Source of the DNA: Octopus vulgaris
Taxonomy: Eukaryota
Direction of reading: 5' to 3'
DNA: 64,000 nt
NCBI GenBank assembly: GCA_951406725.2
Contig: OX597816.1
Coordinates: forward strand, 139,562,001-139,626,000
Shown: one piece after another, positions 1 to 64,000 of the stretch
How positions within the stretch are numbered: the first letter of the stretch is position 1
Layout of the letters: each line of letters starts with the position of its first letter
Position numbers and translations under genes: made by a program
Notes under the pieces: model-generated
What the model was told of the DNA's origin: nothing
Databases searched by the model: none
The model's input: the letters and a program-made list of their open reading frames with translations, nothing else

Positions 1-899
1 CAGCCTATGAGCACCGCTACCATCATTATTACTACAACCACCATCACTACCAATTCTGCCAATTATAGTCTTCTGAATGTACGTCAGGAGAAAAGATACG
101 TTACGCGAGGAGTAAGAAACAGAAAGAAAGCAAAATATCAAATGAAGGAGAAAAAGAGAGAAAGGGGAGGATAAAACAGAAAAAGAGATGAAGAAAGGAA
201 GTAAAGAAAAAAATGAAGAAAAGAAGGAACGAAGAAAATGTAGGAAGAATGAAAAGAATGAAAGAATAAGAAATGGGAGTGGAAGTTGCGGTAACAACAA
301 CGAAAAAGAACTCGTTAATATAATAATTCTAAATATCAAAGGAAATTAAAACTGCAGGCCATCTGTTCTCATTAGCTTTGATTTCATCCTATTTATTCTT
401 CACGGCCGCCCCCCTCTGTTATATAACACTACCCGCACATACTTTTTAATAGTGGTAAGTGCACTTATGATTGTTATTCGTATAAGGGCGGGTAATTGAC
501 AGAATGGGCAGGTCGTCGAATGTGATTAAATTCCTTGTGGTATCTCTGGTTCACGTCTCTTTTACGTTTTGAGGCCCAGTTTGTCTTTTGTACTCCTGCG
601 ATCGATGAAATAACGTAACAATCAGGCCTTTTCGTAAACGACATAAAAATATTGAGTGATGTCTTGAAGTATCATAAAGCAGGCTGCATATGGAAGACTA
701 TTTTCATCGATATGTGTATTAACTAACTCCCTGTCTCACAAACACATACAACTATACATACCGGTTATAACATCCTGGGGCCTTTCCTACCTATGTTTTG
801 TGAAAGTTCTTCAAGGCGCAGAACTGAGCAAAGATATTGCTGTTACACACACACACACACACACACACATATGTATGTATATTTATACATATGTGTATG

Positions 900-949
<50 letters not shown>

Positions 950-1270
950 GTGCGATCCGAAAAATCCTGGCATAGAAAGTTAGTAGGCTTCAAACGTACA
1001 CACAGCTAATACAGGTGACAAAAAAGTTGACAATATACGATAGAGCTTAATAACTGTCATATGTATACACTTTGCCCTATATTGAAATAAATGGAAAGCT
1101 AAGTCACTATACACCTCACTGATTAGTAACCATAGTTGTTAAATATGCGAATAGAAACCCACGAATGGGAAAATTAAACATATGAGTCATAGAGAAACAA
1201 TGTTATGTAACAAACATTGTTTACAATATTTACATTTGACGGATATTTGTCCTCATCTTGTTTGTTGTTA

Positions 1271-1307
1271 ATACAACGTTTTGGCTGATATACCCTACAG
1301 CCTTCAT
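1271..1307 (-). ncRNA. decayed minimal hammerhead remnant
   Basis: Minus strand ATGA-A-GGCTG..CAGCC-AAA-ACGT-T: stem II GGCTG/CAGCC and palindromic ACGT stem III remain; CUG lost and GAA changed to AAA. Confidence 0.35.
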
Positions 1308-1520
1308 TTCTTGGGGAAATTTCGAACCTGGGTTCTCATTCCTAAGGTATTTTTCGATGTTATTATTACAGGGTCTTTTGACAAATTCCGTAGTCGACAG
1401 CTTCTCTAATCGACCCTGGTCACGTACATGAAGCCGATTTTATAGGCTGTTCCCTCCTGCCAAAATGTATGATGGTGCACCTGGGATGAAAAACAGATTC
1501 ATTTTTCATGCATGCATGCA

Positions 1521-1567
<47 letters not shown>

Positions 1568-1692
1568 TGTATGCATGTATGTATGTATGTATGTATGTAT
1601 GCATGTATGTATGTATGTGTGTGTGTGTGTGAGTGTTTGTATATAGCTTTAATGTCGATTTTCTGTAAATTTTAAATAAACTAAACGACATT

Positions 1693-2003
1693 TCGTCGGT
1701 TACGACGACGATTGTTCCAGCTGATCTGATCATCGAAACAGCCTGTTCGTGAAATTAACGTGCAAGTGGTTGAGCACTCCATATTCAAGAATACTTTTAA
1801 TGCAGTTCTCAGGGAGATTCGGCGAGACACAGAATGTGAGAAAGTTGGCTATTTAGAAATACAGGTACTACTCATTTTTGCTAGCTGTGTGGATCGGAGC
1901 AACGTGAATTAAAACGTCTTGCTCAAGGACACAACGCGCCAACGGGAATCGAACTGATGACCATGCGATCGTGAGCCAAATACCCTTATCACTCGCGTGT
2001 GGC
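1693..2003 (-). mobile_element. tRNA-derived SINE family D (CORE-like body)
   Basis: Minus strand B-box GTTCGATTCCC, then GTGTCCTTGAGCAAGAC...GTTGCTCC CORE-like block; homologous to 45432-45570. Confidence 0.75.
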
Positions 2004-2371
2004 TTCGTGAATTCTAAATAAAAAAACAGGAGTTATTGTTAATTGAAGTTCCGGTGGAAATTTAGCCGTCTCTTGAGAAAGACATTTTTAGACTTTGCTT
2101 GTTTCCTTAGAGGGAAGCAGTCCATGGCCATAACTGGTTTCAAGGCGGCTTCGTTTGTCATAAGAGCAGTGCTTGTCTACCACACACACAAAGACATATC
2201 TATAGTTTCTTTTGGTATAAGGAAGGAAGCAAGGGAATTGCGTTCCTTATGCCCCCCCAAAAAATGATTATACCCAATTAAAATACTGCTATTTTGAAAA
2301 ATTGAAAACATGCTATTGTTTTGATGGAAAAGAAGATTAAGAGGCAAGTAAGAGAGATAGAAGCAAAATAC

Positions 2372-2800
2372 ATTGGTTTCAAATTTTAGCTCAGGACCAG
2401 CAATTTCGGGAGAAGGGTTAAGTCGATTACACCGATCCTAGTGTTCAACTAGTACTAACTCTATCGAACTCGAAAGGGATGAAAGACCAAGTCAATTCCG
2501 TCCGCATTTGAACTCGGAACGAAATGCCGCTAAGCATTTTATCACGAATGCTAATGATTCTGCAAGCTCGCTGCCTTCCACAGAGGCACAATATATATAT
2601 TGATTTCCAATTTTGACACATGGCCAACAAGTACGCGGAGAGGTGGTAAGTCGATTACTTCGATCCCACTCTTCAACAGGTACTTATTTTATTGACCCTG
2701 AATGGTTGACAGGCAAAGTTGACCCGTCGGTATTTGAACTCAGAACTTAAAGACAGACGACATGTCGCTAAGCATTTTTCCCGGCGTGCTAAGCCTTCCA
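2372..2800 (-). mobile_element. two adjacent diverged SINE family A copies
   Basis: Two matches to the reverse complement of GGCGGCGAGCTGGCAGAA...GAGTTCAAAT...GTCGAC family seen at 62247. Confidence 0.8.
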
Positions 2801-2987
2801 CAAAGAGATAATATATTGCATTAAAATTAACCGACTGTTGTAATTATTATATCAAATATTGAGAAGAAGAGTGTTTCTATATTGCCTTTCCAAAAAAAAC
2901 AGCCGAATCTCCCCTAAATCACACCCTAATATCTAATACAAATAATAAAAAAATGATTGGATAATATATTTCTAGATACACCATGAG

Positions 2988-3151
2988 CACTTGCGTAGCT
3001 AGGCGGGCGGTAGGGGCGATCCGCTCCGGGCGGCACTTTTAAAGAGATGGTACATTTAGGTCTGCTGTAGGCAATATGTGTTTTTTGTGGGGTCCGAGTG
3101 TAGCAAACAGAAGGGCCGCTCCGGGTGGCACACACTCTAGCTATGCAAGTG
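2988..3151. mobile_element. hAT-like MITE
   Basis: 15-bp TIRs CACTTGCGTAGCTAG / CTAGCTATGCAAGTG (1 mismatch); 8-bp TSD-like flanks ACCATGAG / ACTATGAC. Confidence 0.7.
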
Positions 3152-3701
3152 ACTATGACGTAATAAAACGAAAATAAGAAATGGTGTCTGTTGGTAGCCT
3201 TTGATCATATTAATTAGGGCTTACCTAGGGTTAAATGACAACAGCAACAACAACTACAACGAGCGACAATCAGCCTCGAAGAGAAAAAGTCCACATGCAG
3301 TGGACTTGTAGCTTACGCCATATATATACATTCACATCGTTAAACAGAAATAATCAGTTTGTAGTGTGTTAAGCTACTCGCTATACTTTTAAGCCGGTTT
3401 TATTCGTATTTATTAGATTTATGTTTCCTGTGTATTAAGCTATCCTTGTTAAAATTAAGAGCTGTCATGCTATAGGTAATAGTTTCATTCGAAGTAGAAA
3501 TATCAACCATGCAATAAACAGGTGGGAAGCATATATATCTTTATAATTTAGATACTGCTGGAACATTACTCGTTATGATTTGGCTTGTAAACTATAACAC
3601 ACTCAACGTTTCTTAAGTCAATTACTTGAGGTCTGCTGAAGATTATTCAACTATACATCTATGATATAATAGATGCATTATTTACATACAAACATATATA
3701 C

Positions 3702-4195
<494 letters not shown>

Positions 4196-4719
4196 ATTCT
4201 CCTTTAAATAAATAGCATTGAGATGCACAGTTCATAAACGTACATGGGTGGCAATAGTTAATAATTGACGAATGCCTTGTCAACTTCCTGTACATTCTCA
4301 ATATATATTATGTTTCTAATAACATTTATCACATTTTGCGAGGAGTTACTGTCGAAGCGTTTTAGGATTTTCTACATAAAGATACGATGCGATGGTCATA
4401 CGTTTGTCCAGAACATGTGATATATTTACAACTGACAGCTAAGTGAATTGAAGTAATGTAGAATAATGTTTCATGCATAGAAATACAAAGAAACACAACA
4501 TATTCGAACCCATGACATTTGTGCTGGTACTGCATTATTTTATCTCCTAGGGCACATTTCTAATGCAAGACTGTAAATTGTGACGGTGGGAGTCACCAAT
4601 ACAATAGAGTTACCTAACTAGAGTACCTGACAAAGTACATTATTTTACTGACTCCTAACTTTCTCAGTTCTGTGTTCATGTTCAACTACCCTGTGTATAT
4701 ATTTTCGGTTTATCATAGA

Positions 4720-4876
4720 TGCGGGTGTGACTGTGTGGTAAGAAGCTTACTTCCCAACCACATTGTACCGGGTTCAGTCCCACTGCGTGCCACTTGGGCA
4801 AGTGTCTTTTACTATAGCGTCGGGCAACCAAAGCCTTGTGTGTAGATTTGGTAGTCAGAAACTGAAAAAAGACTGT

Positions 4877-4914
<38 letters not shown>

Positions 4915-5151
4915 TCTGTGAGTGCGTCTTTGTATCTGTGTCTGTTCCCTTACCACCGCTTGACAACCAGCGTTCGTGTGTCTACGTCGTGTGTCTACAT
5001 CCCCGTAACTTAGCGGTTCGGGAAAAGAAACGGATAGAATAAGTACCTGGCTTAAAAAGAAAATAAGACCTGTGGTTGATTTGTTCGACCAAAACCTTCA
5101 AGGCGGTGCTCCAACATGGCCGCAATCAACTGTCTAAAACAAATAAAAGAT
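4720..5151 (+). mobile_element. tRNA-derived SINE family B
   Basis: B-box GGTTCAGTCCC, internal (TA)n, tail GGCGGTGCTCC..CATGGCCGCA; homologous to 19494-19912. Confidence 0.85.
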
Positions 5152-5254
5152 TACCTCGGTTAAACATATAGCTGTGATTTAGATCGATTTTATATTTTGT
5201 AAAACACGGCAGTGATTCTCAAGCTGGCAAATATTACACTCCACCAAAAATATT

Positions 5255-5405
5255 CGTTTCTACTCGAGGCCCGAAATTTTTTTTTGTGGGGGGACCAGTC
5301 GATTAGATCGACTCTAGCACGCAATTGGTACTTAATTTATCGACCTCGATAGGATGAAAGGCAAAGTCGACCTCGGCGGAATTTGAACTCAGAACGTAAA
5401 GACAG
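5255..5405 (-). mobile_element. SINE family A, partial
   Basis: GGATGAAAGGCAAAGTCGACCTCGGCGGAATTTGAACTCAGAACG family core. Confidence 0.85.
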
Positions 5406-5531
5406 ATCTCCACGAAAAATATTAGTGAAAATGTCGCCTTCTCCTGTATTATTAATATAAAATACAGAGTTCATCTATGTCATTCTGCCGTTTACGGAAG
5501 AAATATATACATGCATGCACGCACAGACAAT

Positions 5532-5740
5532 TTTTTAATCTTTTACCTGTTTCAGTCATTCGACTACGCCCATGCTGGGGCAATACCTTGAAGAATTTTA
5601 GTCGAACGAATAGACCCCAGTACTTAATTTTGTGTTTTAAGTCTGATAGTTATTCTATCGGTCTTTTTGTTGCCAAACAGCTAAGTTATGGGGACGTAAA
5701 CAACCAACACCGGTTGCCAAGTAGTGGTGGTGGACAAAGG

Positions 5741-5837
<97 letters not shown>

Positions 5838-5971
5838 GTATACACGAGGGTCTTCTTTCAGTTTCTTTCTGCTAAATCCACTCACAAGGCTTTACTCGGC
5901 CCGGAGTTACAGTAGAATACAATTGCCCAAGGTGCCACGTAGGGGACTGAACCCGAAACCATGTGATTTGG
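5532..5971 (-). mobile_element. SINE family B
   Basis: Reverse-complement match with internal (CA)n(TA)n. Confidence 0.85.
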
Positions 5972-7613
5972 TATGTGTGTGTTTGTGTGTGTAATCTTAC
6001 ACCCACCTTTATACCTTTATAACGAGACCAATGAAACCTTTTACTACAGAGTTAGTGGGGAAGAGCATAGAGTCCACGAAATGATTTCAATTTCTGGTTG
6101 ACTTCAATTTATTTCATATATGGTTCTAAAACAGTTGAAAAAATTATTGAACCGTTTCATAATTTACAAGATCTCGTGATCTTTGTACTTGAATTTAAAT
6201 ATTATCGATCAACGATTTGGGACTAGCTAAAACGTTTAAACTACGTACGGCAAAATAAGAGAACAGTTCCGCTAATTTGTTAAACATAAGAGGGGGAGTT
6301 CAATATAATGAAAGATCTTTGTCGCTATTATATGGAATATTTTAGTTACGACTGTGCTAATATATACATTTCAACGGCTCAATTGTCAAACCAGCCGCCC
6401 ATTAAACAAACAAGTTTTATAGATTGCTTAATATTTTCGGCACGACCGAGGCTGATAATTTGGTACCTGTGAATATAAAGTGTTTACAGTAGTCGGACAA
6501 TAGTTTAACAGTGCTTTGTGTAGAATTTAACTATCAGCTTTCGAATTGGTAATATAAAATATAAATACTGCTTTAGACGGGCTGAATGAGATTAAATTTC
6601 TTTCTCTACATCACGCACACGTGGTTTATTAATATGTAAAGTGGTGTGGTCTGAACATGTTCGAGAATGTTGGAGGATTAGTTCTGATATACACAATAGT
6701 GTGTGTGTGTGTGTGTGTGTGTGTGCGTATGCATGTGTGTGTGTGTGTGTACACATACATGTGTGTGTATATGCATGTCTGTTGTATATGCACATACATA
6801 CATATATAGATGTACATATGCGTGCGTGTATATATGTGTGGCATATATACATATATACATGTACGTATGTATGAATGTATGTATGCTGTATGTATGTATG
6901 CATATGTATATGTATCTGTATGTACATAAATATATATTTATATATAATGTATAGATGTATGTACATACATACATACATCCATATATACAGACACACATTT
7001 ATTTATACATATAATCTGTGTATGCGAGATTCGCTTGTGTTTGTGAAAGTGGCGTCAGTTTGTATGCGTATGTATGTGAGTGTGTATGTGTGTTCATGTG
7101 CGTGCATATACGTATGCTTGAGTGTTCAGAAGCTGTAAGGGAGGAAGGGTGAGAGAACAGATACAAAGGTGGAAGTTACAGCTGGATGAAAGTACACATA
7201 TGGATTAGTGAAATTCTAGGAGAGAAATAGAAGTATCATCGGAACATATGACGGAACAAATGCAGAGAAAGAGATAGATAGAGAGAGAGAGAGACAAACA
7301 GATAGACAGACAGAGAGAGAAAGACAGAGAGAGAGAAGTAAGATGGAGGGAAACAGCAGCGGTTACTGAGCGATAGAGACATTGAACACTAAAGGCACTC
7401 TATGTCACGTAAGCAAATGGAAGGAACGGACAACAATCTTCGCTGTTCTTTTGAATGACTTAATCACAGAAGGGAGCGCAGTGCCCGCGTGTCTTAACGG
7501 GAGCTATTCGGGAGAGGAAAGAAATTTATTCTCAGTCGGAGATTTGGCTCGTTTCTTTGCATCAGAGCAGCTTTGGTTAAAACGACCAAGTTGTGGTGGT
7601 AGCAGTGGTGATG

Positions 7614-7647
<34 letters not shown>

Positions 7648-7796
7648 GCAGCAGCAGTAGTAGTGTCTCCTCTCTCTCATCTCTCTCTTGCCTCTCCCTC
7701 GCTCTCTCTCCTCTCTCTCTCGTTATAAATATATATATTTATATGTATACACATAGATATATATACATACATTCATACATACGTACATACATACAT

Positions 7797-8230
7797 CTCT
7801 ACTCAGGTTACAATTTCAGGTATATACCTGTAATTATTGGGGCACTGGGATGTGTTACACGTTGTCTAAATACCAGTCTTTAGAAATTAGGCTTCTCAAA
7901 ACCAGAAAGGAGAAAGCTAATTCGAAGTCTACAGATCCAATCCATCACTAGAACTGTAAAATTCTGTGAAACTTTTCAGAAGTATATATGAGCATATCTA
8001 GATATGCAAGTATATGCATGACAATAAATACATATAAATCTGCACACATACATACATACATACATACATACATACATACATACATACATACATACATACA
8101 TACATACATACATACATACATACATACCCTGTTATTGATGTTGAAATTCTAATGAAGGTGGCTTGAAGCTAGGTTAGAAACCGGCTCTTTCTTTATTGGC
8201 AAGAAATCTTGAAATAAAACTGAAGAATGA
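7797..8230 (+). mobile_element. 5'-truncated R4/Dong-like (RLE) non-LTR retrotransposon 3' end
   Basis: Translates YSGYNFRYIPVIIGALGCVTRCLNTSL*KLGFSKPERRKLIRSLQIQSITRTVKFCETFQK. PVIIGALG resembles the C-terminus of restriction-like endonuclease LINE ORFs; flanked by (CATA)n; second copy at 46298. Confidence 0.7.
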
Positions 8231-8781
8231 TATACATACATGCGTACATACATGCACATACACATAACAAAGCAGATACGTTAACATGTGTCCCGAGTTA
8301 CACATATGTTACAGAAGACTGTTGTATATGGTTTGAGAGAGGAGTGCAAGGTCGGATTAAGTGCCATGTAGACCTGAAACACTTAAAAGATTTTGGTACC
8401 CCCATAAGTATGCAATTCAAAATATAAGCAATAATAACCCATAAATTAATTGGGACAGAAACGAGCAACATGAAACAGCCTGGTCACTATAATAGCATCA
8501 GTCTTAACATGTCATCTTCCACTCTACACACATCTTAGCAACGATGTTTTTCTATTTTTCACTTGTCCACATGCTTTGACAGGGGTGTCATAACCCCCAA
8601 AATATAAGAGATATAAGGTCAAACTCAATTTTGTTTGCCTCTTGTATTGTTTCAGCCTTACTTAAACAAATCTCTTTAATTTAACTTTACACAATTCTTC
8701 ACCAGAGCTATTCCATATATATGTCTGTTTGTTTGTGTGCGTGTGTATAAATGTGTTTCTCTCTCTCCCCCTCTGTCATTC

Positions 8782-8856
<75 letters not shown>

Positions 8857-8986
8857 ACACACAAATATATATATATATAATAACGGAGTAAGCACATAAA
8901 TGCGAAACAAGGTGGAAAAAATAGTACTCAAATACCAGAGGTAGAGTAATATGCTTTATTAAAAAGCAAAAAAAGTATCAAACAAG

Positions 8987-9024
8987 CTGCTACTCAGAGT
9001 TTCACGTTCTCGTTCGTCGGACAG
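8987..9024 (-). ncRNA. minimal type I hammerhead motif (U4C variant)
   Basis: Minus: CTGT-CCGACGA-ACG AGAA CGT-GAA-ACTC T GAGT-A-GCAG; AATAAA about 30 nt downstream; element 8877-9030 abuts (TA)n. Confidence 0.6.
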
Positions 9025-9039
9025 TTTAGTTTAGAATAT

Positions 9040-9089
<50 letters not shown>

Positions 9090-9534
9090 GTACAGACATA
9101 GATTGTGAGTAAGACTTTTGTGCTACAACTACGTTGTTCTGTACACAATAGTACTGTTCAACAACTTTAGCCCAAGATACGGTCATACGTGTTAAGTTGA
9201 ATTTCGTGAACGGTAAAAAGATTGTGGTGTGTGCGTGTGCGTATGTGTGTATGTGTGTGTGCGTGCGTGTGTGCGTGCGTGCATATGTGCGTACGTGTGT
9301 GTGTATGTATGTAGACCGTTTATTCCTGTGTCTGCAATGTTTCTGTTTATGTTGCATCTCTTATGTCCATCCAGCAAACCAGCCTTCCGACAAGGAGTTC
9401 CATTAAATAGCAACGTATCACTGTATCGACCAGACTATCGATTGCGAATACACCTATTGCTGTAGCCTTCTAATGGTGCTAATGCGCTGACAAGGCAGGC
9501 CGACCAACATTTCTTCTGAACCCCAGTCCGTACC

Positions 9535-9678
9535 AAGGTTACTCATATACAGTTGAGTGAACTGGAGCAACCCGAAACGAAGTGTTTTGCTGAAGAACAC
9601 AACGCACCACCAGTCTGAGAAACGAAACCACGATCTCGTAATCGTAAAAGCAACACCCTAACCACAAGGCTACGCACG
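9535..9678 (-). mobile_element. SINE family D, diverged head and core
   Basis: CAGTTGAGTGAACTGGAGCAAC...GAACACAACGC...CCCTAACCAC matches 1880-2003. Confidence 0.65.
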
Positions 9679-10387
9679 TTTACCCATAAAGCATATTCCA
9701 GCTGGAAAAAAAAAACTGAGGTCGATTTTGTTCAACTAAAACACCTTTGAAAGCGGTGCCCCAGCAGGAGTACAATTCAAAGACTGTGTGTAACTAAGAA
9801 AAGAATAACAAGATATATGTTTGTGTTTGTATGTGTAGTCAGTTTTATTTTCCATCCTACGTTGGCATTTTTATTATTATTAAATTTCAATTTTCCTCCA
9901 AACTATTTCTTCAAAATAAAGGTAGGTGTTATTCAGAAACTAAATCTCATGTCAGTTATGTATTATTTAATTTGTAATTGATGACTGTCAACTGATCTCA
10001 TTAATTCGGAGAGTAATTAACATGTATTTAAAGATTAATTACAGACAAGTCACTGTTGTTGACTGGTGTGTTCCTGTGACAGCTGGGTGATTCTCTTCGC
10101 ACTGTTTACACCAGACATCATCACGGAACTTCGGCAAAATAGCTATTTTATGGCTTCTGACATCTTTATCACGCACATTTACACACACACACACACACAC
10201 ACACATACAAACACACACACACACACACACAAGCACACACACATACACGCGCATGCACAGGCACATACATATACACTTATGCATGTGCACGCACATATAT
10301 TTACACTACACACACACTCATACTTATATACATATATGTGTGTACTGATATATATCCATGCATAGATATAAATACATATTTTATATG

Positions 10388-10462
<75 letters not shown>

Positions 10463-10787
10463 ATATACACAAACATTTTTACCAGTACAAATATATAAAG
10501 CATAAATGTACACGCGTACATACATAGACACACACATATACATCCATAAATATATACATAACTACATACATATATATGTATACATACATACATACATACA
10601 TGCATACATACATACATATATGCATACATACATACATACATACATACATGCAGTCATACACAGACGCACACGTAAACACTCTGACGCGTACACAATATGG
10701 CGCTGATGTTACAACGGACACACTGTTGACACTGGAAGAGATTCTGAAAGAGATTAGGTGTGTTTAAAGCAAAATAGGAAAATATAA

Positions 10788-11065
10788 TGATGACGATGAT
10801 GATGATGTTGACGGTGATGATGATGCTGACGAAGATGTTCGCGACTACGACGACGACGACGATGGTGGGGATGGTGGTGGTGGTGGATGTGGAGGTGGTT
10901 GTGGTGATGGTGGCGATGATGATGATGGTGGTGGTGACAGCGGTTGAGACGTCGACGGCGGTGGCGGTGGCGATGGTGTTGGTGGCGGTGGCGATGGTGT
11001 TGGTGGCGGTGGCGATGGTGTTGGTGGCGGTGGCGATGGTGTTGGCGGCGGGTGTTGATGATACG
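10788..11065. repeat. GAT/GGT/GGC low-complexity tract with 4 exact 21-bp tandem units
   Basis: GGTGGCGGTGGCGATGGTGTT x4 at 10960-11043. Confidence 0.9.
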
Positions 11066-11455
11066 ATGAAACCAAGAACGAAAAAAAAGTACATAACATA
11101 AAAATAGGTCAAGATGAATGATGAGGAGGAGACGAAAGGGAAAGATGATGAAGATGATGATGATGAATGTTTTCACACACTATTAGAAGGAATGTTGAGT
11201 ACACATTGAAGTAAGGTCTATAGAACTTCTTAACTTAAGCTGTTGCCGTTATAACCTTTAACTGCGTGACATGGATGTAGGTTTACATCCAACGTAAATG
11301 GATGGATGGAGCGAGGGGGAGGAGAGGAAGGGATGGAGGGATAGCTGGTTAGTTGGCTGGGTGAATGGCTGGATGACTCGATGGATGGATGGATGGATGG
11401 ATCGATTGATAGATGGATGAATGTATGAGTGGAAGGATGCATCGATCGATCGATC

Positions 11456-11485
11456 CGAACGGGAACGTGAAACTCCGAGTAACAG
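11456..11485 (+). ncRNA. 5'-truncated hammerhead, same family as 8987-9024
   Basis: CGA-ACG GGAA CGT-GAA-ACTC C GAGT-A-ACAG; stem I 5' strand and CUGA missing. Confidence 0.5.
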
Positions 11486-11505
11486 GTTTTGTTGAATTTC
11501 TGCTG

Positions 11506-11539
<34 letters not shown>

Positions 11540-11592
11540 GTTTAAATATTTGTTGTGCAAGATTTTTTATGTGAAGTCGTGTGTTGAAACAG

Positions 11593-11651
11593 ATATTGTT
11601 ATATTTCGGAATGGTCATATGGAATATGACCATTCCGAAATATAACAATAT
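11593..11651. repeat. perfect hairpin, 28-bp arms, 3-nt loop, in a (TA)n-embedded element
   Basis: ATATTGTTATATTTCGGAATGGTCATAT-GGA-ATATGACCATTCCGAAATATAACAATAT. Confidence 0.95.
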
Positions 11652-11770
11652 ATATATATATATATATAGTTAATCCAAACATGAAAACACAAAGAGAAAA
11701 CACAACAACGCGAAGACGTGGAACAAGTATAGTGTTATTGGACGCTCGGGAAAGGAAAGAAAGAAGGAGG

Positions 11771-11806
11771 GTTTGACGTTTCGAGAGGGAGCTCTTCGTC
11801 AGAAAC
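11771..11806 (-). ncRNA. minimal type I hammerhead ribozyme, canonical core
   Basis: Minus: GTTT-CTGACGA-A-GAG CTCCCT CTC-GAA-ACGT-C-AAAC; GUC cleavage triplet; element 11668-11892 between (TA)n runs. Confidence 0.75.
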
Positions 11807-11890
11807 ATAGGAAAAAGAAAGATCCAAGGAAGGAAAGACGGAGGAAAAAAAATCGCCAACGGTACACACGCGGTCACACACACAGACATG

Positions 11891-11963
<73 letters not shown>

Positions 11964-12213
11964 TGAATAGATTCATGCTGACATGTTGCATATATTTAGT
12001 CATGTCTATCTCCTGCACAAGTGGAATTGTCCGGGTCATAATCTTCCTTAGCTAGATGCAAATTCATCTCTAGTTTCAATAAAGGAAGCAAAGTTGTTGC
12101 CGTTGTTTCCCATGTGTAGCTTCGAGTCAATTCCTGAACGACAAAATGCAATCCACACATATATTACATTAGATATAAAATTCCTAGTTTAACCTATGAC
12201 TATGCCATACACA

Positions 12214-12376
12214 CAGTGCCGGATTTACTATTGTGCTTAGTTGAGGACCGCGTTGACCATGGGGGAGGGCATCTTTCTGCCCATTAAAATTTTTTACGAT
12301 GAATGCCTAACTGTTCAAGTAAAGAGCCACATAACTTAACTGGCACAGGGCCTCATTTGTCCTAAATCTAGCACTA
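12214..12376. mobile_element. hAT-like MITE
   Basis: Imperfect 14-bp TIRs CAGTGCCGGATTTA / TAAATCTAGCACTA; TSD-like CATACACA / TATACAAA. Confidence 0.55.
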
Positions 12377-12800
12377 TATACAAACTTTCTCAAGCAATGG
12401 ATAATCGTATCAGATGCTGTGTTACACTTTGGATATGTTATACTCTCTATTGTTCAAACTATTCCTATACAAAACTGTTTCGATCCATCAGAGAAACCTT
12501 AGCATGATCGCTAGTGAAATCACACAATTTTCTTCATCATAACCGTCTAAGAACATTATGTATCTCTAGTTTTCAGTAAATTCTGTGGGTGGATATAGAG
12601 TTACACGAAGTAGGGTCTACGATAGAATAAACCTATGAGGATAGTACTTACGTAAATCAAGGAAAATTAATTAAATACCTTATATCTGAAGGTTTATTTT
12701 ATAGAATTTCAAAACATCACAAAATTCGAACCCTGCTAACTCTTCGGTAATGTATACTTTCATTTGTTTTCTAATCTGTCTGTCTATCTATCTATCTATC

Positions 12801-12862
<62 letters not shown>

Positions 12863-12883
12863 TGTGTGTATATATATATATGC

Positions 12884-14214
<1,331 letters not shown>

Positions 14215-14216
<2 letters not shown>

Positions 14217-14792
14217 GAAAAAAAAACACGATAGAGGACAATAAAACATCCGGACAGATAGACGATACAAAGGCGGACAGGGGAAACAACAATTAGAAGG
14301 ACTGAAAAAAAAAAAAAGACGGGTCATTCGTGGCCTGCTTTCAACAGTCACATTTACTAGAAGTCCTTATTGTTTCGGACAGTTACAATTGAGACAGTTC
14401 GAGCTAAGAGCATGAAAATTTTTTTTGTAAGAAAGCTAGCGAATGCGTACGGCAACGAAGACAAAAAACCGAGGACATGGTACGCAATAACAAACTCAAA
14501 CAAGAAAATAACAACAGGTGTCTTTCGACTGAGAACGAATCAAATTGAGCTGGCGCATATGAAGTGAAAGCCTAAAGGCAGGAACAACTGGAGCAACTGT
14601 CTTCGAAGACCCATACTGTCGTTCAATGCTAGAAATGGGGGAGTAAATAGATAGCCGACAACTGATGAAGGGTCGTTCTTTGTGTTACTTGTCCTGTTTA
14701 CCATTGGTCTCTCCCCTTCTTTGCGTATTTAACTCATTTGTTTTCGTATTTCATATTGTTTACTGTTGGTGACGTCCTGTACCCATATATGC
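14215..14792. mobile_element. unclassified (TA)n-associated interspersed repeat, possibly Penelope-related
   Basis: Left part similar to 57742-57857; right end GTCCTGTACCCATATATGC similar to 15685-15703; contains CTGATGAAGGG. Confidence 0.45.
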
Positions 14793-14794
14793 CT

Positions 14795-15008
14795 CTTTTG
14801 TTTTTACTTGTTTCAGTCATTTGACTGTGGCCATACAGGAGCATCGCCTTTAATCAAGCAACTCGACCCCGGGACTTATTCTTTGTAAGCCCAGTACTTA
14901 TTCTATCGGTCTCTTTTGCCGAACCGCTAAGTGGCGGGGACATAAACACACCAGCATCGGTTGTCAAGCAATGGTAGGGGGACAAATACAGACACACAAA
15001 CATACACG

Positions 15009-15040
<32 letters not shown>

Positions 15041-15201
15041 ACAGGATTCTTTCAGTTTCCGTCTAACAAATCCACTCACAAGGCTTTGGTCGGCCCGAGG
15101 CTATAGTAGAAGACACTTGCCCAAGGTGCCACGCAGTGAGACTGAACCCAAAACCATGTAGTTCGTATGCAAGCTACTTACCACACAGCCACTCCTGCGC
15201 C
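14795..15201 (-). mobile_element. SINE family B, full length
   Basis: Ends CCACACAGCCACTCCTGCGCC (head); tail GTTTCAGTCATTTGACTG. Confidence 0.9.
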
Positions 15202-15208
15202 TATATGC

Positions 15209-15240
<32 letters not shown>

Positions 15241-15328
15241 ATGTTTATATATATATATATGTGTGTATGTATATGTTTATATATATATATATGTGTGTAT
15301 GTGTGCGTGTGTATACAAATATTTATAT

Positions 15329-15392
<64 letters not shown>

Positions 15393-15398
<6 letters not shown>

Positions 15399-15780
15399 GT
15401 ACTGTCGTTACTGTCCTGTTTTTGTTACCATTCTTTACCCCTCTGCGAAAAGATCTCAGAATTTTAATTGATTTGCTTTTCGCAGGAAGGAAAGTTTCTT
15501 GTCGAAGATACGTCTCGCTTTCACCTTCGAAACGTAGAGTAGATGAAACCATAGCGACTGAAGAAGGGGATTTTTCCTTGTGTTAATTGTCCTGTACTCT
15601 ATATTTTTGTTGTTTAAAAAAATGTCCAGTTCCGTTGGTTTGTGTCTATGTTTTCGTTTCTCATTGTGTTCGACGTCTTTTGGTGTCCTGTACTCATATA
15701 TGCGTGTAGATGTACATGTAGAGGTAGGTACGTACATATATGTTTATATATATGCATATGTTTTATTTTATTTATTAATA
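15393..15780 (+). mobile_element. (TA)n-embedded interspersed repeat
   Basis: 15604-15780 closely matches the reverse complement of 45815-45995. Confidence 0.75.
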
Positions 15781-15818
15781 TATATATATATATATATACG
15801 CACACACACACACACACA

Positions 15819-15975
15819 TACGACGGATATCTTTCAATATCCGTCTACCAAATCCACTCACAAGGCTTTGGTCGGCCCGAGGCTATTGTAGAAGATACCT
15901 GCCCAAGGTGCCACGCAGTGGGACTGAACCTAGAACCATGTGGCTGGTAAGCAAGCTGCTTACCACTCCTGCGCC
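15819..15975 (-). mobile_element. SINE family B, 5' half
   Basis: Family match. Confidence 0.85.
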
Positions 15976-18200
15976 TTCACTGGGCATTATTATTATCATT
16001 ATCCTTATTATTGTTGTTGTTATTTAAAACAGCTTGATTCAGCTCCACTGACTTACAGTTTTGCCGGCTTCTTACAGAAGCCTAGCTTATTCAGGTGCAG
16101 ATAACCGAATGCGGAGTTACAGGAAATCAAGATGGCTGCCGCAGTCTGCGCTGCTGTTGATTGAGGCGGCTCACGTGCTGTTCTTAGGATCGACATTTCA
16201 GAAGCACCAGAAGCATTAGAAAGGAGAATTTCTTGGATCGCGTGGCTGAACAAGAAACTGGTGGCGCCTTGGTGTCTGACGAGTCTTTGGAGGGACTTTG
16301 AGGGATTAACAGGCTAGCAGGAACATGACCGGCGAGGGTGTGTGTGTCTGTATACCCGATGTAGGAGTAGATGAATGTGGATGTGGGATATCTGTGCGCG
16401 TGTATCAGCTATACGTGTGTGTGAGCACGTGTGTAAACTGGCGTATGGGTGGGTCGGTGGGCTAATGGCATCAGCTCGTTGATACGCATGTGCGTGTTTT
16501 TGCTAGGGTGTGCGTAAGTATGGCTGTGGGTGCGAATCAGCCAAATGTGAGTCCACGTGCGCGTGAATATGTAGGCGTATGTGTCAGCTGTGTGTGGAGA
16601 ATTTGGATATAGTTACTCGTATACCGAGTGACCATCTACAAGCTTTTAAATTGACTGCTGTGCTTTATGGTCAACTACGATCGGATTCCAGACAGTGTAT
16701 ATAGTTTCCCCCCCCTTTTACAGTTTTCTTTCTTTTAATTTTCTTCTGATTTGCTTGTTCGTTCAGGTTATATTTATTGTTGAGATATGATTAGATAATT
16801 GGAGTTTGTTTCTTTACTGCCAGCCTGAATACAAAGACTTACTTCATGAATATTTGATTGTGCAATTATCACCACCAGATGTTCCCACAATGTGTGTTAT
16901 ATCTAAAATCAGAGGCAGCATCTTGTCGTTACGACGTATTTCATTTATATATGTTAACAGTTAATATTTGCGCTGTAAATATTAACAGCGCGAAAGAAAT
17001 TTACATAGAAGCCTGATAAAGGTGTCGTAAATAAATTCCACAAAATAGTTATTAATCTTCTAATTAAGTTTTTTTAATGAATTAGGAAAGAGGTGTAATA
17101 TCATCTGATTGGTATAAAGTGAGTCACATACACGATCTAGTCTCGTATATCTTCTCTCTGCCTTTTCTGCCACTACTATAACACTGTGTAACACGATTTT
17201 TGTCCTTGGGTAGCAATTGTTATTTCTTATTTGCTTACCCCTAGAAAGTATAAAAAGAACGGCCAATATTTCCTTCAAATTTTTTTTTTTTTTTTTTACA
17301 TTTGTTTAAACCCCAAAGAATTCCTCTTAACACATGGCTGTGATGCTTTCCCAATTCTCCTGCACATGATAGAGATGTTCAAATGGTCAACCACTAAGGG
17401 TCATGTTTAAGTGGTTAAGGTCAAGCAACTGACAAGCAAATCTGTGGTATTGAACAGAATATTTTGCTATAGCAATATTTCAACTCGGCGCTGAATCTGT
17501 CCGACATGTAATGGAATGTAGGTCAATTTTAGAAACATTCATTTCCAGGTCACAAAAGCAAAGTTTGAAGGGAATAGTAATCATTTCCTTCGAATTTTAG
17601 ATAGAAGCTAATAGGCGGTAACGCTTACTGATTAAAGGCAAAAAAAAAGAAATTAAATTTTAAAATGGCCTTTACGCCTCAGAGCTGGCTTGGCTCATTT
17701 CATTCCTACTTGGTATTCCAACATATCTCCCACAATAATGAGCTTTTGCAACAAATGTCCAACCTGAGCATCTACACTCTAATGTCAGCGAGGGGAAAAA
17801 TGAGGGCTAGTCAGTATCGAACGATTGCGATTGATTGAATTTCATATAAGGCACAAAACATGGCATTAAATTCAATAGTACTACTACTACTACTATACAT
17901 ACACGTGCGTGTGTATGTATACGAATGTGGGAGGGTGGGCCTTTATCGTTCGATGATGACGATTGAGTTGTTCGATCGATTGAACAATCTGCTCCTGAAG
18001 TGCTAAGTATTCCACTGACACGTTACTCTTTAATGTAATTCAATAGCAGAGGCATCCTGACACACTGTATTTAGAAGATTTTTTGAACTACCCAGTTTTA
18101 CACACAAGGTATGAGTCAAGGTGATGCTATAGAGAATGACATTTGAGCAAGATGCCACGCAGTGATCTAATTTGGGACCCGATGTTCAGCAAAGCTGCAC

Positions 18201-18312
<112 letters not shown>

Positions 18313-19493
18313 ATATCTTGCGTTGGGCCCTCATCTTTTCGGTGAAGCCGTAGGAGCATTGTCGTAACGTACGGAGTGCATCGGGGATTTTTTCATCTAC
18401 TGGAGCCCATTCCTCTCCAAATCTAACCACAGGCAATTTCTTCCATGAACAGGGAGATAATTCAGACAAAGTGAATGAATAGAAGAATCAACCCCAAAAC
18501 ACGACTGATACTATATTTGTGAACTCACATTCGAGGATGAGGAGAAAAAAAAACATATTAGGGAAAGCAGACGAACACTATGAGAGATGGTTTAGCGTCA
18601 TTCAGATAAAAGGTAGAACTAGAGACCAGATAAAACTTTTAGCTGTTACAATGGTTTATATTCTATTTCAGAAGGAATTAAATTGGGAATTGCAAACTCA
18701 CGAAACGTTATTTGTCCCATAATAACGCTACGCTATTTGTTACTTGCTCTAGCGGACCATTTAAAGTTTTCCTCGCAATGAAAGATGAAATGCTCTACTG
18801 GCAACCTATAATAGACTTTTAACTCTGCCATCTTCTTTGGCCCATTTCACTCGACCTGATGGAGAAAAATAGTTTGTGGGTATTGTCCTACTTTCTTGGG
18901 ATAAATAATATATGAACAAAAGATACGAAAACTTATCAGTATATTAAGGTTTTGCTTGCTCTCATCTTAAAATGGTTGACACTTCACCTCAAAAAATTTC
19001 TTTCTTTATATTCCAGCAAAGGTTTCTTATTTTTTTCTTTGCATGGTTCAAAATTAAATTTGTTGCCGTTATCGTAGTTCTTTAGACCCACGTTAATCCT
19101 GATCAAGTTAACCTATAATCAACACGGTTCTTATCATGAACGGCTTACAGAAACGTAAACAATCCTAGAGTCCTTTACGAGCTAAATTATCCAGTTTGTC
19201 CGTTCTTCTTTAAAATAATTGAGTGTAATCTGAAGATTAAGCACCTATTTCTCTGAGAACTAGTGCACATATAAATGACCCTTTGTTGGCTCGTATAAAA
19301 TTGATTTATAACAAATGGTCTTTGGATAGCGGGTAAGTTGGGGTGGTAATCGATTCTTTCGACCTTAGTGCTTTTAATATTTTATGCGAAATTTCTGTAG
19401 ACAGGCATTGCAAGCACTTCGTTTTCCCCTCTTACCAGCTATTTTCTATCTGTCAATCAAATAACACTATGTCTTATTACTTTAAATACATTA

Positions 19494-19912
19494 GGCGCAG
19501 GAGTGGCTGTGTGGTAAGTAGCTTGCTAACCAACCACATGGCTCCGGGTTCAGTCCCACTGCGTGGCATCTTGGGCAAGTGTCTTCTGCTATAGCCCCGG
19601 GCCGACCAATGCCTTGTGAGTGGATTTGGTAGACGGAAACTGAAAGAAGCCTGTCGTATATATATGTATATATATATGTGTGTGTGTATGTGTGTGTGTT
19701 TGTGTGTTTGTCCCCCTAGCATTGCTTGACAACCGATGCTGGTGTGTTTACGTCCCCGTCACTTAGCGGTTCGGCAAAAGAGACCGATAGAATAAGTACT
19801 GGGCTTACAAAGAATAAGTCCCGGGGTCGATTTGCTCGACTAAAGGCGGTGCTCCAGCATGGCCGCAGTCAAATGACTGAAACAAGTAAAAGATAAAAGA
19901 AAGAAAGAAAGA
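19494..19912 (+). mobile_element. SINE family B, full-length reference copy
   Basis: A-box TGGCTGTGTGG, B-box GGTTCAGTCCC, CORE-like CTTGGGCAAGTG, internal TA/TG tract, 3' hairpin CAGTC AAAT GACTG and A-rich tail. Confidence 0.92.
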
Positions 19913-20732
19913 TATGTAAATGAAGGAGAACACAGATATATTTGAAGTATCTTTTTATACACAAGACGATAATTAACAGTACTATATTCACAAATAACTT
20001 TCGTGGCTGCTATTGTATTTGTTCTGGGCGGTTATTTATTGTTTCAGCAGGAATACATTAAATGCTTATTTGGAAACAGTAGAATAAAATTAAGATTAAA
20101 TTAAACAATACCAGAAGACAAATAACACAACGGGGAAAATACTGTAATATTCAACTAGTTATATAATTTAACTTGAATATTTTATGTCCTAAAGTCGACA
20201 GTATCTACATAAGGTAGGAGGGTAGGATGATTAATTTATAGCTGGTCACTGCGTTCTCTGAATTACGGATATTTTAAGAGGCCGAGAGGTTTTGGTTCAT
20301 TTTCAAAATCCACTCAAGCCTCATTTTATTTTGTCTCTATTTATTTCATAATATCTTTTTTCATTCTTCATCCCTTTCTCTCTCACTTTCTACCTTAATC
20401 TTTCTCACATTGTAATTCTGGTTAATCCTCCCTCGCCTAGCCACAGCTATCCAATTAACTTCTCTTTGTTAATCTTTCAGTTCTTCTCAGTTTTTATCTT
20501 CATTTCTCTCTTATTTACCAACTCTGACTTCCTTCTTTATTCTTTCTTAAATTTCGAACTTTATTCAACCCTTATTCGTCCCTCAGTCTTATTGATATTT
20601 GAATTCTTTATCACTTTCTTTAAGTGGTTTCATTCTTTCTTTTGTTTTTACTTTCTTTGTATTTTTATATTATCTGTCTCCCTAATTATCTAGTTAGATC
20701 ACTTTTTCTCCATAATTAACACCTCTCCTGCT

Positions 20733-20763
<31 letters not shown>

Positions 20764-20914
20764 ACAAGTTTTCCATCATTATTAAGTGTGTGAAAAGCAT
20801 GAAATGTCATAGCCCCTCATATTACTTCATATTACTTCCCAGAAAAGTTTCCTTGTTCTTATAAATACCAATTATTATAAAATTTAAAAACAGCTTCATA
20901 TACTCATATGCATC

Positions 20915-21130
20915 AAAATAGGCACCACAACGCAGTCGCTCCATTTGCTAGAAAGAGCAGCCAATTTTCTTTTAGATATTCACCCTTGCTCCTTAAATGA
21001 AGGATACATTGGCTATTTCCTATGTATATGATATTTCCTAAAGTTCCTATTGTAAGAAAAAAATACGGGATATCCATGGCTGAAACACACCTGATCATAG
21101 GTCAGCATGTTGAGGACTGACTAGGATTTC
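20915..21130 (+). mobile_element. old interspersed repeat family E
   Basis: GCTAGAAA..GCAGCCAA..GGATACATTGG..GATCATAGGTC pattern also at about 2895-3260, 37450-37630, 42720-42900 and inverted at 19060-19290. Confidence 0.5.
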
Positions 21131-21314
21131 AGCAAGTGCCTCCACTCCACATAAAAAATCTATACCGAATTCTCAGAACTAAACCGTCCTCTCTTTGCAT
21201 TTGAAATTTGTTCTTGCTCAGCGCAAGGTTTGGCTTGATCGAACCGTCGTCGTATCATGAAAAATACCACAGCCGTGATATTCTTCTTTCTTTTTTCAGA
21301 CATTGGTGCGGCTG

Positions 21315-21535
21315 TGTTTGACCCCCCACCAACACTTGACAACCGCTACTGATGTGTTTACGTCCCCTTAACGTAGCGGTTCTACAAAAGAGACCGATAC
21401 AATAAGCACCAAGCCTTTAAAAAAATAGTACTAGGGATTGATTCATCCGACTGAAAACAAATATTCTCTGAGACGGTGCTCCAGCATGACCGTAGTCTAA
21501 TGAGTGAAGCAAATAAAAGATCAAAATTAAAAGAT
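21315..21535 (+). mobile_element. SINE family B, 3' half
   Basis: CTTGACAACCG..GCGGTTC..GGTGCTCCAGCATG. Confidence 0.75.
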
Positions 21536-22317
21536 AGTTTATCTGGAATGACATTTCCTAATGCTTTCTTTCCATAAGACGATACTATGTGATTAAAAAT
21601 GGTGATCTAACTATTATTTCTAGCAAATCAATCGGCCACCAAGAAGCACCCATATTGACCAGTTTTTATTAATATATTTTATGTTATTTTTATTACTAAC
21701 TTATCTTTATTGCACCACAGTTCCTCTTATCCAACAAGCCAGCTGTCAAATGCCATGTATATCTATCTCTTTCTTACTTTCTTAAATCTTTTTTTTCAGG
21801 TTTCAATTTTCTTTCATTTTTGCGTCGATTTGCCAACTTACTGATGACATCAAATATCTTATCCGCCGCAGCCTCCACCGTTCATCACAAACACCTACGC
21901 ACACACAATATACACACATGTAGCCAGACATGCGCAACCCACCTACAGCATAAAACGCTAATCATTATTAAACCCATTGACATCACAAGCAGTTTCTACT
22001 CAAAAAAATCAATGGAGCGAAATCACCTCGAGCGTAAACGTTCATCCATTAAAGAGCAGAAGAGAAATCTATCCTGGCTAGCATCAAGTACAGCTGGTCA
22101 GTGGAGAGGTCCTTGAAGTAGCTGAGGTGGTGCGTTTTCGAGCTGTAAGTGTAACAAAAAGTAGAAACGACGGGGGTTTGAGGAGGCTACATCTAACATT
22201 TCTTATGATCTAACGATGTAAGTACTTCCATGAACTGTCTTGCAATGGCTTTCTTTCTCGCTCTCTCTCTCTCTCCCTCTTTCTCCCTCTTTCTCCCTCT
22301 CTCTCCCTCTCTCTCTA

Positions 22318-22353
<36 letters not shown>

Positions 22354-22559
22354 TCTCACACTCTCTCTTCCACTCTCTTTCTCTTAATCCCCCCTGTCTC
22401 TCTCTTCTGATCTTTATTCTTCATTCTCTTCATTCTCTTTTCTTTGCCTCTTTCTCAACCTCTTTCTTTCTCCTTCGTCTCTCTCCCCTTCACCTCTCTC
22501 CCCCTTCGCCTCTCACTTCTTCGCCTCATTTTCCTTCGCCTATCTCTCTCGTCCCTTCG

Positions 22560-22597
<38 letters not shown>

Positions 22598-22795
22598 CCC
22601 TTCTCTCCCCTCTCTCTGTCATTAACAGTTCGCAAAACCTTCCGTCATGTGAAAGGAAACAAACCGCGTTGATGTGGAAGCTGCACTGCACCGGGTATTA
22701 ATCGAAACCCGTAATCTTTAAGATAGGTTTGTGGGTTGAATAAATAAAATGAGGCGAAAATATAAGAGGGAAGAAAAAGAGAAGAGCAAGTTGAA

Positions 22796-22801
22796 AGAAG
22801 A

Positions 22802-22870
<69 letters not shown>

Positions 22871-22886
22871 CGCAGCAGCAGCAGCA

Positions 22887-22922
<36 letters not shown>

Positions 22923-22960
22923 TTGTTGTTGGTGGTGGTGGTGGTAGTGGTGGTGGTGGT
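22796..22960. repeat. compound trinucleotide repeat (GAA)(GTA)(GCA)(GCG)(GTT)(GTG)
   Basis: Direct reading. Confidence 0.95.
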
Positions 22961-23540
22961 AAAAAATAAATTATTTATAAACCCTGGTTTCTGCATACTT
23001 GTCACAAGAGACATTGTGCAGACTGAGTAGAGTGAATCAAACTGACCAGCAGACACAATCACACACAACAATGATTTCTCTCTCTCTCTCCACCCCATCT
23101 TTCTCTCTCTCTCTCACACACACACATACACACACACACAAACACACACACACACAAACACAAACAAACACGCACATACAAACATACACACATAAAGGTA
23201 GATGTACAAAGGAATGAAAACAGAACATAACACAGATGGGAGTTAAGTATTTATTTGCCGGTTGACTCAGCTCCACATTATTCGGACATTCATAGACTCA
23301 GATAACTATCTTGTCTGGTTCATCAGATGTCGAGGGGCTGAAAGTGCATAAAACTGAAAATAATGGCTTCTCAGTGAGAATATTTGGGAGCCACCATTGG
23401 TCAGATAAGGCCACATGAACGCGTCGATGAAGGAGCGACACCAGATAATCTATATTTCATGTAATATGTTATATCATACGTACATATATTACATATGTGT
23501 ACACACACACACACACACACACACACAGATATATGTATAT

Positions 23541-23579
<39 letters not shown>

Positions 23580-23908
23580 TGTGTGTGTGTACGTGCGTGT
23601 GTCCGTGCGTGTGTGTGTGTGTGTGTGCGTGCGAGTGCGTTTGCGTGTGTAATGGATAAGCATAGGTAAAAAAAGGCGTAAAGATGTAGAGACAAAGACA
23701 ATTAATTAATTAGTGCTCAGCTTGGATCAGATTCCTCAAATGTAAAGTTTAATGAAAGGAGACAGAAAAGTAGGTTACGCGATACAAATTCCGAGATTGA
23801 TTATATTTGAACTTACAACTATTATAATACAATAAACATACAACGTCTCCAGTAACGTCTACTTACAAGGTGATAATGTATAAATAGAAGATCAAATGTC
23901 GATAAACG

Positions 23909-24212
23909 TCGCCCTTTTGAAGCCTAGCCAGGCTTATGGGCCCGGTTTCCCGGTTCCTGTGGCGTATGTGTTCCCCCAGCTGGACAGGGCGCCAGTCCAT
24001 CGCAGCGTTACTCAAGAAACAGGAAGAGAGAGTGAGAGAAAGTTGTGGTGAAAGAGTACAACAGGGATCGCCACGACCCCCTACCGGAGCATCGTGGAGC
24101 TTTTTAGGTGTTTTCGCTCAATAAACACTCAGAACGCCCGGTCTGGGAATCGAAACCGCGATCCTCCGACCGCGAGTCCGCAGCCCTAATCACTGGGCCA
24201 TTGCGCCTCCAC
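23909..24212 (-). mobile_element. tRNA-derived SINE family C
   Basis: Minus head GTGGAGGCGCAATGGCCCAGTG, B-box GTTTCGATTCCC; ATAAATAGAAGAT repeated at 23880-23892 and 24213-24225. Confidence 0.88.
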
Positions 24213-24236
24213 ATAAATAGAAGATAAATATGAATG

Positions 24237-24454
24237 AATTATTAGCGACGGAAGTAGTCTTAATACCAAAAGCTAATATTTATATCCAAGATCGTCTTTA
24301 CGACCTCTGTATGTGCTTTTATGCACCAAGCGCCTTTATAAGAGGATCTCTCAAGGCTAATAACGCAGGATTCGGTGTTCTAACACGACATCCATGTTAA
24401 ATTGGATGTAAAAATTATCTTTTGGTATTAATACTGCTTCCGTCGCTAATAATT
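24237..24454. mobile_element. MITE with about 53-bp TIRs
   Basis: AATTATTAGCGACGGAAG...ATCCAA and TTGGAT...CTTCCGTCGCTAATAATT; diverged partial copy at 24662-24757. Confidence 0.75.
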
Positions 24455-26137
24455 AATTTTTAATAAGCCTGCTGGCTATTTGCTACATCAGCGTGTGGAA
24501 AGATACTGACATTTTATGTATCGTAGCAGCGAGAACTGACTTGCATGCTGTCACCCCGTTGCTTTCCACTGATGAGTTCCAGTAGTCCGAAATCACGTGA
24601 TATGGAAATTCTAGTGTCCTTGACACAGGATTCTCCTTTGTAACGTCTGTGTTTTTAAGCATCAAGCGCTGATATGAGACAATCTCTCAAGGCTGATAAC
24701 GCAGTTTCGCTGTTCTAACAAAGCATCGATATTTTGTTGGATATAAACATTATCTTTCGATAAATAAATGCATAGATGATACATTTATGAGAACGTTAAG
24801 AGAAGGATAAATAATGGTCCACATTTAAAAATTATTTTACTTGTTCCACTCATAGAATTGCACCCAAAGTAGAGCACTATTTTGATGGTGTTAGTCGAGC
24901 AAATCGTCCATAGGATGTATTCCTTTCAAGTTCGGTGCTTATTATATCCAACTCTTTTGCCGAAATGCTACGTTTCGGTGAGTAAAGAAATCAAAGCCCG
25001 TTGTCATAAAACCAAGTCACTACATATAAGCACATACATGGACGTATACATACACACACGTGCGCAGGCACGCACGCACACACACACACATGCGCATGCA
25101 CGCACATGCGCGCGCGAGCACACACACACGCATATATATATATATATATATACATAAATGTCGAAGAATGAGACCGAGACTCAACACCGCATTGGTAGAT
25201 AAAATTTCTTTACTTGTGCATTAAGGCTACCGTTGGTTTCATGTTAAGAAAACTATTTTAATATCTTAACAAATTTTCAAGCCGATCACATGGCGGAATG
25301 GTCTTCATTGCTATTTTAGAGACGAACCCAAAACCTCTCTTGATACAAATCGAACTTTACAGCAACACAACCATTACTACACCTAATTCGTAGCTCCAAA
25401 TAGTTGGCAACTGTAAATGTAACATACAGCAATATTTACCCTTACTTTGGCTTTCAACAGCTTATGAAGTCATAAGGGCGCCATCGTGACATACGTTTTA
25501 TCACAGGTTTCTTAAATTTGGCGGAGCCCTTCCCTCTCTAAGTCTAATTGAAGTCGAATTCCTCCAGATAGAAAGAATGAGTGAGGCAGAACAAGCAACC
25601 CCAGTACCGAACTGACAATTTATTTCTCAATGTTAAAAGGATGAAAGGCAATGTCGACCTAAGAAAGATTTTAAATTATGTCGTAGAGAGTCAGTGCAAA
25701 TACCGCAAGACGTTCTAGCTATGTTTAAACGACTCGAGCAATTTGCTGTCTACGGGGCAATATACTTGTACACTTTATATCACTAGTAAGAACGTCATCT
25801 GTCTAGTTAAAAGTCATGTACCAACTACATATATCTATCAATAAGAATATTATATGTTCTTTGAAATGGGTCGCTGCACTCCATCTCCGTCTCCCCCGTT
25901 TCTTCTCCTGCCCCCAATTGAGATACGTTTCTGTTTCGGTTCCCAAAATCCGCAATAAACACTCCGCTGAGTAATTTCTACTTACCCAGTGGCTGAAAGC
26001 ACTCGATCATCACCACCCACATCTTTATTCAACTGTCAACCTACATTTGTTCAAGCGAAACATTGTAATTGTGTGTGTATGTATGTATGTATGTATGTAT
26101 GTATGTATGTATGTATGTATGTATGTATGTATGTATG

Positions 26138-26227
<90 letters not shown>

Positions 26228-26644
26228 TTTATGTATGTATATGTGTACGTATGTATACGCACAAGGAGAGAGGGAAAGAAAGAGCGAGATTGGGATCGGA
26301 CGATCGTCGTAAACAAAGACCAGGTCGTACTTTATTTTTAAGCATGTTAATTCAACCATGATTTTATTATTAAATTCTCCAAATTATCTCTCCTCATCCA
26401 GAGCCGATAACAAATGCCGCTAGGCTTTTGTTTTCCTAATCTATCTCCAGGGAAAATTTCAATAAATGAAGAATTTATCGCGCACCCATTAATTTGATGA
26501 TACTAACTCATGTCATTAGTGCCTTCGAGTTATTTTTCATTTAGCTCATTTTAGTTTTAAGTATGGAAATTACTTTGGGTAAGAAGGTAGTTAACGCATT
26601 CTGCATGTATTAAAAATATGTATAGTTTTGTATTTATATTTTTT

Positions 26645-26881
26645 ATCTTTTACTTTTTACTTGTTTCAGTCATTAGACTACGGCCATTCTGGGGTACCGC
26701 CCTGAAGAATTTTTAGTCGAAAGAATCGACTCCAGTACTTATATTTTGTTAGGACTGGTACTTATTCTATCAGTTCTATTTTGCCGAACCGCTAAGTTAC
26801 GGGAACATAAACACACCAGCATCCGTTGTCATACAGGGGTGGGGGGCAAACACAGACACGAAGACACACTCACACACACAC

Positions 26882-26921
<40 letters not shown>

Positions 26922-27066
26922 ATCGGGCTTCTTTCAGTTTCCGTCTACCAGATCCACTCACAAGGCATTGGTCGGTCCTAGAAAACACTTGTGCAATGTG
27001 CCACGTAGTGGGACTGAACCTGGAACCATGTGGTTGGGAAGCAAGCTTTTTACCACACAGCCCGCA
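26645..27066 (-). mobile_element. SINE family B
   Basis: Family match. Confidence 0.88.
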
Positions 27067-27325
27067 GATATTTCTTCAACAGTACATTTATAGTATTCCA
27101 TATATCTTTGTGATCCGCTTTCCCACGTAATTGTCTGCGTAAGTAATTACACACACACACACACACACACACACTCACTCACACACACACACACACAAAC
27201 ACACACACTCACACACACTTGTGTATATATAATGTCTGATGGAGAGAGTTAATATCTTAGGAGTAGATTTTACCAAATATTTTATTTTGGTTGAGTTGGT
27301 CTCTTCAGGAAGGTTGTATCATAAG

Positions 27326-27370
27326 TTGCCTGAAGATCGTATGCATCGACATTGAAACTCAGAGTAGCAA
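27326..27370 (+). ncRNA. type I hammerhead motif, canonical core, imperfect stem II
   Basis: TTGC-CTGAAGA-TCG TATGCAT CGA CATT-GAA-ACTC A GAGT-A-GCAA; enclosed by a 16-bp inverted repeat (27290-27305 / 27369-27384). Confidence 0.6.
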
Positions 27371-28560
27371 GAGACCAACTCGACATTCTTCTTTCTCTTT
27401 TTTGTCCCTTCACCCCTTCGCTTTTTCTCTCTCTGTTGGTCTCTCTTCTCCTCTCCCTTGTTGTCTTTCTCCTCTACTTGCTGCTGTCACGTGACCCGGG
27501 GCCAGCTTTCTCCCTTTCTCACACTGGTCTCGTAGCTGACCAGTCGTAAATTCTCTATCTTTCCATCCTTTAGAACATCTTCTAAACGTTCTTGGCCCTA
27601 AGGCCTTATTTTGTTCGTCTGTTCGTCCTTGTCCACCATCCTAAATCACACAGTATTGATTTATTTTGTTTGCTCTCGGCCTTGAATTCTCCAGAAAAAA
27701 CTTTTCTTGCGGGTTCCGCCAATATGGGAAGACCTCGGTCTTATTATTAATGGTGCGAAACTGAATAATACCAATTGGTTGATAACTGATGAAGAATTGG
27801 GGAACTTCTGTGGTTGTCTCCCGTCCACACGACGCTGTTGGAAAGCAAGTTTAGAGAGAGTGCGGTGTAAGATTACGCGCCCTTCCCCTCCATTGGTCAG
27901 TTGAAGTTTAGACAGTGTCACGTGACAACTAGCTGGTGCTGGCTGCTGGAGCCTATCAGCGAGTATTTAAAGAGGAATTTGGTAGGATAGTTAGTCGCCC
28001 ACTGACATTCATTGATGCTGCATCGAAGAGGGCAGGAAACAGAAGGAAAAGGAGAAAGAAGAAATGCACTCAACACCAGAGCTGAAGGCACCTCCGAAAG
28101 GTGGGAGGCGCCACGTCGAAAACGGTAGAGGAGTAGGGGCCAAAACCGGACATGGCTCCTCCTGATGATGTCTTTAGCCACTGGATCCTATAAAAGAGCT
28201 GTTGAGGTAGCAAACCACGAAACGTGGTTTAATTCACCCGTTATATCGTCTGTTTATTTACCATACACAAGCACACACCCACATATGTATATATGCGATG
28301 GTTTTTAAGCCAAGGTTAAATCTAGTTGTTTGTTAACGCACATGATATAAATAAGTGTGTGTGTGTATGTGTGTGTGTGTGTGTGTGTGTATTTATATAT
28401 TTGCTTGGAGCAATAAAATTATATTTGCTGAAGCTATGCTTTCGGAAGAAAATGAAATTTGACCAAAATGCAGCGCAGTAATCGCACCCGGCACTTCATA
28501 ATTGAGAAATAAAAATATTGCCCCCGCAGCTATGTTTACATCTGAAAACACACACGCACA

Positions 28561-28616
<56 letters not shown>

Positions 28617-29192
28617 TACACGCATACACACACACACTAACACACAAGAACATATTGATTGCACACAAATGCCCACGCATATACATATCTGTTACATATA
28701 TATGAGAGCATATTAGCATATGTATATGTGTATATGCTTCGACGTGTGTTTGTGTATGTGTGTATGTGTGTGTGTATGTGTGCGTGCTTGTGTGCGTGTG
28801 CATGTGTATAGCATTTAAATAAAAAGACAGTGCGAGTGAGAGAGAGTGTGTGAGAGAGAAAGAAGACAGATTCCTACAATTGTTTCTGCGGTAGCATTTG
28901 CTGTCGTTAGTCACTTTAGCTGTCGGCCATAGAATATAATACACATTCGATCAAGTTATCTTGCAATGATTTTTCATTCTATAGCTTTGTTATTTATAAC
29001 TTGTTTTCCCCGTTTTTTAAAGTTACAATACCCTTAAGAAAACTGTACGTGCATAGTGATAGCTGCCAGCACCTAAACTCAGCAAAAGCTACACCTGAGA
29101 GAAAGCGGCACAGAAGAAACATTATCTGGACAGCTGCTCCATGTTCACGACGAGATACCGTTATCTCTCTCTATATATATATATACATATAC

Positions 29193-29253
<61 letters not shown>

Positions 29254-29348
29254 CATGCGCGTGGGCGCGTGTGTTTATATATGTATCTATGTATACATAT
29301 ATATGTCTATAAAGCTTAATATCGATATTTTAGGCAAACACTTCAAAT

Positions 29349-29352
<4 letters not shown>

Positions 29353-29420
<68 letters not shown>

Positions 29421-29425
29421 TAATA
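29353..29425. repeat. (AAT)n microsatellite
   Basis: Direct reading. Confidence 0.95.
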
Positions 29426-31368
29426 AATGACGTTGATGATGGTTGCTGATTGACTAGATGCAAGCATTAAGTGCAAAACGCCATGCTATGCTTGTGTCAC
29501 TCACTGCCTTCCATTTCGCCATTCCATATGGTACATACAAATACGTGTGCGTGTGTGTATGACAGCGTTTATATATATATACATACACAAACACACAGAA
29601 ACACATATGTGAACAAATTTATACATGTATATGCATACGTATATACGCATATAAGTATAATATTTATGTGTATATCTGTGTGTGAGTGAGCGCGTGTGTA
29701 CATGTATATTTTCATGCGTACCACTGTGTATAAATAAAATTAAGAATAAAAAAAATTGAAATAGAAACATTTTTAAAATAGTATAGTTCCTTGCATAATA
29801 TATAAAAAAACATATGAATAACAAATCCATCTCTGAACCACTTCGACCAGATAGTATACAGTTGGTGTCGGAGTATCGTGTAACCCGCCTGACAGCTAGT
29901 CCACAGTTCCTAAAATGGTAGCAAATGGAGCTCTATAATGTTGAAATGGAGTGGAACAAACAACTTGGTTAATGTACTTTTAGGTTTGCTCTTTTCGAAC
30001 AAACTATCATTATATCTTTCCACCTTTCAACAAGTTGCGAAAATCTCACTTACCTGATATTTGTTCTTTTTTTTCTCGCACAGTTTTTTTGAGATACCTT
30101 TTGTTTTGTTTTTTTTTCCTCACTCCTATTTTTAAAAAATCTGTTTCATCTTTTAGGTTTTTTTTCCCCTTTTCTCTGATAGTTCGTTTGACTGTAGTGT
30201 CTATTTTGTAAGAATGATATTGCGTATATATGTATTTGTATGTATGTATGTATGTATGTATGTATGTATGTATGTATGTATGTATGTATGCATGTATGTA
30301 TGTATGTATGTATGTATGTATGTATGTATGTATGTATGTATGTATGTATGTATGTATGTGTGTATGTATGTATGTATGTTTGTGTGTATATATCCACGTA
30401 TACATAAAAGAGGGAAATACATGCGTAAATACATATACAAATATATGAATATATCTTCACATACGTATATGAATATAAATACACAAAAACATGCATACAT
30501 GTATGTATATATATATATGTGTACACACACACATATGCATGCATATAAATGCATATATCTATGAAGGCATGCAGCATGTATGCTTATAGACAGGTAAGGA
30601 TGTGTTCATACATATTATGTATTTTAAAGTTACCTAACGACATGATGTTCAAACGTTGCTTGTCACTCAAAGAATATTGGATTTTTCCACAAGATTCCAT
30701 CACCTTGGAATTGACATAACTTTTCTTTTATCCCCTACCCCTCACCTCACTACATACATGCACTCACACACACATATATTAATATACATACATACATATA
30801 TACATACATACATACATACATACATACATACATACATACATAAATACATACATACATACATACATACATACATACAAAGCATGCATACATATATGCATGT
30901 ATACATGAATATGTACATTTCACAGCTCTTAAGTACTGTAAATGTCGTTTTATCTATACATTGGTACATTTTGCCGCCATTCTCACTCTTGCTACTGTAT
31001 TGCTTCACTTCATGCTCAAATATCTGAACTCCGTCTTCTAGACCTGTCTATCGAATAATAGATTTCAACCACATTCCCAATGGTTCTGCCTTCTCGTCAC
31101 ATACATCTACTCAACACAGTGAAGTTTTGAAATGTATCTCAAACAAGAATCAACTATGGCATTGGCATTTGATAGTGTGGTCGTCTCTCTCTGTGTTCGG
31201 AGTGGGAGAATGAATAAAGGATCCCATGAGCACCCCATCACACACACACATACACATACACACACACACGCACGCACGCACGCACGCACGCACACATATA
31301 GACACGCACACACACACATACATATATACACAGGGAGAGAGACAGAGAGAGAGACACACAGGTAGATC

Positions 31369-31472
<104 letters not shown>

Positions 31473-31539
31473 TAGACATATGTACATAAATGTGTGTGCG
31501 AGTATGTGTGTGTGTGTGCCTGTGTGTATTTTATACACA

Positions 31540-31695
31540 GGCAAGACAGTGTAGTTAAGAAGCTTGCTTCACAACCACGCGCTTTGTGGTTCAGTCCCAC
31601 AGTGCGGTACCTAGGGACAGTACCTTCTTCTATAGCCCCAGGCCGAGAAATGTCTTTCGAGTGAATTTGGCAGACGAAAGCTGTGTGGAAGCCCA
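31540..31695 (+). mobile_element. SINE family B, 5' half, diverged
   Basis: GGTTCAGTCCCAC..CTATAGCCCCAGGCCGA. Confidence 0.7.
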
Positions 31696-32559
31696 CTCCT
31701 CATGTGTGCGTATACATACATACATACATACATACATACATACATACATACATACATACATACATACATACATACATACATACATACATACATACATACA
31801 TGCATACATACATACATATATATATAGATAGATATAGATATATATATATGCAAATATATATATACATATATATATACATTTACATATATATTTGTATAAG
31901 TGTAAATGTATGTATATGCGTCAGTCTAGAACGATAGTTCGATAGCAAAAATGAGCAAAGAAGGATAACTCAGAGTACTTATATGCATGATCTAGGAAGA
32001 CAATACAGATAGTCATTCATTGAATACCATAAAAAAAAGTTGACTTTCAGCGCTTAGATTTCAAACATTTACATTGAAACTTTCATTCCCAGTATAGATG
32101 AGGTTGCATTTAATTCTATAAGGGATTCAATAAAATATGTACCAGTGTGTAGTCTTGGAGTTGAGATAGCCAACTGTTCTACGGCAGAATTCGTGTGCTT
32201 ATTCTTCAACTGGAAATTATTTGGTATTTCTTAAATATTCCTAGAAAGGGAAAAACAATTTATGACGTGCACACTTTTCTGAAGACCCATGATCAACACA
32301 CACAATCAGACCATGCTGGAACATCACCTTTACTCGAGCCAATCGACCCCAGGACTTATTCTTTGTACGCCTAGTACTTATTCTATCGGTTTTATTTGCC
32401 GAACCGCTAAGTTACGGGGACGTAAACACACATACACTAACACATACGCTCTCACAGTTATATACAAATGTCGATAAGATCCAAGCATCTATGTTATCTG
32501 CCGAGCCCCCATGTTCTAATTTAGAATTTAGAAGGAGGAAGGAGGAGGAGGGGGGAGAA

Positions 32560-32725
32560 AAGAAGAAGACGAAGACGAAGAAGAAGAAGCAGAAGAAGAA
32601 GAAGAAGAAGAAGAAGAAGAAGAAGAAGAAGAAGAAGAAGAAGAAGAAGAAGAAGAAGAAGAAGAAGAAGAAGAAGAAGAAGAAGAAGAAGAAGAAGAAG
32701 AAGAAGAAGAAGAAGAAGAAGAAGA
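32560..32725. repeat. long (GAA)n tract
   Basis: Direct reading; polypurine mirror repeat, triplex-capable. Confidence 0.97.
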
Positions 32726-33769
32726 TCAAATAAATAGTGAAGGGTGTTTATTGGCAAAAGATGACCATCCCCAAATATTACTACAATTATTTGTTTTTCA
32801 CATCCGGTCGCATCATAATCGTAGCATAACTAGTTTGTTGAATTAAATCTGTGTTTATTGAGCATGTTTTGTCGCTTACGTTAGTAAGAGGTTTGGTTGA
32901 TGTCACATGAATCTCAGCCTAAAATGAACCAGTCAAGGTTTAGAGAAAATATTTGAACACGGAAAGAATGAACTCTGATAAAACACTCAAAGAAAAAGGC
33001 GATGATGCGAAAACAACTGAAATCAAAGAAGAAAGCACAGCAACGAGACAGTTCAGGTGAAACTACAATAAACAGGTTTAAACATAAAGATAGGGCTCGA
33101 ATCAATAGGATGAAGTATTAACTGAATCTTAGTAAAAGTATCAGTCGATATATATTAAATTAACAAGGTCAGCCATGAATAAATATATAGCGCTAACTTA
33201 TATAACACAGTGACTTCGTAAAATATTTGATATAAATATTTGCAATTCGGGAATTTACATCTTTAATAAACAATGAAATTTTATTAGATTTATGTCACGA
33301 AATTGGTTAAACATTACAGAATAAAGAAGACTCAAATATACTTACGTATATACACATATAAACAAACAAACAAACAAACAAACACAGGAAGACTTGTGTA
33401 TGCGCGCGCATGTTTATAAACTGTGGTTATATTAGCATCAGCTTTAGAGATTTAAAAAACTTCTGTGAATACTTACATCTACATTATATTTCAGTCAGCT
33501 TATCCCTTCATCTCATGTACAGAAAACTGTAGGAAAGAATCTTTATGCTTAAAATAAGTGCAGGAACTCTCTTAACACTACACCAATTAATACATATACA
33601 ATGAATCTTTCGATATTAGTGTATTTGCGTTTACTTTTCAGGAAAATCAGCTATATTCTGGTGCTATCAGTACTAAACTTACTGATTGGCCTTTCTATAA
33701 ATGCTATATGTAGTACTCCTTTCATTTTCACTAATTATGATAATTCTTCTCCATAATAATATATAGATC

Positions 33770-34192
33770 TTTTTCTTGCGTCAAACATTTGACTACGGCC
33801 ATGCTGGAACATCACCATTACTCGAGCCAATCGACCCCTGGACTTATTCTTTGTAAGCCTAGTACTTATTCTATCGGTTTCATTTGCCGTACCGCTAAGT
33901 TATGGGGACGTAAACACACCAGCATTGGTTGTCAAGCGATGTTGGGGGACAAGCACAGACACACAAACATATACACGCATACACGCATGTATATATATAC
34001 ACACACACACACATGTATATATATATACATACGACAGGTTTCTTTCAGTTTCCGTTTACCAAATCCACTCACAAGGCTCTGGTCGACCCGGGCTATAGTA
34101 GAAGACACTTGCCCAAGGTGCCGCGCAGTGGTTTGAACCCGGAATCATGTGGTTGGTAAGCAAGCTACTTACTACACAGCCACTCCTGCGCC
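33770..34192 (-). mobile_element. SINE family B
   Basis: Family match; related 3' fragment at 32311-32430. Confidence 0.88.
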
Positions 34193-34195
34193 TAC

Positions 34196-34228
<33 letters not shown>

Positions 34229-34907
34229 TGTATGTATGTATGTATGTATGTATGCATATATATACGCATGTTCATCATCATCGTCATAGTCGTCGTCATC
34301 GTCTTCGTCATCACCACTACCAATATGGCCACCATTGCCGTCGCCACCACTACCATCGTATTTTAAAGATATAATTTTCCATGTTGGCATGGATAGCACT
34401 TACCGTTATAATTCGTTTGTCTCGCCAAAAATTCTGACATCCAAAGTTATTTTCTTCCTTCGTTTTTCTCCGCCATGTGTACCCTTTACGAAGACAAAGA
34501 ATAAAATGTAATTCTTCACTGTTGGAGAGAGATTGTTTACCTGGAGGATGTAGATGCCTCTCCTACGGACATAGGGTAAGCACCGAATTGGTAACGAAGC
34601 TATAGCTATTGTAATTAGACAACGAGGCTTTTATCAATAGCTACGTTCATTGATAGAAAACATCAATCTCTCTAAATGAAGCTGACATTTACTATATTGC
34701 AAAACGGATTGTTAAATAAATAGCAGATACAGTTTTAGATAACATGCTATGTATTTAGCAGTCATGCGCGTGATTACATGTTGGTGTACATGTATGTCTA
34801 TCTTTACACATACACACACACACACATGCGCGTGCACACACACACATGCGCGCGCACACACACAAACATGTATATACGCGTGCGTGTTTATACACGTGTT
34901 CATGTGC

Positions 34908-34945
<38 letters not shown>

Positions 34946-35098
34946 GCATATATGTATACACTCATCAGTATGTAGACATGTATATATATGTTTATATATG
35001 CATGTATGTATGTGTGTATGTGTGTATGTATTATGTGTATATGTATATATATGTGCATATATATGAATATATAAACATGTATATATATATACATATTT

Positions 35099-35260
35099 GC
35101 GACGGGCTTCTTTCAGTTTCCGTCTACCAAACACACTCACAAGGCTTTGGTTGGCCCGAGGCTATAGTAGAAGACACTTGCCCAAGATGCCACGCAGTGG
35201 GACTGAACCCGGAACCATGTGGTTGGTAAGCAAGCTACTTACCACACAGCCACTCCTGCG

Positions 35261-35262
<2 letters not shown>
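35099..35262 (-). mobile_element. SINE family B, 5' half
   Basis: Family match. Confidence 0.88.
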
Positions 35263-35347
<85 letters not shown>

Positions 35348-35624
35348 TTTGAAAGAGCCAATTATGATTCAAAAGCTCTGAGGAATTACAGTGCAGAATA
35401 TTATCATCTAAATTATCAACCAATAAGATAAATACTCATAAATTTCATGCGCTGACTGTTTCTCCTATTCTGACAGCATACACCTGCCCTATTATACATA
35501 CATACATACATTTATATATATAATGCTTCGTATATCTGTGTCTATATACAATATTACTAATTATGCATACATGTGAATATATTATTTCGTACGCATATAC
35601 ACACACGAACACACAAACACAGAC

Positions 35625-35655
<31 letters not shown>

Positions 35656-36866
35656 CATACATACATACATACATACATACATACATACATACATACATAC
35701 ATACATCATATACATATTCCGTTTTCCTCTATAAGAGTCCCGTTATTCATTGTTATCTTTCTAATACACACCTAAATAAGTTGAGAGACAGCCGAGAATA
35801 CTAATGGTCCAATCCAGTATATCACCCCCACACAATACTTGGATAAACTGGAGTTTTACTCTCTCACTTTGCTAGACGTTATATTACTACTATTTCGATG
35901 CGAATGCTACTGTGTTTTTAGTTGTATTTTCAACAGCATTCTCGTTCTACATTTGCAGATCATTGATCAGCCATTGGTTTGATGGATGAGAGGTAATTTA
36001 AGCTGTTAGTGAAGTCATCTGGTCCGAGGCATTTACAGACGGCCTATCAGTGTGCCACCGACACGAATGGCCACACTCTATGGGCTTATGTCGCGTCCTG
36101 TAGATGTGTCGGCCATTACAAATACATCATAAGCCGTTGCTGTCAAATACGATACGTTTCTGTTTGATTTACGATGCTACGTAAAGCTCGTCTGTTTTAT
36201 TAACATTTCTGACAGTTGGTGGGGTTTTTCAGGCGGAAGTGATGTCATGATAAGCCTGAAAGAGCCAAGTGAATAAAATGGAAGACGCATTCGTATCAAT
36301 GTTTTGCAAAATTGACGTAATATTGATTGTTGATAGACGGTTTTCCAGTTGATGTGTTGCTTTAAATGGAAGAAGTTTTCTATCGAGTAACGCCAGAAGA
36401 ATATAAACAACCAATTAGCATTGAAGGAAAAACATCAGCCTGTTATTTGTTTTCTTTGTAAAATCATCAATGTGGAAAAGTTCTACTAAATTAAAATTAT
36501 GGAAGAGAGAATTATTAGTAATAAAACCTGTGGGTTGTGTTTATATTTCACGAATTATCTTCCATAATATTGACAAAATTTATACTCATAAAAATGGCTA
36601 CTTGTCACTTTTAACCACATACATCTTTTATATATACATAAATGTCAATTTGCAAACTAGTGTTGAAACGGTAACTATTTTAATCTTGCTGTGGAAACAA
36701 TAGGTGTTAGTAGTCTGGTTTAGAGCCAGTAGCAAGTACTGAGAGACTGGATTTATTTGATACAATATACTTTCGGTCCTTTTGTCTAGGGTCAACAGTA
36801 TATCGCAGCTGCTTCAATCAAAGGTGCTTGCTTTATAAAGAACGATTACATTTAATCGTCCTTAAT

Positions 36867-36913
<47 letters not shown>

Positions 36914-36943
36914 TATACAGAAACATACTTCTGATAGAAGTAT

Positions 36944-37266
36944 TTTTTCTTTTTTTCTTTTTTCGCCCTTTTCAAGCCTAGCCAGGCTTATGGGCCCAGT
37001 TTCCCGGTTTCTGTGGCGTATGTGTTCCCCCCAGCTGGACGGGACGCCAGTCCATCGCAGCGTTACTCAAGAAACAAGAAGAGAGAGTGAGAGAAAGTTG
37101 TGGCGAATGAGTACAACAGTGGTCACCACCACCTCCTGCCGGAGCCTCGTGGAGCTTTTAGTTATTTTCGCTCAATAAACACACATAATGCCCGGTCTGA
37201 GAATCGAAACCGCGATCCTCCGACCGCGAGTCCGCTGCCCTAACCACTGAGCCATTGCGCCTTCAC
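36944..37266 (-). mobile_element. SINE family C with A-rich tail and TSD
   Basis: Close match to 23909 copy; TSD GATAGAAGTAT at 36933-36943 and 37267-37277. Confidence 0.9.
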
Positions 37267-37814
37267 GATAGAAGTATATTAGGGCCTAATTATAGATGTT
37301 CTATGTCTTCAAAGTCCTTACGTTCTTATAAATATACTTTCTAGCTGTCGTCTCATTCATTTAATTGCACCATTTGGATTTCACAGTAGTGTGACTAACC
37401 CTTGTACTTATTCTTCGCAATTAGAATGGACGAACGGATTGGCAAGCTTCTGTGTCGGCCACTCGACCTGCTAGAAATAACTACCAAATCTCTTTTATCT
37501 CACAACCATACCCCTTTTAAAAGGACACACTAAAGAATGTTGCTTTGGGATACACCATTCCACTCGATAAAATAGTGTGGCTATAGTTCTGTCAGCTCCA
37601 TCAGCGCTGACTTGTTGGTTAAACAACAACTAAAACACTGAGATACGACGTAGAATCAAATCGTTAATATGGAATTGGCAGTCCAGAAACCCTATCTATA
37701 CAGCTATTCAGTGTAGATATTATTGAAAAAATTAATGTGAGATATTTTAATGTTTTACTACAGTGTTTTTCAATCATTTCAACTTGTTGATGCATTAAAG
37801 ATGAGATAAGGTAT

Positions 37815-38048
37815 ATATTTCTTTACTACCCACAAGGGGCTAAACATAGAAGGGACAAACAAAGACATACATAGGTATTAAGCCGATTACATCGCCCCCA
37901 GTGCGCAACTGGTACTTAATTTATCGACCCCGAAAGGATGAAAGGCAAAGTCGACCTCGGCGGAATTTGAACTCAGAACGTAACAACAGACGAAATACTG
38001 CTAAGCATTTCGCCCGGCGCGCTAACATGTCTGCCAGCTCGTCGCCTT
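37815..38048 (-). mobile_element. SINE family A monomer with TSD
   Basis: TSD AGATG(A/C)GATAAGGTAT at 37799-37814 and 38049-38064. Confidence 0.9.
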
Positions 38049-40410
38049 AGATGCGATAAGGTATGATTGCTGGAGCACTTCGCATGAAAATTTTAAACAA
38101 AATTATATTCTCAAATCTAAAATTCAAAAGCAATATAGAAAACTGACTTATTTTGTTTTATTTTCATACTTGTCTACTACAAAATTATAAATAATATGCT
38201 TTCCGTGATGCCCCAGCATAAGTATGAAATATGTAAAGCCTTAAATTATGTATTTTTAAAAATTCACAGTGCTCACTTTGACAAGCACTGTTTTATTAGT
38301 TTATTTATTCAATAATATATTAATTTATTTATAACGAATTAAAAAGATAATTCCTTTCTATTATCAAGATGTTACAGATGGACATAGCAGGACTAACATA
38401 CAGATTGTAAGTACAAAATCATTGATTGAAATAAGCATGGGGTTTATAATGTAGGTGAGACACTCATATTTTAAGATAAATGAGAGGCACTTATATGTTA
38501 CTGTGCTGGTTTATTAATCTTTCGTTTCCTTTTTTTGTCTACGCTTTGTTCCGATCGCCTCTCCTACGATATAAATATATTTCTAGGGCATTGCGACCAA
38601 ACGGAGAAAAATATTTTGAACTTTACGCAGGACAAAAATATATTTTGAATGAGAACCCAACCTAGGGGCATGTATATATGACATAATATTTTAACTTTAA
38701 CATGCTGGAGGACAAACCACTGTAAATGATACGTGGAACAAAGAAATGTAAATGATACATTTAATAGTTTAGAAATTTGAAATTACTACTGCAATAACTC
38801 ATCTAAGAACTTCACATGTATAAAATTAATGGATGACATATTCTCGTACGGCATGAAATCATTAGAAAGTATTGTTCCTCAAAGCAGACAGGTCTTGGTA
38901 AAATAGAATGATTTCAACAACGGTGGCTGTCCAACAGTTCAGCACTTCTTTTGCAGTTACGTTTATTTATGACAATTGAATCACGAATTAGTTTTTAACG
39001 ACATTTTCGAGATGTAGAGGAAAGAAGCGTATGGAGTGTTATCGTTTAGATGCATCAGGCTGTCAGATGGTGAAAACCAATACGAATAGAATGAGTTATT
39101 AGATGAGAGACGTGGACAAAATTTTGTCTAATGGTGCAGTTAGGTCTGCATTAGTGCTTATTTTTATTTTATTTATTGCTTAGAGCAACCGAGATTGGTG
39201 TCAGGAGGGAAAAACGTATACTCAAAGCAGAAATCTAGTTTGAACGCTTGCGACGGAGTGGACACTACTAAAGCCACTCAAAGACCAGGCATTTGTATCA
39301 AACCAGGCGACGGATTAAACCCAAATAGGCGAAGACAAAATTTGATCTCAGAACGTAAAGGACCAGAACAGATATCACAAGACTTCCAGTCCGACACCAT
39401 AATAATTCCACAAGTCCACCATATTAAACTTTTGCCTTATTTGTTGACCACGAAAGGATGAAAGGCGAAGTTCATCGGGGCAGCATTTGTAGTATGAGAG
39501 CAGAGAGATAGAATGAATACGACAAGTCGTGAATGGTTTGAGCTCAGTGTAATCTCTATTTATGAATATTTGGATACTGAAGCAAGTTGATGACATCGAT
39601 AAATCTGAACTGATTGAAAACAACGGAGTATTAAAGGATGGATTAAGGAAACAGATTAAGTAGCGGGTTGTTTTACGTCTAAAAGGTGGCAGGTATGCAG
39701 AACTGAATGTGGGTACTATCATAATTATTTAGGATGCGACGTTTAGAAACACCATAACTAGATTCGCTAAAGTATATTATAAACACAGAGACGAATATTT
39801 GTGTTATTGTACAGGAAAGTATAAGTATCAAATAGCTGAATGATAACAGAAATTCGTGAGTAAAACTAACATTTATGTCTATGGATTTTCTACTTATAAC
39901 AAAATAGTAAAATACTAGGTATGTTGCTTTTTTCGTTTGCCTGAGTGCGCAGTCTTCTACTAGTAGTATACTGGATTTATACCACCCACTACATCTTGGA
40001 TACCATTAGTTTGAGTGCTCTACCTGATTTACCGCCCTGTTTAATATTGTAAGCTGGTCCTTCAAAGTTTTGATTCAGGTGGTAGACATAGCACAATCTG
40101 ATGTTATAAGAAAAGACATTTACTCAAGATTCCATTTAATGGGGTCGAATCTGAGACCTAATGTGTGTGTGTGTGTGCACAGTTATCAGAATAATCCTCT
40201 CAATCTCGGTAACGAAGGTGGTAACTGCAACAACAAAGACAAAGAGATGTGCTTTTTGAATAAATTATGCAAAGATGAATCATTGATTTACTATTTACAG
40301 TGCCCGTTCTCAGCGACAAACAACCTTTCGCATCATAAAACCGAAAGTGTGAGACTAGCTTCAGGAGCCGGTACTTAAACCCTATGTATATCTATGTATG
40401 AAAGGAAAGA

Positions 40411-40627
40411 AATATTGGTTTCAAATTTTGACACAAGGCCATCAATTTTGGGGTAGGGGATGAGTCGATTACACCGACCACAATGTTCAAATGGTACTTA
40501 TTTTATGAACCCCTGAAGGACGAAAAGCAAAGTCGACCTCCGCGGAATTTGAACACAGAACGTAAAGACGAACCAAATGCTGCTAAGCATTTTGTCCGGT
40601 TGCTGACGATTCTGCCAGCTTACCGCC
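40411..40627 (-). mobile_element. SINE family A (short-tail type)
   Basis: Family match. Confidence 0.85.
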
Positions 40628-40689
40628 AGAAATGAAGGTAATGTTAACAAGAAACTTATGGCATCAGTAATATTAATATTACTCATAAC

Positions 40690-40892
40690 GCGGCGAGCTG
40701 GTAGAATCGTTAGCACGCTGAGTGGCATTTTGCCCGTCTTCACGTTCTGAGTTCAAATTCTGCCGAGGTCGACTTTACTCTTCATCCTTTCGGGGTCGAT
40801 ATAATAAGCACCAGTTGAGTTCTGGAGTCGATTCAACTGAATTACCCTTCCCCGAAATTGCTGGTCTTGTGCCAAAACTTGAAACCAATATT
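40690..40892 (+). mobile_element. SINE family A (short-tail type)
   Basis: GCGGCGAGCTGGTAGAATCGTTAGC..GAGTTCAAATTC..TTGAAACCAAT. Confidence 0.85.
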
Positions 40893-41393
40893 GATATCAT
40901 GAAATCTATTGGACATTTATGTAACAAGCATATTCCCACTACTCAAATTTGTAATGATTAAAAAAAACTTCACCCTCACCAAATCGCTGATATGCAAAAT
41001 GACTCGATGGCTACAAATGAATGTTTTTGATCATAGGTCTTCAGAGGTACGTCAGCTACAACACAATACTATCTCTGCCTACCAAATCCAGTCTATGAAG
41101 ATTTGCAATGGCTTTCAATAGTATCCCTCTTCCTCGATCTGACTATCTTACAGAAAGAAATAAGCTATCGCATATTCCACTCACAAACACAAAGATTTTC
41201 TTCGTTACTTATCATCTTGAAATCTTCCGTCTTGCTACCTCAAAACTACAGCTGTCACTTGCAATATAGGACGACTTCGTATGTATGATGTTCTCGCTAA
41301 TGGTTTTTAGGTGCCCAAGTAGAAGCGAGCAGACGTGGACATCTTCTTGGTTTTCCTACCTTTCATCTACCAGAACATACAAAACGACTGAGT

Positions 41394-41451
<58 letters not shown>

Positions 41452-41521
41452 GTAGCCATTACACACATTTTTTCTCTTCTTGTTTCTCTCTTTGTTTCTT
41501 TCTGTGTTCCTTGCTGTGTTC

Positions 41522-41557
41522 CTTTCTGTGGAAGAGCGTAGGCTCGAAAGGTTAAAG
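41522..41557 (+). ncRNA. degenerate minimal hammerhead
   Basis: CTTT-CTGTGGA-A-GAGC GTAG GCTC-GAA-AGGT-T-AAAG; stems I and II intact, A6U and stem III changes; element 41449-41653 between (TA)n runs. Confidence 0.55.
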
Positions 41558-41652
41558 ACTTTTTTCAATTCCCGAGCGTTATACTAATACATCTGTTTGT
41601 TTTCTACACCACCTGTCTTCGTCTTTTGGTTTGTTTTTTTCGTGAATTCTCC

Positions 41653-41708
<56 letters not shown>

Positions 41709-43067
41709 TATCGACCTCAAAATGTTGAGGGGCAAAGTAGACCATAGTGGGATCTGAACTTAAAACGTAGAGAGCTGGAACAGATATTGTCACGCGTACT
41801 AGTCCGGTTCCCTAACAATTCGGTCATTCTATCGCCTAATCACACCTTGTCTTATTTAACACTTATTCAATAGGTAAAATTAATCTAACACGTTGTCAGA
41901 GTTCCTGATAATCTAGTTTCCCCGCTTCCACTTTATTTCCTTAAAAAGTGATTAAATGATTAAATCTCATGTTTTTCCATGTATTCATGAGTTACCTGTC
42001 AATATGCACGTTAGTTTATATGTGAGTGATGTATGTGTACTTATGCGTGTGTGCGTGTTTGTACTTGTGTGTGTGTTTGTAAATGTATCAGTGTGTGTTT
42101 GTAAATGTATCAGTGTGTATGTTCTTGTGTGTGTGTGCGCGCTAACGCTAGAAGTTTTATGTAAATTTAGTTATTTAAAAAAAAGCCACAAACGCGCAGA
42201 CATGTTTACTTTGGTCCTTTGTGAGTCGATATCCGTGTGTATGAAGTGTGATGACACAAAGGCTGATAAAACGAACAAGGCAAGAAAAGAAAAAGAGAGT
42301 ATGATAAAGACAAATTGTTAAAGGCGAAGAGAAAATATATTTACATGACAGTGTTTAAGATTGTTTGAAGTTTGACTCAGTTGACAAGCTGTCACTCACT
42401 CTGCCAAAGCGCTCGCTTCACAAAGAGCAAACAATGAAATAGAACTTGACCATATGCTACTGAAGCAATCTGACAAGCTAAGTCGCAACGAATGTAGCTC
42501 ACCTGCAAGGTACACCGATTTGTTTAAAAACACTGACAACAATACAGCACCGTAGCTTCTGTTCATTACATAGCCTATCTGTGGACTCCATTCCTCTCGG
42601 CTTGTCTACATTTTACTTGTATGACACACTCACTCGATGTATTTACTGCTGTATCTTAGACATGACACCATACGGGACAAAAAGCGAATCAACGAAGACG
42701 CATATATATTTAGGTCCGACCGTCTTAGAAATAGCAGCTAAATTCCCTTTATATAATAACTTATTGTCTTAAAAAGCAGAATAACATATTAGATAATATA
42801 ATCCTAGATGCACGTATACATAAAAAAGCAAGATGGTATGGTCGCGATCAGAATACATCTATTTATAGATCTATTCAGTCAAGGCTGATTTTAGCTCTAT
42901 ATCTTGGGTACGTACACAGCTCTGACCGAATAAGGACGTTACATATTTTTCTTCCATAATCAGAACCAACAAGATCTGAATTTTATTGATGCAACTTGTT
43001 AAAACTAATAGTGGAGAACGAAATGATATCCCCTCGGTAACTAACGTGCAACAGCAAGCACTGAGAG

Positions 43068-43336
43068 TTACTCTTTTACTCTTTAACTTGTTTCAGTCAT
43101 TTGACTGCGGCCGTGCTAGAGCACCGCCTTTAGTCGAGCATATCGACCCCAGGACTTATTCTTTCTAAGCCTAATACTTATTCTATCGGTCTCTTTTGCC
43201 GAAGCGCTAAGTTACGGGGACGTAAACATACCAGCATCGGTTGTCAAGCGATGTTGTGGGGACAAACACAGGCACACAAACATATACACACATACATACA
43301 TACGTATATACATACATACATACATACATACATACA

Positions 43337-43369
<33 letters not shown>

Positions 43370-43547
43370 GTATATATATATATATGACGGGCTTCTTTCA
43401 GTTTCCGTCTACCAAATCCACTCACAAGGCTTTGGTCGGCCCGAGGCTATAGTAGAAGACACTTGCCCAAGGTGCTACGCAGTGGGACTGAACCTGGAAC
43501 CATGTGGTTGGTAAGCAAGCTACTTACCACACAACCACTCCTGCGCC
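43068..43547 (-). mobile_element. SINE family B, full length
   Basis: Family match with internal (CATA)n. Confidence 0.9.
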
Positions 43548-44686
43548 ACTGTTTATGATCTGATTATCACATATTACGATAAACGGTTTTGAACTTAGTA
43601 TTCGTGCTTACGTTGTTTACTGAACACACTGTTTAGTTCTGTTGATTTTTTTCTTCTTGCAAGACTTTATTCTGTGAAGGAAGGAGTATATCGATTTACA
43701 TTCTGGAACAACTACTTTTATCTGAGTAACGATTCCAGCAACGCCATCAGTAAACTTGAAATCACGTTCGTTAAGGATGTAGTCGTGTAGTCGTACATAG
43801 TCTTAAACATCTTAGAATTGGCTGTTTTGTAAGTAGTAAATTTGTTGAGAGCTTCAGTGACATCTGGTTCATTCTCTTTGTTGCCTACTTGGTCGAACAC
43901 TTCCACGCAGACATCCTTAACATAAACTTACACTAGCTTCTCGAAATGCAGCTTTCCAAGAAGCCTACAAAACGCAGCTATTTTGGTGTGGAACTTCAAA
44001 GAGCTATCTCGGCAACCTTTTAAATCAATACATTTTCTTTCAAAGAAGTATTTCTACTTTGAACATATTCCTTTATGTTTTGAAGTTAAATTTTGTTTGA
44101 GATTTGACAAGTTCATTGAGCCATTGCCAAAAACCAAACACTGTGATTCGAGCAGTACCTCGATATTTGTGGCAACAAAACCTAATTGAATGGAGAAGGA
44201 GCCATATTTCCAAATAATCCTTCGGTTATTTTTACAGTGCCGTCATATGATTTACAGTTATTTGTATGTTCAACAACCACATATCCCAATTTCATAAAAA
44301 TGTTCGTTGGACCTTGCTGAGGAATCAGCAAATAAGGGATAAAAACAATAAATGCATAGACCGAGGAGTGGATGTGGTGAATAGTGATTTATAAAGTAAT
44401 GTTTGGGTTAAAGAGATACTATAAATAAAATTACATACAAGAAATTTTGAATTAATAATGGTACTTACGTTCTCAGACAAAGTTGGAGCGGGGACATCAA
44501 AGCACAAACGTGCAGATATTTTGGTGATGCTTATATAATTTTCATAATGGCAACACTGGATAATTTTAATTATTAATTCTAAGACTAGGTAGAAGCAAGA
44601 TTTTTTTGCGATAACTACATCACTTCAGCGTTCATAAACCGCATTTTCGACAATGAATCAAGTATCATCAGGTGATATGTACCCCC

Positions 44687-44761
<75 letters not shown>

Positions 44762-44884
44762 TACATACATACATACATACATACATACATACATACATAC
44801 ATACATACATACATACATACATACATACATACATACATACATACACACACTATATACACACACGTATAAATAGATCATTTATAG

Positions 44885-44940
44885 AAATGGAATGGACGAT
44901 ATTCCTTATTTTAAATCACTTCAAATTGTTTCGACACATT
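44885..44940 (-). mobile_element. truncated relative of the 60715-60890 hammerhead element
   Basis: ATGGAATGGACGAT..AATTGTTTCGACACATT resembles ATGGAGTTGACGAC..AATTGTTTCGACGCATT. Confidence 0.55.
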
Positions 44941-45005
44941 TATACCTATAGTATAAGATATTCTGGATGTATGTGAGATATTTTGTATATATGTATGTAT
45001 GTATG

Positions 45006-45097
<92 letters not shown>

Positions 45098-45222
45098 CCG
45101 AAATTACTACGATGATCCGGTTCTTGACTGAAGACTGAGGGTTTCGAATGTCCTGTCCGTGTTTATTGTATCGTCTTCTAAGAGTTATACGTTCTTGTCC
45201 ATGTTGTATTTTTCTACATACC

Positions 45223-45265
<43 letters not shown>

Positions 45266-45282
45266 ATATGTATGTATATATG

Positions 45283-45334
<52 letters not shown>

Positions 45335-45348
45335 TGTATGTATGTATG

Positions 45349-45408
<60 letters not shown>

Positions 45409-45411
45409 AAA

Positions 45412-45771
45412 GGCGCATGGCTCAATGTGAAGGCGCATGGCTCAGTGGTTAGAGCGTCGAGCTTACGACCGTGAGGTTGTGAGCTCGACTCCCGGACCGG
45501 GCTGCGTGTTGTGTTCTTGAGCAAGGCACTTTATTTCACGTTGCTCCAGTTCACTCAGCTGTAGAAATGAGTTGCGACGTCACTGGTGCCAAGCTGTATC
45601 GACCTTTGTCTTTCCCTTGGATAACACTGGTGGCGTGGAGTGGGGAGGCTGGTATGCATGGGCGACTGCTGGTCTTCCATAAACAACCTTGCCCGGACTT
45701 GTGTCTAGGAGGGTAACTTTCTAGGTGCAATCCCATGGTCATTCATGACCGAAGGGGTCTTTACCTTTTTA

Positions 45772-45772
<1 letters not shown>
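45412..45772 (+). mobile_element. SINE family D with duplicated 5' end
   Basis: A-box TGGCTCAGTGG, B-box-like GCTCGACTCC, CORE-like TTGAGCAAGGCACTT; AGGCGCATGGCTCA duplicated. Confidence 0.85.
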
Positions 45773-45814
<42 letters not shown>

Positions 45815-45819
<5 letters not shown>

Positions 45820-46296
45820 TAAATGAAATAAAACATATGCATATATATAAACATATATGTACGTACCTACCTCTACATGTACATATACACGCATATATGA
45901 GTACAGGACACCAAAGGGACGCCGAACACAAAGAGAAACGAAAACATAGACACAAACCAAAGGAACTGGACATTTTTTTAAAAACAACAAAAAATGGTAA
46001 AAAAACAGGACAGTAACGACAGTACAAAAATATAAACAGTAAAAGACAGGACAGGGAAAAACAAGATAAGAAGGGCTGTTGACGCCGAACGAAAAAAGTA
46101 TTGCAAACGCAGAATTTTTTGTGAACGACAGGGGAGCAGGAAGAATGTCGTCCAGTTACCTTGAAAGGCCAGGCCAGAAAGACAGTCAGAGCGGAAGTAT
46201 CGTCGCGGGCGGACGACGGGAAGGAGGAGGAGGAGCAAGAGGAAGGGAGAGAAGAAGGGGAATGGCTGCGAGGAAACCATGAAGAATGATGAGGGG
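45815..46296 (-). mobile_element. (TA)n-embedded repeat, same family as 15393-15780
   Basis: Reverse-complement homology. Confidence 0.75.
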
Positions 46297-46297
46297 G

Positions 46298-46525
46298 AGG
46301 AACTGTAAAAATCTGTAAAACTTTCCAGAAGTTTATCATTTAAGTATATATGACCATGTCTAGATATACAGGTATATTACATGAGGTATATTACATAAAA
46401 CAAAACATGGAAATCTACTCGTATTCATAAATACATCAAAAATACCCTGTTGATGTTGAAATTCCTTCATTGAAAACGGTTCTTTCTCTATTGGCAAGAA
46501 ATTTTGAAATAAAACTGAATAATGA
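46298..46525 (+). mobile_element. R4/Dong-like 3' end, second copy
   Basis: GTVKICKTFQKFII* then 3' UTR TATTGGCAAGAAAT..AATAAAACTGAA, then (CATA)n. Confidence 0.7.
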
Positions 46526-46659
46526 TATACATACATACGTACATACATACATAAATACATCCATCCATCCATCCATACTTATACATCGTTGAAACACGTT
46601 TGCGATTATCCATTTTTGATTTGATTATTTTTCCTGTGTGTAAGTATGTATGTAGATAT

Positions 46660-46699
<40 letters not shown>

Positions 46700-46713
46700 C
46701 ATACATACATACA

Positions 46714-46745
<32 letters not shown>

Positions 46746-47077
46746 GTTTTCTTGTACTTGTACACGTATATACATTGACTTGTTGCTGAATGCTAGTAAT
46801 CATGGTCTAATATTGCAGTTTGAGTGCTAATTTTATGTTATCTTCTTCTGAATGGAATTGACGTAAGTTTTATATCACTTTCGGTTTTATTAGCCAAATG
46901 CTAATGCAGATGACATTCATTTTTTCATAGACATAATCTACTTTAAGAGAAGGTATATAATTCTTTCTTTTCATGAGCTAATCTAGTGAAAATGGCGTCA
47001 TTGAGAATTCCATTTCCCTTCTTTCAATTAATTAATATATTTACTTCATTTTTGTTTTCATTTTATGCCTGACTCTA

Positions 47078-47128
<51 letters not shown>

Positions 47129-47409
47129 CATTGTTATTATTCATCTTAAATTTTCTATTTATCCTGATATCTATTTTTGTCAATCTGTCAAAATGCTTTT
47201 GTATATTTTAGTCTTATAGGATTTAATAGTTTCTGAATTTTTTGAAAATGTTTTTCAATCAATTCGTTATGTAAAGTGAAATGCTGCACAGATAGCCTTG
47301 AACAATCAGACAGATAAAACTAGTAGTGGCAACTCGTAAAGTTTACAGCTTCAAAATTAGAACACATTCTCCATTTTTTATCTACGTTGTAATCACTAGA
47401 ATTTGTCAC

Positions 47410-47451
<42 letters not shown>

Positions 47452-47469
47452 AAGAGAGAGAGGTGAGGG

Positions 47470-47475
47470 AGATAG

Positions 47476-47564
<89 letters not shown>

Positions 47565-47631
47565 CAGACAAACAAACAGGCAGGCAGATAGACAGACAGA
47601 CAGACATACATACAGACAGACATACATACAT

Positions 47632-47720
<89 letters not shown>

Positions 47721-47751
47721 CAAACAGGCAGGCAGACAGACAGACAGATAA

Positions 47752-47792
<41 letters not shown>

Positions 47793-47897
47793 AAGACTGA
47801 CAGACAGGCAGATAGACAGACAGATAGATAGACAGACAGACATACAAACTAACTGACAGACTTACAGACAGGCTGATAGTCAGACAGACAAATAGAC

Positions 47898-47940
<43 letters not shown>

Positions 47941-47943
47941 CAG

Positions 47944-48005
<62 letters not shown>

Positions 48006-48010
48006 TAGAT
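47470..48010. repeat. (GATA)n/(GACA)n compound microsatellite
   Basis: Direct reading. Confidence 0.95.
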
Positions 48011-48895
48011 AACCTTCTTTATTGGCCACACAGGGCTGCACACAGATGGGACAAGTTACAAGGTAGAGCTTTTCTTTTGGGAGATGAAAAAAAAAACAAA
48101 AGAAACAAAAAATAAAGGTGGCGTAGGTTTTCGATCAAAAGGGGTCGTAAAAGGGAAAAAGAACAAAAAAAAAAAAATAGAATAAAATAAAAAAAAAGAA
48201 GAAAAGGAAAAGGAACAAAAGAAAAGAGAAATGAAAAAGGAGATAAAAGGGGGAAAAGGGGAAGAGGAAAAAAAAACGATCAATAGGGATCGTGTATCAC
48301 AGTGTTATGATATATGGTGTAAAGGGGAAAGCAAGTAAGGTTTATCCGTGGGAAGAAAAGCCTACGAAAAAGACCACGGTAACCTTGGTCAATATTGTTA
48401 TATGTTACCACATTTGTTTGCAAGTGGGTAACCCTCTGTTTTCAATTTCTGGGTTGATAGGATTATGCTCAAGGTGGCTTCGTCATTCATACGTGCCATC
48501 CTTGCTACATTCACCCATCTTTTTTTTAAACTAGACAAAACTTGCCTCTCTACTCTCACTTTCCTTTTCAAGTGGTACTTGAAGAAGTTGATGAGAGATT
48601 GACCAGAGAGGAAAGTGTTTGTCTCCAATCCTTTCAGACGCGTCCACCAGATACATTCTTTCGCCATAGCCACAAGGATGATGAAAATAGCTCTTCCTTC
48701 CCGTTTGAAGGAGGGAGGCGTGACAATATTGACGATAGACTCAGCTGATAAACCGACTCGTCCCACACGTGACAGCAGTTGTTCGACACAAGCCCACAGG
48801 TCGGAAATTGTTGGACACTGCACGAGTGCGTGCAGAACGGTTTCGTCGCTCTGACCGCATCTCGGGCAGGTCGGCCCCGTGTTTCTCGAGCCGTA
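48011..48895 (-). mobile_element. 5'-truncated L1/Tx1-clade LINE (ORF2 C-terminus and 3' UTR)
   Basis: Minus frame TCPRCGQSDETVLHALVQCP (CCHC zinc knuckle, 48868-48815), then LW..AKECIWWTR..KRW; 3' UTR ends AATAAAGAAGGTT directly into (ATCT/GTCT)n. Confidence 0.8.
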
Positions 48896-48900
48896 TGATT

Positions 48901-49275
48901 AGCTGTGTGGTAGGTAGCTTCTTTACCAACTACATGGTTCTGGGTTCAGTCCCACTGCGTAGCACCTTGGGCAAGTGTCTTCTACTATAGCCTCGGGCCG
49001 ACCAAAGCCTTGTAAGTGGATTTGGTAGATGAAAACTGAAAGAAGCCCGTTGTATATATATATATATATATGCACATCTTTGTGTGCCTGTGTTTGTCCC
49101 GCACCATCGCTTGACAACCGATGTTGGTGTGTTTACGTCCCCATAACTTAACGGTTCGATAAAAAAAGTCCGATAGAATAAGTACTAAGGTTACAAAGAA
49201 TAAGACCTGGGCGGTGCTCCAATATGGCCACATTCACATAACTGAACCAAATAAAAGGGTAAAAGAATAAAAGAA
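48901..49275 (+). mobile_element. SINE family B
   Basis: Family match. Confidence 0.85.
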
Positions 49276-49541
49276 TATACATATACACACACACGCAAAC
49301 ACATATACGCATATGTATATATATATATACAACATAAGGTATGTACTTATATATATACTGAGGTTACTACATGAGTACTTAGATCGCTAAAAATAGAAGT
49401 GAAAAATACTTATGTGCCACGGAATATGCACAAATCTACTACAGGCCTCGTGTGTGTGTGTATATATGTGTGTGTATGTGTGTGTGGGGGGGGGGGGAAT
49501 TCAAGGTAGAAAATGCTAAAATAATTTTATAAAAAGCATTT

Positions 49542-49577
49542 CAGTACCGGTTTCAGTCATTGAGACTTTTTCAACTG
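49542..49577 (-). ncRNA. minimal type I hammerhead with U3-A8 core
   Basis: Minus: CAG-TTGAAAA-AGTC TCAAT GACT-GAA-ACCGGT-A-CTG. Confidence 0.65.
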
Positions 49578-49887
49578 TAAGTATGGAAAACAAATAAATT
49601 TTTGAAAAATTAAAAGTAAAGTTTTTTTAAAAGAATATTTGCATAGTATTCAAATACAAGGGGCATTTTATTTGTTTCTGCCTGTCTCGGTCACTCTTGT
49701 TTACTCTTATATATTTAAATGGCACACAAAATTATAATGTTTTTTTTTTATTTTGTTACAATTTTATTTTTATATATTCTTAAAGGCTATCTTTCCAATT
49801 TTTAAAATTCTTTGGTATTTATAGTTTTATGTATTTCAGAAAAAATATCACTACCAAAGGATAAGTGAACACATATCGTCCTATAAT

Positions 49888-50095
49888 GGATTTCAAATTT
49901 TGGCACTAGGTCAGCGATTTCGGGGTAGGGGTAAGTCGATTACGTTGACGCCAGTGCTCGACTGGCACTTATTTTATTGACCCCGAAAGGGATAAAGGGA
50001 AAATCAACCTCGGCGCAGTTTGAACTCAGAACGTGAAGACTGACAAAATGCTGCTCAGCATTCTGTGTGCTAACAATTCTACCAGCTCGCCCCTT
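49888..50095 (-). mobile_element. SINE family A
   Basis: Family match. Confidence 0.8.
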
Positions 50096-50451
50096 GGAAA
50101 AAAATGGTTTAATACAACGCTAACTCCGTTCTGTTGTCCGAGTATCTAGTTCAACTGCCCAGGGTGGTTGAGTTGGTGGTCAACATTAACGGATGGGCTG
50201 AGTAGCAGACCAGTGATCCTTGAATCTATAAGCCGTGGTAGTCAACGAAGTGACTGGGGATTAAATGTTGGTGGTTAATGGCTTCAGTGGGGTTAAGTAC
50301 GTAACGTGCGGTGAGGAGGTGGGAGGCAGCGAAGTATGAGGGAAGAACAGAAATAGGAGGCGAGGAGAAGCTAAAATGGCTAAAGTGACCATGGTTATTT
50401 GCCGATTTATATCAATGCTAAAGGGACGTTTGGATCACCGTGTTTTGTTTC

Positions 50452-50486
<35 letters not shown>

Positions 50487-50493
<7 letters not shown>

Positions 50494-51574
50494 CGTGTTA
50501 AAGTTGTCGTATTTGGGTAATTTCAATCAATCAACGACATGTATTCGGTTGAACAAAGCTACTGCTGTTTACGATAGTAATCGAAGAGGAACAACGTCAG
50601 GGTCATCTCTACTAAATGTCACCACGCTGTTCGAAGAATCACCATAGAGCAACGAAACCGCAGTTAGCTTTTTTGTTGTTGACGTATATGTAGTTTCAAA
50701 ATGCCTTATTTCACAACTATGTGATGTATTGTTATTGTCTTGAGTTTTCAACAGCAAACACATTTCGTCAATATAAAAGTCTTTATTAGGGCGGCGAGCT
50801 GGGAGAAACGTTAGCACACCAGGCAAAATGCTTAGCGTATTTCGTCTGTCGCTACGTTCTGAGTTCAAATTCCGCCGAGGTCGACTTTATCTTTCATCCT
50901 TTCTGGGTCGATTAAATAAGTACCAGTTACGCACTGGGGTCGATATAATCGAGTGTGTCTGTCCTTGTTTGTCCTTTCTGTGTTTAGCCCCTTGTGGGTA
51001 GTAAAGAAATAGGCATTTCGTCTGCCGTTACGTTCTGAGTTCAAATTCCGCCGAGGTCGACTTTGCCTTTCATTCTTTCGGGGTCGAGTAATAAGTACCA
51101 ATTGTGTACTGGGGTCGATGTAATCGACTTAATTCTTTTGTCTGTCATTGTTTGTCCCCTCTTTTGTTTGTCATTTTGTCTGTCATTGTTTGTTTAGCCC
51201 CCTGTGGGTAATAAAGAAATAAATATAGAAGTCTTTCTAGATTAAGATGACATTATCGAAACATGAAGGTAAAACAAAACAAATAGTGGCTTATACACCA
51301 GAAAATACGGTAATTGTGGAAGTGACAAGTTCGCTCGCTGGTTGCTAGTTGATAGTGTATACGGGAGGGAAAGAGTAAGGAATGCACGGCACCGACTAGA
51401 AAGGAAGAAAGGATAAAGGTGACGCATAGAACAGAGTGATGACATTTAGTAGAGATGACCTAGAAGTCGTTCCTCTTCGATTACAATCGCAAACAGCAGT
51501 GACTTTTTTCAACCGAGTACATAACGCTGATTGGTTGAAATTACCCAAATACGACAACTTTAACACGAAATAAC
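50487..51574. mobile_element. MITE with about 157-bp TIRs
   Basis: Arms 50487-50643 and 51418-51574; termini GTTATTTCGTGTTAAAGTTGTCGTATTTGGGTAATTTCAA are exact inverses. Confidence 0.85.
50788..51222 (+). mobile_element. SINE family A tandem dimer nested in the MITE
   Basis: Two units joined at GAAATAGGCATTTCG; TSD-like AATATA(A/G)AAGTCTTT on both sides. Confidence 0.88.
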
Positions 51575-51711
51575 TTCTAAAATAGGAAATTTCGTCAAAA
51601 ACGTTCAGAGTAAACTGTGTTCTACCTGAGAAATTCTATCAGTATTTGAAGTTTCAAATTGTTTAGTTAAAAAAATAATCTAAAAATCTGTGATTGAGAT
51701 GGAATACATCC

Positions 51712-51802
<91 letters not shown>

Positions 51803-51891
51803 TAATGTTTGTTTTTATGTCAAGTTACGTATAAAATACAATTTAACATTTAACTGAAGAATTAAAAAATGCTGAAGAATTAAAAAAAACC

Positions 51892-51997
51892 TCGAAGTCA
51901 CTATCAACGTTGATAGTGACTTCGAAGTTTCGACTTACACGCCTTCATTTTATCTGATGAAGGCGAGTAAGCCGTAACTTCGAAGTCACTATTCAAC
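51892..51997. repeat. double fold-back containing two back-to-back hammerhead remnants
   Basis: 34-bp palindrome 51892-51925. Plus: CTGATGA-A-GGC GAGTAA GCC-GTA-ACTTCGAAGT-C-ACTAT. Minus: ATGA-A-GGC GTGTAA GTC-GAA-ACTTCGAAGT-C-ACTAT. Confidence 0.75.
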
Positions 51998-52802
51998 TTT
52001 TTTCTTATAATATATATATAATGGTATTATTCATTTGATGTTGACTTAGACACTGCAAATTTTTACTAAATGCATTAGATAAAGTAGAAGTTAAATAAAT
52101 TTTGTAACGACTAGTGACATATCAGAAGGGTATGGTTTCTTAAAATCATTATTAGTTAAGGAATACAAACAAAGTCGATGACATAAGCTGTAAAATATGA
52201 TGACATACCGGCAGGGTATTGATGTTTAGATAAGTTAATCAAGGCAACACCTGGGGGGGATTTGAAAAGTGTTTTATTTATAAATTGTCTTGTTGAAGTA
52301 AATGTCATTCACTCTGTTTAAATCCGTGACAAATAGAAATATCTACCGTTTTACTTTTTCTCTGAGTGTGATTAGTTATATTCTATAGCAACAAAAGCAG
52401 AAAAGTTCTAGATCACGGCAATAAAATAATTCAAAATATCTTCCTGAACAAAACACGTAGCTGAGACACAGTTATTTTCGAAACATACCACATATGTATT
52501 ACCAGTCAAACATCACCAACATAACACAAGCAGATACAGCTGCTATACACACCGATATAGACAACTAACGAAGTGCTAAGACGGCAATACGTCATCATCA
52601 TTTGCCCTAACTTGTTCGTATTTGCCTAACTGGATCACGCTACTTATCACAGTCACAATAAAACATCGCATGCAAATTTATCAATGAAAGTTTTTTTCTA
52701 AGCGGGTGACTCGTGTAGATTCCTTTCCGGGCTCTAAGGCGTATATCAGTAATGAGTTCTTGTTTGCCTCTCAATCACTCCTTCTAAAGACATCAGTAAT
52801 GT

Positions 52803-52870
<68 letters not shown>

Positions 52871-52911
52871 TGTGTGTATGTGTGTGTTTACTTAGATGTT
52901 TTCACTAGAAG

Positions 52912-53080
52912 ATATGTGCCCTTGTGTGAAGTGTGCGTGTATGTATATGGTCATGTGTTTCAATCTTCATTTGCGCATGTACGTGTGTATATGTGCTTGT
53001 CTTTGTGACAAAGCAAACAGGGTGAACATGTGGTACAAAACCGACAAATATAAAGGAGTGATGTTTGAAGAGGCTACAAG
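52912..53080 (+). repeat. diverged direct duplicate of 55396-55555
   Basis: Both encode DKAN.VN.WY.TDKYKGVMFEE and share the upstream flank. Confidence 0.85.
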
Positions 53081-53692
53081 CAAATATAAGCACCATCTAG
53101 CCTTGCCTTCAGGTATTTAGTGAATGTCCGTGTAGTGAACTCTTATTCCTAAACGACAACGAAGGAGTTTATTTTAAGATCATCAGATAAATATGATTCC
53201 CAGATGATACTCAGACCATCAAGAACAGCCAATGCTTTTGTGGGGCAAATTTTTACAACTTTTTCTGTGAATGCACTTTTACTTCTTAGGTACACGACAG
53301 AGTCTGTATATTTTAGAGGCTTTTGTTTGATTATGCTTGTTAATTGTTCCTGATTGGAGCAGATTGGTTCGGTCTTTAAGGCATTAAAGCAGAGACCAAT
53401 ATCTGGCCTCTTTTTGTATGGTGTTATTTTATGAAACTTTTAATCTTTATTAAGTTATAACTATCACTTATAAACAACTGATTTAAAAATATATTCTCAA
53501 AATTAACAAAAACAAAATATCACTTACGATGGCATAAGCATTAAATCGAAATATTTGATTTTAAAACGATATTAGAGAATAAGGTTAATCTATAAAATTA
53601 AGCGGGAAATGCAAGTTACAGCTAATACAGATTATTAATCTCATAAGCAAAGAAATAGGATTAAAAAGCAAGAATATGTTGAAAAATATCAA

Positions 53693-53756
<64 letters not shown>

Positions 53757-53762
<6 letters not shown>

Positions 53763-54064
53763 ATCACGTGACCGATCAAACCATCAGATGTTGTTACACA
53801 TCACTGGTCACAATGCGTTCGCATTGTTTTAGCCTTCGAATGACGCCACCCCGCTGGCTAAGCGAGCAGGCCAACAGAAGAAAGAGTGGGAGAAAGAGTG
53901 GTGAAAGAGTACAGCAGGGATCACCCCCCCCCCCTGCCGGAGCCTCGTGGAGCTTTTAGGTGTTTTCGCTCAATAAACACTCACAACGCCCGGTCTGGGA
54001 ATCGAAACTGCGATCCTGCGACCGCGAGTCCGCTACCCTAACCACTGGGCCATTGCGCCTCCAC
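53757..54064 (-). mobile_element. SINE family C with alternative 3' tail
   Basis: 53875-54064 matches family C; 53757-53875 is unrelated to the tail of the 23909 and 36944 copies. Confidence 0.85.
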
Positions 54065-54065
54065 A

Positions 54066-54167
<102 letters not shown>

Positions 54168-55489
54168 AGATACTAGCAATGCTAGAGTTCATAATAATTT
54201 GGAAAATAATGACATCGATATTACTATGCATATTCAAAGCACTCTAATTCAAAATATAACATCTCACAAATGCATTCATTGCCAGTTGATAAGCGAGCAG
54301 AGATAAGCGCTGTCGATGGAATACATACTAGAAGCAACCAGTAATAAATTTACCACACAAATATAGAAATATACAGAGACGATAGGTTGACTGTGTCACA
54401 ACACATGAATGAATGCACACTGAATACCTTTAAAAACACCTATAGGCACATTTAATTTAAGCTTAGCTAATGACCATTAGTAATAAACTTAGTTTCGTAC
54501 ATTTCTAAAACATCATTCTAAATTTAAACACGGATAAATGCAAAAACTAATGAAAATTTTACATGCATTCATATCATCTCCTGCCACCCAATCCATGCAT
54601 TTTAAAAACTTCATGATGGACCTTAGTGAAAGCTTCTCCAACTTCTGATGATATAAAGAAATCTTTGTAAAGGTAATCCCGTTATAATAATAATAGTGAT
54701 TTAGAAAATAGCTCATTGAATGTAAAGTTGATTTACTCCATTAACCGCTTATTGTCCTATATTAAGAATAGACTTTGGTAATATCTATTTTGCATCTTTT
54801 CCTTTAAATGTTCTGTAAAATTTTACCAAAAGTTTAGGAAAACTACTAGATAAACCTTACCCAGATAACTCTCGTTACAGCAAACTGTCCATCAGGAATA
54901 GTATATTAATAAAGTACGGCCCCCCCCTCTCGTCATGAAAAATGTAAGTCGTAAGCCAACAAAATTAATAGAGGATAATTGTACACGAATACCAATTCAT
55001 TCTCACTCAATAAATTATGCAATTCAGAAGCAACAATGTAGGAAGCAGCTATTTTCTTCTAAAGAGAGAGCAAATATTACATTTGTATGGTGGAAGTTAG
55101 CTTCATTCAGCTGTAAATCACCCTTCAGCATCATAGAATCCAACAAAATTATTCATTTATATCAGGCGTTCAAGACTGCTGGACACTGGATTTAACATGA
55201 TATAGGAAAATGTAGAACAATGGGGACCATAAACTACTGAACAGAAAAGACAACCTTTGTTACCCAATCAACCCACATAAATCCTTTTTCCGATTCGATT
55301 TTTCGTTATTCAGGGGGAGACTACCCATTTATACCGCTAACAATAATACAGATACAATGAACATGACCGTCTGTTATGTATGGGTATGTGTCTCCATATG
55401 TGTCTTTGTGTGAAGTGTGCGTGTGTGTATATGGTCATATGTTTCAGTCTTCATTTGCGTATGTATGGTTGTATGTGTGCTTGTCTTTG

Positions 55490-55730
55490 GGACAAAGCAA
55501 ATAGCGTGAACATCTGGTACAACACCGACAAATATAAAGGAGTGATGTTTGAAGAGAACTAGGCAGTAGATTTCGGAGAGCTCTCAAGGAGGCCAAACTC
55601 AACATTAAGATAGTTGAAAAGCCAAGGAGTTCCATCAGATCACAACTATGTGGGACTAACCCTTTCAGAATACCACATGCAACAACGATAACAGCATGGT
55701 ATGTAGGATTAGCCCTGGCATTAACTGAGA
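55490..55730 (+). pseudogene. Penelope-like element ORF fragment (RT thumb to Cys linker), frameshifted
   Basis: WYNTDKYKGVMF / ELGSRFRRALKEAKLNIKIVEKPRSSIRSQLCGTNPF / CNNDNSMVC resembles the PLE region upstream of GIY-YIG; recognition by eye only. Confidence 0.55.
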
Positions 55731-55984
55731 GAATATGACGACAAAAAACAGTCCTCTAATCCTCCATACTCTACCAACATGCCAATGACCAGCATGGAGG
55801 CAACCTGGGTCAACTTGACATCCGCATTTTATCCCAGCACCCAAAGGACCCAACCCTCTGACAATGCCTGTGCAAGAAGATATTTTTTTAAGTGAGGAAA
55901 GGCTGTGCACTGAGTCAATCCCACTCACTAAGCAACAGCAGCCATAATCCGAAAAGAAGAACAAGTCAACATCATCGGTAACCA

Positions 55985-56350
55985 CTGAGCCGCAGGTTTT
56001 ATATCGGAGTTATCCCAGTTACCTGAGTTGCCTTCTCCCAGAAGGATGCCCTGACAAAGGCTAGGAGTCCTTCATTCCCAATGGTTTAACTGCGAGATCG
56101 GGTATTCAATCCGATTATTTCTATGTCCCCGCGCATGACATAGCTTTAAGACATTTATTGGATGGCCGTTGACTCTCAAGAGTTCCTCCGCCCATTGACG
56201 GGTTTTGTTTTTCATCCCGCAGGGTGACCAATAAACACCCTCCTCACCAAGCGAGCTTGGTGGGGTTGCCGGTTTAGTCGCCGACGACCCGACCATGCAA
56301 CAGGTAGTACTGGGTTACATGTTACCAGTAGCACTCGAAAGTGACCTAAC
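55985..56350 (-). mobile_element. RTE-like LINE 5' UTR fragment
   Basis: Minus GGAGAAGGCAACTC..TAAACC motif resembles RTE leaders; diverged partial copy at 56705-56780. Confidence 0.4.
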
Positions 56351-56354
56351 ATAA

Positions 56355-56388
<34 letters not shown>

Positions 56389-56873
56389 CATAAACACATA
56401 CCATACATACATATATACATGCATACATATCGTCGCCGTCGTTATGTATCGTACGTTTTTTGCAACGCATTGCTGAATCTGCATCAATGTTTTCCCGATT
56501 AAGTACGAATTCTCCTATCGGATGAAGACATAGCATTACTTCATTCTGATTTTATCACTGGGCTTTCTTAGCAGAAATATTGGGGTGATTTGCAATTCCT
56601 TTCCCCAAATGGATGGCCGTTGGCACGCAAGAAGCTCATCCATGTCATGTTTGTAGTCATGCTGGTATTCAGACACACTTTTCACAAGTTCAGCAAGCTA
56701 CTCTCGTGGGTGAGTCGGTCTGGTCACCGGCCACTCGACCACGAAGCAGGTAGTACTCGTTTACATGATACCAGTAGCGGTTTTCATCAACTAGTGAGGA
56801 GATTTCTGGTCTGACTATAATATACATACACATAATATACACATATAAGCACGTAGTTATATACATACATACA

Positions 56874-56955
<82 letters not shown>

Positions 56956-57519
56956 ACATGCTGAATTTTTAGACATGTCTATATATATATGTATATATAT
57001 GCATGTATGCATGCATGTATGTATGCATGTATGTATGTATGTATGTATGTATGTATGTATGTATGTATGTATGTATGTATGTATGTATGTATGTATGTAT
57101 GTATGTATGTATGTATGTACGTATGTATGTATGTATGTTTGTATGTATATACATACATTTAACGTATACCGTATACAGTTATTCCACATTTTGCACCCAC
57201 CTTCTCTGTTTCTCATAATTTCTATTGTTCTCTTTCCTGATTTGTAACTAGTGTTGGCCATGTGTTTGGAGCTTAACATTGCTTGGAGACCCTAGGCGTG
57301 ATATTAAAAGCTGCCAAGAAAGCATCTCCAACTATTAGTACCTCACAACTAAATACTGTGTACATTATGTAATATATATACATACATATATGCATACACA
57401 CACATGTATGTATATATATATATATACACGTGAATTACTCGTGACTCGTGAATTTCATTACAAACAACATGGACCAAATTTCTTCTTAAAAAAAATATAT
57501 ATTCATATAAGTTAAACAT

Positions 57520-57556
57520 TATATCATGAATAGCGATTGCGAAACCGGTCGATATA
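57520..57556 (+). ncRNA. minimal type I hammerhead with A3-U8 core
   Basis: TATATC-ATGAATA-GC GATT GC-GAA-ACCGGT-C-GATATA; element 57425-57670 between (TA)n runs. Confidence 0.62.
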
Positions 57557-57665
57557 TTAAAAATTATATTATAACCATGAAAGTGTGCGTATTTTCCTTT
57601 TTTAATTTCTTATATACGTTACAATCCACCACGTGGGGACAACCGAAATTCTTCTTTTCTGTTAC

Positions 57666-57736
<71 letters not shown>

Positions 57737-57880
57737 ATATAAATGGAACAAAAACACAATAGAGGACAGGCAAAAAACGATGGGTCATTGGTGGCTTTCT
57801 TTCCTCAGTCAAGTACCAGAAGTCACGACCATTTCGGGCAGTTACGCTTGAGATGCTTTGATACATACATGCATACACAC

Positions 57881-57979
<99 letters not shown>

Positions 57980-59145
57980 ATTAGGGTGTACCTCTCTCTA
58001 TATGTGTGTGTGTGTAGAGATAGATTGATAGATAGATATACATATGCATATATAGACACATATACATACTCATATATAGGTGGGGATGCGTGCGCGCGTG
58101 TATATGTGTGTAGCGGTGTGTGTATATATACATATACAAACCCTCCACCACACACCACATATGAATAGATGTATGTATGCAGCTGCGTATATTTTGCACA
58201 TAAGTGTATTTAACATGTATGTATATATGTATGTGCGCTTATGTGTGAGTATGTGCACATTCATGCACACGTATAACTGTATGTATACACACAAATGCTT
58301 AAATCCGCATATATAAATCCATAACAATACGCCTCTTTACACACACATATACATACATTGCTTCAAACATTCACACATCTTTAAATATATGTATGAACGA
58401 TTTGCATCGCACATGCGTAAATACATGCATAAATACACACACACACACACACACACACATACACATACATACATACATACATACATACATACATACATAC
58501 ATACATACATACATACATACATACATACATACATACACGGAGACACACATGGACTTGTATAATATGTAAGAAAGCCTTGATATATGTTATATGGTGACGT
58601 CCCCGTCCAGTAGTCAATTTACATGTCAGGTTGTAGTTATCAACGCTGTACCATAAAACTGTCCTTGCTGCGATCGAGAATACAATGGTTACATAGAACG
58701 ATTTAAGAGAACGGTATAGCTTTCATTAATATTACCAGCACGTCACATGTCGTAAATTTACTGCCTTCTACACAGTCGCAAAAACGATATGTCTACTTAC
58801 ATGTATACATGCACGCAAACCATATATTATATATATATACACACACTCAGGTATGTGCGTGTGTGTGTTTGTGTGTGTGTTTCTGTGTGTGTGTGTGTGT
58901 GTGTAAGGGAAAGAGAGAGAGACAGAGACAGAGTGTGTGTGTGTGTATGTGTGTGTTTGTCAGATACACACATGTATACAGAAGTACATATCTGGATATA
59001 AAGACACACACACACATTTATATATGTATATATAGAGTGAGAGGGAGAGAGGGAGAGAGAGGGAGAGGTGCTAGAGACAGACATACATACACACGCGATC
59101 ACACTCGCACACCTATATCTACATAAGTATGTGTGTGTGTATGTA

Positions 59146-59226
<81 letters not shown>

Positions 59227-60265
59227 ATGCATGTGCATATAGAACGAATTATCTCTTAGCCAAACGAAGAAAATAATACACTGAAGTAGGCTTTCACAAA
59301 CAATACTGACCTTATACATGATGTCCAAATAACCCATTCAGTAATTCTAACTTTTGTATCATAGATCTGTCTTGGGTATTAAAGAGCTACTTGTCATACG
59401 CGCTTCAAGGTAGGCCTCAGCTAAGTAATACCCCTCATCAACGTTCGTGTAGAGTGGAAAGTAGAGAATAACAGAAAACAGCTTGTTAAGACCTCTATTC
59501 ACAAACTCCTTCCTATAAATGATATATCCCACGAAAAATATATTTTGGGTTTTCTTTTTACCTGCCACAGATCTATTGGAAATGTCCAGTGAGTATCAAG
59601 TTTGAGACCCAGATGAGCACAAGAGTGCACAGCACTCTACCAACTGCTTAGCATTTAAGCCGCTCTTCGCTTGCAAGCTATCTGACATCACCCCTTAAGC
59701 TCGTCTTATGATTTCGAACTTTAGTTCTCTGTTTATCGCTGCCATAAAGTACTAAGCACTTCAAAGAATTCTAATTACTCCTAATTGCTTCTCTCAGCAA
59801 CTGCCACCCTCTCCAGTTTTCAACGGTCATCAGCAGATCATTTGCCACAACTATCTCCTCAGTCCGGTGGCCTGGCGTGCAAAGGATACAAGATCAACAA
59901 ACCCTATTCTTACTCGACAGAGAGAAAATAAAAGACTATAAAATCAATCAGGCGACGAATTGTCTGAGTCCTTAGAGCGTCGACTATTTCCTCGATGGGT
60001 CCAAGTCCTGCCGAACTCAGCTTTACCTTTCATTTTTTCGGGCTTGTAACCAATCCAAGGCAATGGATTGAAAGAACTTTATGTCTGCGCTATTTGTTCC
60101 GGCTCTTTGCGCTCTGTCTTTTTCATCTCGACATAGCCTATTTAAATAGTAAACTTTACTCATCACCCGGTTTAAAACAACCTCAATGTACCTTGGGTGC
60201 ATTTGACGGAGTCTTCTCTATTGTAAGCATCTGGGCCAGGTTTACAGTTTCAAGATGATGCCATT

Positions 60266-60305
<40 letters not shown>

Positions 60306-60570
60306 GTCTCTCTGTCTCTCTCTCTCTCGCTTGCTCGCTCGGTCCTATAACCGGTCGTGGGTAATACCTCCTCAATCGACGAAGATGAAAAGAAATTATC
60401 ACCGGTTTGTGCTACAACCATAACATCAATTAAACACCCTGCACTACAAGCTTGTCTATTACTCAGTGTGTCCACTGTCTAATGATGCAACTCGATCCCT
60501 GGATCTTATCAATACGTATGTATACACACTGTGTGCTGCATACAAAACATGCACATACAGATATACGTAT

Positions 60571-60642
<72 letters not shown>

Positions 60643-60657
60643 TGCCATAGCCAATAT

Positions 60658-60701
<44 letters not shown>

Positions 60702-60759
60702 AAGAGAGGGAGAGAGAGACAAATGGCAAAAAATGGAGTTGACGACAATCTTTATTTAA

Positions 60760-60868
60760 AACCACTACAATTGTTTCGACGCATTATCGCTGTTGTAGTT
60801 CATAGGTGAGAAATGCTTGCAGTCAATATTTTATATCCCACGTGTATAATACGCCTCTTCAGGTGACT
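60760..60868 (-). ncRNA. type I hammerhead, canonical core, 58-nt loop II
   Basis: Minus: AGTCAC-CTGAAGA-GGCGTATTAT [58 nt] ATAATGCGTC-GAA-ACAATTGT-A-GTGGTT, then AATAAA. Confidence 0.75.
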
Positions 60869-60941
60869 GCTTAAGCAAGTTCCTCTCTATATACTCTCAT
60901 CTTTTCACTCAGTTTGATAATGTATACCTTGTGTGGTATAC

Positions 60942-61231
60942 ATCCTTTCGGGATCGATTAAATAAGTACCATTTACGCACTGGGGTTGATATAATCGACT
61001 TAATCCGTTTGTGTGTGCTTGTCCCCTCTGTGTTTAGCCCCTTGTGGGTAGTAAAGAAATAGGTATTTCGTCCGTCTTTACGTACTGAGTTCAAATCCCG
61101 GCGAGGTCGATTTCGCCTTTCATCCTTTCGGGGTCGATAAATCAATAACCACTCACAATGGTCTGAGAATCGAAACCGCGATCCTAAGACCGCGAGTCCG
61201 CTGCCCTAACCACTGGGCCATTGCGCCTACA
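60942..61231. mobile_element. partial SINE A dimer (+) abutting SINE C head (-)
   Basis: Family A to about 61145; family C head 61148-61231. Confidence 0.8.
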
Positions 61232-62246
61232 CATTTGACTGGTACTTTTTCTACTAATCCCAAAATGATGCAGAGCAAAGATGATGACGTCGGGCTTCGG
61301 ATTTACTTTAAAATATAGGAATGATCGCTACAAAGAATTTTTGTTCGACGCTCTAACAATTCTAACATTTCCAAAAAAGTTTAATCAGAAGTTATAACAG
61401 CATCGTCTTTTAGTTTATTTATATACAGGTTTTATACCTTCGGTCTTCGAATTTACCCTAGGAAATGAAATGAAACAATGCTGAGACTTTCTACAGTCTT
61501 ATATCAAGGATGTACAATAGTATATAAATATAATGGCGGAGATTGTTAAGCTGTATTTGCATTTCATTTGCTTGGGGGGAAATCAATATCCCTTTATATT
61601 TGCTCATAAATAAACTAAGGAATGATACCTCCATTGCTCTTAACTAATCTTTTTTTATTATCATTAATGTGTGTGTGTGTGTAGTGGAAGCCGCTTATTG
61701 CGATCAATTGTGGCAATGACGACTTGATATCCGTGATTTTAATAAGCGGTTTCTAATGTTTTATGTATAAGCGTGTGGAGACAGAGTGATAGACAGATAG
61801 ACAAACGGGTAGAGAGACGGATACTGAGATAGGGATGGAAGGAGGAGGAGGTAGGTGATAGGACAGGTAAGAAGATATTACGGAACGAAGGAAAAAAAGG
61901 TGAAATATAGGATGAGAACCAACAACAATAACAGTAAAAGTAAGAATGGTCGCAGAAAATATTAACGATGACGTTGACAAAAGCAACAGCAACTATAATG
62001 AAAGTAACTTGGAAATATATTAAGACCAACGATGGGAGTAGCAATGACAATAATAATAGTAACGCTATAAACAATTATACTATACCGTAGCCACAACTAC
62101 GATATAGACAACGATGAAGCTGCCTTTCTGATATAGTCATTGACAAACTATGGTTCGCGCAACTTTGTGAAAGGCAGGACAACGAAAAATTACTTCGAAT
62201 TGTTTTAGCATGCAGCCCTCCTGATGAAGAATCATGTCTCATGTAA

Positions 62247-63040
62247 GGCGGCGAGCTGGCAGAAACGTTAGCACGCCGGACGAAATGCTTAGTGGTATTT
62301 CGTCTGTCTTTACGTTCTGACTTCAAATTCCGCCGAGGTCGACTTTGCCTTTCATCTTTTCGGGTCGATAAATTAAGTACCAGTTACGCACTGGGGTCGA
62401 TGTAATCGACTTAATACCTTTGTCTGTCCTTGTTTGTCCCCTCTATGTTTAGCCCCTTATGGGTAATAAAGAAATAGGTATTTCGTCTGCCGTTACGTTC
62501 TGAGTTCAAATTCCGCCGAGGTCAACTTTGCCTTTCATCCTTTCGGACTCGATAAATTAAGTACCAATTGTGTATTGGGGTCGATGTAATAGACTTAATC
62601 ACCTGTCTGTCTTTGTTTGTCCCCTCTATGTTTAGTCTCTTGTGGGTAGTAAAGAAATAAGAAACGTTAGCACGCCGGACAAGATGCTTAGCGGTATTTC
62701 GTCTGCCGTTACATTCTGAGTTCAAATTCCGCCGAGGTCGACATTACCTTTCATCCTTTCGGAGTCGATTAAATAAGTACCAGTTACGCACTGGAGTCGA
62801 TATAATCGACTTAATCCGTTTTCTCTGTCGTTGTTTGTCCCTTCTGTGTTTAGTCCCATTTGGGTAGTAAAGAAATAGGTATTTCGTCTATCTTTACTTT
62901 CTGAGTTCAAATTACGCCAAGGTTGACTTTGTCTTTCATCCTTTCGGGGTCGATACATTAAGTACCAGTTGCGTACTGGGGTCAATCTAATCGACTGACC
63001 CTCTCCCTCAAAATTTCGGGCCTTGTGCCTTGAGCAGAAT
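62247..63040 (+). mobile_element. SINE family A tandem tetramer with one TSD
   Basis: Four units; AGAA(T/C)CATGTCTCATG at 62228-62243 and 63041-63056. Confidence 0.9.
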
Positions 63041-64000
63041 AGAACCATGTCTCATGAGGCTTGTTTCTTGAAAAAAAACGTTGTCCATGCCTACTCCATG
63101 TAGTCAACTGATAATCTAGAAATAGTAGCAAACATCAGGCAAAGACGGTTGTGACTATCTGGTTACTGCGTGCCCCACCCTAAAATGGAAGTGTGGGACC
63201 TATTTCATGGTGATGTAAGAAGAGGAAAACGGCAACTTTTTTCTATTTTATAAGGGTAATAATACCCAATCTTTCTACTGTTTTCACGGCTATACTACGT
63301 TCGAAATATTACCTTGTCTGTATAATACAATAAGCATTCGACGCTTCTAAAAGACAAAATAGAAGTTTGCTTACATATGTTGCTGTTGTTGCGTATAACA
63401 AAATGTTTATTTCCTCATTTTGCTAAAGTTTTCTGCAAGATTCCTTAAATTAATAAATAGCATTCATGAATCGATCCAGTTCACTATAGAAATGAATGAA
63501 AGAAAACTCCCTTTTCTGGGTATTCTAATAATTAAAGAAAATGTAACAGTGACTGCCGATCTCTAATGCAAAGACACAGACACATAGCAACATTTAGACT
63601 TTAGATCTGGCCACCCTTCCCCTAGAAAAAGAAACATACTATTCAATATTGCATGGTATACATACTCAATAGTCACTGAGCCCAATAGATGAGAGAAACG
63701 ACTGGTAGAACTGAATATATTCCTTAAAAAACAAATACTCACAAAAGGCTGATAACTCATGCCATAAGCAAAGCCAAAGAAATCCCGGCCTTTGCCTTAC
63801 GGAGAAACACTTACGCTGAGAGTGAAAATAAAAATACAAATATAAATATTCTATTTGTAGCGATCCGTAATGCGAGGAACCACAACATCCTACTTTCATC
63901 CAAGCGACAGCTCCCAATTCTACATCAATCATCAAGTCTCCGACAAATAATTGAAAAGTTGCAAATCATCAACAGCCGAGAACAATCGCCAACGCTCAAG

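What the first reader, a model, noticed from the sequence alone, without database searches (positions are those of the whole stretch)
57520..57556. Hammerhead with an A3-U8 swap of the core C3-G8 pair
Seen: core reads AUGAAUA rather than CUGANGA, yet positions 3 and 8 stay complementary. Stem I is 6 bp, stem III is the palindrome ACCGGU, the triplet is GUC, and stem II is only 2-3 bp. Established: 3 and 8 form a Watson-Crick pair in the active fold. Inference: the double change points to selection, and standard CUGANGA searches would miss this variant.
Basis: partly seen in the sequence, partly recalled or inferred. Interest (0 to 1): 0.74.

Follow-up and report, generated by a model that had tools for sequence, protein, structure and literature searches.

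The report
Penelope hammerhead with flipped core pair
This is the tail end of a Penelope-type jumping gene whose family, with hundreds of copies, carries a tiny hammerhead-ribozyme motif with an A-U pair where C-G is usual; related families use U-A or G-C, so the pairing is likely kept by selection, but RNA cutting is untested.

Summary
Window 57520-57556 is a minimal type I hammerhead motif with A3/U8. It lies in a 224-nt, 5'-truncated 3' end (57444-57667) of a Neptune-like Penelope retrotransposon with RT and GIY-YIG domains, beside (TA)n. A3-U8 is the family state: 477 exact-pattern copies, and 97 of the first 100 listed. A relaxed pattern with 3 and 8 left free gives 5,557 genome hits against 28 controls; of the first 100, 68 are U3-A8, 24 A3-U8, 1 G3-C8, 5 U3-G8, 2 unpaired and none C3-G8. 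An endonuclease tree needs at least three double switches, all ending paired, so A3-U8 probably flipped from U3-A8 rather than from C3-G8. Rfam misses the motif even at E<=10. Cleavage is not shown: one deep-mutagenesis study rescued only G3-C8, and copy ends do not pile up at the cut. The core AUG is not the ORF1 start. This copy is probably inert. Natural U3-A8 is published; I found no paper on natural A3-U8, but several key papers were unavailable. This scan already noted the same variant twice in this genome and once in another. Verdict: new variant of a known kind.

The parts
57444..57667 (+). 5'-truncated 3' end (pseudo-LTR plus tail) of a Neptune-like Penelope-like element, family A
   Evidence: 93-97% identical to dispersed copies. 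Longer copies continue upstream into GIY-YIG and RT. 4 private changes and 1 polymorphic site in 224 nt.
57520..57525 (+). Hammerhead stem I, 5' strand
   Evidence: 6 of 6 Watson-Crick pairs with 57551-57556. All 6 pairs show two-sided changes across families.
57526..57532 (+). Core positions 3-9, with A3 (57526) and U8 (57531); A3-U4-G5 also reads AUG
   Evidence: In full-length copies the AUG opens an 18-codon upstream frame, not ORF1.
57533..57540 (+). Stem II: 2 bp (G10.1-C11.1 and C-G) with a 4-nt loop that varies among subfamilies
57541..57544 (+). Core G12 A13 A14 A15.1
   Evidence: Invariant in 12 of 12 aligned representatives, which were retrieved with patterns that require it
57544..57549 (+). 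Palindromic stem III (ACCGGU), predicted to pair between two molecules
   Evidence: Self-duplex -8.3 kcal/mol. Dimer fold -14.3 against a dimer minimum of -16.8; monomer fold +3.0 against -5.1.
57550..57551 (+). Predicted cleavage site, after C17 of GUC
   Evidence: Position inferred from hammerhead numbering; cleavage not shown
57551..57556 (+). Hammerhead stem I, 3' strand
   Evidence: Position 57555 is T/C polymorphic in the family; L034 and L060 carry the compensating G.
57617..57667 (+). Penelope 'tail' between two alternative 3' ends (inner end at about 57616-57619, outer end at about 57667)
   Evidence: Of 95 BLAST hits in fetched loci (some loci overlap), 27 end at the inner site and 57 within 3 nt of the outer site. 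Inverted partial copies end at the inner site.
57666..57741 (.). (TA)n microsatellite directly after the element, the likely insertion target
   Evidence: Most family copies abut (TA)n.

Best explanation
This is the minimal type I hammerhead motif in the pseudo-LTR of a Neptune-like Penelope retrotransposon family, whose master element carries an A3-U8 pair that is likely kept by selection and would let the element's RNA cut itself weakly after GUC, probably as a dimer or with help from the element's protein. Shown: the element anatomy (ORF1, RT with CX4CxxC linker and GIY-YIG, pseudo-LTR, tail, TA targets); the family-wide A3-U8 state; and paired alternative states in related families. Inferred: two RNA copies pair through the ACCGGU palindrome to build stem III; the 3-8 pair forms in the active fold; the clade tolerates any Watson-Crick pair there. 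The window copy is a 224-nt 5'-truncated insertion without ORFs and is probably inert.
For: (1) Element identity: (RVT_1 and GIY-YIG). (2) Family state: 30 of 30; 97 of the first 100 of 477. In contigs of four runs with organism labels A-D, no other letter reached 2% at 57526 or 57531 (the mapping itself favours like copies). (3) Covariation, with 3 and 8 left free in the pattern: 93 of the first 100 of 5,557 hits are Watson-Crick, 5 are U-G and 2 unpaired (hand tally). Family G is G3-C8 in 20 of 25 copies; family E is A3-U8 in 19 of 25. In 12 hand-picked representatives the 3-8 pair is 100% paired with three pair types, and all six stem I pairs covary (related rows, not independent events). 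(4) Tree of endonuclease residues 450-635 (41 of 42 rows, 100 bootstraps): A+A2 (A-U) group with B+C (U-A) at 95%; E (A-U) lies outside; G (G-C) is 100%; D/F/K (U-A) is 96%. This needs at least three double switches. (5) Position 17 is C, U or A in the family representatives seen; most were retrieved with patterns requiring H17, so this is weak. (6) For intact A, A2 and F representatives the dimer fold is within 0-2.5 kcal/mol of the minimum. (7) Papers: minimal Penelope hammerheads cleave weakly as dimers (PMC4209133). A lizard Penelope hammerhead cleaves only with its protein and tolerates a 3-8 swap to G3-C8 (PMC11167929).
Against: No cleavage data for this motif. In a complete double-mutant scan of one type III hammerhead, only the G3-C8 swap rescued activity (PMC9901934, passage read). 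5' ends of short copies do not pile up at the cut: among the dozen or so incidental copies that start near the motif, one starts 1 nt after the cut and one 3 nt before it, and the rest are scattered. Most copies span the site intact. Stem II is only 2 bp and no loop-loop tertiary contact is evident. The window's GAUU loop favours a competing hairpin over the GAAA core (pairing probability 0.5-0.76, against 0.17 or less for stem I). Sister families B and C carry an extra base in the GAAA/stem III region, which could mean relaxed catalysis. The root of the tree is not resolved, and A+A2 monophyly is only 55%.
Confidence: 0.65

Rival explanations
1. The motif is kept as a folded RNA signal (dimerisation, or a binding site for the RT-EN protein near the reverse-transcription start sites) but no longer cuts at a useful rate.
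For: A3-U8 was not rescued in one mutational scan (PMC9901934). Hammerhead mutants did not affect Penelope insertion in vitro (PMC11167929). No pile-up of copy ends at the cut. Sister families have core insertions.
Against: The 3-8 pair is a feature of the active conformation and is not seen in ground-state minimal structures (PMC3884650, introduction passage). It still covaries across families.
Confidence: 0.22
2. A3 and U8 are neutral changes in a dead ribozyme that hitchhiked with one successful master element, and their complementarity is luck.
For: Within family A all copies descend from one lineage, so 97 of 100 is one event. Single copies do decay to unpaired states: 12 of 13 non-U3 copies of families F/K keep A8. 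A chance double change occurs once (L281) and apparently again in L087.
Against: At least three family-level double switches, all paired, and no unpaired family state among about ten families; the only exception seen is U3-G8 in family F2. Stem I also covaries.
Confidence: 0.05
3. A3 was selected because A3-U4-G5 is a translation start codon, as in the lizard element whose ORF starts inside the hammerhead, and U8 followed as compensation.
For: In PAc the ORF begins at stem II (PMC11167929). A donor-like GTAAGT lies about 28 nt after the cut in family A.
Against: In full-length 5' junctions (L228, L244) this AUG opens an 18-22-codon frame that stops, and ORF1 starts at its own ATG about 150 nt downstream with no AG acceptor before it. 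Family B with U3 has the same layout, with ORF1 about 200 nt downstream.
Confidence: 0.08

Closest known systems
Minimal type I hammerheads in pseudo-LTRs of metazoan Penelope-like elements (Cervera and de la Pena 2014, PMC4209133; parts 1-2 of 4 of the main text and supplement parts 1-2 of 3 read)
   Same: Type I topology; short palindromic stem III implying dimer activity; location in the pseudo-LTR; mostly solitary 5'-truncated copies; a natural U3-A8 covariant in Schistosoma elements.
   Different: A3-U8, and G3-C8 in a related family. Every row of their Figure S3 alignment of representative hammerheads has C3 or U3, none A3 or G3. Stem II is 2 bp without the usual bulged base after A9.
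Natural hammerhead core variants (Perreault et al. 2011, PMC3088659; passages read)
   Same: 3-8 covariation in nature (U3-A8); stem II as short as 2 bp.
   Different: Only U3-A8 is named in the passages read; no purine at position 3.
PAc Poseidon element hammerhead of Anolis (Frangieh et al. 2024, PMC11167929; first half of the main text and passages read)
   Same: Two reverse-transcription starts giving a tail; AT-rich targets; hammerhead near the ORF start.
   Different: PAc has C3-G8 and its ORF starts in stem II. Here ORF1 starts about 150 nt downstream and the endonuclease has the Neptune-type zinc-finger linker.
Neptune clade of EN+ Penelope-like elements (as described in Craig et al. 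2021, PMC8557442; passages read)
   Same: C-terminal GIY-YIG with two internal cysteines, CX2-5CxxC linker, microsatellite bias, tandem and inverted pseudo-LTRs, tail, hammerhead.
   Different: A separate upstream ORF1 of 340-380 aa (their Figure 1 legend allows a frameshift-separated ORF1 in some types). Clade placement against Nematis was not tested with reference sequences.

Membership tests
Hammerhead ribozyme (type I, minimal) | Core U4 G5 A6 A9, G12 A13 A14, A15.1-U16.1 and H17 | tested here: met
Hammerhead ribozyme (type I, minimal) | Consensus C3 and G8 identities | tested here: not met
   A3 and U8. No Rfam hammerhead hit at E<=10.
Hammerhead ribozyme (type I, minimal) | Watson-Crick pair between positions 3 and 8 | tested here: met
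   Covariation A-U, U-A and G-C across families
Hammerhead ribozyme (type I, minimal) | Three helices around the core, with G10.1-C11.1 | tested here: met
   Stem I is 6 bp with covariation and stem II is 2 bp. Stem III is stable only between two molecules.
Hammerhead ribozyme (type I, minimal) | Site-specific self-cleavage after H17 | not testable with these tools
   No raw RNA reads were available. The copy-end test shows no pile-up in a small sample.
EN+ Penelope-like element | [quoted passage not shown] | tested here: met
   L061, 635 aa: RVT_1 E=1e-6 (28.9 bits, just under the 29.6 cut-off) and GIY-YIG E=2e-6. The same locus carries the A3-U8 motif downstream.
EN+ Penelope-like element | Pseudo-LTRs in tandem or inverted arrangement, 5' truncation, tail | tested here: met
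Neptune clade | CX2-5CxxC linker and CCHH motif; microsatellite targeting | tested here: met
   Motifs visible in the translations; (TA)n flanks
Neptune clade | RT phylogeny groups with reference Neptune elements rather than Nematis | not tested
   No reference sequences were fetched
Non-LTR retrozyme | Head-to-tail tandem monomers of 170-400 nt without ORF | tested here: not met
   The copy is solitary and belongs to an ORF-coding element

The most novel reading that the evidence does not exclude
A whole radiation of Penelope elements (thousands of copies, several related species labels) has abandoned C3-G8 and switches freely among U-A, A-U and G-C, because its own RT-EN protein chaperones the ribozyme. 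In the A3 families the cut would also remove the core-encoded upstream AUG and leave an uncapped RNA starting about 125 nt before ORF1, so cleavage would gate ORF1 translation. That would be a natural test bed for what Penelope hammerheads do.
Probability: 0.12. Interest if true: 0.75.

Novelty: new variant of a known kind. Interest (0 to 1): 0.5.

Why it matters
If these motifs cleave, nature uses all four Watson-Crick pairs at hammerhead positions 3 and 8, and searches built on CUGANGA or Rfam miss thousands of ribozymes per genome in some animals. Related families with U-A, A-U and G-C on the same minimal scaffold give a ready panel to test the open question of what Penelope hammerheads do, and whether the element's protein relaxes the core requirements. 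The step beyond the published natural U3-A8 is modest, and this scan had already noted the variant.

Tried and rejected
Rfam found nothing at gathering threshold in the window and no hammerhead at E<=10 on 57440-57670. Sequencing runs: no RNA holder listed; only contigs could be laid, so starts, ends and expression could not be read. Core AUG as ORF1 start: rejected. L087 first looked like a U3-A8 family, but 19 of its 25 best relatives are A3-U8, so it is an odd copy of family E. L281 looked like an A3-U8 subfamily of family K, but it is 1 of 13 non-U3 copies and the other 12 keep A8. Rooting with a distant C3-G8 family (L189, L190) rested on about 90 RT residues and gave 0.56 support, so I do not use it. 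Of 40 C3-G8 loci fetched, only 4 had any RT or EN match, and none was a close relative. IQ-TREE runs timed out; FastTree with 100 bootstraps was used. Four rows were dropped before (L178, L189, L190, L129) and one more for short coverage. The Atlas search for ORF1 gave only sub-0.9 leads. 20 of about 84 window ORFs were scanned with Pfam; no host gene was found. Literature: searches for hammerhead with A3-U8, A3U8, C3A, G8U, C3-G8, G3-C8, 'positions 3 and 8', 'purine at position 3' and octopus found no report of natural A3-U8. Not held: Przybilski and Hammann 2007, Nelson and Uhlenbeck 2008, Lunse 2017, Hammann 2012, Brill 2024. Any of these could already mention it. The Roberts 2023 supplement was listed but not read; Cervera supplement file 1 could not be searched.

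Full report
Observation. A relaxed descriptor hits once in the window and never in 300 shuffles. Rfam gives nothing at gathering threshold or at E<=10 on this stretch, but finds a canonical hammerhead at 24551-24625 with E=7e-4. The claim that standard searches miss this variant therefore holds for Rfam.

What it sits in. The window is G000:C3:139562001-139626000 of a 2.8-Gb, microsatellite-rich animal genome; octopus is my inference and also the earlier notes' guess. Window 57444-57667 matches dispersed copies at 93-97% (1,510 candidates, 40 scored). Longer copies run upstream into a reading frame with RT, a CX4CxxC linker and a GIY-YIG endonuclease with two internal cysteines (Pfam). Copies are 5'-truncated, often preceded by an inverted partial copy, and abut (TA)n. 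They end at two fixed sites about 50 nt apart (27 and 57 of 95 hits), which is the Penelope tail that Frangieh 2024 ties to two reverse-transcription starts. These features match Neptune-type elements as described in Craig 2021; formal clade placement was not tested. Full-length 5' junctions (L228, L244) show the hammerhead about 150 nt upstream of the ORF1 ATG; the younger family B has the same layout with long open frames. The window copy differs from its family at 4 private sites and 1 polymorphic site, none in the core. No host gene was found among the 20 window ORFs scanned.

Is A3-U8 the family state? Yes. 30 of 30 aligned copies have it. A pattern with N at 3 and 8 has 477 hits against 0 controls, and 97 of the first 100 listed are A3-U8, the other three being single mismatches. 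Loop II varies among subfamilies while the core does not. Contigs from four runs with four organism labels show no alternative letter at 2% or more at either position, with the caveat that mapping favours similar copies.

Is the pair under selection? One family is one event, so I looked across families. Excluding A3 and U8 gave 28 hits: 23 U3-A8, 2 G3-C8, 3 unpaired. A relaxed pattern leaving both positions free gave 5,557 hits against 28 controls; my hand tally of the first 100 is 68 U3-A8, 24 A3-U8, 1 G3-C8, 5 U3-G8, 2 unpaired, 0 C3-G8. That pattern requires G straight after A9, a CCGG stem III and no G at position 2.1, so it leaves out most canonical C3-G8 families, which are also plentiful (1,669 hits against 383 controls). 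Many of the non-canonical motifs lie downstream of related endonucleases. Family G is G3-C8 in 20 of 25 copies, six of which lie on one contig and look like duplicates; family E is A3-U8 in 19 of 25. In 12 hand-picked representatives the 3-8 pair and all six stem I pairs show two-sided changes, with a covariation score of 0.77 against 0.21 for shuffles and at most 0.18 for slid controls; the rows are related, so this is descriptive. A tree of endonuclease residues 450-635 puts A and A2 (A-U) with B and C (U-A) at 95%, with E (A-U), G (G-C, 100%) and D/F/K (U-A, 96%) outside. At least three double switches are needed, and either A-U or U-A arose twice. The root is unresolved. U3-A8 is the commonest state, and one decayed motif just past the window end, downstream of a more distant element, also reads U3-A8, so a flip from U-A to A-U is my preferred reading, not a shown one. 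After insertion, copies decay without regard to pairing: 12 of 13 non-U3 copies of families F and K keep A8. Selection therefore acts on master elements only.

Mechanism. The monomer fold is 8 kcal/mol above the minimum; the dimer fold with intermolecular stem III is within 2.5 kcal/mol, and within 0.2 for representatives with GAAA or GAUA loops. This fits the dimer model for Penelope hammerheads (Cervera 2014; review PMC6765202, passages read) and the protein-assisted cleavage seen for PAc (Frangieh 2024). Against robust activity: Roberts 2023 found only the G-C swap rescued in a type III hammerhead; this copy's GAUU loop favours a competing hairpin; and short copies do not start preferentially at the cut in a small, biased sample. 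From memory only, Przybilski and Hammann 2007 reported that any Watson-Crick 3-8 pair can be tolerated depending on context; Perreault 2011 cites that paper for activity of covarying pairs in vitro, but I could not read it. The AUG formed by A3-U4-G5 is not the ORF1 start; it opens an 18-codon frame in family A. Cleavage would remove it from the ORF1 message. That could matter given the report that self-cleavage can drive cap-independent translation (PMC13725137, abstract only), but this is speculation.

Comparison and novelty. It works like, and by position and fold belongs with, the minimal Penelope hammerheads, failing only the C3 and G8 identities. Natural U3-A8 is published (Perreault 2011; Cervera 2014, whose Figure S3 rows all have C3 or U3). 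Nine searches found no paper on natural A3-U8, but five directly relevant papers were not held. Earlier notes of this scan report the same variant in this genome (e1-9807048, e1-9866753) and in another genome (e1-9564841); I read them after reaching the same view (note). The 'thousands of G3-C8' in e1-9866753 was not reproduced by my pattern (1 of the first 100), which may be too narrow for those families.

Verdict. A real, family-level natural A3-U8 hammerhead variant within a Penelope radiation that keeps the 3-8 pair while changing its identity. Activity is untested and this copy is probably inert. New variant of a known kind; interest 0.5.

Noticed in passing
window 24563-24608 (+): Canonical C3-G8 type I hammerhead (Rfam HH9, E=7e-4). 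It lies between two 79%-identical stretches 336 nt apart (24309-24422 and 24645-24757), like a decayed retrozyme unit.
   Followed up: partly
window 63441-64000 (+), continuing in L211: Decayed RT-EN of a more distant Penelope family (41% and 28% identity to family A), with a decayed U3-A8 hammerhead-like motif about 480 nt past the window end.
   Followed up: partly
L065 1705-6118 (-); L066-L068: Young family B with long open frames (753 aa RT-EN, many near-identical hits) and a separate upstream ORF1 of 340-380 aa without Pfam family. Its U3-A8 hammerhead has an extra A in the GAAA/stem III region. Best candidate for an active element.
   Followed up: partly
L282:2978-3016 (+): Single A3-U8 motif with a perfect 6-bp stem I and flanks resembling the G3-C8 family G; possibly a third A3-U8 lineage.
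   Followed up: no
L283, L284: Small family F2 with a U3-G8 wobble, one copy with a long RT-EN match; a possible intermediate state.
   Followed up: no
L185 (G000:C1:20001500-20005500): Tandem array of about 359-nt units, each with a canonical C3-G8 hammerhead: a non-LTR retrozyme.
   Followed up: no
window 57429-57443: Short junction before the element made of repeated pieces of its own first bases, as expected from template jumps at 5' joining.
   Followed up: no
window 48401-48898 (-): Fragment of a LINE with a zf-RVT match (E=3e-4).
   Followed up: no
window 13000-13335 and 13899-14165: Two stretches with the same translated motif, suggesting a local duplication or repeat fragment.
   Followed up: no
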